Shown one piece after another: positions 1 to 64,000 of a stretch of DNA of 64,000 bases (its first letter is position 1; each line of letters opens with the position of its first letter). Origin of the DNA: Christensenellaceae bacterium. GTDB taxonomy: Bacteria > Bacillota > Clostridia > Christensenellales > DTU072. Under the pieces are notes generated by a model. That model had not been told where the DNA came from. It did no database searches and was given only the letters and a program-made list of their open reading frames with translations. Location: the NCBI GenBank assembly GCA_031259085.1, contig JAIRMA010000061.1, positions 39,773-103,772 of the forward strand. The letters are read 5' to 3'. The translations under genes were made by a program, and so were the position numbers.

Positions 1-1113
1 TAGCAACTCAGTTTTAATCTTCTTTTCAAGATTTCTTGCTATCTTTCTTAATTGACTATTATGTTGAACAGTTTCTCTTGATATATTAAGTGTTATATCC
101 GTATCAACTAGCCCATTTACAAAGCCAAAAAAATCAGGAATTAGATCCTTTGATTTTTCCATGATCATTACATTGTCAGTGTATAGCTTTAACCCTTTTT
201 CAAATGATTTCCCATAATAATTATACGGAGCACGTGATGGGATAAAAAGCAATGCAGTATAGTTGATTGAACCCTCTGTTTGAGTATGTATCACCCGCAC
301 CGGATCTTTATAATCATGAAATTCACTTTTGTAAAATTCAAAATATTCGCTTTCTGTTATATCAGATTTGCGCTTTTTCCAAATCGGCACCATAGAGTTT
401 AATGTCTCAAATTTTTCATCAACTTCACTCTCTGTTTTTTCTTGATCCTCACTAGTAGTAGCCTCACTCACTTCAGCTTTTTTTAGTTCCAGTTTAATAG
501 GATACTTAATATAATCTGAGTATTTTTTGACTAGATCCCGTATTGTGTATTCCTCTAAGAATTTATCATAATTTTCTTTGTCACTTGCGTCACTATCTTC
601 TTTGATATGCAAAATTATTGTTGTGCCAACTGTTTCTCGGTCAGTCTTTTTAATATCATAGCCCTTAGTACCAGTCGATGTCCAAATGTAAGCATCAGTA
701 GAATCATACGCTTTACTTACAACCTCAACTTTATCGCTCACCATGAATGCCGAATAAAATCCAACCCCGAATTGTCCAATTATATTAATGTCGTCACTCT
801 TTTCTATTGTCTTTTTGAAATCTAAAGAACCACTTTTAGCTATAATACCTAGATTATCTTCTAGTGATTCAAGAGTCATCCCTATCCCGTTATCAGAGAT
901 CTTGAAAATCCTATTCTCTTTGTCTACTGATATTATAATGCTAAAGTCCTCTTTGCTTAAACCCAAATTCTCGTTTAAACTTTTATAATAGAGCTTATCT
1001 ATCGCATCACTAGCATTTGAGATAAGTTCCCTCAAAAATATCTCTTTATGTGTGTAGATTGAATTAATCATTATATCTAACACGCGCTCAGATTCTGCCT
1101 TAAATTTCTTCAT
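1..1113 (-). CDS. htpG: Molecular chaperone HtpG (Hsp90), N-terminal part; runs off the left edge of the window
   Basis: Minus-strand translation from ATG at 1113: MKKFKAESERVLDIMINSIYTHKEIFLRELISNASDAIDK...DNGIGMT...IIGQFGVGFYSAFMV, the Hsp90 N-domain motifs; SD AGAGGAGA at 1121-1128. Not in the ORF track because it is truncated. Confidence 0.97.
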   Translation of the reverse strand, partial: MKKFKAESERVLDIMINSIYTHKEIFLRELISNASDAIDKLYYKSLNENLGLSKEDFSIIISVDKENRIFKISDNGIGMTLESLEDNLGIIAKSGSLDFKKTIEKSDDINIIGQFGVGFYSAFMVSDKVEVVSKAYDSTDAYIWTSTGTKGYDIKKTDRETVGTTIILHIKEDSDASDKENYDKFLEEYTIRDLVKKYSDYIKYPIKLELKKAEVSEATTSEDQEKTESEVDEKFETLNSMVPIWKKRKSDITESEYFEFYKSEFHDYKDPVRVIHTQTEGSINYTALLFIPSRAPYNYYGKSFEKGLKLYTDNVMIMEKSKDLIPDFFGFVNGLVDTDITLNISRETVQHNSQLRKIARNLEKKIKTELL

Positions 1114-1135
1114 AAAATATTCTCCTCTACAAATT

Positions 1136-1162
1136 TTAGCACTCATGACTAATGAGTGCTAA
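1136..1162. promoter_or_regulatory. CIRCE operator (HrcA binding site) upstream of htpG
   Basis: TTAGCACTC-atgactaat-GAGTGCTAA, an exact match to the CIRCE consensus TTAGCACTC-N9-GAGTGCTAA. Confidence 0.97.
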
Positions 1163-1165
1163 TAT

Positions 1166-1194
1166 ATTATAAATCTAAATTTAATCAAATGCAA
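1166..1194 (-). promoter_or_regulatory. sigma-A promoter of htpG
   Basis: Minus strand TTGCAT (1194-1189), 17 bp, TATAAT (1171-1166), directly upstream of CIRCE. Confidence 0.8.
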
Positions 1195-1233
1195 GCAATA
1201 GAGGTAGCTTTTTCGAAATGTTAACTTTTTTTT

Positions 1234-2751
1234 TTACCAGCGTATGCGACGTGCTTCATAATACTCGTCATCATCATAAAGATCATATTTATATTCTAAA
1301 TCTAAAGGAATGGTGCCAGCCCGTTCAAGACGCACCCGTCTGAGTTCTCTTGTTAACAATTCTTTTGTTTCATTATTGTATCTAATGAATATTATTGGTA
1401 TCAAGTTTAATATTGAGCCCAAAACTGGCGCCAAAATGAATACAGGCCAAGCATATTCATAAAATATAGGTGATTGATTGTGCTTTAACTCAGCATCAAA
1501 TTTTAATAATGTCAAAGTGATACCTAAAAAGAACGTTGATATTGCTCCCGTGATTTTAGCCGATGCATTCTGCATGGAAAATACTGTGCCCTCGTTTCTA
1601 GCCCCAGTTTTCCATTCCAAATAGTCAATGCTCTCCCCCCAAAGGGCTGTGGTTGCAATGTCTGTCATGCTAGCAGGAATATTAACTAACATTAAGCATA
1701 AACCAGATAGAATTAGATGCCATCCCTCATAACCAATAAAGAAGGCTACTGTACGAAATCCTATATTGAAAATAACTGAAATTAAAAGTATATATCTCAT
1801 ACCACCTAGCTTTCTAGATATCCAGATCGTGAACGGCTTTGCAAGAGATCCAGGTATCCCGCAAAGAAGACCAAATATAAAGCTCAAAGTGAGCCCGTCA
1901 ATATGAATCCCAAATATTTTATTATCTGGCAACAAATATTCAAAGAATGTTATTTGCTGAATAACTAAAGTAGTCGAGCCTAAAATCGAGCCTAGTACTA
2001 CTAACAATACAATTTTGTTTTTAAATAAAATGGTAAAGGCGCCAGTTTTAGGGACTTTTTTTTCAATTGCCGGAACCCTCTCCTTTGCATATGCACCAGC
2101 TCTTGACAACAACATCCCCCCACACCCTAAGACAAGCGCCATAATAAAAAAAGGTATTCGCCTATTGATTCCCTGACTGTCTGTAACTGACAATATCAAT
2201 GAGATAAGCCCAGCTAGCCATCCCCCCATCATTGCACCGATGCGCCCAATTTGTGCGGCGCGCTCGCGCTCTTTTGGATTCTTAGAGATTAGTGCAGTCA
2301 TGCCCCATTGTCCAATATCTTGAAATGAATATAGAAAATCATATACCATGTAAACAAAAATAAGTATCACTAAGTGAACATTTTTAGGTAGTCCAAAATC
2401 AATGAACAAAAATATTACGATCAACCCAATAGGGAGAGCTAAATGCTTGATAAACGGCCTTAATTTCTCACCGTTTTTGAATCGGTGTTTGTCAATTATT
2501 GCACCAACAATAGGGTCGTTTATTGCGTCCCAAACTTTGACAATACCAAATAATGTTCCAAATAGCAATGGGTTAAATTTCAAAACATGCAGGCAGAAAT
2601 AATTAAACCAACCCACAAAACAGCATGAATTGTTTTGTCCAAAAACGCCCAATGTGAAGCCAATCAGTTCCTTGCGTGGAACATCATGATCCTCGTCCTT
2701 CCCAAATGTCTTATCTAGAAGTTTATTCGAAAATGCCTTTAAACGATTCAT
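1234..2751 (-). CDS. MFS transporter, glycoside-pentoside-hexuronide (GPH/MelB-like) family
   Basis: VWDAINDPIVGAIIDK..K.RPFI motif, IDYLEWKTGARNEG loop, about 12 hydrophobic segments. Confidence 0.88.
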   Translation of the reverse strand: MNRLKAFSNKLLDKTFGKDEDHDVPRKELIGFTLGVFGQNNSCCFVGWFNYFCLHVLKFNPLLFGTLFGIVKVWDAINDPIVGAIIDKHRFKNGEKLRPFIKHLALPIGLIVIFLFIDFGLPKNVHLVILIFVYMVYDFLYSFQDIGQWGMTALISKNPKERERAAQIGRIGAMMGGWLAGLISLILSVTDSQGINRRIPFFIMALVLGCGGMLLSRAGAYAKERVPAIEKKVPKTGAFTILFKNKIVLLVVLGSILGSTTLVIQQITFFEYLLPDNKIFGIHIDGLTLSFIFGLLCGIPGSLAKPFTIWISRKLGGMRYILLISVIFNIGFRTVAFFIGYEGWHLILSGLCLMLVNIPASMTDIATTALWGESIDYLEWKTGARNEGTVFSMQNASAKITGAISTFFLGITLTLLKFDAELKHNQSPIFYEYAWPVFILAPVLGSILNLIPIIFIRYNNETKELLTRELRRVRLERAGTIPLDLEYKYDLYDDDEYYEARRIRW

Positions 2752-3035
2752 ATTAGACGCCCTCTAATTAAATGTGTGCTCTATAATCATAGTGATCCTT
2801 AAAAATCAAAAATGATATGTGATATTATAACCTTTTTTTTAGGTTATGTAAATATCAAATTAAAAATATGCTTAATTTGATATTTGAAAGACTTATTGCA
2901 GAATTGTCTCTATTGACTAATGATTATACACAAAAAACAATTAGAACCTTGAATTTGTTTAATTTTAACAATTAATTTTCATGTATTTTTGTTTTATTAT
3001 TGCATTAATGCATACAATATGCTAAAATAATACAC

Positions 3036-3881
3036 ATGGAAGAGCTATTTATTTCCGCAGACAAAAACGATGTCTCATTTTCTGAACATTTTGAGCGTTT
3101 CGAAAAGTATGTCACAGCTAATAATCTGATAGATTTTGGAGCGTCATATAAAAAACCTGGCACTCATGGCATTAAATACGCACGTAAAACTCGTGTTTTT
3201 TTAGTGTTGGCCATTGTCTTCTTTGTATTAAGCTTAGCGTCACAAGTATATAACATTGTGGCATTAAATACAACAGCCCCAGCCTCAGTAGGCTCCGCTA
3301 ATCCTCTAGGTATTTGGCTTTATATCATTGAGATCGTGTTTTTTGTTACGACTGTCATATTTTATTTAGTTTTTTTAGTACGCAACAAAAAACAAATAGC
3401 TAAGTCTATTAGCAATGACTTTGAATTTGAACGCGAAGCTTTTATAAGTGCTCAAGAGCAATTCTCTATACCTGATGACTTTCAAGAGATCGGAGTTTTA
3501 GAGGCAGAGGCTAAAACTAAAGGTGCAGAAGTAATATACGATTCTCATAATAAATTCCTTCTTTTAGAAAGGCGTCTTATTTATTCTAAAGATAGCGGCG
3601 TGTCTATTGCCGATTATGAAACTGAATATACCATCCCTCTAAACGTTTTAATTAAGCACGAATTAGTAGACACCCCCATATGTTTTATATCTTTTGATAA
3701 AGCAATGGCTGAGTCGTCTGATGTTAAAATGTATAATTTAACCTGTGATAAATACAAATATACTTTGGGCAGTTATGGTAAATTTGTTTTCAAGGATTCA
3801 GATGGCGAATTTGAAATAAAAGTCCTGCCAAATGATTTTCACAAGGTTTTGCGGTTATTTATTCCACAGGATCAATTCTAA
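3036..3881 (+). CDS. Hypothetical membrane protein (two TM helices plus soluble C-terminal domain)
   Basis: 281-aa ORF with hydrophobic segments at about aa 55-78 and 93-115; upstream TTGCAT-17-TAAAAT promoter; no recognised family. Confidence 0.75.
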   Translation: MEELFISADKNDVSFSEHFERFEKYVTANNLIDFGASYKKPGTHGIKYARKTRVFLVLAIVFFVLSLASQVYNIVALNTTAPASVGSANPLGIWLYIIEIVFFVTTVIFYLVFLVRNKKQIAKSISNDFEFEREAFISAQEQFSIPDDFQEIGVLEAEAKTKGAEVIYDSHNKFLLLERRLIYSKDSGVSIADYETEYTIPLNVLIKHELVDTPICFISFDKAMAESSDVKMYNLTCDKYKYTLGSYGKFVFKDSDGEFEIKVLPNDFHKVLRLFIPQDQF

Positions 3882-3915
3882 TTTTGCTAGTTAAATAGTA
3901 AGTAATTCTATAACA

Positions 3916-3936
3916 GGAGCACCAGTTTGGTGCTCT
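3916..3936. terminator. Hairpin between convergent genes (probable terminator)
   Basis: GGAGCACCA-gtt-TGGTGCTCT inverted repeat between the stops at 3881 and 3939; U-tracts weak. Confidence 0.55.
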
Positions 3937-3938
3937 TG

Positions 3939-4496
3939 TTATTTGAGCGTTTTTTTAAAGCCGCCCGCGCTTTTTGAATAACGCTCTTCTTCACTAAATA
4001 TACACCCACAATACTTTTGCATGTATAGATTATTCTCTCTAGCTAGCGCTTGTCCTGTCCTAAAACTCTCTCGAAAGTCTTTATACAAAAACTTAATTTC
4101 ATAACTCTCGCCTATTTCATCACCATGTTCTCGAATTAAATCATGTTTTTGATACGGACTTATAGTAAGAGTCGTAGAAAATGCATCAAATTGGTTATTT
4201 CTAGCATATTCTGCAGTCATATTTAGTCTTGATTTATAACAATAACTACAACGCGCCCCTACATCATCTGCTACATTTTTAACAAATGTACGTAGTCCAT
4301 AATAATCAATTACTTCTAAAGGCAATTCAATTCTTTTGGCATACTCTATTAATGTTTCTAAACGCTTAGTATATTCTGTTAATGGATGGATGTTAGGATT
4401 ATACCAAAATCCAGTTATGTCAATTTTCTCTTTCCTAAAATATTCAATACATTTAACTGAACATGGTGCACAGCATATGTGCAATAATAATTTCAT
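3939..4496 (-). CDS. queH: Epoxyqueuosine reductase QueH (DUF208)
   Basis: MKLLLHICCAPC, YNPNIHP, RCSYCY, YMQKYCGCIFS motifs; start placed at ATG 4496 rather than the TTG at 4520. Confidence 0.93.
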   Translation of the reverse strand: MKLLLHICCAPCSVKCIEYFRKEKIDITGFWYNPNIHPLTEYTKRLETLIEYAKRIELPLEVIDYYGLRTFVKNVADDVGARCSYCYKSRLNMTAEYARNNQFDAFSTTLTISPYQKHDLIREHGDEIGESYEIKFLYKDFRESFRTGQALARENNLYMQKYCGCIFSEEERYSKSAGGFKKTLK

Positions 4497-4589
4497 ATGA
4501 ATTTTATCATGAGTTTGCAAAGTGAATATTTGCTAAGTCAACTCCTTTTAATTTTAAAATTACACCAAATTGCCTATCTAAAACAGATG

Positions 4590-6311
4590 CTATTTTTCGA
4601 TTTGTAGTGCATAATATTTAGCATACAAACCGTTCAATTTCATTAACTCATCATGAGTGCCACTCTCAACGATCTTACCATTATCTACAGTCATGATAAT
4701 ATCTGCGTGACGTATTGTGCTCAATCTATGTGCAATGACAATTGTAGTACGATTTTTTGCTAATTCATTCAACGCATGTTGAATTAAGCTTTCATTTTCA
4801 TTATCAAGTGCAGAGGTTGCTTCGTCAAGTATAAGTATCTTTGGATTTTTAAGAAACACACGCGCTATTGAAATCCGCTGTTTCTGTCCCCCTGATAATT
4901 TTGCACCTCGCTCCCCGACAAAAGTATCGTATCTGTCTTGAAGAGTCAAAATAAACTCGTGTAAGTTTGCCATTTTTGCTGCTTTTTCAATCTCATCATC
5001 AGAGGCATTAGGATTGCCATATGCAATGTTTTCACGGATCGACCCGTAAAAAATATATGTGTCTTGCTGGACTACCCCAATAGCGCGTCTAAGAGAGGCT
5101 ATACTGAACTCTTTTATGTTCACTCCGTCGATTAAAATCTCACCAGAGGTTGGTTCATAAAAGCGGGGGAGTAGTGAGCAAACCGTTGTTTTACCTCCAC
5201 CTGATGGTCCTACGAACGCAACTGTCTTCCCGCTTTCAATTTGAAAATTGATACCATTTAAAACTTCAAGTGGTTTTTCATAAGCAAAACAAACATCCTT
5301 ATACGTTATTGCGCCCTCACTAACCACAAGCTCCTTAGCATTTTTAGCGTCTTGCACTTCAGGCTCCGTTTCAATAACGTCTATAAATCGTTTGAATCCT
5401 GAAAATCCACGCTGGAATGTCTCTGTGAAGTTCACTAGTATTTCAATTGGGCTTATGAATATGCCTATATATATAAAGTACATCGCAAATTCTACTGCAT
5501 TAAGGCTTCCTGTTGTTAAAAAGAAAGCGCCGGATATAAGAGCTGCTACATATAATAGCCCTTGAAAAAATGAATTAATGGAATGATAAACACCCATGGC
5601 TCTATATGACTCGCTTTTAGTCTCTAAAAATGCATCGTTTGCATGATCAAATTTGTTGTGCTCAATTGCTTCTCCTGTAAACGATTTAATAACTTTTATT
5701 CCCAAAAGGCTGTCCTGTACTCTTGCATTTATCCCAGCTATTCTTTTTCTATTAGCAGTAAATATGCTCCTCATTCTTTTATTCATGAATAAACTAAATA
5801 TAATCATTATAATCACAATACTTGCAAGAATTAAGGTGATTTGCCAATTGATTAAAGATAGTAAAATTAGTGATCCTATTATTTTTAATAATGATATTAT
5901 TATATTCTCAGGGCCGTGATGCGCAAATTCTGATATATCAAATAAGTCAGACACTAATTTGCTCACCATCTCGCCAGAGTTGTTCCTGTCATAATATGAA
6001 AAAGAGAGTTTTTGGTAGTGATAAAAAAGTTGACGTCTCATGTCCCCTTCCATTCTAGCTCCCATTATGTGCCCCCAGGACGTAATGAAATATTGACAAA
6101 ATAATTTAACACCATAAAATAACAATAATACTATAGCTATGTACACTACAGTATTTAAAACCGTGCTCCCCGAAGGAATTAAATCCAATGTTATGTACCT
6201 CAGAATTTGAGGAAATGCCAAATCAACCCCAGAAACAATCACAGCACAGAATAAATCTGCTAAGAAAAGTGCTTTGTAGGGTTTATAATAGTTAATGAAT
6301 TTTTTTAGCAT
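4590..6311 (-). CDS. ABC exporter, fused TMD-NBD (YwjA/MsbA-like)
   Basis: Six TM helices, then GPSGGGKT, LSGGQKQR, ILILDEATSALD, IAHRLS. Confidence 0.93.
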   Translation of the reverse strand: MLKKFINYYKPYKALFLADLFCAVIVSGVDLAFPQILRYITLDLIPSGSTVLNTVVYIAIVLLLFYGVKLFCQYFITSWGHIMGARMEGDMRRQLFYHYQKLSFSYYDRNNSGEMVSKLVSDLFDISEFAHHGPENIIISLLKIIGSLILLSLINWQITLILASIVIIMIIFSLFMNKRMRSIFTANRKRIAGINARVQDSLLGIKVIKSFTGEAIEHNKFDHANDAFLETKSESYRAMGVYHSINSFFQGLLYVAALISGAFFLTTGSLNAVEFAMYFIYIGIFISPIEILVNFTETFQRGFSGFKRFIDVIETEPEVQDAKNAKELVVSEGAITYKDVCFAYEKPLEVLNGINFQIESGKTVAFVGPSGGGKTTVCSLLPRFYEPTSGEILIDGVNIKEFSIASLRRAIGVVQQDTYIFYGSIRENIAYGNPNASDDEIEKAAKMANLHEFILTLQDRYDTFVGERGAKLSGGQKQRISIARVFLKNPKILILDEATSALDNENESLIQHALNELAKNRTTIVIAHRLSTIRHADIIMTVDNGKIVESGTHDELMKLNGLYAKYYALQIEK

Positions 6312-6934
6312 ATTAAAATTATATCACTTTAACCTCTTATTTCAAACGAAAATTCTACACTAGTCATAATTAAGTTTATAGGCAAAATTTATATTAATCT
6401 TAACTTGAGCTCCATATAAAATATGATTTCACCTTTTTAAGTTAAATTAAATGTCGAAGTTTTCAATGTCGTTATTCTTTAGTTATTAGAATTTCTCTTT
6501 GACAATTGTAAATAGTAGGATTTGCAAAACGAATAGAATAACGGATTATCTCAAAAATATATTTGTTCTTATTTTTTAAGAATATAAATTAACCATCACA
6601 AATTATTTTATTTAGAAAAAAACGGTGTGCGTCAAAAAAATTCAGAGTTTCATTGTTGTTATAAAATGCTTTATGTGCAAAAATATATCAACATTATTTA
6701 CTAAGCTCATTTTTAAGATTTTAAGTAATAACTCAGGGTCTATTAAAGAAAAATAACTTCCCTGTCATTGCTTAAAACATTAGAGACCTACCCCCCCCCT
6801 TAAATTTAGGTTAATAAGGCTTTTTAATAGCTTAATTTAGCTCTCAAAATCGAGGGCACTCAAAACTTATTTTAACATCTTAATCTGTATTAAAGTAAAA
6901 TACATAAATTATCAAAAAAATGCTGTTAAAATAA

Positions 6935-6963
6935 TTGACAAGAGTGCTTTGGTAATATATTAT
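6935..6963 (+). promoter_or_regulatory. sigma-A promoter of tRNA cluster 1
   Basis: TTGACA (6935-6940), 17 bp, TATTAT (6958-6963), 40 bp before tRNA-Pro. Confidence 0.75.
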
Positions 6964-7002
6964 ATACAAGTTGCTTTTTTTTGACTTTGCAACATTACTT
7001 TA

Positions 7003-7079
7003 CGGGGTGTAGCGCAGCTTGGTAGCGCACTTGGTTTGGGACCAAGGGGCCGGGAGTTCGAATCTCTTCACCCCGACCA
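7003..7079 (+). tRNA. tRNA-Pro(TGG)
   Basis: Cloverleaf CGGGGTG...CACCCCG-ACCA; anticodon arm CTTGG-TTTGGGA-CCAAG; GTTCGAATC T-loop. Confidence 0.96.
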
Positions 7080-7102
7080 CGTGAGATCAAAAAAATTAAT
7101 AG

Positions 7103-7179
7103 GGGCTTTTAGCTCAGTTGGTCAGAGCGGTCGGCTCATAACCGATTGGTCCGCGGTTCGAGTCCGTGAAAGCCCACCA
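7103..7179 (+). tRNA. tRNA-Ile2(CAT) (lysidine-modified class)
   Basis: GGGCTTT...AAAGCCC-ACCA; anticodon loop CTCATAA; overall sequence resembles the Firmicute Ile2 class, not the fMet/Met tRNAs at 45.3 kb. Confidence 0.88.
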
Positions 7180-7195
7180 ATATCTTTTTACATGC

Positions 7196-7272
7196 GGTCC
7201 GGTAGTTCAGATGGTTAGAATGCTAGCCTGTCACGCTAGAGGTCGAGGGTTCGACTCCCTTCCGGATCGCCA
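7196..7272 (+). tRNA. tRNA-Asp(GTC)
   Basis: GGTCCGG...CCGGATC-GCCA; anticodon arm CTAGC-CTGTCAC-GCTAG. Confidence 0.96.
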
Positions 7273-7279
7273 TTCTTTT

Positions 7280-7355
7280 GCCTTGATAGCTCAGTCGGTA
7301 GAGCAATGGACTGAAAATCCATGTGTCGGTGGTTCAATTCCACCTCAAGGCACCA
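7280..7355 (+). tRNA. tRNA-Phe(GAA)
   Basis: GCCTTGA...TCAAGGC-ACCA; anticodon loop CTGAAAA. Confidence 0.96.
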
Positions 7356-7375
7356 TCCTAAGTTTTTCTGGTTAT

Positions 7376-7451
7376 GCTGGCTTAGCTCAACAGGCAGAGC
7401 AGCTGATTTGTAATCAGCAGGTTGATGGTTCGATTCCGTTAGCCAGCTCCA
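7376..7451 (+). tRNA. tRNA-Thr(TGT)
   Basis: GCTGGCT...AGCCAGC-TCCA; anticodon arm GCTGA-TTTGTAA-TCAGC. Confidence 0.95.
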
Positions 7452-7479
7452 CTTTAAAAAATTATATGTTCTTATGCAT

Positions 7480-7513
7480 CCTCAAATCACAAACTTGTGT
7501 TTTGAGGTTTTTT
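7480..7513 (+). terminator. Intrinsic terminator of tRNA cluster 1
   Basis: CCTCAAATCACA...TGTGTTTTGAGG hairpin followed by a T-run. Confidence 0.8.
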
Positions 7514-7652
7514 TATACATTATTAGCTTAAAATTAATAGGTTATTCCTTTGTTTTGGTTTATATACTCTTGTGTTGATTTTCTGTCTGTTTAATTATTT
7601 CTATATTAATAGCGCTTCTTGCTTGCATTTGTCCGTTATATCCTAATTTTAC

Positions 7653-7681
7653 TTGACAAAACCTGTATAAAATTATAAAAT
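7653..7681 (+). promoter_or_regulatory. sigma-A promoter of the riboswitch-controlled operon
   Basis: TTGACA (7653-7658), 17 bp, TAAAAT (7676-7681). Confidence 0.75.
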
Positions 7682-7760
7682 ATATAATGTTGTTTATATG
7701 CTTATAATTTTGTCTGTCAAAAGCATCTATATAACAAATTAGGATATCATAATTTCTTAT

Positions 7761-7842
7761 ATGTCAAAAGCAAACCAGGTGAAAGCCTGCGACGCAAAAC
7801 TAAAGGATCTACGTCATAAAGATACGATAGCCAGTTGCCAAT
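7761..7842 (+). ncRNA. GEMM-I (c-di-GMP-I class) riboswitch aptamer, A20 variant (candidate c-AMP-GMP sensor)
   Basis: GCAAACCAGGT-GAAA-GCCTGCGACGCAAAACT...GGATCTA...GATAGCCAGTTGCC matches the GEMM-I consensus (GCAAA, GAAA tetraloop, GACGCAAA, receptor-bearing P3). P1 pairs G7763-C7839, T7762-A7840, A7761-T7842 with bulged A7841, as in Vc2. Confidence 0.92.
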
Positions 7843-7869
7843 CGCGTTTGTTGTAACACTGGCTTTTTT
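7829..7869 (+). terminator. Riboswitch expression-platform intrinsic terminator
   Basis: AGCCAGT (7829-7835, 3' strand of aptamer P3) pairs with ACTGGCT (7858-7864), followed by TTTTT; mutually exclusive with the aptamer. Confidence 0.82.
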
Positions 7870-7932
7870 CATGTAACCTGGAAAAAGTAATTAGAGTAAA
7901 TTAGTGTTATCTCTATTATTGATGGAGGCCAC

Positions 7933-8160
7933 ATGGGACCTAAAAACTCAATCAAATTATTGCTCTCATCTGTTGTCCATAATTCAATATCAAAAATGTT
8001 TTGCCTCGTAAGATTTAAATCCTACTTAAAGTTAACTAAATTTAGGGATTTCCTTTTTTGTTTACATGCACAAAATACTGAGTTTTTGGACAATCTGCAT
8101 ATTAATCTAAACATTTCTTCAGATCGTAATAATTTCAGGAGCTTAGCCTTATATTCATGA
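7933..8160 (+). CDS. Small hypothetical protein / leader ORF, first ORF after the riboswitch
   Basis: GGAGG SD at 7924-7928, 4 nt before ATG; stop overlaps the next start (ATGA at 8157-8160). No recognisable family. Confidence 0.5.
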   Translation: MGPKNSIKLLLSSVVHNSISKMFCLVRFKSYLKLTKFRDFLFCLHAQNTEFLDNLHINLNISSDRNNFRSLALYS

Positions 8161-11100
8161 TAAAGCGGTTTTTTACACTACATATATATTCAATCGTTTT
8201 ATTGATTATTATATTAACAGCTTTTGCTTTCATAGGCGCTTCTGTATATGCTGCAATCAATAGCACTATAGACTTCAATGACATCTATCTTGCTGGTACT
8301 GACGTTTTTTATTTTGATTCAAATGAGTCATCCTATAGCAAAGATTATTCCGTCACTACTGCATCAACATCTGTGTCTGTCACAATTAAGCGTAATGACA
8401 AAACTAATGATCATGTGTACACAAAACTTGATTTGTTGGTGTTTTCTGACGGAATAGAGGCCACATATACTGCAACAGGTGTGACCTCTAAGCACACTAA
8501 TGTTTCCTTAAGCTCAAAAACCTACAAAAATTGCTCTATCATTGAAAATATTACATTTAAAACCACTGCATATTCAATTGCTATTTCAACACCTCCTACT
8601 AATCAAACTATTAATGTGGTTGTAATCCCACGCGCTGAATATTATTACGAGACACCTAATGCGAATGGTACTTATCAGGGGCATACTGCAGTCACACCAA
8701 ACCGGTATGTTGTAGATTTATTCGATTTAGAAATGTTGAATACAGAAGAACGCTATAATTTTTATTTAGATCCGAATGTGCCAATGCATAGACAACAATA
8801 TTATAAAAATGTTTATTTCTTAAGCGATATAATTGTTAATCGCGAGTTGATTATAAACTATCCTGGCTTTTTAAATCTACTCTTTGCTAAAATCCAGTTA
8901 TATAAGCCCTTAACTATTATGCACACATCTGAGGGAATGTATGATATAAAAACATTGGGTGGTAAGATATATAATTCCACTGAAAAATTTACTATAAATA
9001 CTCCAAAAGCTTATTATAGTGAATCTGGATCCACTGACACATCTCATACGTCTTTTATATGCACCAGTACAACAAACTTCAGTAAAACAACAAATGTGGA
9101 TTTCACAGACCCTCTTAATTCAGCGTTATTAAATGCGGCACTGTCCGATGCAGTAGTTTTTGCACAAAATCACATCCCTTTTCAATTGCTAAAAGATTTG
9201 ATTTTACCTAATGAATATCAGTCATTAGGCATTACTTACACGTATATTCTAAAGGACACCTCTCTTACCAACTTAGCTACTATTGGACATTTAGACAGAG
9301 ATCTATGGAACGCATCATCAACAACACAATACAAACTAGAAATAATCGCTAATTATGGTGGTACCAGTCTTTCAAAGACAATTGATATCGAATTAGTTGG
9401 CACTGGAATTGAGTCAATTACGTCAGCACTTGCAAATGCATATTACAATTTAGGAGTAACAACTGGCATTTTATTACCAGAGATTGATATTCAAACTGCA
9501 ACGGTTAAAAAGGATCAAAATAATAGCACAATTTTTATTTCATCTCTTAAGCAGGATTTGGAAATGACTGATTTATTAGAAACATTTATATATGAGTCTA
9601 ATTTAAGATCGGACATCTCACTTGTTTTGACTCCTGCCTCTCCAATTGATTTCCTATTTAACGATGAGCTTTATAGACGAGTTGACTTAACTTATTCAAC
9701 TACCTATCAAAAATATAGGATCTCATTTAGTAAGGATCCGTCGACTCCAGATAATGTTACATTCTATAGTCTTGATTCTATCCAGTTCTTTGCCTCTCCT
9801 CAAACGCTGTTACTGCTAGCAAGCGAGGCAGAAATGAAGGTAATCACTTATAATCTTGACTTAGATAACAATCTAAATAATAATATAGAGGCTACTTCTG
9901 CCGTTGCAAAATTTTATGTGTACGGTATTTCTTTTAAAGAACAGCAAATGTATCTAGAACGTTTCATAGAGAATAAATATGTCACATCAAAAGATCAAAT
10001 CGTAAATCTTTTAAGGGTCGATACTGCACTTGATAGAATATTTAATGGACCAACTGAGGAAGTCATCCCTTATACTTTTAATCTTAAAAGTATAACATAT
10101 AATTTTTATTGTGTTGATAGTGATGACGCAGATTATTTAGTAGATTTAAATAATACATATGATGCAAAAGCTACTTATTTTGCTACTATTATAAATAATA
10201 ATTCTCACACAATAAATCCTTCTGCGCCCCCAGGGGACGATACTTATAATTCATTTTTCATTTTTGATACAACTAATAGCACGATGGAGCTAGCCAATGA
10301 TGTTTATTTAAACATCCCTGATGGGACTTCCATGATAATAAAAATTGATCTTACTTATGAACAAAATGTTGTATTGCCACATGGAGTAGGTGACTATTCT
10401 ACTTATCGCAGATTCATAATCCCCAAAGAAGGACTTGGGGGCAATGATTCTACAAAATATTTATTAGGCGACACTTTTGCTGAATATTTTAACAATTTAG
10501 TTAATGGAATGTTAATTGATTCAACCTTAAGCCTTTTTACTGATGGCGTCGAAACTACACCAGGCACTGCGTTTATGTTAAAACCTGATTCCTCAGATGA
10601 TATAATTGGACTCAGAATGAGTATCGTCAATGATTCTGAGGTTGGAGCATACTGCAAAATTTTACAACCCGATTCAGTAAACCATCCATATTGGTGGCAA
10701 ATTGAGATTGATATAGATAAAATACCTGCATACAATTCCGTAGTCAACGTTTCTGCCGAGTTTTTTATAATAGTAAATAATGCAGAAACCCCATTGTCAG
10801 AGCAATTATATTCTTTTATAATCCCTGGCATATATAGAGTAGGTGCTTCAGCTGAATTCAAATCTACACAATTATACGAACTAATAATCTCAATCAAAGA
10901 TAATTCTAACAACTATTTGTATGGGTATTATGAATCACAACAAGGAGACAAGTACCTTTTAGTTGACTACGCTCAAAAAGATGTTGATACATTAGAAATC
11001 ACACAAGCGGCTTTAGATTCGCAACCTAGTGGGGCTGTGCCCGCTAGTGGACTTGATCTTAGTGGCATGGAATACCTTATTAATACGAAAAAATTAATAT

Positions 11101-12107
11101 TTAAAAATGTTAGAAAAATTATAAGCTTCGAGCCGTTTAATCGTATTGACACTTCAATCATAACCGAATTGACTCTTGATAATTGCAGTCTCACAGATGC
11201 TTTATTGAATCCTGCTTATTTGGCTAATTTGCAAACTCTCACGTACGTTAATTTAAATAATAACCCTAATATCACGAGGCTGTCATTACCAAGTGGCACG
11301 AAGAGTGATCCTGTATACACCCCCTATTTTTATAGGTCAGTGGAAATATTCTCTTTAGATAAAACAGGGATCCGTGAAATTCTTGACATTACAAAATATC
11401 CGTACATAACAGATTTGTATGTAAGAGATACACCTATTCCATTTTACGAGCCTCTCGTCTCTTTAAAATATTTAAAGCGTCTATACTTAGATTGGACACA
11501 GACTACAAGGAATGACAGCTTTTATTTTAACGAAAATTTACCCTCTACTTCATATGATGCAAGTGTTAATAATTATTTATACGCAAACGGTGTTGTAAAT
11601 ATTCCTGAGTATGTGACACTAATAATCAAAGGTGTGTCAATTTATTATAAACCATCGGCTGGGGTTAGTGACGCTCTCATGGCAATTGGAGAAAATGAAT
11701 TCATTCCTTATGACTTATATGAGGCCGCTATAATACTAAATAGCATCTATGTTTTTCGTCAACATTATAATTATTTAGCTTTTCCTGCTAAAGTATTTTC
11801 AAAAAACTATCAGATTGGAGGCACATCAAACGGTACTAGAACAGAAATCTATGTTAGGTATGCTATCAATAATACTCAGACCTCTGGAGCATCGTATTTG
11901 TTTACTGCAAGAGAATTTAATCATCATTCTTCGCCTACCACGACTTCTGACCCACATGCTACTACTGATACTACAACGACGGACGACGCAATAAAGTTTA
12001 GTACAACGCCAGCAAGCAATCGCCTTATTTATATAGTAGCAAAATGCACAGTAAATTCAACTACTTCTTATAAGGCTTATCCTTTAATTTGGATGGGGTT
12101 GAAATGA
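8157..12107 (+). CDS. Large secreted/surface protein with C-terminal leucine-rich repeats (internalin-like)
   Basis: 1316 aa; N-terminal signal/TM segment ending ASVYA; T/S/N/Y-rich beta-type body; LRR units LDLSGMEYLINTKKLIF, ITELTLDNCSLTD, LANLQTLTYVNLNNNPNITRL, LVSLKYLKRLYLD. Confidence 0.85.
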   Translation: MIKRFFTLHIYSIVLLIIILTAFAFIGASVYAAINSTIDFNDIYLAGTDVFYFDSNESSYSKDYSVTTASTSVSVTIKRNDKTNDHVYTKLDLLVFSDGIEATYTATGVTSKHTNVSLSSKTYKNCSIIENITFKTTAYSIAISTPPTNQTINVVVIPRAEYYYETPNANGTYQGHTAVTPNRYVVDLFDLEMLNTEERYNFYLDPNVPMHRQQYYKNVYFLSDIIVNRELIINYPGFLNLLFAKIQLYKPLTIMHTSEGMYDIKTLGGKIYNSTEKFTINTPKAYYSESGSTDTSHTSFICTSTTNFSKTTNVDFTDPLNSALLNAALSDAVVFAQNHIPFQLLKDLILPNEYQSLGITYTYILKDTSLTNLATIGHLDRDLWNASSTTQYKLEIIANYGGTSLSKTIDIELVGTGIESITSALANAYYNLGVTTGILLPEIDIQTATVKKDQNNSTIFISSLKQDLEMTDLLETFIYESNLRSDISLVLTPASPIDFLFNDELYRRVDLTYSTTYQKYRISFSKDPSTPDNVTFYSLDSIQFFASPQTLLLLASEAEMKVITYNLDLDNNLNNNIEATSAVAKFYVYGISFKEQQMYLERFIENKYVTSKDQIVNLLRVDTALDRIFNGPTEEVIPYTFNLKSITYNFYCVDSDDADYLVDLNNTYDAKATYFATIINNNSHTINPSAPPGDDTYNSFFIFDTTNSTMELANDVYLNIPDGTSMIIKIDLTYEQNVVLPHGVGDYSTYRRFIIPKEGLGGNDSTKYLLGDTFAEYFNNLVNGMLIDSTLSLFTDGVETTPGTAFMLKPDSSDDIIGLRMSIVNDSEVGAYCKILQPDSVNHPYWWQIEIDIDKIPAYNSVVNVSAEFFIIVNNAETPLSEQLYSFIIPGIYRVGASAEFKSTQLYELIISIKDNSNNYLYGYYESQQGDKYLLVDYAQKDVDTLEITQAALDSQPSGAVPASGLDLSGMEYLINTKKLIFKNVRKIISFEPFNRIDTSIITELTLDNCSLTDALLNPAYLANLQTLTYVNLNNNPNITRLSLPSGTKSDPVYTPYFYRSVEIFSLDKTGIREILDITKYPYITDLYVRDTPIPFYEPLVSLKYLKRLYLDWTQTTRNDSFYFNENLPSTSYDASVNNYLYANGVVNIPEYVTLIIKGVSIYYKPSAGVSDALMAIGENEFIPYDLYEAAIILNSIYVFRQHYNYLAFPAKVFSKNYQIGGTSNGTRTEIYVRYAINNTQTSGASYLFTAREFNHHSSPTTTSDPHATTDTTTTDDAIKFSTTPASNRLIYIVAKCTVNSTTSYKAYPLIWMGLK

Positions 12108-13243
12108 GCATGAAAGAACTTAAAAAGAAAACACTAATAACTTCTATCGTGACAATCATTCTCGTAATATTTCTATCAATCGGCGTTCTATGGGCATGGT
12201 TTTATGATGAGGAAGTAGACGGCACAATACCCCGTCAAACAGGTGATCTTTATGCCAAATTCGAATTATACTCTGGCCGTGACCATAATTTAGATGCGCG
12301 TTTAGATCCCATAAATTTGTCATATTTAGGTGTTTCTAATATCACCAGAACAACACGTCTATCGCAATTTTACAATAAAACAAACGATTATTTAACTGCT
12401 GGGGCAGATGATTCTCTTAACTCCTGGCTAAGTCTAAAGGAAGGTCGCGCAGTATCCTATAAAATGCTAGCTACAGTTCTAAAAGATTCCCCGTCTGGTG
12501 TTTTTGAACTGAATTTTTCTAATTTAGCTCACTACTTTTATCTCAATCCTCAAAACTATTTAGATATTGTCTCTTATCCTAACACATTATCTCCACTAGC
12601 TAATTATCTTAAGACCCTAGGGACTACCAATAAGGGTAATTTTTCAACACTTATTACCACGACTGCTTTTCAAGACTATCTAGGTAATAATGTTGCTAGA
12701 TTGATGTATAAGCTGATAATTGATGGCGTCAGAATATATTCAGATGAGAATGGGACTCAATTTACCGCGTTTAATACAGGATTTGAGAAAATTCTGACAA
12801 CTAGCGTTGCAACTGAATCCACAAATTTAGGGGTGCCACAATTAACAATCCCTAAAACAGAATATTATTTACATGAATTGTCACATAGTGAACCTTTTGT
12901 TCAGGATATAGTGCTTAGTAGTGAACAACTAATAGAGGTTGATTTTCATTTAGTTGCGATTGGAGAAACAGAAGCTATAGACAAATATACTAATTATTTG
13001 GCTACCGAAAAAACTTCTCTAGCTTCTCGTGCAAGCTCCTACATAAATAATATAGGCAACTTCTATGCCGTATTGAATGCCACACAAGTGAATGCACTAT
13101 CTACTATTGCAAATAACTTTATAGATGACATGTCTAATGTAGAAATTTCATATCTCTTAGGTGAAATTGTTGACGAACGCAAACTACTTTTTAATATTGA
13201 TCGAATTACTGGATCTATTAGATCTATAGTGGATGGTGTTTAA
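12104..13243 (+). CDS. Secreted protein with SipW-cognate-type signal peptide (TasA/CalY-like N-terminus)
   Basis: KKKT, hydrophobic stretch, GVLWAWFYD. Start moved to ATG 12104, which overlaps the upstream TGA (ATGA). Confidence 0.75.
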   Translation: MSMKELKKKTLITSIVTIILVIFLSIGVLWAWFYDEEVDGTIPRQTGDLYAKFELYSGRDHNLDARLDPINLSYLGVSNITRTTRLSQFYNKTNDYLTAGADDSLNSWLSLKEGRAVSYKMLATVLKDSPSGVFELNFSNLAHYFYLNPQNYLDIVSYPNTLSPLANYLKTLGTTNKGNFSTLITTTAFQDYLGNNVARLMYKLIIDGVRIYSDENGTQFTAFNTGFEKILTTSVATESTNLGVPQLTIPKTEYYLHELSHSEPFVQDIVLSSEQLIEVDFHLVAIGETEAIDKYTNYLATEKTSLASRASSYINNIGNFYAVLNATQVNALSTIANNFIDDMSNVEISYLLGEIVDERKLLFNIDRITGSIRSIVDGV

Positions 13244-14127
13244 TGGAAGCTCTAAAAAAAGAAAAACGAAAACACCTAATAAAAATGTTAGTGCCTATTT
13301 GTGCAGCTGTTTCTTTGGTTGTGATTGCTGCCATTGCGATGTCTGGGCTATATGGTTGGTTTGCTTTCAGTGATAATGCTGTTGTCAGTGAGTCCACTTT
13401 CTTTGTTAGAACCGGAAATGAGCCTAACATTCAGATTGAAGCCTTAGATGTAAATGGTAATTTACTTGAAAACCCGCCAACTGTAATTAAGCCTGGTGAC
13501 TATTTGCGCTTTCGAATAAGCTTATATAATCACACAGGGACCACTGTTAAACGTTCTCTTTTAATTAATAATTTGTTTGTGTTATATCCTACACAAAAAA
13601 CAATTGATTCAGTCCCATTTACTTTTGACAATGAGCATGTTAATACAGATGATTACTATTTCGGTACTGGGATGGTTAGATTTGATATATTTAATACAAC
13701 AAATTTCCCGAATCAGTCTAATAGATATGATTTTTTCACATCATTTATGGCCCCTGCTACAAATGCTCTACGATACTCTTTGAGAACTACATTTAACCCC
13801 TATTTTGATCCAAATGAAAATTATTTAAAGATGACAGCTCTAAGTAATGCAACAGCTAGTGAAATAATTGCACCAGAAATGAATAACGTGCTTGCTACTC
13901 CTGTGCCTTTATCGATATCTAGTATAGAGAATATTACTGCATTCTCTATACCTTCAACCGCCACTACTTATGATACAGCGGTTGTTACCTATCTCTTATT
14001 ATATTTTAACCCAGACTTCCCTAGTACTTCTTTATTTTCAAATCAACCTGTCGTTTTAAAAAATAGCAATCCGTTCTATTGGCAGGATTTAGAGATTTTT
14101 TTGAATTTTGAGGATGTTTCAGTTTAA
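13243..14127 (+). CDS. Secreted protein with SipW-cognate-type signal peptide (TasA/CalY-like N-terminus)
   Basis: KKEKRK, hydrophobic stretch, SGLYGWFAFSDN...TFFVRTGN, and IKPGD.....ISLYNHTG, resembling the TasA/CalY-family 'PGD...i.N.G' strand; TAATG coupling to the upstream gene. Confidence 0.78.
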   Translation: MEALKKEKRKHLIKMLVPICAAVSLVVIAAIAMSGLYGWFAFSDNAVVSESTFFVRTGNEPNIQIEALDVNGNLLENPPTVIKPGDYLRFRISLYNHTGTTVKRSLLINNLFVLYPTQKTIDSVPFTFDNEHVNTDDYYFGTGMVRFDIFNTTNFPNQSNRYDFFTSFMAPATNALRYSLRTTFNPYFDPNENYLKMTALSNATASEIIAPEMNNVLATPVPLSISSIENITAFSIPSTATTYDTAVVTYLLLYFNPDFPSTSLFSNQPVVLKNSNPFYWQDLEIFLNFEDVSV

Positions 14128-14300
14128 ATAGCGTATTAAAGTTTTAACCATTCTCAAGTTTTTGTAGTTTCCCTTCTTAAATTCAATTTGCTATTGCAAT
14201 ATTTACTCTTTTGTGTTAAAATATTGTAATATTTAATGAAGAGTTTTTCTGAATTTCTTTTTTTTTATAACAAAAGCATGTTGGAGGGAAACCAAAGAAT

Positions 14301-16907
14301 ATGAATTTCATTTTCCAAAAAATATCGAATGTGGCAACAGATGTTCGTGCGCATTGGAGAAGACCAGCTCCTAAGAATCATATACCATACCGTGAGATGG
14401 CAAATTATTCTATCGCAGGTCTTGGATATAACTTTATAGGCTTACTCACAACATATTTAGGCCTCGCCGCTACTAATACTTTTATAGGGTCAGTCATTGG
14501 AATTAGACCAGTTGATATTTATTATATGAATATCGCTATGTCTATTGTTAGCTCCGTGTTTTCGTTAATAAGAGGCACTATAGTTGACAATACAAAAACT
14601 AGATGGGGCAAATTTAGACCATACATCCTTTTCTTTGGACTACCAGTAATGGTCATAGATATATTGTTTGTCTTTTTGCCTTTTGACAGGTATAGCTATA
14701 CAGAGAAAATATTCTATATCTTGCTAGTGAGCGTAGGCCACGGTTTTTTAGCTCCATTCTTTACAGACACCTATGGCGATTTGAAATCCGTAATGTCACC
14801 AAACACGGAGGAGCGCACCATTTTAATTACTGTGCAAACAATGATTATGTCATTTGCACCAACTCTTACCAACTTTTTCATACCACTCCTAATGTCAAAA
14901 ATACCTGGCAATTACACAAATATTTATGCATACAGATGGATAATAGCGCCAGTCGCTGGCGTAGGGTTTTTCTTCACGCTCTTTGCGGCGTTTGGGACAA
15001 AGGAGCGCACAGTCCTACCTAAACAATATAAGCCCAAGGTGCGTCTTATTAAGGGTATTGTTCAAATATATAAAAATAAGTATTTTTGGGTTCGTAATTT
15101 GCACGGTTGGCTTGGATTCTTAGAAGGTGCCTTTGGCGCTTTGTTTGGATGGATTTTTATCTATTATTTGCAAGACATGGTAATGATGGGCGTGGTCCAA
15201 ACCATAAATGGTGTAGCGGGGGGGATTTGTATACTCATAACCCCATGGGTACTTAGGAAAATTGGAAACAGACGAATGCTACTAATGGTCAATGTCTTGA
15301 ACGTTTTATTTGTATCATTGATGTCTCTCACATTTAAACTGCCAGCCCTCTATTTCACATTCAATTGGCTGAATACATTCTTACAAATGTTCTATATGGT
15401 AGGTGATCCTGTTATGCATTGTGAGGTTAAGGATTACCAACAATACTTGTCTGGTGAGCGGTTGGATTTTGTGTTTGGATCAGCTTTAATTATAGGGACA
15501 CCTATAGGCATTTTTTCTGGGATGGTAATACCACGCGTTTATGAGTCAATGGGGCTCACTACAAATTATGATGTGTTATATGACCCAGCCGTAAGGAATG
15601 CAATGTTTAGAGTTTTGTGTTACCTATCAATAATTGGCTCTATTTTGAATTTGCTACCATTATTCTTTTATGATTTAACAGCTATAAAACATCGTAATAT
15701 CATTAAAGTGTTAAAACTTAGAGCACTTTTCGATGATTATATCTCAGAGGATGGAGTAATTCCAGCAGACGTGATCAAGCATAATGTTGAGCAGATAAAT
15801 GAAGCCAATTTGTTGACTTCACTAGAAAAGCCAAATTTAAAAGAGATAAGGAGTAATATTCTGCGGTCTGTTAAGGCCAAGGGCTCAAATTCAACTGAAA
15901 AGAAGCAGCGCTGGAAAGCAATAATACACGCATATAGTGATTTAACTAAGGCTAAGGATCTATATGATGAAATCGATACAGCAAATATTGTCTTAAACGA
16001 ATTAAACAAATTTTCGACTAAAGAATTCATTGTTAAGGCAGAATTAGCAACTGAGACTGTTAGTTTAACTTTCGATGATGTATTAAAACTAAATGATGAC
16101 CTCTTAATTGAGGCTAAAAATATTACACGTCCAAACCGAAAGGAGTTAATTAATCAAGCTAAAAAAATTCATTTTAACGAAAGTAATCTAAAAGAAATAC
16201 TAAAAGAGGTTGAGAAAAAATACAAAGAAGATGTGATGCTCAGACGATTTAAGATTAATAGGGCTCGGGGTCTCTTGAAAATGCGCGATCTTTCTATAAA
16301 ATATTATCCAGACGGATTGGTCGTACCAGACCCACAAGTCTACAAGAGCGCACAAGAAATGCCTGCTACTAATAACAAGGAGCGAAAACTTAAATTTAAT
16401 GCGCTAAAGGCTGCTGAAAAAACAATAAATCTATATCACAGAGTAGCAGAGGTTTATATAGATGCACAGCGTTTACTCAATTTGAAACGAGCGTATCTGT
16501 CATATTCTGAAATTGCTACGCGCTATGATGTGGCTTGTCTTGAAGTCGCAGAAAATGAAAGGATTCGTGTTGAGAAAGAATTGGAAGCTAAGCTTGAGAA
16601 AAAAGCAGAGCTCGACCGAATTAGAGCTGAAAAATTCGCACAGCTGTCACCTAAGCGGCAGGAATCAGTCCTAGCTAAACGCGCTAAACGCGCGGAGAAA
16701 GAGCGGCTAAAAGCTCTTGAAAAACAGAAACGTTTAGATGAGCAGGATAAAAAGGATGATCCTCACAAAGAAGAAACTGACTTACCTCTTGATAATTCAA
16801 TTGATGATAATGCAAATATAATTGAACCAGTGACCTTGCCTGTTGATCTAGAGAGCACAGAGTCTAACATAAAAGAAATTGAAGAGTCAAATGAGGAGGA
16901 AGATTAA
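14301..16907 (+). CDS. GPH-family MFS transporter with long charged C-terminal cytoplasmic extension
   Basis: DNTKTRWGKFRPY motif and DYQQYLSGERLD; TM region ends at about aa 458; remaining ~410 aa are K/E/R-rich and helical; SD GGAGGG. Confidence 0.87.
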   Translation: MNFIFQKISNVATDVRAHWRRPAPKNHIPYREMANYSIAGLGYNFIGLLTTYLGLAATNTFIGSVIGIRPVDIYYMNIAMSIVSSVFSLIRGTIVDNTKTRWGKFRPYILFFGLPVMVIDILFVFLPFDRYSYTEKIFYILLVSVGHGFLAPFFTDTYGDLKSVMSPNTEERTILITVQTMIMSFAPTLTNFFIPLLMSKIPGNYTNIYAYRWIIAPVAGVGFFFTLFAAFGTKERTVLPKQYKPKVRLIKGIVQIYKNKYFWVRNLHGWLGFLEGAFGALFGWIFIYYLQDMVMMGVVQTINGVAGGICILITPWVLRKIGNRRMLLMVNVLNVLFVSLMSLTFKLPALYFTFNWLNTFLQMFYMVGDPVMHCEVKDYQQYLSGERLDFVFGSALIIGTPIGIFSGMVIPRVYESMGLTTNYDVLYDPAVRNAMFRVLCYLSIIGSILNLLPLFFYDLTAIKHRNIIKVLKLRALFDDYISEDGVIPADVIKHNVEQINEANLLTSLEKPNLKEIRSNILRSVKAKGSNSTEKKQRWKAIIHAYSDLTKAKDLYDEIDTANIVLNELNKFSTKEFIVKAELATETVSLTFDDVLKLNDDLLIEAKNITRPNRKELINQAKKIHFNESNLKEILKEVEKKYKEDVMLRRFKINRARGLLKMRDLSIKYYPDGLVVPDPQVYKSAQEMPATNNKERKLKFNALKAAEKTINLYHRVAEVYIDAQRLLNLKRAYLSYSEIATRYDVACLEVAENERIRVEKELEAKLEKKAELDRIRAEKFAQLSPKRQESVLAKRAKRAEKERLKALEKQKRLDEQDKKDDPHKEETDLPLDNSIDDNANIIEPVTLPVDLESTESNIKEIEESNEEED

Positions 16908-17795
16908 ATGAAGAAATTAACAGTAGCTAGTGTGCTTTTAATTATTACAGTAATTATTACAGTTAATTTAACATCATGTAGTGTTGTAATTTCTACTGAA
17001 GAAGGGTTACAAGCATTTGATGAGGCTTTGAAAAATTCTCTAAACGCTGAGCTTTATTATATTAAAGAAAAAATAAACGATGACGGGACTGACCTAGACT
17101 ATCCTAAGAAGTTCGCTGAAATATTTGTAAACGTTTATGGTGAATATAAAGAAGTAGGAAATGATACAGATATTTATGCTCCTACAAAGGATGAAAATGG
17201 GAAAATTAAGGATTTTACTATTTTTATAAAAGAGACACTCGGTGAAGGTAGCGATAATGCTATGCAAAAACGCGTGCATGTGGGGAAGTCTAATTCTTCA
17301 AAAAAGGGAGAAACCTTAGATTATATCTTTAGAGAGATAATAAAGACCTCAGGTAAGGATATGGATTATTCTTTAGACCCAATGAGTGCATATGACTACT
17401 TTGAAAGTTCTGAATTTCAAGAAAACTATGCACTATCTAATTTCTTTACCGAATTATTGAGAATAAAACACTCAGATATGTTTTTTCTAGAAAAAAATGG
17501 TGCAATTAAGAATGGGGTTGGTGTTGCCTTGAAATTCAAAATTTCCGATTCTTATTTAACTGAATACAGGCAGGAATTTGGCAAAGTATCAAGGTTTAGT
17601 GGTAGTAAGTATATAAGCGTTGAGATCATAAACGAAAAAATCTCACAAATAATTGTATTCCGTGATAGCAAACTCTCAAACACGGATGTGAATATTGAGG
17701 CCGAGCCATATAGTTTAAGCATCACTTATTTAGGCCCAATAATTAACATGCCAAAATATGACAAGTCAGATTGGTACAATGATTCTCTAGCTTAA
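16908..17795 (+). CDS. Hypothetical lipoprotein
   Basis: MKK, hydrophobic stretch, LTSC lipobox; begins immediately after the MFS stop; SD GAGGAGG. Confidence 0.8.
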   Translation: MKKLTVASVLLIITVIITVNLTSCSVVISTEEGLQAFDEALKNSLNAELYYIKEKINDDGTDLDYPKKFAEIFVNVYGEYKEVGNDTDIYAPTKDENGKIKDFTIFIKETLGEGSDNAMQKRVHVGKSNSSKKGETLDYIFREIIKTSGKDMDYSLDPMSAYDYFESSEFQENYALSNFFTELLRIKHSDMFFLEKNGAIKNGVGVALKFKISDSYLTEYRQEFGKVSRFSGSKYISVEIINEKISQIIVFRDSKLSNTDVNIEAEPYSLSITYLGPIINMPKYDKSDWYNDSLA

Positions 17796-18054
17796 AAATT
17801 CAAATCCGCCCTACAGCTTGGATGTGAAATCGATTCTTTGCAATAAACTAATTTGACATAACAACTAATTTTATTCTATACTTAGATAGTAATTATTTGC
17901 AATGCAAATTGGATCGACTTTAAAAAAAAGATTTCATTCAATTCATATAGCCGTAATATTCAAAATTGAAATTCTTTATATAACAATGTTTGTTATTACT
18001 GTTATTCAAGATGCTTTTTATGTAGTGAATCTATCAAACTAAATGGAGATTAGT

Positions 18055-18501
18055 ATGAAAGTTATATTATCAAGCGACATTCAGGGACATGGAAAACGTG
18101 GGGATATAGTAGAAGTTAATGAGGGCTATGCCCGCAATTATTTATTACCTAAAAAACTTGCGATAGAAGCTACCAAATCTATTATAAATGAATATACACA
18201 AAAACTTGATCGCGAAAAGCGTTTGATTAAGGAAGAGAAGGAAAATGCTGTGGAGTTGGGCAAAGCATTAGAGGCTAATTGTCTAACAATTAAAGTAAAA
18301 TGTGGCGATGGCAAATTATATGGTAGTGTAACTACCCAAGATATCTCTAACGCATTAAAAGAATTAGGCTTTGATATAGATAAGAGAAAGATTAGTATTA
18401 AAGACACAATAAAAGCCACTGGAATGTATATCGCTGAAATTAAAATTCATAAGGATGTCAGTGTTAAAATCAAATTGGACATCATCCCTGATAAAGGTTA
18501 A
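18055..18501 (+). CDS. rplI: 50S ribosomal protein L9
   Basis: MKVILSSDIQGHGKRGDIVEVNEGYARNYLLPK, GKLYGSVT; start at ATG 18055 after SD GGAG. Confidence 0.97.
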   Translation: MKVILSSDIQGHGKRGDIVEVNEGYARNYLLPKKLAIEATKSIINEYTQKLDREKRLIKEEKENAVELGKALEANCLTIKVKCGDGKLYGSVTTQDISNALKELGFDIDKRKISIKDTIKATGMYIAEIKIHKDVSVKIKLDIIPDKG

Positions 18502-18596
18502 CTCTAGATACTAGTGATCATATTTACTAGTGTTATACTTTAATATAGTATTTATTCATCTGATTAAAATTAGGCATTTTGTGAATACTTAGCTAT

Positions 18597-19082
18597 ATGA
18601 GCTTTAAGTATTCATTAATTCCTGTTATCATGTGTATTGGGTCGACTAGCTTGATTGGAGACTCCTTAGGCCCGCTTGTTGGAGATATTTTAAGAGAACA
18701 TTATAATATTAATGCCTATGTCTATGGAAGTTTAAAAAGACCTATTAATGGAAATAATTATTTTAGTTATTTAAACTTCATTAATCGAATACACCCTAAT
18801 ACTCTTATAATAGCTGTTGATGCTTGTGTAGGGCTCGACTCTGATATTGGTAAAATAAAGTTTTCTAGGAACGGCGTTAGAGCAGGCGCTGCCATAAAAA
18901 AAAGCTTAGGAAACGTAGGAGACATTGGCATACTTGGCATCGTAGCAAAAAAGGGAGAAAACAACGCACAGGCTTTAGCAACAGCACCTATAGACTTAAT
19001 TAGAAAGACAGCAATTTCTGTTGCTGATTGTGTCTTTAAATTAACAAAAGCGTGGGATATTCTGTTGAAATCAGTGCTTTAA
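18597..19082 (+). CDS. yyaC: Spore protease YyaC (DUF1256)
   Basis: CIGS...GDSLGPLVG, VYGSL..PI, IIAVDACVG, VGDIGILGIV motifs. Confidence 0.88.
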   Translation: MSFKYSLIPVIMCIGSTSLIGDSLGPLVGDILREHYNINAYVYGSLKRPINGNNYFSYLNFINRIHPNTLIIAVDACVGLDSDIGKIKFSRNGVRAGAAIKKSLGNVGDIGILGIVAKKGENNAQALATAPIDLIRKTAISVADCVFKLTKAWDILLKSVL

Positions 19083-19083
19083 A

Positions 19084-20124
19084 TCACCACTTGTTATGAA
19101 CCTTTTCTGTAAAACCTAGTAATCCATCTATGCTAATTTTTGTATTATCATCTAATATTACATGCCCATAGAATTTACCGAATACTTGATGCGATACCAT
19201 TGCTAAAACTCCTATGTCAATAGGCCCCACCTTATCATATACAGGTTCCATTGTTAATTCAACACGATTATCTGAGGATGAAATTATCCACGTCTTTAAG
19301 AATTCATCCGCTCCGTTGCTATCTACAGGTATTTTAAACTCAACGTCCTCAGTTTTATGTCCTATCCCGTTAACAAATATCATATTTTCTGATGCAGCGG
19401 TTGTATTACCAAATCCACAACCCAAATTCCAGGCAATGACATCCCCGTTGGGAAGTTTAGCGCTTAAACTAGACCAAAACCAAGTGCTTTCATATGGCCA
19501 AACTCCACGGCCCCAATCCAGAGTCCCATAAGAATCTTTTGACTCAATTACTATTTTTTTGTCCCCTATCATTACAATGCCAGAAGCCTTCATTGCATTG
19601 ATTTTTTGATTGTAATAAAAATATCCAGGCTTATCAAACGGAGTAGCTATTACCATTGAGTCTCTAGGAAAGTCTGTTAATTTAATATGAAATGCAAGCT
19701 CTTCTTTTTTTTTGCCAAACTTAGGAAATCTTCCCTCTAAGGTTCGCACATTCCCATCGTTTGCAAAGACCATCTCTGTAGAACCACTTTTATACGACAA
19801 ACTGCCCCTTAAACTTGATTGAGGGAGTTTTAATTTGCCCATTGGGAATGTTTTTATACTAGAGGCCTTGATGCCTTCCTTTTTTTCCAGGTCAACAATT
19901 GAAAAACTAGCTACAGCTATGTATCCACAGTCTGAAATGGTGAGATCTATTGAATCATGATCATTTGTTATTATATAGTAATCCCATTCCTTTATTCTGA
20001 TTTTAGGTGCAGTTATATCATTTCTTGAATAGGTCCATACGGGCTTCTTTGCAAATCCAGGTTCTTTTATGTTACCATTCTCTAGTAGTTTTTGAGGTGT
20101 AGTCACCTCATGCATTATCCTCAT
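19084..20124 (-). CDS. DUF2804 domain protein
   Basis: RIKEWDYY, FYYNQKIN, LDWGRGVWPY, WNLGCGFG, HQVFG, EKVHNKW motifs typical of this family. Confidence 0.82.
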   Translation of the reverse strand: MRIMHEVTTPQKLLENGNIKEPGFAKKPVWTYSRNDITAPKIRIKEWDYYIITNDHDSIDLTISDCGYIAVASFSIVDLEKKEGIKASSIKTFPMGKLKLPQSSLRGSLSYKSGSTEMVFANDGNVRTLEGRFPKFGKKKEELAFHIKLTDFPRDSMVIATPFDKPGYFYYNQKINAMKASGIVMIGDKKIVIESKDSYGTLDWGRGVWPYESTWFWSSLSAKLPNGDVIAWNLGCGFGNTTAASENMIFVNGIGHKTEDVEFKIPVDSNGADEFLKTWIISSSDNRVELTMEPVYDKVGPIDIGVLAMVSHQVFGKFYGHVILDDNTKISIDGLLGFTEKVHNKW

Positions 20125-20161
20125 ATCTACATAGCCTCCTTTGATAAGTAGTCTATTATAA

Positions 20162-21181
20162 TTATTCTACAATGTCTTTGAAAAACTTAAGATTTTGTGG
20201 CGTTGGCTCAAGCTCACCGTTCTCAATCCTTTTTACTATTTCAACAACCTTTTCATTGTATGGAACTTCTAGTGATACTGCTTTTGCTAGATCACAGATC
20301 CGTCCGTTAATAGCATTGATTTCGCAAGGTTTTTTCTTAATCAAATCTTGTAGCATGCTAGCTGTAATTGATCGATGTTTTTTTATCGCAATTGGAATTA
20401 ACATAAACCCTATCTTCTGTTTGAATTTAGATGAATAATCTAATAACTTAACAACATCCTTCCCCTGAATCTTAGCGAACTTGACATTGTTAGCATGACC
20501 TACTTTTATGCACTCTTTTATGATTTTTTGTGCATATAGCCTGCTGACCTTATCATCGACAATCTCGCCAAAATTTCGCCCTGTCACAGCAGACAATCCA
20601 GAAAATGCACAGTTAATTAAAAGCTTAGTATATCTTGCTCCGATAAAATTCTTGTCGATCTCAACTGGACCCATTGTCTCGAGAAGTTTTTTTACTAATT
20701 GTACGTGCCGCTCTGGTACACTACCTATGCTCCCCAAAGAAAAAGTGCAAGCCTCCAATTCAGAAGTTAGTTTGGAAACGCCAGGCTCTATCAATTCAGC
20801 ACCCCACGCAATAGCGCATCCCATTGTCTTATCAAGACCCACTACTTTTGCGACATCATACTCAGGTAATCCGTTTTGGATTGTACAAACTACCCCATCC
20901 TTTTCTAGATAATTCGACAGTTTTATTATTGTGTCATCGTTGTTTATTACCTTTGTGGTTAAAAATATCACATCGTACTTACCCACTATTTCGTCTATGG
21001 TTTTTGCATTTACTTTGACTTCTAAATTTACTTTGCCTATAATGCGTGCACCTTTTTCCCTTAAACACTCAACATGTGCCCTGTTTCTATTGATCAAATC
21101 AACAGCAAATCCTGCGCGTGTCATAAATGCTCCTAACACTGTCCCTAGTGATCCTGCCCCATAAATGGCTATTTTTATCAT
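20162..21181 (-). CDS. panE: Ketopantoate reductase family protein (ApbA/PanE)
   Basis: IYGAGSLG Rossmann motif, QNGL, KLLIN, SMLQD...EINAING. Confidence 0.85.
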   Translation of the reverse strand: MIKIAIYGAGSLGTVLGAFMTRAGFAVDLINRNRAHVECLREKGARIIGKVNLEVKVNAKTIDEIVGKYDVIFLTTKVINNDDTIIKLSNYLEKDGVVCTIQNGLPEYDVAKVVGLDKTMGCAIAWGAELIEPGVSKLTSELEACTFSLGSIGSVPERHVQLVKKLLETMGPVEIDKNFIGARYTKLLINCAFSGLSAVTGRNFGEIVDDKVSRLYAQKIIKECIKVGHANNVKFAKIQGKDVVKLLDYSSKFKQKIGFMLIPIAIKKHRSITASMLQDLIKKKPCEINAINGRICDLAKAVSLEVPYNEKVVEIVKRIENGELEPTPQNLKFFKDIVE

Positions 21182-21614
21182 GAGCCCTCCAAATTTCTTT
21201 TGAAATCGATGTTGATAATTTATTTTTAAGAAAACTATATTCTTAACAAATATATCAACTTTTGAATTATTTTAGCAATCAAAAATATTTTTTAAATAGT
21301 ATAGTAGTTTTCTATACAAATTATATCATCAATAATGATTAGAGTCAATATCTCTTGCATTATTAAATTTATTGTTTTTTTAAGATAATCATATTGATTT
21401 TTGCTAAATATATTAATTTTCAGATCGCCATTTCAAAAGTCGTGCAGTTTGTTTGAAATTGGACTAATTTTAGTCTCATACAAGGCACTTTAATGTGTAT
21501 ATATCGTCTAAATAACAATTAAATTCAAAAAGTAATAACTTGACAACTTTAGATTAAATAATATATACTATATTCACTACAGATTTGTAGGTGCGAACAT
21601 CTCGAGGAACTACT

Positions 21615-22769
21615 ATGAAATCTAGGCGATTGGCGGTTTTGGATATCGGATCCGATGTGATTACCCTAATTGTACAGGACAACAAAAATACTAACATTCT
21701 ATACAAAGGGAGCAAAACCTATGCTGGATTTGGCCAGGGTTGGTTCTTTGATGAGGAAGGCTTGTTCAATGCTATTCGTTCATTAACCAGAGAGTGCCGC
21801 ATTATAGCAGGTGCCCCTGAATATATTCTTGTAGGAGTGCCTGGTGAATTTTCTACAGTTGTTTGTAAATATGTATCTACCTCATTTTATACTAAACGCA
21901 TGATTACACCAGATGATGCTGAAGCATTACTTGCACGCGGTGATACATACAAAAAACATACTGCATTCCAATCTATATGCTATTTCCCAATCAATTACAT
22001 TTTAGATAATGGCGAGGAAACAATGTATCCTATAGGTAAAAATTCGGAATCTATAGGTGCCAATGTTTCGTATATTTTAGCCGATCGCCGTTTTATTACA
22101 TTTTTCGATGCGATTGCCAATGTTCTTGATATGAGGTTTGAATTCACTTCAAGTGTGACATCTGAGGTTTTGCATATAATACCTCCTGATATTAGAGATG
22201 AAGGTGTGATCTTGCTAGACATAGGCTATATCTCATCTGTAGTGGCCTTTGCTAAAGGCGACGGGATTATACATATGGCTACTTTCTCATTGGGATTAGG
22301 ACACATAGCAGGATATTTATGGAATTATATTGATATGCCATTTAACCACGCGCTTGCACTCTCACACAAAATAAATCTGAATCTTTGTTCAAACGATGAG
22401 GATACTTATTCTATAACTATAGACAATAAATCCTATGTATATAAAATAAAAACCGTAAACGAGATAGCTTCTTTTGCTATGAGTCTGATTACTAACACTC
22501 TAAAGAATGTGTTGAACGCTAGAGCAGAAATTCCAGCATATACCCCAATACTTTTAACGGGATCTGGGCTATCTGAAACCATCGGTGCTAAGGAATTCAT
22601 TGCTAATGAGACATCTAGGCGTGTGACTATTATACGCCCCGCATCAATTCAGTTTGACAAGCCCTCACAATCATCAATGGTCGGCTTAATGCGCGAGCAA
22701 AAACGCATATATAAAAAACAAAAATCATTTATCAAGAGATTTTTTCAGTCTTTTTGGAGGAATAAATAA
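21615..22769 (+). CDS. ftsA: Cell division protein FtsA (divergent)
   Basis: VLDIGS, LLDIGY, LLTGSG actin-fold motifs; C-terminal amphipathic helix FIKRFFQSFW; directly upstream of ftsZ (TAATG overlap). Start placed at ATG 21615 after GAGG. Confidence 0.85.
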   Translation: MKSRRLAVLDIGSDVITLIVQDNKNTNILYKGSKTYAGFGQGWFFDEEGLFNAIRSLTRECRIIAGAPEYILVGVPGEFSTVVCKYVSTSFYTKRMITPDDAEALLARGDTYKKHTAFQSICYFPINYILDNGEETMYPIGKNSESIGANVSYILADRRFITFFDAIANVLDMRFEFTSSVTSEVLHIIPPDIRDEGVILLDIGYISSVVAFAKGDGIIHMATFSLGLGHIAGYLWNYIDMPFNHALALSHKINLNLCSNDEDTYSITIDNKSYVYKIKTVNEIASFAMSLITNTLKNVLNARAEIPAYTPILLTGSGLSETIGAKEFIANETSRRVTIIRPASIQFDKPSQSSMVGLMREQKRIYKKQKSFIKRFFQSFWRNK

Positions 22770-24052
22770 TGCCAGTAGGTGTTGCTAATATTAAAGTAAT
22801 CGGCGTAGGTGGTGCAGGCAATAATGCAGTTAACCGAATGATTCATGCTGATGTAGATATAAAGAATGCTACATTCATTGCTGCCAACACAGATATGCAA
22901 GCTCTATCTTTGTCTTTGGCCTCAATTAAAATTCAATTAGGTGCCACATTAACAATGGGCCTAGGAGCTGGCGCTGATCCTGAAGTAGGAAAAAGAGCCG
23001 CTGAAGAGAGTATTGATGAAATTCGAGATAGCATTCGTGATGCTAACCTCTTATTCATAACAGCTGGAATGGGTGGGGGCACAGGCACTGGTGCGGCTCC
23101 GGTAATTGCAGAAGTTGCAAAAGACCTTGGGATTTTGACCATCGCTGTTGTGACAAAACCTCTAAATTTCGAGGGCAAGATACGCATGGAGAATGCCATT
23201 GCAGGAATAAACAAACTACGTGAATGCGTGGATACTCTTTTAGTAGTACCAAATGAAAAAGTTAGTGCGTTCGTTGCAGAACATACTTCTCTTTTAAAAG
23301 CATTCCATATTGCTGACGATATTCTAAGACAGGGTATAAAAGGCATCTCAGATATTATATCAACCCCTGCACTCATTAACCTTGATTTTGCTGACATACG
23401 AACTATCATGAAAAACAAGGGGAACGCACATATTGGCACTGGCCGTGGTAAGGGTGATAATAGAACGTTAGACGCAGTTAGACAAGCTGTACAAAGCCCA
23501 TTACTTGAGACTAATATCCAAGGTGCAACTGGCATAATTGTCTATGTGTCAGGTGGAGATTCATTGACACTTGAAGAAGTAAATGAAGCCGTTGGTCTAG
23601 TTCGCGAAGTGGTAGATGAATCAGCAAACATAATTTGGGGAGTAGGTATCGATTCTGGATTAGAAAACGATGTGGCTGTTACCATTATAGCAACAGGCTT
23701 TGGAACTAAACCAGAAAGTCGGTTTATAACAAAACCAATTTTCTCAGAACAACCCTCAAGACCACAATACAAGGAGAAAATGGATTTGTGGTATGGCGGG
23801 GTAGAATCCCAGCCTAGTGAGAGACCACAAACACAACACCCGTCATCAACGCAAGTCCCAGTACAACCACAACCATTGCCACAACAAATTCAACAGCCTC
23901 AATTTGTCACTGCCCCACCAATGCCTAATACCGGAGGGATACTCGAGAACGAAACTGAGAGTATTCAATCTTCAAGAGTGGAAGTCCAGTACAATTATGA
24001 GATCCCTGAATTTTTGAAACGCTTGCAAGAGGAGAAGAATCGTAATCGATAA
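22769..24052 (+). CDS. ftsZ: Cell division protein FtsZ
   Basis: GVGGAGNNAVNRM, GMGGGTGTG, INLDFADI, C-terminal EIPEFL peptide. Confidence 0.99.
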   Translation: MPVGVANIKVIGVGGAGNNAVNRMIHADVDIKNATFIAANTDMQALSLSLASIKIQLGATLTMGLGAGADPEVGKRAAEESIDEIRDSIRDANLLFITAGMGGGTGTGAAPVIAEVAKDLGILTIAVVTKPLNFEGKIRMENAIAGINKLRECVDTLLVVPNEKVSAFVAEHTSLLKAFHIADDILRQGIKGISDIISTPALINLDFADIRTIMKNKGNAHIGTGRGKGDNRTLDAVRQAVQSPLLETNIQGATGIIVYVSGGDSLTLEEVNEAVGLVREVVDESANIIWGVGIDSGLENDVAVTIIATGFGTKPESRFITKPIFSEQPSRPQYKEKMDLWYGGVESQPSERPQTQHPSSTQVPVQPQPLPQQIQQPQFVTAPPMPNTGGILENETESIQSSRVEVQYNYEIPEFLKRLQEEKNRNR

Positions 24053-24133
24053 TACTTGCTGTCTTTTCTTTATATTTAAGGTGGATTTGATTATTCAATA
24101 CTTTATTTTGATTTCCTCCTTTGTTGATATTTT

Positions 24134-24159
24134 AAACCCTCACTTCGTGAGGGTTTTTT
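24134..24159 (+). terminator. Intrinsic terminator after ftsZ
   Basis: AAACCCTCAC-TTC-GTGAGGGTTT followed by T-run. Confidence 0.85.
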
Positions 24160-24179
24160 AATGCGAATTTTGTAGTATT

Positions 24180-24911
24180 ATGTTGATTGATTTTTTGAAC
24201 TGGTTTGCTATCTTCTATCTGATATACCGCTTAGTTGCAATCATGACCAAAGCCCAATTCTCGATATCAAAAACTATATTTATTGCAACTTTAGCAAGTT
24301 TTTCAGAATTGATTTTCCCCTATTGGTCTATACTTACTGTCTATAGCAAATTAGCAACACAGATACTGATAGTTCTTATTATAAAATGGAATTCATTTGA
24401 GCTCAAAAGTGCAATTATTACATTCCTGTCCTTTATGATTATTAAGCTTGCTTGTACTGGTGCATCAAACTTATTTGGAAATGCAGTACCAGCATCAATT
24501 GCAACTTGTGCTGGGATTATAACTGTCTTGTCCGCAATTAAATACCTCTTTTACTATATCCAAAGTTCTGTAAAGAATAGATTTATCTCTAAGGCACACA
24601 TAATTACAAATACAGACGAAATTGCTTGTCGCTTTTTTTATGACACTGGGAATTGCTTGTATGACGATAATAATAATCCTGTTGTAGTAATTTTGACTAA
24701 CTTAGCAACAAAGCTTAACTTAAAGCCTGCAGGACAAATAATGACAAAAACTGTGAATGGTATCAAAATTCTACCATTAGTCGATTTGAGATTGAAGGTA
24801 TATTATAACGATCACAGCCATAAAATATATGATGTACGTGGGGCGTGTAGTAATTATCTGAAACGCCATCATGATATAATTTTACATTCTGACATGGGTT
24901 ATTATGAATAA
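24180..24911 (+). CDS. spoIIGA: Sigma-E processing aspartic protease SpoIIGA
   Basis: Five N-terminal TM segments, catalytic YDTGN motif, KTVNG flap; overlaps sigE start. Confidence 0.88.
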   Translation: MLIDFLNWFAIFYLIYRLVAIMTKAQFSISKTIFIATLASFSELIFPYWSILTVYSKLATQILIVLIIKWNSFELKSAIITFLSFMIIKLACTGASNLFGNAVPASIATCAGIITVLSAIKYLFYYIQSSVKNRFISKAHIITNTDEIACRFFYDTGNCLYDDNNNPVVVILTNLATKLNLKPAGQIMTKTVNGIKILPLVDLRLKVYYNDHSHKIYDVRGACSNYLKRHHDIILHSDMGYYE

Positions 24912-25647
24912 ATTTAATTTTAAAGCAAAGCTCCTATCTCTTGTTGATATCATCAAAAACTTAATAAGACAATACTTTAAAGACGTCAATTCAATTGATT
25001 ATATGATCTCTTTGCCAAATCCTTTAGAGCCAGATGAGGAAGCAAAAATGATCGCTTTAAATGAGACTGGAGATAATAAGGCACGTAATATCTTAATAGA
25101 GCATAATTTAAGGCTCGTGGTTTATATTGCAAAACGATTTGATAATACCGGGATGGATATAGAGGAATTGATATCCGTAGGAACTTGGGGGCTCATAAAA
25201 GCAGTAAAATCATATAATTCAGAAAAAAAAATCAAGCTCGCTACTTATGCTAGTAGATGCATCGAAAATGAAATTCTAATGTTCTTAAGAAAAATGGTCA
25301 GAATAAAAACTGAAGTTAGTATTGACGCTCCAATCAACGCAGATAACGATGGGCATAAACTTTTGTTAAGTGACGTATTAGGAAGTGAGGCTGATCAAAT
25401 ATACCTAGATTTTGAATTAAACGATGAGACAAATACTTTGCGAGAGCTGTTTTCCACTTTGGATAAACGTGATAAGAAAATCATATGCTTAAGATATGGC
25501 CTATTCGGTGTAGAAGAAAAAACTCAAAAAGAAATAGCAGATGAAATGCAGATTTCACAATCATACATAAGTAGACTAGAAAAACGAATAATAGAAAAAC
25601 TAAGGAATGATTTCAATAAAAAAACCACTCCCTCAATCGATATTTAA
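24904..25647 (+). CDS. sigE: RNA polymerase sporulation sigma factor SigE (pro-sigmaE)
   Basis: LIEHNLRLVVYIAKRFDNTG, KIKLATYASRCIENEILMFLR, ISQSYISRLEKRII; N-terminal pro-sequence; follows spoIIGA. Confidence 0.96.
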   Translation: MNKFNFKAKLLSLVDIIKNLIRQYFKDVNSIDYMISLPNPLEPDEEAKMIALNETGDNKARNILIEHNLRLVVYIAKRFDNTGMDIEELISVGTWGLIKAVKSYNSEKKIKLATYASRCIENEILMFLRKMVRIKTEVSIDAPINADNDGHKLLLSDVLGSEADQIYLDFELNDETNTLRELFSTLDKRDKKIICLRYGLFGVEEKTQKEIADEMQISQSYISRLEKRIIEKLRNDFNKKTTPSIDI

Positions 25648-25728
25648 ATATAATTATAGTTAAATAATATCATTTAAATGCTGTTTGTTTAGAATTTTTA
25701 ATAGGAGAAATCATTGTTTTAAAATGCT

Positions 25729-27666
25729 TTATGTTTGCTCAAATTTAATTTCACTTGCCGGAGCATTAGTGTTAACTCCTGCAAACTGGCTTTGATACAA
25801 TTCATAATAGAAACTCCTTTTGGCCATTAAGGATTCATGATTTCCCTGTTCAACAACATCCCCATGGTTCATAACGAGTATGATAGCAGCACTCTTTATT
25901 GTAGATAGTCTATGTGCAATAACAAAGCTGGTACGTCCCTCCATCATTGCAAGCATTGCACTTTGAATATATTTTTCTGTTCGTGTATCAACAGAGCTTG
26001 TTGCCTCATCCAAAATTATAATCTTAGGATTTTTAAGAATCGCCCTGGCAATTGTTAACAACTGCTTCTGTCCTTGACTTATATTAGAGGCATCCTCATT
26101 CAATACTGTATCATAACCATTCTCCATGGTTTCAATAAAAGGATGTGCATAAGCCTTTTGAGCAGCAAGGACTATTTCCTCTCTGGTTGCTTCACTATTT
26201 CCATACGCTATGTTTTCTGCGACAGTCCCGTTAAATAACCATGTGTCTTGTAAAACCATTCCGTATAAGCTTCTTAATGAATCTCTTGTATATTCCTGAA
26301 AGTCAGTCCCGTCAATATATATAGCTCCATTATCTATGTCATAAAATCTCATTAATAAATTAACCAGAGTTGTCTTCCCAGCACCAGTAGGACCTACTAT
26401 TGCTATTGACTCGCCAGCCCTTACCTGTAAGTTCATGTCAGTTATTAGTTTCTTAGTTTTGTCATATGAAAATGCTAAATGCTCTATGTCAATAGCGCCT
26501 GTTATCATTGAAACATCAGTTTTAAGCCCGACCTCACTAGTCATTTCATCGAGATCAAATATCTCAAAAACCCTCTCGGCAGCCGCCATTGCAGTTTGAA
26601 TTGTGTTTGCAATATTGCTTATTTGCTCTATCGGTTGAGCAAAATTTCTTGTGTATTGTAATAACGCTTGTATATCACCAATCGTTATTATACCTTGCCC
26701 AGCCCTGAACCCACCAGATACACAAATTCCTACATAGGCCAAATTATTTATGAATTTTATTGTTGGTAAAATTATCCCGGCTAAAAATTGCGATTTTCTT
26801 GTGGCACTCTTTAATTGCGAGTTAATCGTTTTGTATTTTTCTATACTGTCTTCTTCTCTGTTATATAGTTTTATAATAGAATGTCCAGTATACATTTCTT
26901 CTATATGACCGTTTAATTCGCCGATTCGCTTCTGCTGTTTAGCAAACTCTACTTGTGAGTATTTAATTATAATATTACTTGCGAGCAATAACAATGGTAA
27001 ACTTACAAGCGCAATGATCGATAACAACCAGTCTATCCTTATCATCATTATAAATACACCAATTACTGTCATAACACCCGTTATAATTTGATTAATGCTC
27101 TCTTGTAATGTTATAGACACCATTTCAATATCGTTTGTCACGCGTGATAATATGTCCCCTGTGGGGGTTTGATCAAAATATGCTAGTGCTACTTTATCCA
27201 ATTTGTCTTTCACGTTAATTCTCATTCGTCTAACAACGCGTTGACTCATTACAGCCGCTATTAGACCGCTGGCAAACTGGAATAATGCATTCAAAACATA
27301 TAGCGCAGCACAGGTCCATAATACTGGAGCAATATACGTATTAAGTCTGTTATTGCCTGAAGGGGATATATCTGTAAAAAATTGTAGACTTTCAACTAAC
27401 GCATTTGTTACTTTCTTCATTATATCCGGGACCCAGATTAAAAACCATGACCCGACAGCGGCTAATGCTATCATTAGTAATAGTAGTACAATCTGAGGCT
27501 TTAAATACTTTATCAAACGCTTGAGAGTTCCACCAAAATTTTTGGCCTTTTCAACTGGCTCCAGCGCTTCCGCAGCACTATTAATGCCAAGAGCTCCGCC
27601 TAAATTGAATCCCTTTGATTCTTGTTGTTTTAAATCAGTGAGCTGCTTTTCGTCATATTCACTCAT
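25729..27666 (-). CDS. Heterodimeric ABC exporter subunit B (TM288/EfrB-like)
   Basis: GPTGAGKT, ISQGQKQ (degenerate signature), IILDEATS, IAHRLS. Confidence 0.93.
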   Translation of the reverse strand: MSEYDEKQLTDLKQQESKGFNLGGALGINSAAEALEPVEKAKNFGGTLKRLIKYLKPQIVLLLLMIALAAVGSWFLIWVPDIMKKVTNALVESLQFFTDISPSGNNRLNTYIAPVLWTCAALYVLNALFQFASGLIAAVMSQRVVRRMRINVKDKLDKVALAYFDQTPTGDILSRVTNDIEMVSITLQESINQIITGVMTVIGVFIMMIRIDWLLSIIALVSLPLLLLASNIIIKYSQVEFAKQQKRIGELNGHIEEMYTGHSIIKLYNREEDSIEKYKTINSQLKSATRKSQFLAGIILPTIKFINNLAYVGICVSGGFRAGQGIITIGDIQALLQYTRNFAQPIEQISNIANTIQTAMAAAERVFEIFDLDEMTSEVGLKTDVSMITGAIDIEHLAFSYDKTKKLITDMNLQVRAGESIAIVGPTGAGKTTLVNLLMRFYDIDNGAIYIDGTDFQEYTRDSLRSLYGMVLQDTWLFNGTVAENIAYGNSEATREEIVLAAQKAYAHPFIETMENGYDTVLNEDASNISQGQKQLLTIARAILKNPKIIILDEATSSVDTRTEKYIQSAMLAMMEGRTSFVIAHRLSTIKSAAIILVMNHGDVVEQGNHESLMAKRSFYYELYQSQFAGVNTNAPASEIKFEQT

Positions 27667-30572
27667 AGCCCGAGTTCCTCCTCGCTCATTTGTGATAATG
27701 CAATATCACGATACAACTTACAATTCTTCACAAGCCAATCGTGTTTGCCATGCCCGACTATTGCACCGTCATCTAAAACAATGATATCATCTGCATCCAT
27801 TATAGTACCTATTCTCTGCGCCACTATAATCGTAGCGCTATCCTTAGTTATGCCTTTTAAAGCCATTCTTAAATTCTTATCTGTTCTGAAATCAAGAGCA
27901 GAAAAACTATCATCGAATATCAATATTTCAGGGCGTCTAACTATTGCTCTTGCTATAGATAGGCGTTGTTTTTGTCCACCACTAAAGTTTCTGCCACCTT
28001 GTTCAACTCTGCTTTCTAAGCCGTTCTCTTTGTCTCTAACAAAACTACCACTTTGTGCAATTTCCAAAGCACTCCAAAAATCTTCTTCTGTAGCATCTTC
28101 TTTTCCATATTGAAGGTTTGATTTTATTGTTCCAGAAAACAACATAGAACGTTGAGGCACAAACCCAATTTTGTGACGCAATTCTTCTTGGTTAATCTCC
28201 TTGATTGGGATTCCATCTATGTATATCTCTCCTGAATCTATATCGTAAAAGCGTGGGATTAAATTTATAATAGACGTTTTCCCGCTACCTGTGCCACCAA
28301 CTATAGCTGTCACTTGACCTTTCTTTGCATGGAATGTAATATTCTCAAGAATATTCTTTGAAGCGTCTTTTGAATATTTAAAACATACATTGTCAAATCT
28401 AACGCTCCCAACCTCATTATAATTATTATTTGGATTATCAGGATCTAAGATAGTTAAATCTGTCTCAAGAACCTTGTTTATTCGAAGTGCGGAAGCAGAT
28501 GCACGTGGGAACATTACGAATACAGTAGCTAACATGACTAATGCCATCATTATTTGTGTAATATACTGAATGACAGCCATCATGTCCCCAACATTTATGT
28601 CCTCATTATTGGCAATTTGTTTGCTTGCCGTCCACACAATTCCTACCATCGTACAGTTCATGCAAACAGCAATTAACGGAGCTAAAACGGCGACATATTT
28701 ATTAACTTTTATGGAAAGTTTTGTCAATGTCTCATTGACATCCTGAAATCGTTTGCGTTCTCTATCTTGCTGATTAAATGCCCTCACAACGCGAATCCCT
28801 GTTATTCCTTCTCTCATTATTAGTGTCAATCTATCTACTTTTGTTTGAATTAAAGTGAATAGAGGGAATACGATTTTTGCTGCTACTACTGAGGCCACTA
28901 CCAAAATTGGGAATGGGTATAGTAAGTTTACTGTCATAGCAACACTCTTTTGTCCTGCTAGAATAACACCACCTATTATGGTGAAAGGGGCAATTAAAAA
29001 TGTGCGTAGAATTAATAAGAAAACTGTCTGTATTTGATTAATATCATTAGTTGATCTAGTTATCAAACTAGCAGTAGAAAACTTATCAAACTCATTCAGA
29101 GCAAATGTTTCAACTTTAGAAAATATATCGATTCTAATCTTAGACGAAAACTCAGAAGCCACATGCGCACTAATCATTGCAGCAATTATAGCAGCCATAC
29201 AAGCTGCAACGGTTAATAGAAGCATCATTCCACCACGTTCTAATATATATTTAAAATCGCGGGTTTGAATTGTGTCACCATCTGGTAATAAGGTTTCTTT
29301 TCCTGTTGTAAGTTCCTTTACTAAATTTTTGGCGGACGCTGTGCCAGTAGGTGATAACTTCAAGTAGTTAAGAAGCTTAATCCAAAATATCTCGAATCCA
29401 GAGACATCATGATTGTAATATTTTTCTACAAGTTTGATTATCTTGTTTTGATTTTTTGTTTTGGAATTTAATAGATTATCTAAAACAATCAAATCGTCTT
29501 TGTAATATGTAGTTATACTTAATAGCTGTTGTCTAATCGTCGAAGCTGTGCTAGTATCAAAGCCTTTATCTACTACTAGTATTTCATACAAAAGCTCAGC
29601 ATTATATTCGTTTGCTAGTTCCTGGGCTCTCTCGTCAGTTATTCCCAATTGATGATCTACCCATTTATCTCCAGAATATTTGTATGCATAGGCCAGTGAA
29701 TTAGTGCACATTATAACTTCATAGTCAGGCATTGCAACTGGCCTACCAGTCTCAGAAGCGCTTTCATTATAATATTCTTTACCATCATCATCTACATCGT
29801 AAATATAAATTAATTTGTTTGATTCAAGAGGATGTCCATATTCGTCAGTCGGAATTCGTTCCCCGCCTTCATCTAACGGGATCGGCATTAGGTTGCCATA
29901 TTCACTGTGCTTCATGTTCATGATACATGCAGTAATAATCTTTCTGTTAGTATCATTATTCATTGCATCTTCATCGTCATCATCGTCTGCTTCTAATAAT
30001 TTATTTACAGTTAAATATCCAGAATCCTCACTATCCCCGTCAACAGGTAGCGTGTTCGGATCATTTGGATCAAAAAGAATTAAGGTGTTTATAATATCTT
30101 TTATGATTTCTTGTTCTTCTGGAGTATAATCTACGTCGTAATTAGGATTCTTCTTTTTATATACGTCTAATCCGTCCAGGAAAGGCGTTATTACTTCTTC
30201 AAATAATTCCCTGCTATCTTTTATTGGAATATCTTTAAAAACTATACGTGAGTTAAGTGTTCCATTCTCAATTTCATTTAGGGATTTAGCCAGATCAAAA
30301 GTCGAAAACCCATCGTTCATTTCAAACACTGGTATTTCATCTGAATTATATCCTTTTAGAGTCTTTTCACTATCAATCCCGCTAATGCTAGCTGGCTTAT
30401 CCATTTTTAAACTTTTGTATTGGGGTTCGTAATCTAAATAAATGCCGTCATCAATTATTTCAGACATTTTTTCGGGCAGGTATAACTCAGCAATAGCTTG
30501 ACCCGCCACAAGACCAATTATTAAAACTAATAATACCGCCATAGGTTTTAGATTTCGAAATAATTTAAACAT
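27663..30572 (-). CDS. Heterodimeric ABC exporter subunit A (TM287/EfrA-like) with large extracellular insertion
   Basis: GGTGSGKT, FSGGQKQR, degenerate Walker B ILIFDDS and VAQR switch; ~390-aa insert between TM1 and TM2; ATGA overlap with the partner gene. Confidence 0.92.
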   Translation of the reverse strand: MFKLFRNLKPMAVLLVLIIGLVAGQAIAELYLPEKMSEIIDDGIYLDYEPQYKSLKMDKPASISGIDSEKTLKGYNSDEIPVFEMNDGFSTFDLAKSLNEIENGTLNSRIVFKDIPIKDSRELFEEVITPFLDGLDVYKKKNPNYDVDYTPEEQEIIKDIINTLILFDPNDPNTLPVDGDSEDSGYLTVNKLLEADDDDDEDAMNNDTNRKIITACIMNMKHSEYGNLMPIPLDEGGERIPTDEYGHPLESNKLIYIYDVDDDGKEYYNESASETGRPVAMPDYEVIMCTNSLAYAYKYSGDKWVDHQLGITDERAQELANEYNAELLYEILVVDKGFDTSTASTIRQQLLSITTYYKDDLIVLDNLLNSKTKNQNKIIKLVEKYYNHDVSGFEIFWIKLLNYLKLSPTGTASAKNLVKELTTGKETLLPDGDTIQTRDFKYILERGGMMLLLTVAACMAAIIAAMISAHVASEFSSKIRIDIFSKVETFALNEFDKFSTASLITRSTNDINQIQTVFLLILRTFLIAPFTIIGGVILAGQKSVAMTVNLLYPFPILVVASVVAAKIVFPLFTLIQTKVDRLTLIMREGITGIRVVRAFNQQDRERKRFQDVNETLTKLSIKVNKYVAVLAPLIAVCMNCTMVGIVWTASKQIANNEDINVGDMMAVIQYITQIMMALVMLATVFVMFPRASASALRINKVLETDLTILDPDNPNNNYNEVGSVRFDNVCFKYSKDASKNILENITFHAKKGQVTAIVGGTGSGKTSIINLIPRFYDIDSGEIYIDGIPIKEINQEELRHKIGFVPQRSMLFSGTIKSNLQYGKEDATEEDFWSALEIAQSGSFVRDKENGLESRVEQGGRNFSGGQKQRLSIARAIVRRPEILIFDDSFSALDFRTDKNLRMALKGITKDSATIIVAQRIGTIMDADDIIVLDDGAIVGHGKHDWLVKNCKLYRDIALSQMSEEELGL

Positions 30573-31427
30573 GTATCCTCGCAGTATTTATTAAACATAT
30601 AAATACTCTTCTCTTGTGCTAGACAATATACACAATATTTTAACATTTAAAGTACTATTTGTCAAGATTACCAGGATCTCTAAAAATGAAGGCGTTTTAA
30701 AATTAGGACTTTTAATATCTCCTGCTGCTTTAAATAAAGTTTTGTTTCATATCCTGGCGCTTTAGGTGTTTTTTATTTTTCTTTATAGTTATCCTAAATA
30801 TCAATTGTCAGCTCAGAAGTGCTTTATCAAATTTTTTAGTTAACTTTTTAAACTGAAAATTATTGTTTATTAATACAATATTAAATGCTAAAACATAGAA
30901 ATCTTGAGTTTGAATATTTTTATGACTTAGTTGTAAAACATAAGCAAAAGTAATGATCTTAACTAAAGCTACTCACTTAGTTATTATATAACCACAGCTA
31001 TTTTAACACATAAGTGATTTAATGGATTAACACACTAGATGATACCCCCCAGGCGGGCATTTTATTTGTAGTTTTGTTTTAAATGGTTAATTTGTGCCCT
31101 TAAAAAACATTGTAGGTATTGTAGGCTTGTGCTTTTAGTAATTTCGTAGAGTTCTTCTGACACTTGAGATCTTTAATACTGTTATGCTACAATATTAACA
31201 CTTTCGAGCTGTTCTGATTTTATCATCTCTCAAACCTTTTAATATCTAAAATTAAAAAAACCTTAGAATTAATCCTATACCAGTTGACTAAAAATTTGTG
31301 ACATGGATATGTTTATTGTAATAATAATTAGTTAAAAAATTCTAATGCTAATTGATTTTTGGTTTAAACTGTGATTATGAAGAATTCGCTTTAAACAGGT
31401 AGTGTTACTAAAGTTAAATTTTCGAAA

Positions 31428-31970
31428 TTAAACAACTTCACTCGAATCAATTCGTGTTATTGATTCGATTACAATCGGTGGATAAGGAAAATCTGTGAAT
31501 AAGGCGTTTATAACAGCAGTCGGAGCTTCGTTTAGCTCCATTAATGTCTCCATGCTCTCTTCGTCAGCAATCCGCCCAAAGGCCGCATAATGCCCGTCTA
31601 AATGAGTTGATGTAGCAGTGCAAATAAAAAACTGAGTAGATGCAGAATCTTTTTCTTTACTCCTAGCCATAGAAATAACGCCTTTTTCGTGTTTAATATA
31701 GTTTCTATTAAAGTCATTTGAGAAAAACTCCCCAAATATCGTAGGCATTTCCTCAGCGTCTGCTATCATTTTATCTATCACTTTATGCCCTCCAGCCTGA
31801 ACCATGAAATCTGGAATGATGCGATGAAAGCATAATCCTTGGTAATATCCGCGGTCTACTAAAGACATGAAGTTTTCAACTGTACCAGGTGCACTTTGTG
31901 GATCCAATATCAAGCGCATCTGTCTTCTATCTGCTAGCTTTATTAGAATCCTTATTTGTTTATTAACCAT
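31428..31970 (-). CDS. Cyclophilin-type peptidyl-prolyl cis-trans isomerase
   Basis: APGTVENF, FHRIIPDFMVQAG, GVISMAR, STQFFI, HLDGHYAAFG. Confidence 0.93.
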   Translation of the reverse strand: MVNKQIRILIKLADRRQMRLILDPQSAPGTVENFMSLVDRGYYQGLCFHRIIPDFMVQAGGHKVIDKMIADAEEMPTIFGEFFSNDFNRNYIKHEKGVISMARSKEKDSASTQFFICTATSTHLDGHYAAFGRIADEESMETLMELNEAPTAVINALFTDFPYPPIVIESITRIDSSEVV

Positions 31971-32053
31971 TATATTCCTTATTATTAATTTATTGTCTTT
32001 TAGTAGTGACTCTTAAAGCAATCAAAATTTAATTTCATTCTAATGAGAATTAA

Positions 32054-32407
32054 TTACTTATTCAAATTCAAGATATTAATCCAAAAAATAAACTTTAACA
32101 TTTCTTCTATATAAGGTTCATCTACTATTTTGTATCCCATAATCATATAATCATCTTCTATAACTTCAACAAAGCACAGTTTCTTCTGAACTAAAAAAAT
32201 TGATTTGCCTAATTCCTCAAACCTTATTTTTGAAGGAATTAAAACTAAATAGTTCTTTCCAGTAAGTTCATGGTTTATTACTGCAACCTCGTTATATTTA
32301 ATAGACGCACTCTTTTTAGGATCTAAGGATGCGCCGCTTATTTTGCTTTTTACATAGTGATCTGGCAACAATTTACAATTAAAATAATCGTATCCACCAT
32401 CGTTCAT
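32054..32407 (-). CDS. Hypothetical protein, possible divergent DUF1292-like domain
   Basis: SD AGGAG; segment GKNYLVLIP...LCFVEVIEDD...YKIVDEPYIEEM resembles the neighbouring DUF1292 proteins. Confidence 0.6.
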   Translation of the reverse strand: MNDGGYDYFNCKLLPDHYVKSKISGASLDPKKSASIKYNEVAVINHELTGKNYLVLIPSKIRFEELGKSIFLVQKKLCFVEVIEDDYMIMGYKIVDEPYIEEMLKFIFWINILNLNK

Positions 32408-32468
32408 GTCATCTCCTGTTAAAAACGCACTATATTATAAATTTATAGATTATACAGTTTATATCATC

Positions 32469-32840
32469 TTAATGCTTACAATTTGGATCATCACAAGAGT
32501 GATGTCCGCAATCACACTCGTCATCTTCATCGTATATTTCTGTTATTCTGTCGGCAAATGTCTTGTCAAGTTCATCTATAAGAGTATCGTCCTCTACTAC
32601 TGTAACGGTTTCTACATCACCAGAATATTCTATTTCAGCAAACATTATCTCTAATATATCATCTTCCTCACGAGTTTCTGAGGTAGCTTCTGCTAATGCT
32701 AGATAGTTTTTGCCTTTATGCTCAAAAGGAAGAATTATATTGAAATCTACATCATTACCCTCAGCATCAGTAAAGGTTAATATATCCTCAAATTCATCAT
32801 CGTCTTCAAATTCATCTATATTAAGTCTGTCATCACTCAT
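32469..32840 (-). CDS. DUF1292 domain protein with Cys/His-rich tail
   Basis: Acidic; LTFTDAEGNDVDF...GKNYLAL...VEDD pattern; usual neighbour of ruvX; ends CDCGHHSCDDPNCKH. Confidence 0.85.
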   Translation of the reverse strand: MSDDRLNIDEFEDDDEFEDILTFTDAEGNDVDFNIILPFEHKGKNYLALAEATSETREEDDILEIMFAEIEYSGDVETVTVVEDDTLIDELDKTFADRITEIYDEDDECDCGHHSCDDPNCKH

Positions 32841-33189
32841 GTCAAACTCTCCTAAATTAAAAATTATTACTCACAAAACGCATCCTAAACTACAATAATG
32901 TTAGTTTTACAAAAAAGATTTGTGCTATCAACAAATATCGTTTTATTGTTGTATCACATTAATTAATTAATATCCAACTAATAATTTTCATTATAATACA
33001 GATGAAAAGTTTTTTGTGTATTGTATTAATATATACCATTTTAACAACGTTGTCAAGAATAATAATAGTAATAACTTATTGCCTGCAAAAAAATAAAACA
33101 ACTAGTCAGCAACTAAAAATATGATATAGAATTTTGATTAAATTCTAGATTCTTATTAAAATAAACTTAAATGGTTAATTATACTATAC

Positions 33190-33897
33190 CTATTTAACCT
33201 TTTGTTTTAATTCTTCAATAATTGTACTATCATTAATCATAATATAATCTTCAACCCCATTATCTAATACTTTTTTTTCGCAAAACTTAAGTTGCTTTAA
33301 GTCTTTCTTATATTTTTGACTCTCGCTATATGGATAAAGTGTTAGATATGTTTTATCGTCATACGATACTTCAAACATTACCTCAAATGTATCTTCACTC
33401 CCATTTTCATTTTCAAATGTCAATAAATCAATCACTTCAGGTGATGAATCTTCAGATGGGGCATTTTTCACAATTTTCTTATTGTTTATCTTATCCAAAT
33501 AACACTGCAAAATGATTGTCGCGGCTACTTTATCAATTACAGTTTTTCTTTTACTACGTCTGAGCCCAGAATCAATCAAGAGTCTTTCTGCTTGATTAGT
33601 TGTATAACGCTCGTCTTGATATTCTATCTTGCGTGTAGTTAATTTCTGGAGTGTTTTTACAAATTCAATTGTCTTTTCAGCTTGTCTTCCATTTGTTCCA
33701 TCAATTTTCAATGGCATCCCAGCGACAATCGTATCAACATTATTTTTTTTACAAAATTCCTCAATATGCTCAGCGTCCTTTATGGTATCATGTGATCTCT
33801 TATAGGTTTCATATGCACAAGCTATTGTTCCAGTAATATCACTTATAGCGACCCCGATTTTCGAATCACCAATATCTAAAGCAACCGTTTTCATCAT
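33190..33897 (-). CDS. ruvX: YqgF/RuvX family nuclease fused to a DUF1292-like domain
   Basis: ALDIGDSKIGVAISD, DERYTT, DKVAATIILQCYLD in the first ~137 aa; C-terminal LTFENENGSEDTFEV...DKTYLTL is DUF1292-like. Confidence 0.9.
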   Translation of the reverse strand: MMKTVALDIGDSKIGVAISDITGTIACAYETYKRSHDTIKDAEHIEEFCKKNNVDTIVAGMPLKIDGTNGRQAEKTIEFVKTLQKLTTRKIEYQDERYTTNQAERLLIDSGLRRSKRKTVIDKVAATIILQCYLDKINNKKIVKNAPSEDSSPEVIDLLTFENENGSEDTFEVMFEVSYDDKTYLTLYPYSESQKYKKDLKQLKFCEKKVLDNGVEDYIMINDSTIIEELKQKVK

Positions 33898-33922
33898 TAT
33901 CCTTATTCAAAGCCTAGATTCA

Positions 33923-33940
33923 AGGGCGGTAGCCCGCCCT
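33923..33940 (-). terminator. GC hairpin after rubrerythrin (probable terminator/attenuator)
   Basis: AGGGCGG-TAGC-CCGCCCT; short U-tract on the minus strand. Confidence 0.55.
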
Positions 33941-33954
33941 CAACCTAAATATTC

Positions 33955-34494
33955 TTAGTAATTTTTTGCAACTTCCTCAAAATAAGCTTTGGGATGTTTA
34001 CATACAGCACAAAGCTCAGGTGCTTTATCAGCTACAACAATATTGCCACAATTTCTGCAAATCCATGCTATTTTTCCATCTCTGATAAAAACGGATCCAT
34101 CTTGAACTCTTGCGGCTAGTGCCCTGTAGCGTTCTTCGTGTTCTTTTTCGATCGCGGCAACGCCTCTAAATTGAGCGGCTAGCTCTAGAAATCCTTCCTC
34201 TTCTGCTTCTTTAGCAAACGTAGCATACATGTCAGTCCACTCGTAATTTTCACCACTAGCCGCTGCTATCAAATTATCCGCAGTTGCATTAATGCCTTGC
34301 AAAGCTTTGAACCAGAGTTTTGCGTGCTCTTTTTCGTTATCAGCTGTTTCTTGAAAAATAGCTGATATCTGTTCATAACCATCTTTTTTAGCTTGCGATG
34401 CATAGAAAGTATATTTGTTTCTTGCCATACTTTCGCCAGCAAAAGCTTCTAAAAGGTTCTTCTCGGTTTTTGTGCCTTTAAGTGTCTTTTCCAT
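33955..34494 (-). CDS. rbr: Rubrerythrin
   Basis: AFAGES.ARNKY, NEKEHA, GENYE, EKEHE di-iron motifs plus C-terminal CRNCG...CAVC rubredoxin-like domain. Confidence 0.96.
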
Positions 34495-34651
34495 AATTTG
34501 AACTCCTTGACATAATTGTCAACCATTTTTGTTTTTCACTATTATTATTATATGTGCACCACGTCATTTAGGGAAGACATATAAATAGTTTATCTTTTAT
34601 TTTATCAGATAAAAAAATATTTAACTCATCTTGATTGCCAATTTTCATGTA

Positions 34652-34688
34652 ATTTAATAATTATAGTCTTTTACCTCTGATTTGTCAA
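34652..34688 (-). promoter_or_regulatory. sigma-A promoter for rubrerythrin overlapped by a PerR-like box
   Basis: Minus TTGACA (34688-34683), 17 bp, TATAAT (34665-34660); ATTTAATAATTATAG (34652-34666) matches the PerR box TTATAATNATTATAA at 11 of 14 positions. Confidence 0.6.
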
Positions 34689-34784
34689 ACCTTATTATAA
34701 TAACGCACATGGAGCATGAATAATGTCGGCAATTTTGAGCTAAGCCTTTTAATTTTTGCTTTCTACAATCTAAAAGTCATGATC

Positions 34785-35330
34785 CTATTTTCCAGTTAGT
34801 TAGGCACTATAAGCTTTAGATATTCCTTTGATTTGCCGTTAATTCACCGATGACAAGATCTTTTTCAAAAACCTTACATTATAAGATTGCGCATTTCTTT
34901 AATAGTACTAGCTAATGTTTATATATCATTGATATTTCCCTACATAACGAAAATACAGCGGCATTTTAGCTTTTATATCAACAGACAATATTAGACACGA
35001 GTTTCTTTTTCAATTCCTCCATTATGGTGCCCACATCCACATAGAGGAAAATCGATTTCATTAGGTAGCTCTGTACTATCTATTATTATGCCATTATCAC
35101 TAGTATATTCATTCATGTATTTTTCAAAAAATCTCTGATGTAATTTTTCTGATCCTAACTTTTTCAAGAAAAGGCTTATGTCTTGAGATTTAATTTTTGC
35201 GTCTTTACACAATATTTTTGCATAATTGCCATTATACCAAGTCGATGCATGGTTAAATGCATTTTTACTTAGAATTCTGTAATATAGTAATGACATCAAA
35301 GTATCATGATCCTTCCAATTTCCATTAATT
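34785..35330 (-). pseudogene. Degraded DDE transposase remnant (IS4 superfamily, IS1634-like)
   Basis: ORF 34991-35299 has SQDISLFLKKLG...GIIIDSTELPNEIDFPL...HNG (first DDE Asp region); a frameshifted fragment near 34830-34900 reads EMRNL/CKVFEKDLVIGELTANQ, like the transposase C-terminus; the central part is missing. Boundaries approximate. Confidence 0.7.
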
Positions 35331-35659
35331 TTAGTTTTTTTGATTTTTGACAGACGCTAATAAAGTCCTTTAATTAATTCGTTTTAATTAGTTTTTTCAA
35401 TGTGTTAAGTATTCGATATTAAAGTATTAATGAAATGCGATTTATAATACACCATGCTCAAAATGCTATGTCGGATTTCATATATGACTCTGTTTTAAAG
35501 TATTTTTCAAAGCAACTTAAAAATCTGGTTTTATTCGAGTCTTTTTTGGTTTAAATCCTTCTAAGGTAATGGCACAGATATTCGCGCTATTCTTTTTTGG
35601 TTTTTTAAAACGGTAGCTTTACCGCATTTTTTTTAAATAATAAACTAATTAAATTGCTC

Positions 35660-36895
35660 TTATCTCAATTTTTTATCTTTCTTGAAATAGCTTCTATCTT
35701 TCAATGAGTCTGGCAAATATTGTTGCTCAACATAACCTCCGTAGTCGTGCGGATACTTATATCTTTTACTTGCTTCTGTATGGTTGCGTAAGTAATCAGG
35801 AATATTGTCGTCGGGGTGATTTAGAGCATCATCTATTGCCATGTCTTTTGCCACAACTACTCTGTTGTCTTTTGGCGCATTGCAAACATAAATTATTGCC
35901 TGCGTGAGTGCCAAATTCCCCTCTGGCATACCTAGCTTGTCTAGGGCGAAAAGCGCAGCATTCGCCTGGATTAGCGCGTTTGGGTCGGATAAGCCAACAT
36001 CCTCCGATGCATGGCAAATAGTTCTACGCGCCAATAACTGCGGTTCACAGCCAGCTTCGATAAGGCGGTTCGCATAATACAAAGCCGCCGTTGCATCACT
36101 GCCTCTAAGGCTCTTGCAGAACGCGCTAAGGATATGGTAAAAAATATCTTCACTAAGGCTTAAAGTTTTTTTCTGCAAGCACTCTACGGCTGTGTCTTTT
36201 GTAATTATTGTTTCGCCTCTTAAGTTGATGTTGGTTGTTAGCGCACCTACCTCTAACCCATTTAGTGCACTGCGGACATCTCCGCCGCATGCTGTGGCAA
36301 AGTATGTTAATGCATCATCATCAATCTTTATGTTAAACGTCTTTAGTCCGTTTTCGGCCACGATCGCTCTTTGCAGTGCTTTTTTTATATCCCCTACCTC
36401 TACTTTCTTAAATTCAAATAATGAAACTCTGCTCACTATGGCGCGCGTCATATTGTACGTAGGGCTTTCTGTTGTCGATCCGATCAGTAAGATTTCTCCA
36501 GATTCTAGCACTCCAAGCAAAGAATCGCTTTGTGCCTTACTCCAACGATGGCATTCGTCGAGTAGCAAATATGTCTTTTTGCCGAACATTTCGAAATGCT
36601 TTTTTGCCTCGTCAATTACAACTTTCACATCGGCAACACCACTACTAGCCGCATTCATCTTGACAAATCTACCGCCTACACTCTCTGCAATAATGCCAGC
36701 AAGGGTGGTCTTTCCTGTTCCTGGCGGGCCATGGAATATTACGCTGGGCACGCGCTTTGCGTCAATTAAACGGCGAAGAAGTTTACCCTGTCCTAAAATA
36801 TGCTGTTGACCTATAAAATCACTCAAGGTTTTTGGGCGCATTCTCTCAGATAACGGCTTTAGGTGGTTATATTTATTTGAAAATAGATTATCCAT
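35660..36895 (-). CDS. rarA: Replication-associated recombination protein A (RarA/MgsA)
   Basis: PLSERMRP, GPPGTGKT, LDECHR, SAFCKSLRGSD, ASEDVG, YKYPHDY, QQYLP. Confidence 0.96.
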   Translation of the reverse strand: MDNLFSNKYNHLKPLSERMRPKTLSDFIGQQHILGQGKLLRRLIDAKRVPSVIFHGPPGTGKTTLAGIIAESVGGRFVKMNAASSGVADVKVVIDEAKKHFEMFGKKTYLLLDECHRWSKAQSDSLLGVLESGEILLIGSTTESPTYNMTRAIVSRVSLFEFKKVEVGDIKKALQRAIVAENGLKTFNIKIDDDALTYFATACGGDVRSALNGLEVGALTTNINLRGETIITKDTAVECLQKKTLSLSEDIFYHILSAFCKSLRGSDATAALYYANRLIEAGCEPQLLARRTICHASEDVGLSDPNALIQANAALFALDKLGMPEGNLALTQAIIYVCNAPKDNRVVVAKDMAIDDALNHPDDNIPDYLRNHTEASKRYKYPHDYGGYVEQQYLPDSLKDRSYFKKDKKLR

Positions 36896-37611
36896 CGGTA
36901 CACATTCACTATTTTAGATTTCGTTGTTGTTATTCTACCAAAAACTGTCTAAAATGTCCATTGAATAGTCTTGCATAAATGAAAACGCCCGACAAAAGCA
37001 TTTCTACTCTCAAGATTAACTGTTTCCTTGTTTTATAATATATGGCGATTATCTTTTAAAAAGTGTTTTAAAATTTCATTTTTTTAAGCACATTGATATT
37101 GTATAATATGCCTTAACTTAAAGTTTGTCACGATTAAACATGCATTGCAAATTTTAAATAAAATAAATGATGTACATACAAAACTTGTTTTTTTTAAAAA
37201 CTAAGAGTTGCTAAAAAGAGGGATGATTTTTTTGGTGGATTAAAAATAGTATTTGAATTCATGATGTAGCTTTAAAATCTCACATACAAAGAAATCAGTC
37301 TATAGCGCCCCTCTTCGCACTAGTTTTAAATCAAATTTGCGGCATGTCAAAATTTGTTATTTAAATGATTGTCTTTTTTTTATTTATTTGTTATATTTAT
37401 TTATATTAACATTTGCGAAATTTAATCAAAGTCTTGTGTTCTTTTTAATGTTTTTAATGTATACCACAGTGTGTCTATAAATTAAGTATCTGGTCAAAAC
37501 ACTAGCCTACTAAAACATTATGTTCATAAATTATTACTTTCTTAAATTGCGTTTATGTTTTAACTTATAACCTAAAACAAATGTTGATTTTATATTTAGA
37601 GGACTCTTATT

Positions 37612-38505
37612 ATGTATGATGTAATTATTATAGGCGCAGGCCCAGCAGGTTTAACAGCGGCAATTTATGTAGCACGTGCTGGCAAGTCCGTAGCAATAGT
37701 CGCTGAGATTATTGGTGGTGCGGCCTCAACCGCGCATAGAATTGATAACTATCCAGGAATGCCACAAATTAATGGATTTCAATTAACACAAAACATGTAT
37801 GAACATGCTTTATCATTTGGAATTGATTTTATATCGGAAAAAGTAGTACACCTAGAGTTAATAAAGCCAATAAAGGAAGTGGTGCTATCTAAGTCCACTA
37901 TAACGGCCAAAAAAATTATAATCGCAACTGGATCCAAATTTCGCAAGTTAGGCCTCCCTAATGAGAACAGTTTATTAGGTCGTGGCATTTCATATTGCGC
38001 TACATGTGATGGTAATTTCTTTAGGAATAAAGATGTAGTTGTAGTCGGAGGTGGAGACACAGCTATATGTGACGCACTGTTTTTGTCATCAATTGCAAAG
38101 CATACAACCTTAATTCATAGAAGAGATGAATTTAGAGCTGCTAAGTCAATTGTGAATGCATTTAAAAAAGCGCAAATTACTTTTATCTCTGATAGTGTTG
38201 TGTCAAAATTAGTAGGTGATGACTTTTTAACATCAATAGAAATTACAAATGTCAAGACAGGTTTGAAATCACAAGTAACAACGAATGGCGTATTTGTAGC
38301 AATTGGATCTCTCCCAAATTCAGAATTAGTTAAGGATTATGTCAATCTAGACAATAATGGTTATATTATAACAGATGCTCATATGAGAACTAATGTAGAG
38401 GGCGTTTTCGCAGTTGGGGATGTTCGAAACACATTGTTTAGACAGATTATAACCGCGTGTGCTGATGGCGCAATCTCTGCAGAAAGCGCAGTGAATTTTA
38501 ATTAA
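37612..38505 (+). CDS. trxB: Thioredoxin-disulfide reductase
   Basis: IIGAGPAG, CATCDG redox motif, VGGGDTA, FAVGDV. Confidence 0.96.
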   Translation: MYDVIIIGAGPAGLTAAIYVARAGKSVAIVAEIIGGAASTAHRIDNYPGMPQINGFQLTQNMYEHALSFGIDFISEKVVHLELIKPIKEVVLSKSTITAKKIIIATGSKFRKLGLPNENSLLGRGISYCATCDGNFFRNKDVVVVGGGDTAICDALFLSSIAKHTTLIHRRDEFRAAKSIVNAFKKAQITFISDSVVSKLVGDDFLTSIEITNVKTGLKSQVTTNGVFVAIGSLPNSELVKDYVNLDNNGYIITDAHMRTNVEGVFAVGDVRNTLFRQIITACADGAISAESAVNFN

Positions 38506-38735
38506 ATAATATGGATTGCACAATTATTTACAATGATATAAAATTTGTGTTTTTATTAAAATAAATTGTTGGTACAGGATATTATGTATATGTATGTGTG
38601 TGAATATCAATTATTTCTTATAGTTTTATAAAATCTAGAAAACTTCGGATTAATTTTGCCAGTAGTTGCAATAAAGGGGTTTATTAAAGGGCAATAAACT
38701 TGTTTAAGATTAAATGCTTCATCCTCTCCAATATT

Positions 38736-40871
<2,136 letters not shown>

Positions 40872-40879
<8 letters not shown>

Positions 40880-41933
40880 TATCTGGGTCCTCTGATAATG
40901 GCAAATAATTAAACATTGTAACCTCATTCGCACCGTTATAATCAACACCTAAATGCTCATAAGCGCGCTTTAAACAAATCCTGCCACGGGGAGTGCGTTG
41001 AATAAATCCTAATTGCAGTAAGTATGGCTCATATACATCTTCTATCGTAGTATTCTCCTCTCCAGATGCAGCAGCTAATGTATCAAGACCCACTGGTCCA
41101 CCCTCAAATTTAGCTATGATCGTTCTCAAAATAGCGATGTCTACTTTATCAAGACCCAAAGTATCAACCTCTAATTGTGTTAACCCCATCTTTGCAATGT
41201 CTGATGTTATCGTCTCTGAATTATAATATTCAGCAAAATCACGTACCCGCTTTAATAGTCTGTTTGCAATTCTAGGAGTGCCCCTTGAGCGTCTTGCGAT
41301 TTCCATACAAGCATCAGTTTCTATTTTAATCCCCAAAATCCTAGCAGAACGCTTTAATATTAGAAACAGTTCTTCTGGTGTATACATTTCCAACCTGCAT
41401 ATAACACCAAACCTGTCCCGCAAAGGTGCGGATAATTTACCTGCTCTTGTAGTAGCCCCGACTAACGTAAAATGTTTTAGTGGAACTCTGACAGTTCTTG
41501 CCATCAGTCCCTTGCCTAGTACCATGTCTAAAGAAAAATCTTCCATTGCTGGATATAATACTTCCTCAACAACTTTGCTCAACCTGTGTATTTCATCTAT
41601 AAACAGGACTGAATTTTCTTGTAATGAGGTCAAAATCGCAGCTAAGTCCCCAGCTCTTTCAATCGCAGGTCCAGATGTTACTTGAATTTCAACTTTCATT
41701 TCATTAGCTATTATTTTCGATAAAGTGGTTTTTCCTAGTCCTGGAGGGCCATAGAGTAATACGTGATCAAGCGAAGCACCACGCTTTCTTGCAGAATGCA
41801 TGAAAATAGAGAGATTGTGCTTTATGCTCTCTTGTCCTATGTAATCACGCATCTCTCGTGGTCTGAGAGAATTGTCATTATCCTCATCACCTGTGCGGCC
41901 TGGGTTTAATATTCTGTCATTTTCATCCATCAT
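40872..41933 (-). CDS. ruvB: Holliday junction branch migration helicase RuvB
   Basis: [40 protein letters not shown]. Confidence 0.98.
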
Positions 41934-42042
41934 TTAATATCCTATTTGAAATGATCTAACAAATAAATATTGTTAACATCAGTATATATCAATTAAAAAT
42001 ACGTCAGTTGAATAATTTAGTTGTAAGATAAAATTACTAAAT

Positions 42043-42651
42043 TTATTTTTGATTAATTTTCCTTAATGATTCCACAATTAGATCTTCTAGATTTAAATCA
42101 TTTCGATTTGGTATAGATTGCAATACGGATTGTGCTTCTCCTTTGGGTATTCCTAATGATTGCAGGGCAAGTAAGGCATCGTTCATAGTTCCATGCGAAA
42201 ATTCGGTGCTACCTGTCTTATAATCTCCTATACTCCAAAAACTCGCATCCTTTGCTAACTTCTCAGTCAATTCTAATACTATACGCTCTGCTGTTTTTTT
42301 ACCTATTCCCTTTACGGATGATAATGTCCTGATATCTCCTGCTATTATAGTAGATGCTAAGCTTGCAGTGCCGAGCCCCGACAACATCAACATCGCTGAT
42401 TTTGAGCCAACTCCACTTACAGAAGTTAAATATTGATACATTCTTTTTTCATCGTTTGAATTAAACCCAAGTAAAGTAATTGAATCATCTTTAACTTGCA
42501 TAATAGTATGTAGTTTAACTTCATTTCCTAATGGAGGCAAGTGCTGTATTGTTTCAATTGAAACAAACAATTCAAAACCAACCCCGTTTATATCTACGAT
42601 TATGGAATCATCAAGAGCTTTAGAAAAAGTGCCTTTAATATATGCAAACAA
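42043..42651 (-). CDS. ruvA: Holliday junction branch migration protein RuvA
   Basis: AYIKG, VSGVGSK, GIGKKTAERIVLEL; TTG start with AAGGAG SD. Confidence 0.96.
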   Translation of the reverse strand: MFAYIKGTFSKALDDSIIVDINGVGFELFVSIETIQHLPPLGNEVKLHTIMQVKDDSITLLGFNSNDEKRMYQYLTSVSGVGSKSAMLMLSGLGTASLASTIIAGDIRTLSSVKGIGKKTAERIVLELTEKLAKDASFWSIGDYKTGSTEFSHGTMNDALLALQSLGIPKGEAQSVLQSIPNRNDLNLEDLIVESLRKINQK

Positions 42652-42838
42652 TATTTATCTCCTTATGTTTAAAGCGTTTAGATAAAAATAACCATATTCT
42701 ATAGTGTGGCTTGATTTACTAATGTATATAGCTAATAAATTAGATATCTTTATAATATTGTAATATTATTTTAACATAAAAACCTACTAATTTAAATTAA
42801 TTTGTCATTACTTGAATATTGCACTAAATTATTAACCG

Positions 42839-43333
42839 CTATTTAATTTTAAAATTACCAAATATCGAATTTGACCTTGCATGAGTTAATGCTATTGCTA
42901 ACGCGTCTGCAGCATCATCAGGTTTTGGTACTGTTGGAATTTTCAAGAAAACCGTGACCATTTGCTGTATTTGAATTTTTTCTGCATGCCCATAACCAGT
43001 TAATACTTGCTTAACTTGAAGCGGTGTATATTCAAAAATCTGAGCAGCTGAATTTTCTGCTACGAGCAAGATCACACCCCTAGCTTCAGCCACTAAAATA
43101 GCAGTTTTTTGATTACTCTGGAAAAATAATTCCTCTACTGCTATTGCGTCCGGCTTGTATTGATCTACTATAATATTAATTTCATCAGCCAGAATTTTAA
43201 GTCGTGTTGGAAAGCGCGCGTCTTTTGGAGTCACTATAGTTCCGTATTTAATTAAGCTTTGACTATTTCCAATACTTTCTATAATGCCATACCCTAACGT
43301 TGCATAACCAGGGTCAATACCTAGTATAATCAT
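42839..43333 (-). CDS. ruvC: Crossover junction endodeoxyribonuclease RuvC
   Basis: ILGIDPG, VEELFF, EYTPLQVK, DDAADALA. Confidence 0.97.
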   Translation of the reverse strand: MIILGIDPGYATLGYGIIESIGNSQSLIKYGTIVTPKDARFPTRLKILADEINIIVDQYKPDAIAVEELFFQSNQKTAILVAEARGVILLVAENSAAQIFEYTPLQVKQVLTGYGHAEKIQIQQMVTVFLKIPTVPKPDDAADALAIALTHARSNSIFGNFKIK

Positions 43334-43382
43334 AAGTAATATAATATTTTATTTATGAAGAATTGTCAAAATTATTATTATC

Positions 43383-44810
43383 TTAAATCTGTTTTGAGCG
43401 AAACCCACCCACCTTATGTATTTTTATAGATTTTATATATGGCTCTAATCTTGCTTGCAAAATTACAAGTGTTAGATTGTCTGTCATGATCGGTTTAAAT
43501 ATTGCTATCTTATTAAAACCTATGACACCCCCTGAATACAATTTAATCGTTTTGCCAGCATTTTGGGTCAGAATCACAAATTCTTCCACTCTTTGTGAAT
43601 ATCTTGTATCCTCTTCAATTGTGACCCTGTCTATTGTGCTTTTATTGAATTGTAGAGTAATGTCGTATTTGTCATTTATTTTGGGTGAATATGTGCCTCC
43701 TGTTTTCAAATTCAATAAAGGGAATTCTGTCTTTTGATTTGAGGTAGTAAAGACGTTATCAATCGCTACTTTAAGAGATTCTTCTAATCTAATCAAATCT
43801 CCCATTTTTTTTAATCTCAAAACATCCCGTTTATGAAAAAGCCCCTTTTTATTAGGCGGGATGTTTAATAACAATAAACTATTACCACCCACAGCACCAT
43901 AGTATATTTTCATTAGTTTGTTAATTGATTTGACTCGAAGGTTTTGTGAGGAATGATAAAACCAGCCAGGCCTAATTGAGACATCAACTTCTGCAGGTCG
44001 CCATACAAAGCTATCATAATTTTCCAAAACTTCCCTACTCCCCATATCATCAGACATGTTGTTTAAACAGTCATCCTGAAATTGCTTATTATCTGCATCA
44101 GTTTGTTGACAAGCTAAATTTCTTGCTGAATTAGATGCTGGAATTACATTCCATTCAGAAATTCGCGCAATGCCACTTTCGTTCCCTACCCATCTCACAT
44201 CAGGACCTTGATTTGCTAGTATTATCTTAGGTTGGTAATGTAGTGCTGTATTATATATCCTATCATAATCATATGACATTGGAGTTTTTCCATCTAATGC
44301 TGCGCCACATGCACCATCAAGCCAAAGCATAAAAATGTCACCATATTGAGTTAATAATTCTGTTAGCTGCTCTATATAAAAGTCCATATATCTACTTGTT
44401 CCATACAACTTGCAATTCCTGTCCCATGGCGACAAATAAATACCTAATCTCAAATTATATCTTTTGCAAGCCTCACTTAGTTCCTTTATAATATCTCCTC
44501 CGCCGTTTTTATAAGGGGTATATCCTATTGAGTGCTGAGTGGTTTGAGTTTGCCACAAACAAAATCCATCATGGTGTTTAGCAGTAATGACGACACCCTT
44601 CATTTCTGCACTTTTTATTGCTCTGCACCATTGGTCTACATCTAATGCCGTGGGATTGAATAATTCTGGTTTTTCAAAACCAGATCCCCACTCTTTTCCT
44701 GTAAACGTGTTTATTGAAAAATGAATAAATGCATAAAATTTCATGGATTGTATTAATAATTGTCTGTCATTTGGAACGGTTTTTGTGTACAACTCAAGTT
44801 TATCACTCAT
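43383..44810 (-). CDS. Alpha-L-fucosidase (GH29) with C-terminal beta-sandwich domain
   Basis: FIHFSINTF, TAKHHDGFCLW, YLSPWD, WLDGA, RWVGNE, RPGWFYH, LLLNIPP. Confidence 0.93.
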   Translation of the reverse strand: MSDKLELYTKTVPNDRQLLIQSMKFYAFIHFSINTFTGKEWGSGFEKPELFNPTALDVDQWCRAIKSAEMKGVVITAKHHDGFCLWQTQTTQHSIGYTPYKNGGGDIIKELSEACKRYNLRLGIYLSPWDRNCKLYGTSRYMDFYIEQLTELLTQYGDIFMLWLDGACGAALDGKTPMSYDYDRIYNTALHYQPKIILANQGPDVRWVGNESGIARISEWNVIPASNSARNLACQQTDADNKQFQDDCLNNMSDDMGSREVLENYDSFVWRPAEVDVSIRPGWFYHSSQNLRVKSINKLMKIYYGAVGGNSLLLLNIPPNKKGLFHKRDVLRLKKMGDLIRLEESLKVAIDNVFTTSNQKTEFPLLNLKTGGTYSPKINDKYDITLQFNKSTIDRVTIEEDTRYSQRVEEFVILTQNAGKTIKLYSGGVIGFNKIAIFKPIMTDNLTLVILQARLEPYIKSIKIHKVGGFRSKQI

Positions 44811-45214
44811 ATTAAACCTGCCTATAAACTAATTAGACTATCTACATGACAATTCGTTTTTGAATTGTCATAATTTATACAGTCTAAAATGAAACGGAAT
44901 TTGGTGCGTTATATCATATTATAACATATAGTCTTTATATAATAAAACAGTGGTATGATTTAAGAAAATAATCTTTTTGGATTATGCCCTCATCAAGCTA
45001 TATTTTATCTTTACAATTTCTGCCTGGTTACCTTAAAATATCAAATTGCTTAATAAAACACTCCTGGTTTTAAATTAAAAAACTAATACCCTAGATATGA
45101 TGAAATAGTTTAGTCGTCAACAATTGTAATTTATGCGAATATTAGCAAATTATTAGACTTCTCCATCGGATTGTTAATATTTTTTATTTAATTTGATTTA
45201 TCTATTCAATTTAG

Positions 45215-45243
45215 TTGACAACCCTTCATATATAGTATATCAT
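45215..45243 (+). promoter_or_regulatory. sigma-A promoter of tRNA cluster 2
   Basis: TTGACA (45215-45220), 17 bp, TATCAT (45238-45243). Confidence 0.75.
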
Positions 45244-45253
45244 ATAATGACAT

Positions 45254-45329
<76 letters not shown>

Positions 45330-45377
45330 TTTTTTTTATAGTCTTTAGGATGAGTTACACGAGTCTCTATAGACTGA

Positions 45378-45454
45378 GGCGGCGTAGCTTAGGTGGTTAT
45401 AGCGGCCGGTTCATACCCGGCAGGTCGTTGGTTCGAATCCGACCGCCGCTACCA
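45378..45454 (+). tRNA. Elongator tRNA-Met(CAT)
   Basis: GGCGGCG...CGCCGCT-ACCA; anticodon arm GCCGG-TTCATAC-CCGGC. Confidence 0.93.
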
Positions 45455-45466
45455 TTTTTTTTATCA

Positions 45467-45541
45467 GGTCCCATCGTCAAGCGGTCAAGACGTTGCCCTT
45501 TCACGGCAGAGTCGGGAGTTCGATTCTCCCTGGGATCACCA
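45467..45541 (+). tRNA. tRNA-Glu(TTC)
   Basis: GGTCCCA...TGGGATC-ACCA; anticodon loop CTTTCAC. Confidence 0.95.
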
Positions 45542-45544
45542 CTT

Positions 45545-45620
45545 GGGAGCATAGCTCAGCTGGGAGAGCGCTTGCCTTACAAGCAAGATGTCACAGGTTC
45601 AAGTCCTGTTGTTCCCACCA
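45545..45620 (+). tRNA. tRNA-Val(TAC)
   Basis: GGGAGCA...TGTTCCC-ACCA; anticodon loop CTTACAA. Confidence 0.96.
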
Positions 45621-45648
45621 ATAAAATTCAGGCATAATAAAACAAGGG

Positions 45649-45675
45649 TGTCCGCATATGAATGCGGACATTTTT
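45649..45675 (+). terminator. Intrinsic terminator of tRNA cluster 2
   Basis: TGTCCGCAT-atga-ATGCGGACA followed by TTTTT. Confidence 0.88.
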
Positions 45676-46001
45676 GTTTACTTTTGCAAATTGCTATCCT
45701 ACACTAATTATTGCATTTATTCACTATCCAAATGATAACCACAAAAAATAAATTAAGAACAGAGAACTAAACGGAATAAACACACGATCAAAATATTTTA
45801 AATAAATGAAGGTCTAGGATATATAGATAATTTGTGTTCACTTGATAGAATTCTTAGTGCATTTTAATCTGTGTTTAGTAAAATTTGTTTTGCGGTTTTG
45901 CGGTTTTGCGATTTTAAATATACTTAAAATTTACCATTATTTTTAAATAAAACGTTCAATACTTGCAAAATTATAATTGTTTTGATATAATTAAAATCAA
46001 G

Positions 46002-46376
46002 ATGAAGGAGACCCCAGAACGTATTTTACACGTTATATACAAATTATCACTCGAAAATCAGTTATTGAAATCAATAGCTATTGCAAAAAAACTGGGCATA
46101 ACTCGCCCTGATGTTTTTCGATCCATTAAATTATTAAAAAATTATGGTTACATTTATCAAAAGCCTTATGGAAAAATAGCCTTAACCGAGAAGGGTCGTG
46201 TCCGGGCTGAAAAAATACATAGACTACATAAAGGCTTATTAGTAGCATTAACAAATCACGTGGGGCTAGCTACTGATGAAGCATCTGAAGCGGCCTATAG
46301 TGCTGAACATATATTAAGCGAGAGTGCAATTGATAAAATTTTAGCCCTATTAATAAAATTAGGATTAACAGAATAA
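46002..46376 (+). CDS. DtxR/MntR-family metal-dependent transcriptional regulator (divergent ligands)
   Basis: IAKKLGITRPDV HTH, YGKIALTEKG wing, AEHILS; start placed at ATG 46002 because the TTG at 45963 is the -35 box of a TTGCAA-17-TATAAT promoter. Confidence 0.85.
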   Translation: MKETPERILHVIYKLSLENQLLKSIAIAKKLGITRPDVFRSIKLLKNYGYIYQKPYGKIALTEKGRVRAEKIHRLHKGLLVALTNHVGLATDEASEAAYSAEHILSESAIDKILALLIKLGLTE

Positions 46377-46406
46377 TATACTTAAGTTTGAAAAATGAAG
46401 GTTTAA

Positions 46407-47102
46407 ATGATAGGACTATATATAACTTCTGCACTGACACTCCTAGCAGGAACAATTTCATCATATTTGTATTCCAAGCAAAAACATACGCTTCGCTTGA
46501 TCTTTAAAAGCTTAGCCTCACTTCTTTTTTGTGCGACTGGCTTATTAGCGATTTTATTGTCAAGGACATTTTCTGTGTATTCATTAGGGGTCATGGCAGC
46601 ATTAATTTTGGGGCTTGTGGGTGACATATTTTTATGTCTCGATTCACTACTGCCAGAAGAAAAATCCAAAATGTTGATGAACGGCATCGGTCTTCTTGCG
46701 TTTTTAGCAGGGCACGTATTTTTCATAATTATATTCATGCAAAAGGCGCCCTTTAAATTACAAACGTTGCCAATAATTTTAATAATACCTTTGCTCTTCT
46801 TATTTGCGCATAAATTAAGACTTATCAACTCTCCTAAATCAGTAGTTATTCCTTGTTTAGTATATGGCATGTTTTTGGGCTTAACTGTTACATCAACTGT
46901 TAGTCTCTATTTAACAGAAAGATCTCTGGCACACTTAATTGCACTATTTGCCGCATTATTGTTTACAATATCCGATTCTACACTTGTTATACGATTCTTT
47001 TCAGTAAGTAATGAACGTAAAAATTACATACTTATGTATGTAGTACTTTTTTCTTACTATATGGCACAAAGTCTGTTTGCTATCACAATTATATTAAATT
47101 AG
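46407..47102 (+). CDS. YhhN / lysoplasmalogenase family membrane protein
   Basis: About 8 TM helices; K..ASL.F, GLVGDIFL, G..AFLAGH, LFTISDS, YYMAQ motifs. Confidence 0.85.
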   Translation: MIGLYITSALTLLAGTISSYLYSKQKHTLRLIFKSLASLLFCATGLLAILLSRTFSVYSLGVMAALILGLVGDIFLCLDSLLPEEKSKMLMNGIGLLAFLAGHVFFIIIFMQKAPFKLQTLPIILIIPLLFLFAHKLRLINSPKSVVIPCLVYGMFLGLTVTSTVSLYLTERSLAHLIALFAALLFTISDSTLVIRFFSVSNERKNYILMYVVLFSYYMAQSLFAITIILN

Positions 47103-47152
47103 CTTTTTTTTATAGCCTTTTTAGCATTATTAAACACAATGATCACTGGCTC

Positions 47153-48346
47153 TTAGTCTTTACTAATGAGTGCTCTCGTTTCTCTTGCAATCATTAATTC
47201 CTCGTTTGTGGGGATGACGATCACTTTAATTTTTGATCTTGCTTGATGTAATTCTCCGAATTTACCTCTTATGCTCTGGTTCTTTTTTTCATCTATTTTA
47301 ACACCTAAGCATTCAAGACCGTCTGTTATTTTTTTTCTGGCATACCAAGCATTTTCACCAATGCCACCAGTAAATGCAATACAATCAAGACCAGACATCG
47401 CTACAAAATATGATCCAATATATTTCCTGACGCGATATGCAAACATCTCTATTGCAAGGTTTGCTCTAAAATTGTTTTCGTCAGTTGCCATTCTTGTCAA
47501 ATCTCTAAAATCACTAACTCCTGCAATGCCTAAAAATCCAGACTTTTTGTTGAGATAATCTACTATTTCATCAGCTGATACATTTTTTTGCTTTGCTAGA
47601 TATGTAATAAGTGCTGGATCACAATCACCACTTCTTGTGCCCATTATCATCCCTTCTAATGGCGTTAAACCCATAGATGTATCAACACATTTACCATCAA
47701 CTACTGCTGCTAGAGAACTTCCATTCCCTAAGTGGCATACTATTATTTTTGAGTTTTCTTTGTTTAAATATTTGACAGCTTCTCCTGATACATATTTATG
47801 AGATGTACCATGAAACCCGTATTTTCGTACCTTAAATTTTTCATAATCCTCAAAATCAATTGCATACATATAAGCATGTGCAGGCATTGATGAATGGAAT
47901 ACAGTGTCGAACACAGCAACATTAGGCACGCCTTTTAAAACTGAAATGCAACTATCTACACAACCAAGATTCGCATATTGATGCAATGGACCAAGCACCG
48001 CATTCTCATAGCATATTTTCAGTACCTCATCATCAATAATTACACTGCTTTTATAATCTTCAGCTCCATGTAATACTCTGTGTCCAATCGCCGTTATTTC
48101 GCTGGTGTTAGTTAAAAATCCAATGCAGGGATCTGTCATTGACTCTAAGACAACTCTAAGTGCCTCTGTGTGATTTGACATCGCTTTTTTTATTGTATTA
48201 GTACTTGAACCAGAGGTTTGGGTTAATGTCGATTCCTGTTGACCAATTCTTTCAACTATACCACGGCCTAAAGTTGTCTCATCATCCATATCTATCACTT
48301 GATATTTTAAAGATGAGCTACCTGCATTAATTACTAATACTTTCAT
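47153..48346 (-). CDS. ackA: Acetate kinase
   Basis: LVINAGSSSLKYQ, GHRVLHG, YGFHGTSH, HLGNGSS, FTGGIGEN, PTNEELMIA. Confidence 0.98.
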   Translation of the reverse strand: MKVLVINAGSSSLKYQVIDMDDETTLGRGIVERIGQQESTLTQTSGSSTNTIKKAMSNHTEALRVVLESMTDPCIGFLTNTSEITAIGHRVLHGAEDYKSSVIIDDEVLKICYENAVLGPLHQYANLGCVDSCISVLKGVPNVAVFDTVFHSSMPAHAYMYAIDFEDYEKFKVRKYGFHGTSHKYVSGEAVKYLNKENSKIIVCHLGNGSSLAAVVDGKCVDTSMGLTPLEGMIMGTRSGDCDPALITYLAKQKNVSADEIVDYLNKKSGFLGIAGVSDFRDLTRMATDENNFRANLAIEMFAYRVRKYIGSYFVAMSGLDCIAFTGGIGENAWYARKKITDGLECLGVKIDEKKNQSIRGKFGELHQARSKIKVIVIPTNEELMIARETRALISKD

Positions 48347-48442
48347 TTGTTTACCACCTGTCTATTGTTTTACTTTATTTCTTTTGACTGCAATCTTTGA
48401 TTTATTATCTGTATCCTTCGTTTATACATAAGTTTAGTCGCA

Positions 48443-49441
48443 TTATATGGCTTGCAATGCAGTTATTGCAACAACACTTACTACATCATATACAGAGCAA
48501 CCACGCGACAAATCATTAATAGGCGCCGCTAACCCCTGGCAAATTGGTCCTATAGCCTCAACCCCAGCAAATCGTTGAACTAATTTATATCCTATATTGC
48601 CAGACTGTAAATCTGGAAAAATTAGGACGTTTGCGTGGCCTGCTACACAACTATTAGGAGCTTTTAATTTAGCTACTTCTGGAACGATCGCTGCATCTAA
48701 TTGTAACTCACCATCAAATTCAAACGATGGTTTTAAATCCTTTAATATTGCAACTGCATTGTTAACCTTATCGACTAGAGGGTGCTTTGCACTACCCTTT
48801 GTAGAGAATGATAACAGCGCCACTTTGGGGCATTCAATCCCAGCTATTGTTTTTGCACTGTCAGCACTAGCTATTGCAATATCAGCTAGTTGCTCTGATG
48901 TTGGATCTGGCAGTACAGCGCAATCACCGAAAATCATAACACCTGTGTCAAACAGTGATTCATCAGGCAACGCCATAATAAAACAACTAGATACAGTCTT
49001 AATCCCTTTCTTTCCTTTGATTATTTGTAAAGCTGGTCTCAGCACATCCCCTGTAGCATTTATAGAGCCTGCTACCATACCGTCTGCGTCCTTGCTTTTA
49101 ATCATTAAACAACCAAAATACAACGGGTTTGTTGCAAGTTTTTGTGCTTGATCCGCGCTAAGACCCTTATCTTTTCTAAGCTGGTATAAAAGATTAGCGT
49201 AATCTTCTAACTTAGTAGATTCAGCAGGATTAATAATCTTGACACGAGAAATATCTAGTTTTGCATCAGTAGCCTTTGATAATATTTTGGTCGAATCGCC
49301 CAATAAAATAATGTCTGCTATCCCTTCTTTTGATACGATAGCAGCCGCTTCTATTATTCTAAGCTCTTCTCCCTCTGCTAAAACTATGCGCTTATATCGT
49401 GATTTTGCCGCAATAATAGCCGAATCTATGAATTTTGACAT
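48443..49441 (-). CDS. pta: Phosphate acetyltransferase
   Basis: IVLAEGE, LSFSTKGS, DGELQLDAA, FPDLQSGNIGYK, NDLSRG. Confidence 0.97.
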   Translation of the reverse strand: MSKFIDSAIIAAKSRYKRIVLAEGEELRIIEAAAIVSKEGIADIILLGDSTKILSKATDAKLDISRVKIINPAESTKLEDYANLLYQLRKDKGLSADQAQKLATNPLYFGCLMIKSKDADGMVAGSINATGDVLRPALQIIKGKKGIKTVSSCFIMALPDESLFDTGVMIFGDCAVLPDPTSEQLADIAIASADSAKTIAGIECPKVALLSFSTKGSAKHPLVDKVNNAVAILKDLKPSFEFDGELQLDAAIVPEVAKLKAPNSCVAGHANVLIFPDLQSGNIGYKLVQRFAGVEAIGPICQGLAAPINDLSRGCSVYDVVSVVAITALQAI

Positions 49442-49825
49442 ACTCCCTCCGAATTAAGTATTGATTTATTGTTGTAAGTAATATATAATATAACTAAGTA
49501 AAATAATTACTGTCATTTAATGTGTGTTAATTATTTCTAAAATAATCATTGCAATTGATAACAGTTAATCAATGTTCTTGATATATATTACTATTTTTTG
49601 TTAAAATAATCAAGCAATATAACTATTAAACTATTTTTTTTAGTGTTTATTTGCATACATTTTGCTGTACAAATTCTTGTATTTTTGTTTGCAATTTTTT
49701 GATTTTAATGCTTTATTAAAGCGATCTAATCGTATAATATAGTCATATCAATAATTTGCAATATCCAAAAAATGAATGGTTTTTATCACAATAGACTCTA
49801 AAATAATTAGCGCGGGGAGGTACTT

Positions 49826-51034
49826 ATGAAAATCACTGCAATCATTTGTGAATACAATCCAATGACCAATGGACATATTAGACACTTGAATAAAGCCAAG
49901 TCTGATACAGGTTGTGATACTATATTATGCATTATGAGCGGTAGCTTTGTTCAGCGTGGAGATCCTGCAATAGCAGATAAATATTTTAGGGCACAAGTGG
50001 CGGTTAAACAGGGCGCAGATGTCGTAGTAGAGCTACCAACAATTTATGCAATTTCTCCTGCTGATAATTTTGCATTTGGTGCAATTAAAACAATTTCTGC
50101 CTTCTCAGATGTTGAATATTTGAGCTTTGGTAGTGAATGTGGTGACGCCGAGTTATTAACTAAAGCTGCTATGCTTTTGTCTGATGAACCTGGAGAATTA
50201 AGTGCATTAATACAGAAAAATTCCAAAAACGGTGACAATTATCCCAAAGCCCGTGCCTTAGCACTTAATGAATATGGAAAAAAACATAAGGATTTTGAGA
50301 ATCTAATAGGGATTTTAGATAAACCAAATAATGTATTAGGGATTGCCTATATAACAGCAGTCTTAAAGGCAGGACTTAATATCAAAATTCATACAATAAA
50401 AAGAGATGGGGCAGACTATAACTCTGTAGAATGTGATTCAGACTATCCTTCTTCTACTGCAATTCGAAATGCAATAAAAAGAAAAGATTTAGAAAGTATT
50501 GCAAATGATGTGCCATACGAAGTATATTCATACATCTCAAAGTTGCAAACGGGTGAGGATGCTTTAAGTGATATGATTTTGTTTAAAATCAAAAGTATGA
50601 GTAAGGAAGAACTCTCTACTTGTTACGATGTATCCACTAATGGGATTTTGAATAGAATAAAGGCCGCTTCAATTTCTGCCACTACTCTAGACCAACTATT
50701 AGAAACTGCAAAAACAAAAAATCATACAATGGCACGTATTAAGCGCCTATGCTTATATGCTTTATTCGGTATTACAAATAAAATGTATCAAGATGCGGTT
50801 ACTTGTCCAGCACACGTTAGCATTCTAGCCATTAATGAATCACGAAAAGATACTATCCTATCATCCCTATCTCTATCGTGCAAAAATGTTTTAACTAGAT
50901 TCAGTGATGTTAATCGCGTAGATAAGACCTTAAGATTTTTGATTCAATTGGATTTTACCGCACAAGGAACGTTAAATATAATTAACAGGACAAGCTCATA
51001 TAATAAAAAAATGTTACTTGTGTCTCGTTCCTAA
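49826..51034 (+). CDS. tmcAL: tRNA(Met) cytidine acetate ligase (YlbM/TmcAL nucleotidyltransferase)
   Basis: EYNPMTNGH, MSGSFVQRG, SFGSECG, PNNVLGIAY, SSTAIR; divergent from pta-ackA. Confidence 0.92.
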   Translation: MKITAIICEYNPMTNGHIRHLNKAKSDTGCDTILCIMSGSFVQRGDPAIADKYFRAQVAVKQGADVVVELPTIYAISPADNFAFGAIKTISAFSDVEYLSFGSECGDAELLTKAAMLLSDEPGELSALIQKNSKNGDNYPKARALALNEYGKKHKDFENLIGILDKPNNVLGIAYITAVLKAGLNIKIHTIKRDGADYNSVECDSDYPSSTAIRNAIKRKDLESIANDVPYEVYSYISKLQTGEDALSDMILFKIKSMSKEELSTCYDVSTNGILNRIKAASISATTLDQLLETAKTKNHTMARIKRLCLYALFGITNKMYQDAVTCPAHVSILAINESRKDTILSSLSLSCKNVLTRFSDVNRVDKTLRFLIQLDFTAQGTLNIINRTSSYNKKMLLVSRS

Positions 51035-51070
51035 CTATAATTTTGCTTACATGTTATATTTTTCTTAATT

Positions 51071-51106
51071 AAAAAAACACCAGAATTAAATTCTGGTGTT
51101 TTTTTT
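51071..51106. terminator. Bidirectional intrinsic terminator (tmcAL / rpsR)
   Basis: AAAAAAACACCAGAAT-TAA-ATTCTGGTGTTTTTTT perfect inverted repeat with A- and T-tracts. Confidence 0.92.
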
Positions 51107-51138
51107 GTATATATGCATTTCCAATGAACAAACTACTT

Positions 51139-51432
51139 CTATTCACCTTTAAAAGGTATAAGTGCCATCACCCGCGCCCTTTTTATCGCGATGGCTAACA
51201 GTCTTTGATGAGTGACACATACTCCAGATATCCTGCGTGGTATTATTTTGCCTTTCTCTGTTATATATTTCGGTCTCTGTTTCTCAGAATTCTTGTCAAA
51301 ATAGGATGTCCTTTCAATTTCTCTAGCTATTCCAATATAATTAATATCATTTGTTCTTGTAACACAAAAATTACATACTTTTTTTCTTGCTGGTCTGCGT
51401 CCAGAATATGCTGGCCTTGAGTCCTTATTCAT
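51139..51432 (-). CDS. rpsR: 30S ribosomal protein S18 (Zn-ligand form, with internal insertion)
   Basis: [37 protein letters not shown]; third gene of rpsF-ssb-rpsR. Confidence 0.96.
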
Positions 51433-51450
51433 TTTGTTATTTTCTCCTTT

Positions 51451-51882
51451 TTAAAATGGTAAATCGTCGCTTTCGACAGTGACGTTTTTAAGTTGGTCCA
51501 CCACTTTGTGGTCATCTTTAGGGGTATCGGATCCATAATACTGTGGGCTGTCAGTAGTGTCACCTTTAGTTCCCAAAAATTCAACTTCATCTGCTACTAT
51601 ATCTACGCTCTGTCTTTTAGTTCCATCGTTACTAGTATACTGAGAAATTTGAATTGAACCAGAAACTATTACTGGCTTTCCCTTCTTTAAATATTTTGCA
51701 CAGTTTTCAGCTATCGCACGCCAGCAAACAACATTGAAAAAATCAGTGTTGACTTCTCCTTCCTTTGTTTTTGTGGGATAAGATCTTTGAACTGCAAGCC
51801 CGAATTTACACAACTTTGCTCCGCCTGCGGTTGATAATTCTGGGTCACGAGTTAAATTCCCTTTAGCAATAAACTTATTCAT
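51451..51882 (-). CDS. ssb: Single-stranded DNA-binding protein
   Basis: GNLTRDPEL, DFFNVVCW, C-terminal DDLPF. Confidence 0.97.
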   Translation of the reverse strand: MNKFIAKGNLTRDPELSTAGGAKLCKFGLAVQRSYPTKTKEGEVNTDFFNVVCWRAIAENCAKYLKKGKPVIVSGSIQISQYTSNDGTKRQSVDIVADEVEFLGTKGDTTDSPQYYGSDTPKDDHKVVDQLKNVTVESDDLPF

Positions 51883-51892
51883 AAATTCACCT

Positions 51893-52177
51893 CTATTCGT
51901 CTAGAGTGATTAGTTGGCGAAGAATTACGTCACTAATGCGCATTTGTCTATTAACTTCTAATGGGATAGTTGATGGACCCTCAAACAAAACAAGAACATA
52001 AAACCCTTCGGTTTTACGATTTATTGGATAGGCTAATGTGCGCTTGTCCCATTGGTCGGTTTTTGTAATAGAACCGCCCAAACTTGTTATTAGCTCTGTA
52101 TATTTATCAACGATAGCTTGTCTAGCTTCCTTTTCCAAGCTCGCGTCAATAATATATAATAATTGATATTTTGTCAT
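51893..52177 (-). CDS. rpsF: 30S ribosomal protein S6
   Basis: KYQLLYII, WDKRTLAYPI, EGFYVL. Confidence 0.96.
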   Translation of the reverse strand: MTKYQLLYIIDASLEKEARQAIVDKYTELITSLGGSITKTDQWDKRTLAYPINRKTEGFYVLVLFEGPSTIPLEVNRQMRISDVILRQLITLDE

Positions 52178-52185
52178 TAAAAAAA

Positions 52186-52225
52186 CTCCTTATGGTCATT
52201 TGGCTTCTCTCGAGAAGCAAGGATA
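52186..52225 (-). ncRNA. S6:S18 ribosomal protein leader (autoregulatory RNA)
   Basis: Minus strand ATCCTT-GCTTCTC-GA-GAGAAGC-CAAATGACCAT-AAGGAG: the stem sequesters the SD with a CC-containing internal loop, as in the Firmicute rpsF leader. Confidence 0.75.
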
Positions 52226-53051
52226 TCTCGCATGTAACCGCGAGATTATATGGATATATAATAACAAAGTTTTTGTGGTTTGTAAAGTAAATTTAATTGA
52301 ATAATCTGGATATTTACTAATTTGATCGATTATTGTAAATAAATATAGTCCTTGTTTTTGTGTTTGGTTTCACTTTTTTCAGTACGTTAATATGAATTTA
52401 ACCGACATTCTAATGCTTAATTATATGCTTGTTCCTTTTCTATTAAAGCTAATTAAAACTTAATTGCTTATTAAATCTAATGGATCTGGTTAAAAATGCT
52501 AATTCTATTCAAAATCGCTCCTTAAGAGATTTAACTATTCAAATTTAACATTTTAATCTCAAAAAAAGAAGAAATATTCCTTTCTCACAAATCTTTTTTA
52601 AGTCAAAAATAATTATAATTTCTCTTTTCATATGAAAACTAAAAAAATCATGACTTATAGGCTGTGAAAAGCTAGAAATATATGGCTTAGTCCAAAATTA
52701 TCGACTTAATTCACCATTCCCTTAATTGATCTTAAGGCTTGTTTGCTTATGAATTTTTCGGTTATTTATTTTGAAATAATTACATTATTGTTAAATCTAT
52801 AAATTTTGTTTAAAAAGCATAATTTTACTCGCCATAAAACTTTTTTTATAGTATAATTATAAAGATTTAATTTTGTATGAATCGGTATCACATCTTTATA
52901 ATATATGTGACACTCATATTCAACGCTTTTCTATGTTAAATTTACATAAATTTCTAGCTTTATGTGATCTCAAATTGCGGAATTAGAAATTAAATAACCA
53001 TTCTATAAATTTGCGATGTAGATTTTCAGTACTGTAGGTCAGGTAGTCTAA

Positions 53052-55727
53052 ATGACAGTTAAAACAAGACGCTTTAGCATAATAATTTTCATATGTGCCG
53101 TTTTTATAACTGCGTTAGTTACAATTGTTAGTTTCACTAACAATTTTGCAACGGCAAAAATTACTTATCCAGGTCTTGAATTTCCAATAGCTGAAAATTC
53201 TGGAAACATTACGTATGATCCTACAAAAACACTCGCCGATTTTAATCTTATTAATGGTTCAACTTCGGCTGGAACTTTTGTATGGAAATATCCAGGTTTA
53301 ACACCAACATGTAACGTCACACTCTATGACGTTGTTTTTACACCCTTTGATCAGAGTAATTACGAGATCGAAACAAAAGCTGTAGAGCTTATCATTAAGA
53401 AAGCAACACCTACATCAATCACATTCCCAGAAATTACTCAAACTCATACTTACAGTGTCAATTTAAAACTGCAGGACATTCAATTTACAAATGGCGCAGG
53501 TGATGGAAATTTTTCATGGAATAACGGTGAGAATGAATTATTAACTGTTGGGACAAAATCATACACACTGACATTTACACCCAGGGATCTCATTAATTAT
53601 GATTATTCGAGTTATTCCAGTTTATCAAAAAACTACACAATAACTATTACACCAGCGGTTGGTTCCGTAGTTTTCCCAACACACTTAAACATAGTTTATG
53701 AGCCAAATAAGACTTTGGGTGACATTGACATAGTTGAAAAGGCCTCTGTGGATAGCGGTGGCAAAGTGGGTGGGAATGGATCCTTTTATTGGAAAACCCC
53801 AACAACAGTTATATCAACGTCTCTCACAAATTCTTTAGTTGTTTTTGTTCCTAATCCAAATTATTCGTTTGAGGATCAGACGTTTGAGAGATCCATTACT
53901 ATAGTGATTGACAAGGCTACGCCTCCAAATTTAGTTTTTCCTACAGCAAATTCTATAATATATGCTCCGACTAAACAATTATCTCAAATTGCATTAATAG
54001 ATGGATTAGGTGATGGTAAATTTGATTGGAAATATCCCACGACAATCCCACAAGTAACCATTAATAGTTACCTCGTTGTATTTGTCCCACGCGATTCTAA
54101 CAACTATGATTATCAAGATGTCGCATGCGAGGCAATGGTCACATTATTAGTCGAAAAGGCAACTCCTGATACAATAATTTTTCCATCAGCACCAACAATG
54201 ATCACTTACAATCCGAATCACACCCTGATAAACATCCCCTTGTCTGGTGGAGCAGGTGATGGCGGTTTCTCGTGGGCTAGTCCTAACACTGTGCCAGTAG
54301 TCGCGATCACTGACTACGTTATTTTATTCACGCCTAGAGATGAGGTTAATTATAATTACACTGAAATTCCAAGGACTCATACAGTACAAATTACAGTGCA
54401 AAAAGCAATCCCTGTAAACGTGATATTCCCGACTACACAAGCTGTAACATATGATCCAACATCATCATTGGAAAATGTCGCATTTGTCAGAGAGAGTGGC
54501 AGCGGGGATGGTTCGTTTCAGTGGACTACTCCCTCTATAGTACCATCTGCATCAGTCAGTTCATATCAAGTAAAATTCACACCGTCTGATATAGCTAATT
54601 ACGAGATTCTTTATTCAATGATAGATCTCCAAGTTAATAAGCTACAGTTGAGCGAAGTATCTGATCACGGAGTGCAGTTTCCATCAATTTTAGGCGCTGT
54701 ACAATATGACCCCACTTCTACTTTATCTAATATTGCAATTAATGGTATCACCTCAACTTACACTGGCACGTTTAACTGGGCTGATCCTAATATTATTCCG
54801 ACTGTCAATGTGACTCAGTATGATGCAGTTTTTGTCCCTGACGATGCAAATATTATAGGCCTCACATATAAAATTACATTAACCGTCCAAAAGGCAATTG
54901 CTACATCCTTCCCGCGTCCAGACGACTTCACTCTTCCTTTTACTTATACTGAAAGCCTAAGCTTATTGGATATCACTTTTTCAAATAATAGCGAGGGTAG
55001 TTATGAATGGACGAATCACAACATAAATCCATTCGTAAATAATGATGGTTATACCGCTGTTTTTGTCCCATACAATAATTCTAATTATGATTATTCTGAA
55101 TTAGAAACCCTTGAATTCACAGTTATACCTTTGATTAGTCCTAAAACACTTTCTCCATCAGAATACACTATTCCTACCGATTTAAGAGCTACATATGGAG
55201 ACACTCTGTCTGATATTATATTACCTAATGGCTTTAATTGGGAAATCCCTGAGAATACTCAAGTCGGTCCAGTAGGGAACCGCGTTTTCAGCGCATCATA
55301 TCACCCAACCACAAATTCTCAAAATTATGTTACTATAACTAATATTGCCTTAACAATTACTGTAGAAAAGGCCACAAATAGTGCTCAACCTAGTGCATCT
55401 GACGTAAAGGTTGCCAAAAAAAGTGGAAGCTCAATAGTGTTTGAAAGCGACAAGGCTCTCGAATATTCTATAGATGGCGGTAAAACGTGGCAGAGCTCAC
55501 CTGTATTTACTGAGTTAACACCACAGAAAGAATATAAATTTTTAGTACGAATTAAAGAAGATGAATTTTATCTTGCTAGCGCAAATTGGCAAGAAATTGT
55601 AATTAAAACACCAATGTCAGGATTTCTTGCAGCTCTAATTGTCATAGCTGGCTTTTTGGTAGCGGGAATAATTTTTGCGATAGTATACTATCTATGTGTA
55701 AAAAGGCAAACTGACAAAAAACTATAA
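53052..55727 (+). CDS. Membrane-anchored surface protein with ~9 tandem ~80-90 aa beta-sandwich repeats and an FN3-like domain
   Basis: N-terminal signal/TM; repeating KATP..FP....Y.P...L..I.L..G.GDG.F.W..P...P.V....Y...F.P.D..NY; LEYSIDGGKTWQ domain; C-terminal TM plus basic tail. Confidence 0.87.
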   Translation: MTVKTRRFSIIIFICAVFITALVTIVSFTNNFATAKITYPGLEFPIAENSGNITYDPTKTLADFNLINGSTSAGTFVWKYPGLTPTCNVTLYDVVFTPFDQSNYEIETKAVELIIKKATPTSITFPEITQTHTYSVNLKLQDIQFTNGAGDGNFSWNNGENELLTVGTKSYTLTFTPRDLINYDYSSYSSLSKNYTITITPAVGSVVFPTHLNIVYEPNKTLGDIDIVEKASVDSGGKVGGNGSFYWKTPTTVISTSLTNSLVVFVPNPNYSFEDQTFERSITIVIDKATPPNLVFPTANSIIYAPTKQLSQIALIDGLGDGKFDWKYPTTIPQVTINSYLVVFVPRDSNNYDYQDVACEAMVTLLVEKATPDTIIFPSAPTMITYNPNHTLINIPLSGGAGDGGFSWASPNTVPVVAITDYVILFTPRDEVNYNYTEIPRTHTVQITVQKAIPVNVIFPTTQAVTYDPTSSLENVAFVRESGSGDGSFQWTTPSIVPSASVSSYQVKFTPSDIANYEILYSMIDLQVNKLQLSEVSDHGVQFPSILGAVQYDPTSTLSNIAINGITSTYTGTFNWADPNIIPTVNVTQYDAVFVPDDANIIGLTYKITLTVQKAIATSFPRPDDFTLPFTYTESLSLLDITFSNNSEGSYEWTNHNINPFVNNDGYTAVFVPYNNSNYDYSELETLEFTVIPLISPKTLSPSEYTIPTDLRATYGDTLSDIILPNGFNWEIPENTQVGPVGNRVFSASYHPTTNSQNYVTITNIALTITVEKATNSAQPSASDVKVAKKSGSSIVFESDKALEYSIDGGKTWQSSPVFTELTPQKEYKFLVRIKEDEFYLASANWQEIVIKTPMSGFLAALIVIAGFLVAGIIFAIVYYLCVKRQTDKKL

Positions 55728-55776
55728 AATAACACATTGCATCTTACATGCAAAATTAAGGATAAATATATAACAT

Positions 55777-57027
55777 ATGACATTTAATGAATTGAACTTA
55801 TCACAACCGATTTTAAAAGCTATATCGAAAATTGGATTCTCTGAACCAACTGAAATACAAGCCAAATGCATCCCCGAATTACTTTCAAAGAAAGATGTAG
55901 TAGGCCAATCCATGACAGGATCTGGTAAGACTTTTGCATTTGGCATTCCAGCTATTGAATCTATTGATCAAAACATCAATGAAATACAAGCGCTGATTTT
56001 ATGTCCGACTAGAGAACTCGCAATACAAATTACAGACGAGCTACGTAAATTAACTTCTTATAACCATAGTATAGGCATTGCGCCAGTTTATGGCGGGCAC
56101 AATATGGCTAAGCAAATTATGTCTATTAAAAAGAGTAAAATTGTAGTTGGTACTCCTGGCAGAATATTAGACCATATGCACAGAAAAACTCTAAAACTTA
56201 ATTCCATAAGCTTTGTGGTCTTAGATGAAGCTGACGAAATGTTGAACATGGGATTTAGACACGACATTGAAACAATCTTAAAAGCTACCCCACGAAACAA
56301 CAAAACTACTGCGATGTTTTCTGCGACAATGCCTGTTGCTATTAAATCACTAATGGTGACACACATGCATTCGCCAGTATTTATAGAGACTTCTAAATCT
56401 ACCACCACGCAGGAGGAAATAGACGAAACATTTCTTAGAACTATACCTGGTGGCAAAAAACAAGCCGTTCTTGAGTTGCTAAATAAACTTCATCCACAAA
56501 GTGCAATTGTCTTTTGTAATACCAGACAAATGGTAGATTCACTCACTAGGTTCCTAATATCACACTCAATAGACGCTAAAGCAATACACGGTGATAGAAC
56601 TCAATCTGAGCGCAAGAGAACTATGGATCTAATGAAAGCACATAATTTAACAATTTTAGTCGCAACAGATGTGGCTGCACGAGGAATTGATATTGACAGT
56701 GTTGAGTATATTATAAACTTTGATATTCCCAATGATTTTGAATTGTATACGCATCGGATTGGAAGAACAGGCCGAGCTGGGAAAAAGGGTGTTTCTATCT
56801 CTATTGTTGATGATGCAGAGAAATTAGACACATTGACGGCTATTATAAAATCTAGGAAAACAACTCTTAGAGAACATGAATTATCTACAACCCTATCAAC
56901 CTTTTCTGATATTGTTTCGACTAAAAATTCACCAAAATCAGCTATGCATGGCGGCGGACCTTATAATGCTAAATCTAAAACATTTATACCTTTTATGAAG
57001 TCGAACTCTCGAAGGAAACTTCGCTAG
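55777..57027 (+). CDS. DEAD-box ATP-dependent RNA helicase
   Basis: Q motif, TGSGKT, PTRELA, TPGR, DEAD, SAT, ARGID, HRIGRTGR. Confidence 0.96.
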   Translation: MTFNELNLSQPILKAISKIGFSEPTEIQAKCIPELLSKKDVVGQSMTGSGKTFAFGIPAIESIDQNINEIQALILCPTRELAIQITDELRKLTSYNHSIGIAPVYGGHNMAKQIMSIKKSKIVVGTPGRILDHMHRKTLKLNSISFVVLDEADEMLNMGFRHDIETILKATPRNNKTTAMFSATMPVAIKSLMVTHMHSPVFIETSKSTTTQEEIDETFLRTIPGGKKQAVLELLNKLHPQSAIVFCNTRQMVDSLTRFLISHSIDAKAIHGDRTQSERKRTMDLMKAHNLTILVATDVAARGIDIDSVEYIINFDIPNDFELYTHRIGRTGRAGKKGVSISIVDDAEKLDTLTAIIKSRKTTLREHELSTTLSTFSDIVSTKNSPKSAMHGGGPYNAKSKTFIPFMKSNSRRKLR

Positions 57028-57057
57028 TATACTTAAAAAGTTTATTTATAATCGGCT

Positions 57058-58044
57058 TTAAAAGAAAATTTGACATATGACCAGTGTCACTGAAAAGCTT
57101 AATATGCTTTGCCAAACCTTTGTAATCAAATATTTTCTAAACTTAATCTTGCATTTTATTAAGAAAGCCATTGATTGAAGAGCTATTGACATGCCTCCAA
57201 AAGCTAACATAACAGATAAAATAGGTAGAATTATCTTTGGATCATAATTCAGTTTTGAAATAATAATTATCCCGCGCGTGGGTTCGATTATAGAAGTGAT
57301 AATAGCTGATGAGATTTCATTTGGCACTTTAAAAAGCCTCAATACACTTGAAATTCCACTAATAATAGACAAGCTGTTTAGTAGAGTTATTATAACATTA
57401 AAAATAATAATGTATGCGCCAACTATAAGAATTGATGTGGTGCTACTGCTTACGGCATTTGTCAGAGTTTCAGATATTTGTGGTGCCTTAAATTGATTTT
57501 TTATTATTAACGGTCTCTCTTCTCTATGTTCATTCAAAATAGCCGATTTTCCAAATAATACTCCGTTTAATATAGCCCCTATATAATGAGAAATTAACAA
57601 AGCTATCCCTATGTATCTATTGTTAAAATGAGCAGTCCCAATCGTTCCTAATATGAATAGCGGACTAGCTGTTGATGTAAATGGTATGATTGACTCAGCT
57701 CTTGACGTATCCAATAATTTCTGATCATAGCAATCAGAAATTAATTTTGCTCCTGTTGGATAACCAGAAATTGAGGCTATCGCAAATATAGAATATCCAA
57801 TTCGAGGGGCATTGAAGATATTCAATCTCCGCCTTTTTTTAGACTGGCTTAAGTCATTAGCTAAAATTTGTAATATTAAGACCTTCGAAAAAAAGAAAAA
57901 TGGAAAGAGGTTAGGAAAAATGTACACTGCAAAAATCGACAAACTATCCAGAACCGAGTCTATATACGGTTTTGGATTAATTGCAATCATGATCATAATA
58001 ACTGATGTGATTCCTGTCATTACTACAATTGAATATTTTCTCAC
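57058..58044 (-). CDS. ylbJ: Sporulation integral membrane protein YlbJ
   Basis: FP.LFPFF, SGYPTGAKL, SPLFILGTIG, E.TRG, FGG.SI..Q motifs; sigma-E-like -10 CATACAT upstream. Confidence 0.85.
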   Translation of the reverse strand: MRKYSIVVMTGITSVIMIMIAINPKPYIDSVLDSLSIFAVYIFPNLFPFFFFSKVLILQILANDLSQSKKRRRLNIFNAPRIGYSIFAIASISGYPTGAKLISDCYDQKLLDTSRAESIIPFTSTASPLFILGTIGTAHFNNRYIGIALLISHYIGAILNGVLFGKSAILNEHREERPLIIKNQFKAPQISETLTNAVSSSTTSILIVGAYIIIFNVIITLLNSLSIISGISSVLRLFKVPNEISSAIITSIIEPTRGIIIISKLNYDPKIILPILSVMLAFGGMSIALQSMAFLIKCKIKFRKYLITKVWQSILSFSVTLVICQIFF

Positions 58045-58165
58045 TCACATATTTTATGCAATATGTATGCTAAATATTTTTAAAAAGAACATGTGAGGAA
58101 TATATAAATCAGCGTGGTTTTTGCTTTTTAATCTTATTCAAATTCACATGATGTTATTGATATGC

Positions 58166-59194
58166 TTATCTAAGATAATATTTGTTTTCGATTTCCTTTA
58201 TAGTAACAATTCTTTTTTCTATTAATGATGTTTGAGCGGCTATCCCCATTAGTACTGGCTTTAACCCGTCTAATACGTTCACTAAAACTGGTGTGTCGTT
58301 TACAATCGAAGTTATAAATGCCTTTATTTCACTAATATAGGCCTCGGTGTATCTGTCTAAAAAGAAGTATTTAGGTTTTTCACCAATTATTCCATTACTG
58401 TTACTTATAACAGCAGTTGAATTTGTATCATTAGAAATCGAAATTTGTCCTAAACTTCCAAACGCCTCAATCCTTTGATCATAACCATATGTTGTTTGAC
58501 GGCAATTATCAATTATTGCTGTGCACCCATTATCTAATGTTATTATAACGGCGGCTGTATCAATATCCCCAGCCATTCCAATCTCACTACTAACATTTGC
58601 GGCGCCTGTAGCAAAAACAGCTACTGGCTCTGCTTTTGATATAAAGCGAACCATGTCAAAATCGTGTATCGTCATGTCTAGGAAAATTCCACCAGAGACT
58701 TTAATGTAGGAAATAGGTGGTGGGGCAGGATCTCTAGAGGTGATTTTTAAAATATTAAGAGCCCCTATCAGCCCATTTCGAGTAGCATCCTCAACAGCTT
58801 GGAAATTGTGATCGAATCTTCGATTAAATCCCACTTGGTATTTAATTTTAGAGTCTCTTAATGCATCTATAACCTTGTTTATTTTATTTACATCATGGTC
58901 AATCGGTTTTTCACAAAATACATGTTTCTTTTTTGCTATTGCATCCAGCGAAATTTGGCTATGCGTGTCTGTGGATGAGCATATGAGAACAGCATCAATC
59001 GATTTGTCCATCAATATTTTATTATAATCATCGTAAATCTCAAAAATACCTATCGAGTTTGCCCATTTTTTAATATCATCATTAATCAGTGGATCTGCAA
59101 TAGCCTTTATTTTAGCTTCTGGAACAAGCCTCGATATGCTCTCTGCATGTACCCTTCCGATGCGGCCAACGCCAATAATACCTATGTTTAACAT
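58166..59194 (-). CDS. iolG: Inositol 2-dehydrogenase
   Basis: GVGRIG, FCEKP, GFNRRFD, SRDP.PPP, DMTIHDFD, YGYDQR.E; adjacent to iolE. Confidence 0.93.
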   Translation of the reverse strand: MLNIGIIGVGRIGRVHAESISRLVPEAKIKAIADPLINDDIKKWANSIGIFEIYDDYNKILMDKSIDAVLICSSTDTHSQISLDAIAKKKHVFCEKPIDHDVNKINKVIDALRDSKIKYQVGFNRRFDHNFQAVEDATRNGLIGALNILKITSRDPAPPPISYIKVSGGIFLDMTIHDFDMVRFISKAEPVAVFATGAANVSSEIGMAGDIDTAAVIITLDNGCTAIIDNCRQTTYGYDQRIEAFGSLGQISISNDTNSTAVISNSNGIIGEKPKYFFLDRYTEAYISEIKAFITSIVNDTPVLVNVLDGLKPVLMGIAAQTSLIEKRIVTIKEIENKYYLR

Positions 59195-59370
59195 ATAAAC
59201 TCCATTGCCTCACTCTTGTTGCTAAGAGCTTTCTTTAATTGCGATTCGTTTGATCTGAGAATATTTTAATGATTTGCCTGCTATCATTACATTGAATTAT
59301 ATCATTATAGAACAAAATATGCAAGTGACACTCTGCATGTTAAATGCAAATTATTTGAAAACGCCAAGAG

Positions 59371-60264
59371 CTATATCTTTCCGTTTTCTTTAATATATTT
59401 TCTCGCTATCAATGCCATTTCGAATGGGTTAGCAATACTTGGATCTTGCTCAGCCTCGACAAGCAACCAACCAATGTATTCGTTATCAGCTAGGACTTGA
59501 AAAATAGGCACAAAATCGATTGCCCCATCGCCTGGAACAGTAAATGTACCAAGCTTAACGCCTTGCAAAAACGAAAGATTATCCTCTTTGACTTTTTCAA
59601 TTATTTGTGGTCTAATATCTTTTAAATGAATATGCTTGATTCTAGAAATATACTTATTCAAGATTATCATCGGATCAATTCCACAATATGCTAAATGTCC
59701 AGTGTCAAATAATAATGATACAGAATTAGGATCGGTGTTTAGCATTAATCTATCAATTTCTTCCTCAGTTTGAACTACAGTTCCCATGTGATGATGATAA
59801 ACTAAAGCGAGTCCGAATTCTTGAGCGATTTCACCTAGCCAGTTTAAGCTTTTACATAAAAGTGCCCATTCCTGATCATTCATTGAGTATTTTTCACCAA
59901 ACACAGGTACATTGCTGCCTTGAATACTGAATGTTTGCTCACTTACGCCAATGCATTTAGCACCTACTGCTTTTAGGAGCTTACATTTCTTTCTGAATTC
60001 AATATCAATATCATTAAATGGTTGTGACAAAGTATATGCTGAAAACCACGCGTTTGCAACTGTTAGTTTTCTAACTCTTAAATAACGACGTAATTCATTT
60101 ATTTTGGTTGGATACTTCCCACCCAATTCTGTGCCTTTAAAACCAGCTAATGCTGTCTCACTTAAACATTGCTGAAACGAATTTTCAGCCCCAAGCTCTG
60201 GCATATCATCATTAGTCCATCCAATCGGTGCAATTCCAAGTCTAATGTTTTTTTTATTTAACAT
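59371..60264 (-). CDS. iolE: Myo-inosose-2 dehydratase
   Basis: APIGWTNDD, YHHHMGT, DTGH, HIHLKD, VEAEQDP. Confidence 0.95.
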   Translation of the reverse strand: MLNKKNIRLGIAPIGWTNDDMPELGAENSFQQCLSETALAGFKGTELGGKYPTKINELRRYLRVRKLTVANAWFSAYTLSQPFNDIDIEFRKKCKLLKAVGAKCIGVSEQTFSIQGSNVPVFGEKYSMNDQEWALLCKSLNWLGEIAQEFGLALVYHHHMGTVVQTEEEIDRLMLNTDPNSVSLLFDTGHLAYCGIDPMIILNKYISRIKHIHLKDIRPQIIEKVKEDNLSFLQGVKLGTFTVPGDGAIDFVPIFQVLADNEYIGWLLVEAEQDPSIANPFEMALIARKYIKENGKI

Positions 60265-60684
60265 TTAGTAACTCCTACGTAATATGATTAGAAAATCTGT
60301 TTCTTTGTTGTATACATTATGATCATTTTGCACGTACTTTGAAAAGAAAACACAAAACAACTCAAATAAATATTGGATTTTCACATGAATAAATATAACA
60401 AATTTAATCCAAAAAAACAAGAAATTAAATGTACAAATATGCTAAATTGTAAAATTTCTTGCTAATATAATTCTTATGCCTAGTAACATATAACACTTTG
60501 GATACCTAGTTAGTATAAAATCAGTTACTAATTGTGAAATATTTGTCTGAGAAGAGATAGGTTGCTTAAATTTAAACGTAGAGATGAGCATATAATTTGT
60601 GCGATCCATAGATCATTCTGGCAATATAATAAACTTCTTGAATCATTAAATTTGATGCCACTTATTCTAAAAGAGGCTTAAATA

Positions 60685-60710
60685 AAAAAACCCACTGTTT
60701 CCAGTGGGTT
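60685..60710 (-). terminator. Intrinsic terminator after rpsI
   Basis: AACCCACTG-TTTC-CAGTGGGTT with an A6 tract on the left (U-tract on the minus strand). Confidence 0.87.
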
Positions 60711-60730
60711 AAATCAAATTTGACAAATAA

Positions 60731-61150
60731 CTAACGTTTGCTAAATTGTGGTGCTTTGCGAGCTTTATGTAGCCCATATTTTTTACGTTCTTTCATTCTT
60801 GGATCACGAGTTAAGAACCCAGCACTTTTAAGTGAAGGTCTTAGCGTCGCATCAGCTTGACATAATGCCCTTGCAATACCATGACGAATAGCACCAGCTT
60901 GACCAGTCGTACCACCACCTGAAACGTTAACTGCTATATCATAAGCAGAATTCATCGATACTAAATGTAGTGGTTGTCGAACAATGTACTTAAGTGTTTC
61001 TAATCCGAAATAGTCATCTATACCACGCTTGTTTACAATAATAGTACCATCGCCACCAGGAATAAGTCTTACACGTGCCACCGCCGTCTTCCTTCTACCT
61101 GTGCCCCAATATTGGATTTTTTTCTTTGTTGCCTTTTTAGTTGTAGCCAT
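60731..61150 (-). CDS. rpsI: 30S ribosomal protein S9
   Basis: [44 protein letters not shown]. Confidence 0.99.
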
Positions 61151-61161
61151 TTACTTATCCT

Positions 61162-61590
61162 CTAAAATACTAACGATTCAGGTCTTTGAGCCTGTTGTTT
61201 GTGTTCACTACCTGCATAAACAAATAGCTTTGAAAACATTTTTCTACCGAGTGAGTTTTTTGGCAACATGCCTTTTATTGCATGTTCAACTACAAAAATA
61301 GGCTTAGTGCTCATCAATTTATCATAGCGCACTTCCTTTAACCCACCCACATAACCAGTATGATAGCGATAGAATTTCTTTTCTGCTTTCTTACCAGTTA
61401 AAATAACATTTTTGCAATTTATTATTACTACATAATCACCCGTATCAACATTAGGTGTAAAAATAGGTTTGTTCTTCCCTCTTAGTATTGATGCAACTTG
61501 TGCAGCAAGCCTTCCCAAAGCCATGCCAGTTGCATCTACAACATACCATTTTCTCTCTATTGATTCGGATTTTGCCATAATTGTGTCCAT
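61162..61590 (-). CDS. rplM: 50S ribosomal protein L13
   Basis: WYVVDA...LGRLA, LRGKNKP.FTP..D.GD, GMLPKN.LG. Confidence 0.99.
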
Positions 61591-61594
61591 GGTT

Positions 61595-61655
61595 AGACCT
61601 CCGATATAACGTTGCGCTTAAAATCGATTACGGGGGCTCAATCCGAATTCAAAAA
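61595..61655 (-). ncRNA. Probable L13 ribosomal protein leader
   Basis: Structured 5' UTR of rplM containing GCCCCCG and an SD-proximal hairpin; position typical of the Firmicute L13 leader; not verified with a covariance model. Confidence 0.45.
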
Positions 61656-61991
61656 ATCACGCTCATTAATAATATTATATATTTAAATTTGAGTCAAATA
61701 TTTAAGTATATAAAATGAGGTTTTTTTAATTTTAATGTTTGCTTATTTCATTACATACTCTTTTTAATAACATTAAATAGTTAGGCATAATCCAATTCTG
61801 ATCGTTTTCCTGGTTCTTTACTGTTTACTATAATACTACTAAATGATTACTCCCCAAAGAATATTACATTTTAAGCCTACTCTAGACAAAATTGATAATT
61901 GTAGTCTGCTCTCCCTGAGTTATGAATTAATTAACTTTTCACTTCATATTATATTAAAATCCTTTTTTTATTAAAGATAAGTTTAAAAAAA

Positions 61992-62031
61992 TGTGGATAA
62001 GTCTGTTGATAACTCACTAAAATGTGGATAA
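61992..62031 (-). promoter_or_regulatory. Cluster of three co-oriented DnaA boxes
   Basis: TGTGGATAA (61992-62000), TGTTGATAA (62004-62012), TGTGGATAA (62023-62031); reverse complements of TTATCCACA (two perfect, one single mismatch). Confidence 0.8.
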
Positions 62032-62117
62032 CTTGTTAATTTTTAAGATTATTAGAAATAAACATGTAACATACTTTAACTAATTCCAAAAAGAATTGTT
62101 TATATAAGAGAGGCTAG

Positions 62118-62816
62118 ATGAAATCTATTAAAATATTCTTAGCTGTAATTCTCCTGCTTGGTTGTTATTTGTGTGTCTACACTACGGTTCACGCCATATT
62201 AGGAAATGCATTAGAAAATCACCGCTATGTTGTAGTAATTGATGCAGGACATGGAGGAATTGACGGTGGGGCAGTTGGTATTAAAACTGGGGTAAAAGAA
62301 TCTGATTTGACTCTAGAAATCAGCAAACTAATAGCTTCATATTTAGAGGCCTCTAGTACAATTGATGTTGTTTTGACTAGAGACTCACCTGATGGGCTTT
62401 ATTCAGAAAAATCAAAAAACAAAAAATTAGACGATTTGAATAAACGCAAATCTATTATTTTGAGTTATAATCCATGTTTAGTTGTTAGTATTCACTGCAA
62501 CAAATTTCCAAATCCAAATAGGCGCGGCGCACAAGTATTTTTTTCAAATACCAATGAGTCCAATAATTATTTTGCCAGCATTTTACAAATGAATGTTAAT
62601 ATGCTCAATTCTAAATATCTGAATAGGACTTTTTCGGCGTTGATGGGTGATTATTTCATTATAAAATGCACAAGCTTTACATCTGCTCTTGTCGAATGTG
62701 GTTTTTTGTCAAATTCTGAGGACGAGAAACTCCTTCTCGATCCTATTTATTTAGATGAATTGGCACGTTGCATACATGCTGGGATTCTTTCTTTTGTACT
62801 AAACATAATATGTTAG
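62118..62816 (+). CDS. cwlD: N-acetylmuramoyl-L-alanine amidase, germination-specific CwlD-like
   Basis: Signal anchor, IDAGHGGIDGG, KESDLTL, VSIHCN, GAQVF, LVECGFLSN; next to rplM-rpsI; sigma-E-like CATACTT at 62070-62076. Confidence 0.82.
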   Translation: MKSIKIFLAVILLLGCYLCVYTTVHAILGNALENHRYVVVIDAGHGGIDGGAVGIKTGVKESDLTLEISKLIASYLEASSTIDVVLTRDSPDGLYSEKSKNKKLDDLNKRKSIILSYNPCLVVSIHCNKFPNPNRRGAQVFFSNTNESNNYFASILQMNVNMLNSKYLNRTFSALMGDYFIIKCTSFTSALVECGFLSNSEDEKLLLDPIYLDELARCIHAGILSFVLNIIC

Positions 62817-63061
62817 CTTTTTTAATATTTCCAATTCTCAATCGTTAATTATTCTCATGCTCTTGAACAGTAATTATTAACCTATTTGCTCAAATTGACA
62901 CAGGAGGCATCTTATAAAATTTTTTTTCTAATTTCTGTGTCAAGTTAGAGGTGAATCAAAAACCTAAATGTTTCCTGACGAATTTTCAAGATTTAAGGTT
63001 TTATCAAAATTTTTTATTTTATGCTCATTCGTTGAGCTTTTTTATTAGTTTTGCCTGAGAA

Positions 63062-63163
63062 ACAGCCGACAATGCAAAAGAACACGCCGAAACCGAATTT
63101 GAAAAAATTCGCATTATACAAGACAAATTGTTTCAAAGTGATTATGATAAATTCATTGACTAA
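63062..63163 (+). pseudogene. C-terminal remnant of a RhuM-family protein
   Basis: Translates TADNAKEHAETEFEKIRIIQDKLFQSDYDKFID*, matching the RhuM-family C-terminal pattern AK.HAE.EFEK.RI.QD.LF.SD.D; no start or upstream body. Confidence 0.65.
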
Positions 63164-63407
63164 CTTTTGGCAGAAGGTAAAAAGAGAGCAAAAGGCAGTG
63201 ACAAATGGCGAAATTAGATAAGTTGATCGACGACATTTATCTCACAAAATGACATGTACGTGCCCAATTTATTGAATTGATAAAATAAACTATATTCTAT
63301 AAGCTCGAATATCAAGTGAAATGGATCCTAAAATACTTTTAAAAACTAACATGATTAAAACTCTAATAATATTTTAATTGTCTAACTTTTGTTTTGAGCA
63401 AATCATA

Positions 63408-64000
63408 TTATTTAAAAACAAGGTTTTTTAGTGCTTCATAATATATATCAAATGCTAATGCAAGATCTTTTAATGAAATGCATTCATCTTTTTGATGGAC
63501 AACAGATACTGTGTCTGGAAATGAAGGCCCAAATGCAACCCCATGCGGCAAAAATCTAGCATAAGTACCACCACCAATAGTAATAGGTTTGGACTTAGTA
63601 AACATTACTTTATCATAGGCGTTTAATAAAGTTTTAACAAGAGGATCATTTTGATCGACAAACAATGGATCGTGCCCGTCAATTTCATTAATAGTTAAAA
63701 ATTTAAGTTTGTTCTTTAGCACATTTATTAAGAGGCCTTTTGAAATAGACACTGGAAAGCGAATGTCCAATTCAAAAACCAATTGAGCATTAATAATTGA
63801 CACAGTACCTAGGTTTAGAGTAAGTGCTCCACTTTTTGAATCACTTAAATTCAAATTACAACATGAACCATCGTATGAAGAAAAAGCCCGCGAAATATTA
63901 AGCAACTCAGAATTTGTTTCACCTAAAATTGACAATAGTTTGATAATAGCATTATCGCCATCATAAGGGGTGCTAGCATGAGCCGATTTGCCGCGTGTAG
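63408..64000 (-). CDS. M20 family dipeptidase (PepV-like), C-terminal part; starts beyond the window
   Basis: GKSAHASTPYDGDNAI at the window edge, TLNLG, DIRFP, GGGTYAR, VAFGP, HQKDE. Confidence 0.9.
   Translation of the reverse strand, partial: TRGKSAHASTPYDGDNAIIKLLSILGETNSELLNISRAFSSYDGSCCNLNLSDSKSGALTLNLGTVSIINAQLVFELDIRFPVSISKGLLINVLKNKLKFLTINEIDGHDPLFVDQNDPLVKTLLNAYDKVMFTKSKPITIGGGTYARFLPHGVAFGPSFPDTVSVVHQKDECISLKDLALAFDIYYEALKNLVFK

Follow-up and report, generated by a model that had tools for sequence, protein, structure and literature searches.

A c-di-GMP-I riboswitch and an operon of secreted proteins with signals resembling those of SipW substrates in a Christensenellaceae genome

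The window, the whole stretch of 64,000 nucleotides analysed here, contains a riboswitch leader and behind it three overlapping genes for proteins of 1316, 379 and 294 aa, all on the plus strand. The leader opens with a promoter-like, sigma-70-type element (TTGACA, a 17-nt spacer and TAAAAT; 7653-7681), matching the consensus at 11 of 12 positions and retaining both hexamers in the orthologous locus L016, in agreement with the promoter proposed by the original prediction upstream of the riboswitch. The aptamer that follows (7759-7842) is of the c-di-GMP-I (GEMM-I) class (RF01051; 65.6 bits, the gathering threshold being 35, with E = 1.3e-10 in an Rfam search of the whole window), with a nearly identical counterpart (63.4 bits) in L016. 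Overlapping it is an intrinsic terminator (7829-7869), composed of a hairpin at 7829-7864 and a U6 tract at 7864-7869, both of which are kept in L016. The 5′ arm of this hairpin, AGCCAGU (7829-7835), pairs with ACUGGCU (7858-7864) and, according to the Rfam structure line, is also the 3′ strand of the aptamer's second helix; ligand binding and termination should therefore be mutually exclusive. The overlap of riboswitch and terminator was thus correctly described from the start, and sequence logic points to a transcriptional c-di-GMP ON switch, which favours the second-messenger control first proposed.

Between the terminator and the first start codon lie about 290 nt of leader. The original prediction placed the first of four overlapping ORFs here, a 75-aa frame (7933-8160) that overlaps the next gene by ATGA at 8157. 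This frame is probably not a gene, as in L016 its start codon is missing, its sequence has diverged and no leader ORF of at least 70 aa is found. It has no family match in Pfam or NCBIfam, and the only element of its region kept in L016 is a short box, TGGAGGCCA (7923-7931). The other three ORFs stand, joined by ATGA (12104) and TAATG (13243). The 1316-aa protein (8157-12107) has a single hydrophobic segment, an N-terminal signal with a predicted cleavage site at SVYA|AI, and an internalin-type leucine-rich repeat (LRR) region covering roughly residues 960-1150 (approximately nt 11035-11606; E = 7e-13 for a profile of four orthologues against PDB sequences). It was predicted to be a secreted LRR protein lacking LPXTG, SLH and C-terminal transmembrane anchors, which is borne out: there is no LPXTG, no SLH or other Pfam match and no NCBIfam family. 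The 379-aa protein, its length counted from ATG (12104-13243), and the 294-aa protein (13243-14127) carry signals with putative sites G-V-L-W-A|W-F and L-Y-G|W-F, the LWAWF and LYGWF ends already remarked upon. Beyond the signal no relatedness between these two is detectable, and none of the three proteins matches any curated family; the 379-aa protein has no PDB sequence match either. The 294-aa protein is the founding member of a family, so far unnamed, of proteins about 280 aa long with the motifs PGxY, YPT, DYY, FVxPxTNAxxY, LYFDP and NSNPYxxQ; 22 cluster representatives, out of 1.84 billion, match it at E ≤ 1e-3, and it is without a Pfam, NCBIfam or PDB match. That these genes form a riboswitch-controlled operon of secreted proteins is very nearly certain, and the overlaps and synteny argue for the predicted co-transcription of a set that includes one LRR protein.

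The three genes occur together in only four Christensenellaceae genomes, with orthologues of the 1316-aa protein in the three others at 37-53 % identity and of the 379-aa protein at 31-66 %. Synteny in relatives had been suggested as a check, and the order is kept in L016, L067 and L068 with overlaps of 0-1 nt or short gaps between genes. In genome G787 the triad follows a giant ORF of about 3,540 aa that has one riboswitch about 100 nt upstream, and in G788 it follows one of about 3,600 aa with a single riboswitch 86 nt upstream. Both giants are homologous (E = 1e-104 and 5e-134) to a 3660-aa protein which the window genome encodes on another contig (C32:9090-20072) behind its own c-di-GMP-I riboswitch. 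The unit is thus one of four proteins, a giant of about 3,600 aa and the triad, with the giant encoded elsewhere in the window genome. Like the 1316-aa protein, the giants carry internalin-type LRRs, and these repeats suggest that they are adhesins. Two of the genomes have the locus beside the same tRNA cluster. The giant LRR partner was absent from the earlier reading of the window.

The signals of the three proteins follow a common pattern: P2 is aromatic, P1 is Ala or Gly, and P1′-P2′ are Trp-Phe (Ala-Ile in the 1316-aa protein), all positions being predicted. In each of the three families the cleavage motif is conserved more strongly than any other segment (67 % against 39 % for the mature part in the 379-aa protein), and Trp-Phe is invariant in the families of the two smaller proteins. 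The P2′ residue of TasA is Phe, and such a substrate is described as cleaved poorly by LepB and processed by SipW (PMC10269814). The proposal that motifs of this type mark SipW substrates is supported. In hhalign comparisons with the canonical SipW-cognate set the 294-aa family reached 95.6 % (E = 1e-8) and the 379-aa protein 86.9 %, scores which are inflated by the hydrophobic helix included in such N-terminal matches; the SipW-cognate model TIGR04088, however, matched none of the three window proteins, 20 members of the 294-aa family or three giants tested. Across the order, 41 of 401 genomes encode proteins whose N-terminus is matched by the profile of the 294-aa family. Among 31 proteins with this type of signal, five lie above the curated TIGR04088 cut-off and three more just below it, and the signals grade from GTTFAWFTD into the window type.

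Neither the window nor its 110-kb contig holds a SipW-type gene; the original prediction, seeing none in the window, had placed the peptidase in trans. The search for sipW and GGDEF genes proposed with it found four SipW-type peptidase genes in the genome, together with two GGDEF genes and one EAL gene. Since two LepB-type peptidases are also present above the cut-off, the four SipW-type genes are additional. SipW cassettes lie on contigs C73 and C94, the former led by its own c-di-GMP-I riboswitch without an adjacent substrate gene and the latter with a substrate gene of its own. The cassettes also encode a membrane AAA ATPase and a DUF2357-like protein; the ATPase matches an uncharacterised defence candidate in PADLOC (PDC-M26A), and a role of the cassette in export is therefore not certain. 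The genome has three c-di-GMP-I riboswitches, one each ahead of the triad, the giant and the C73 cassette, and G786 has the same three-way layout. SipW cassettes stand behind riboswitches in G787 and G788 too, that of G787 sharing the triad's strand and lying some 5.4 kb further downstream. A search of 15 related cassette loci found a c-di-GMP-I riboswitch upstream in 6. All four triad genomes have SipW genes, the link to the triad being only in trans in three of them. Order-wide, a SipW-type gene is present in 38 of the 41 genomes matched by the 294-aa family profile compared with 195 of 401 overall, related genomes in these counts not being independent samples. SipW-like ORFs, often adjacent, occur in 16 of 20 loci fetched around such genes, which were picked by best match and included seven already known to hold SipW; the fraction is 9 of 13 where there was no such prior knowledge. 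The signal profiles, the SipW neighbours and the riboswitch-led cassette together support c-di-GMP induction and processing in trans, and we consider it probable that the operon's proteins depend on SipW.

The best overall explanation, which we hold with slightly better than even confidence, is a c-di-GMP ON switch governing SipW-processed adhesive proteins of the surface or matrix. Without ligand, AGCCAGU would pair with ACUGGCU to form the terminator ahead of the U6 tract; with c-di-GMP bound it would be held in the second helix of the aptamer, allowing readthrough into the three genes, the translation of which may be coupled by their overlapping stops and starts. The products would then probably be processed in trans by the SipW-type (ER-type signal peptidase I) enzymes of C73 and C94. 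A third riboswitch is expected to control the 3660-aa giant, whose counterpart heads this operon in two other genomes. At high c-di-GMP, four substrates would thus be induced together with a peptidase cassette, giving rise to an adhesive surface or matrix structure.

In Firmicutes such as Clostridioides difficile and the Bacillus cereus group, c-di-GMP leader RNAs turn on surface adhesion or pilus genes, and the known adhesins under such control are sortase-anchored or type IV pili. The proteins described here differ in having SipW-type signals and no LPXTG, and our literature search found no report in which SipW, TasA or camelysin is connected with a c-di-GMP riboswitch. The tapA-sipW-tasA operon of B. 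subtilis shares with this locus several secreted proteins, a tie to a sessile lifestyle and signal ends of the form aromatic-small|x-hydrophobic/aromatic (TWA|AF in TasA; LYG|WF, LWA|WF and VYA|AI here). It differs in its regulation, with SinR controlling TasA (PMC9674648) and a c-di-GMP riboswitch acting here. Our locus also has giant LRR partners, mature domains without detectable TasA or camelysin similarity, and a peptidase that lies outside the operon in cassettes with an AAA ATPase and a DUF2357-like protein. Within Clostridia, the sipW-bsaABC operon of C. perfringens is similar in that it encodes two further secreted proteins and neither has LPXTG nor needs sortase, SipW being required for export of the polymer-forming matrix protein BsaA; a two-component system and temperature regulate it, and it has no giant LRR partners (PMC7395162). 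The archaeal bundling pili AbpA, of solved structure, extend the tie between TasA-like subunits and a SipW-like, ER-type signal peptidase beyond Bacillus (PMC9245690), a parallel drawn from their description rather than from any sequence or structural tie to the proteins here.

TasA fibres of B. subtilis assemble by donor-strand exchange (PMC9674648, PMC10269814), and the two smaller proteins had been cast as TasA/CalY-type subunits of such a fibre. Following SipW cleavage, the freed N-terminal strands of the 379- and 294-aa proteins would in this manner insert into adjacent subunits to form a heteropolymer, with the LRR protein, and perhaps the giant, serving as adhesins at its tip or side. 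The invariant Trp-Phe is consistent with this, as the donor strand of TasA is formed by its first mature residues, 28-38, F29 among them, and the TapA N-terminus is reported to be similar (PMC9674648); so is the presence of several SipW-cognate proteins per operon, as in tapA-sipW-tasA and sipW-bsaABC (PMC7395162). The ESM Atlas gave leads only: the nearest named cluster contains Peptidase_M73 in 26 % of members for the 294-aa protein (score 0.89) and is labelled 'TasA family', with Peptidase_M73 in 52 %, for the 379-aa protein (score 0.90, 181 shared features), while its structure rows place Peptidase_M73 clusters at TM 0.30-0.52, all below the bar. The proposed HMM search, on the other hand, matched no window protein with either the SipW-cognate or the TasA/CalY models. 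Pfam Peptidase_M73 recognised neither small protein and none of 20 members of the 294-aa family, and the BsaA model TIGR04090 recognised one of those 20, weakly (E = 0.026). TasA/CalY homology of the mature domains is not supported: the camelysin-like similarity sits in the signal and disappears once this is removed (hhalign 0.4 % for the 294-aa family, 0.1 % for the 379-aa protein), and the monomer models (pLDDT 39.9 and 35.7) are too poor for fold comparison. Moreover, proteins with this type of signal in the order are large and varied (frames of 119-1217 aa), and the signal alone therefore does not imply a fibre. The assignment as TasA/CalY-type subunits was not upheld, and we regard a TasA-like polymer as a doubtful conjecture.

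Alternatively, the signals may be ordinary Sec signals or uncleaved anchors, handled by LepB or left intact, giving a membrane-tethered or released adhesin set. The SipW cassettes would then have no connection with this set and would act only on the substrates encoded next to them. The lack of TIGR04088 matches, the two LepB-type peptidases, a peptidase outside the operon and window, and the C94 cassette's own substrate gene would all fit, yet the most conserved segment is the aromatic P2/P2′ motif, a type that LepB cleaves poorly (PMC10269814), a c-di-GMP riboswitch leads the C73 cassette although no substrate gene adjoins it, and the pairing recurs in G786 and, with a cassette near the triad, in G787. 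We therefore judge this unlikely and prefer SipW processing in trans.

More improbable still is a riboswitch that turns the operon off, or one that works at the level of translation, so that expression would occur at low c-di-GMP. Its polarity is predicted, the leader is long, and the terminator hairpin is modest, with a loop of about 22 nt and a fold of -10.9 kcal/mol that stands little apart from shuffled sequences (z = -1.7); a simple terminator scan missed it. Against this, the terminator's 5′ arm is itself the aptamer's helix strand, and the same expression platform is present in L016 and, identically, at the C32 riboswitch, that of C73 being less clear. A phage-related or defence function in place of adhesion is scarcely credible: although the best unnamed Atlas cluster for the 379-aa protein is labelled viral (the phylum is known for one member) and the cassette ATPase matches PDC-M26A, PADLOC has no match for the window proteins or the other cassette proteins, and the LRR adhesin architecture, the c-di-GMP control and the chromosomal synteny beside one tRNA cluster in two genomes all speak against it.

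Three overlapping genes on the forward strand of the window, referred to here as the triad, encode proteins of 1316 aa (ORF2, 8157-12107), 379 aa (ORF3, 12104-13243, overlapping ORF2) and 294 aa (ORF4, 13243-14127, overlapping ORF3), none of which matches a Pfam or NCBIfam family. A word-based search of 5.8 billion proteins found one relative per protein, all from one Christensenellaceae MAG, and an ORF4 profile run against 1.84 billion representatives brought up 22 proteins of 222-329 aa. With 19 of these, the window protein makes up a clear, unnamed family of 20 aligned sequences (alignment A3, from which the truncated or divergent rows P0019, P0021 and P0025 were omitted), with W39, P116, S275, N276 and Q281 invariant; no full-length member was found in a class-level search of 398 other genomes. 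ORF3 and ORF4 do not appear to be paralogues, hhalign without the signals giving 0.6%. In ORF2, a profile of four orthologues compared with PDB sequences revealed an LRR region of the internalin type spanning residues 960-1150 or so, with matches to Roco and internalin LRR structures at positions of about 971-1158 (E 7e-13 to 1e-8), and the single sequence gave no LRR match reaching E 0.1 against Pfam or NCBIfam. Its one hydrophobic segment is N-terminal, and neither an LPXTG-like motif near the C-terminus nor a C-terminal hydrophobic segment was found in any of the proteins, which bears out the original prediction of a secreted LRR protein without either type of anchor. An 868-aa MFS_2/GPH-type transporter (14301-16907, forward strand) with a charged, coiled-coil-like C-terminal extension of ~400 aa lies 174 nt after the operon; the gap holds a promoter-like site (14194-14222) and no terminator was found there. 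This transporter also follows the triad at L016, a triad locus of another genome, and does not at L067, a second such locus.

The regulatory region proposed for these genes, a promoter and a GEMM-I riboswitch with an overlapping terminator, is present in full on the forward strand. A sequence scan places a promoter-like TTGACA-17-TAAAAT at 7653-7681, and a c-di-GMP-I aptamer (RF01051) at 7759-7842 scores 65.6 bits (gathering score 35), with 63.4 bits for the orthologous site at L016. Sequence and folding together define a terminator hairpin whose arms are AGCCAGU at 7829-7835 and ACUGGCU at 7858-7864, followed by a U6 tract. The Rfam alignment assigns AGCC-AGUU to the 3' strand of the second helix of the aptamer, and the 5' arm of the terminator is made of these very bases; since the two structures share this strand, the terminator and the bound aptamer are mutually exclusive, the layout of an ON-switch. 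Binding of c-di-GMP, its effect on transcription and the ON polarity are predictions from sequence. L016 retains the promoter, aptamer, hairpin and U-tract, the remainder of its leader having diverged. The riboswitch on contig C32 of the window's genome has the same expression platform and that on contig C73 a less clear one.

The original prediction of four joined ORFs stands for the three large overlapping genes and fails for the first, a frame of 75 aa (7933-8160). This frame is open, but at L016 its start codon is missing and its sequence has diverged, which is why we do not regard it as a gene. In the L016 leader there is no ORF of at least 70 aa. Of the ~290 nt that separate the terminator from the first gene, the sole conserved stretch is the box TGGAGGCCA (7923-7931), which resembles a ribosome-binding site and at L016 has no start codon after it. 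Two tRNA clusters occur in the window, both on the forward strand, five genes at 7003-7448 and four at 45254-45617, the former directly upstream of the riboswitch promoter in an arrangement that is the same at L016.

The triad is kept, with equally tight spacing and 30-66% identity, in three other Christensenellaceae MAGs (loci L016, L067 and L068). At L067 and L068 it is preceded by a giant ORF, of about 3,540 and 3,600 aa respectively if the frames are continuous, and its start codon lies ~100 nt and 86 nt, respectively, beyond a c-di-GMP-I riboswitch. Here the giant, the LRR protein, ORF3 and ORF4 form one riboswitch-led operon. Both giants are homologous to a 3660-aa ORF on C32 of the window's genome, which has its own riboswitch; LRRs of the internalin type are present in it as in the other giants. 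The operon in the relatives and the homologous giant on C32 therefore point to a functional unit of four proteins, split into two riboswitch-led units in the window's genome and in that of L016.

All four proteins share a signal pattern of an aromatic residue, Ala or Gly, any residue, and a hydrophobic or aromatic residue. With inferred cleavage sites (arrows), the signals end in LYG↓WF, LWA↓WF and VYA↓AI in the triad and in SFA↓RF in the giant, which would place the mature N-terminus at W39 of ORF4, just after G38, and at W32 of ORF3. The cleavage motif is the best-conserved segment of the triad families, its mean pairwise identity being 48% in the ORF4 family, 67% in ORF3 and 50% in ORF2, compared with 23%, 39% and 42% for the respective mature parts. 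At its cut-off of 19 bits the SipW-cognate signal model TIGR04088 matches none of the three window proteins, 20 ORF4-family members or three giants, and the direct HMM check suggested for the signals was accordingly negative. Across the order, the ORF4-family profile matches protein N-termini in 41 of 401 genomes, at scores that a hydrophobic helix inflates; the matched proteins read T[FY]AWF[ST], five of 31 tested pass TIGR04088 and three more fall just under it. Aligned by hhalign with eight proteins, of which five pass TIGR04088, the ORF4 family gave 95.6% (E 1e-8, 110 columns) and ORF3 86.9%, and for both the likeness to this canonical set resides in the signal. In TasA, LepB is reported to be impeded by the Phe at P2' and the Trp at P2 of a site that SipW cleaves (PMC10269814). 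Cleavage of the window proteins by SipW rather than LepB is what their signals would predict. Elsewhere in the same genome, C111:15459-17517 (L009:7460-9518) holds tandem ORFs of 220, 248 and 213 aa with SipW-like signals (GTSFAWF, GATFSWF and ADTFAIW), two of which narrowly miss the TIGR04088 cut-off, with 15.2 and 13.3 bits; the third ORF has a BspA-type LRR_5 match.

What the mature proteins would build is a separate question, to which the first answer had been a filament of TasA/CalY-type subunits. In the ESM Atlas both small proteins lean to Peptidase_M73 clusters, at the level of a lead only and with structure rows under the bar. The Peptidase_M73 family PF12389 finds no match at E<=1 for ORF3 or ORF4, none among the 20 ORF4-family members and none in the whole genome. 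Without the signal, hhalign against camelysin-like proteins of relatives, seven of eight of which touch PF12389, gave 0.4% for the ORF4 family and 0.1% for ORF3. AlphaFold2 models of ORF4 and ORF3 from two-sequence alignments were too poor for a fold search (pLDDT 39.9 and 35.7), a consequence of such shallow alignments, and a complex prediction for mature ORF4 as three chains (residues 39-294, with A3) scored 0.00, which speaks neither for nor against. A TasA-type filament is not supported. TasA itself is described as polymerising through a freed N-terminal strand (PMC9674648); because no sequence likeness of the mature domains to TasA was found, donor-strand polymerisation of ORF3 and ORF4 would be an analogy only. 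The BsaA model TIGR04090 touches one of 20 ORF4-family members at E 0.026, which we do not count as membership, and neither the ORF4-family profile nor that of ORF3 found a match among PDB sequences (best ORF4-family E 0.33), pilin and flagellin rows at E 1.4-1.5 being noise. Type IV prepilins have a site of the G↓FTLxE type, and these sequences lack one, which dismisses that reading.

The peptidase itself had been expected to act in trans, and this agrees with the genome: none of its four SipW-type genes lies in the window. Two LepB-type peptidases, at least one of them on contig C56, score above the cut-off, and the SipW-type genes are therefore additional. All three other triad genomes carry SipW-type genes as well. 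A peptidase search of the order gave 331 SipW matches, and a SipW-type peptidase occurs in 38 of the 41 signal-matched genomes against 195 of 401 overall, a comparison among related genomes that are not independent samples. We examined 20 loci, chosen by best match from 20 of the 40 other signal-matched genomes, and found a SipW-like ORF within 10 kb, often adjacent, in 16 (9 of the 13 not known beforehand). Regulation provides a second tie, as the three c-di-GMP-I riboswitches of the window's genome precede the triad, the C32 giant and a SipW cassette on C73, and the same three-way layout is found in the genome of L016. In the genome of L068 a riboswitch stands before a SipW pair, and in that of L067 a tandem riboswitch leads a cassette of AAA, a 564-aa protein and SipW, which follows the triad on the same strand at a distance of ~5.4 kb. 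A c-di-GMP-I riboswitch lies upstream of the cassette in 6 of the 15 loci searched (L052, L057, L058, L061 and L065 being outside this count). The search for second-messenger genes suggested at the outset yielded two GGDEF genes and one EAL gene.

Two paralogous cassettes, both outside the window, carry these peptidases (C73:8464-13999, L008; C94:4279-13260, L007). Each holds a divergent SipW-like peptidase with DSMKGD or DSMSGD instead of SMxP, a membrane AAA ATPase with the Walker A motif GISGTGKT, a DUF2357-like protein of 562 or 679 aa and a canonical SipW. The order on C73 is SipW-like, membrane AAA, the 562-aa protein and SipW (the canonical SipW gene at 8464-9249), with no AWF-type substrate gene beside it; C94 additionally has a small membrane protein, a 548-aa protein with a TATYAWF signal, and an EAL protein upstream. 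Homologues of the membrane AAA ATPase occur at 12 of the 20 loci, of the large DUF2357-like protein at 10 and of the small membrane protein at 14. It is conceivable, if on balance unlikely, that this order-wide cassette is an ATP-powered builder of a new class of Gram-positive surface fibre, or of a giant-adhesin array, and is directly controlled by c-di-GMP riboswitches. The machine would comprise, in gene order, the small membrane protein, one or more T[FY]AWF-signal proteins, the divergent SipW-like protein, the membrane-bound AAA, the DUF2357-like protein and the canonical SipW, with the window triad and the 3660-aa giant as its co-regulated clients; an invariant Trp-Phe N-terminus, exposed by cleavage, could serve as the assembly handle. 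A defence system was rejected, the PADLOC candidate PDC-M26A being matched by the AAA core only. Downstream of the C73 cassette (C73:3591-7579, L008) are two lipoproteins, judged by their lipobox-like N-termini, a 244-aa Flg_new repeat protein and a 971-aa protein with Big_3 and BspA-type LRR_5 repeats.

Most of what is known of SipW-dependent matrix proteins comes from Bacillus and Clostridium perfringens, where the substrates lie beside their peptidase and under protein regulators. Here, by contrast, presumed substrates and peptidase cassette sit on separate loci tied by c-di-GMP riboswitches. Among these substrates are giant LRR proteins and two families without known relatives, and the peptidases are accompanied by an AAA ATPase and a large protein in a cassette found again in many genomes. 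Confirmation would give Christensenellaceae, from a little-studied gut order, a simple adhesion regulon working at the RNA level, extend the SipW substrate motif to W-F and point to an undescribed assembly system. Judged by titles and the opening of abstracts, no report concerns a riboswitch ahead of SipW. No paper was found that brings SipW together with Christensenellaceae or with DUF2357, nor one, among those listed on TasA or camelysin, that has a c-di-GMP riboswitch. In the C. perfringens sipW-bsaABC paper (PMC7395162), c-di-GMP and riboswitch appear in the reference list only.

Tandem c-di-GMP-I aptamers were also seen in the wider set, with three in a row at G787:C167:7285-7644 in the genome of L067 and two before SipW cassettes at C217:5106-5323 of that genome (L067:16331-16548) and at L053:12023-12203. 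The same N-terminal signal module occurs on frames of 4390 aa (L012, G302:C1:122109-122534), about 1190 aa (L058:9959-13519) and 1217 aa (G104:C16:3694-3993), and from such very large frames in other genomes it seems that giants with SipW-type signals are common in the order.
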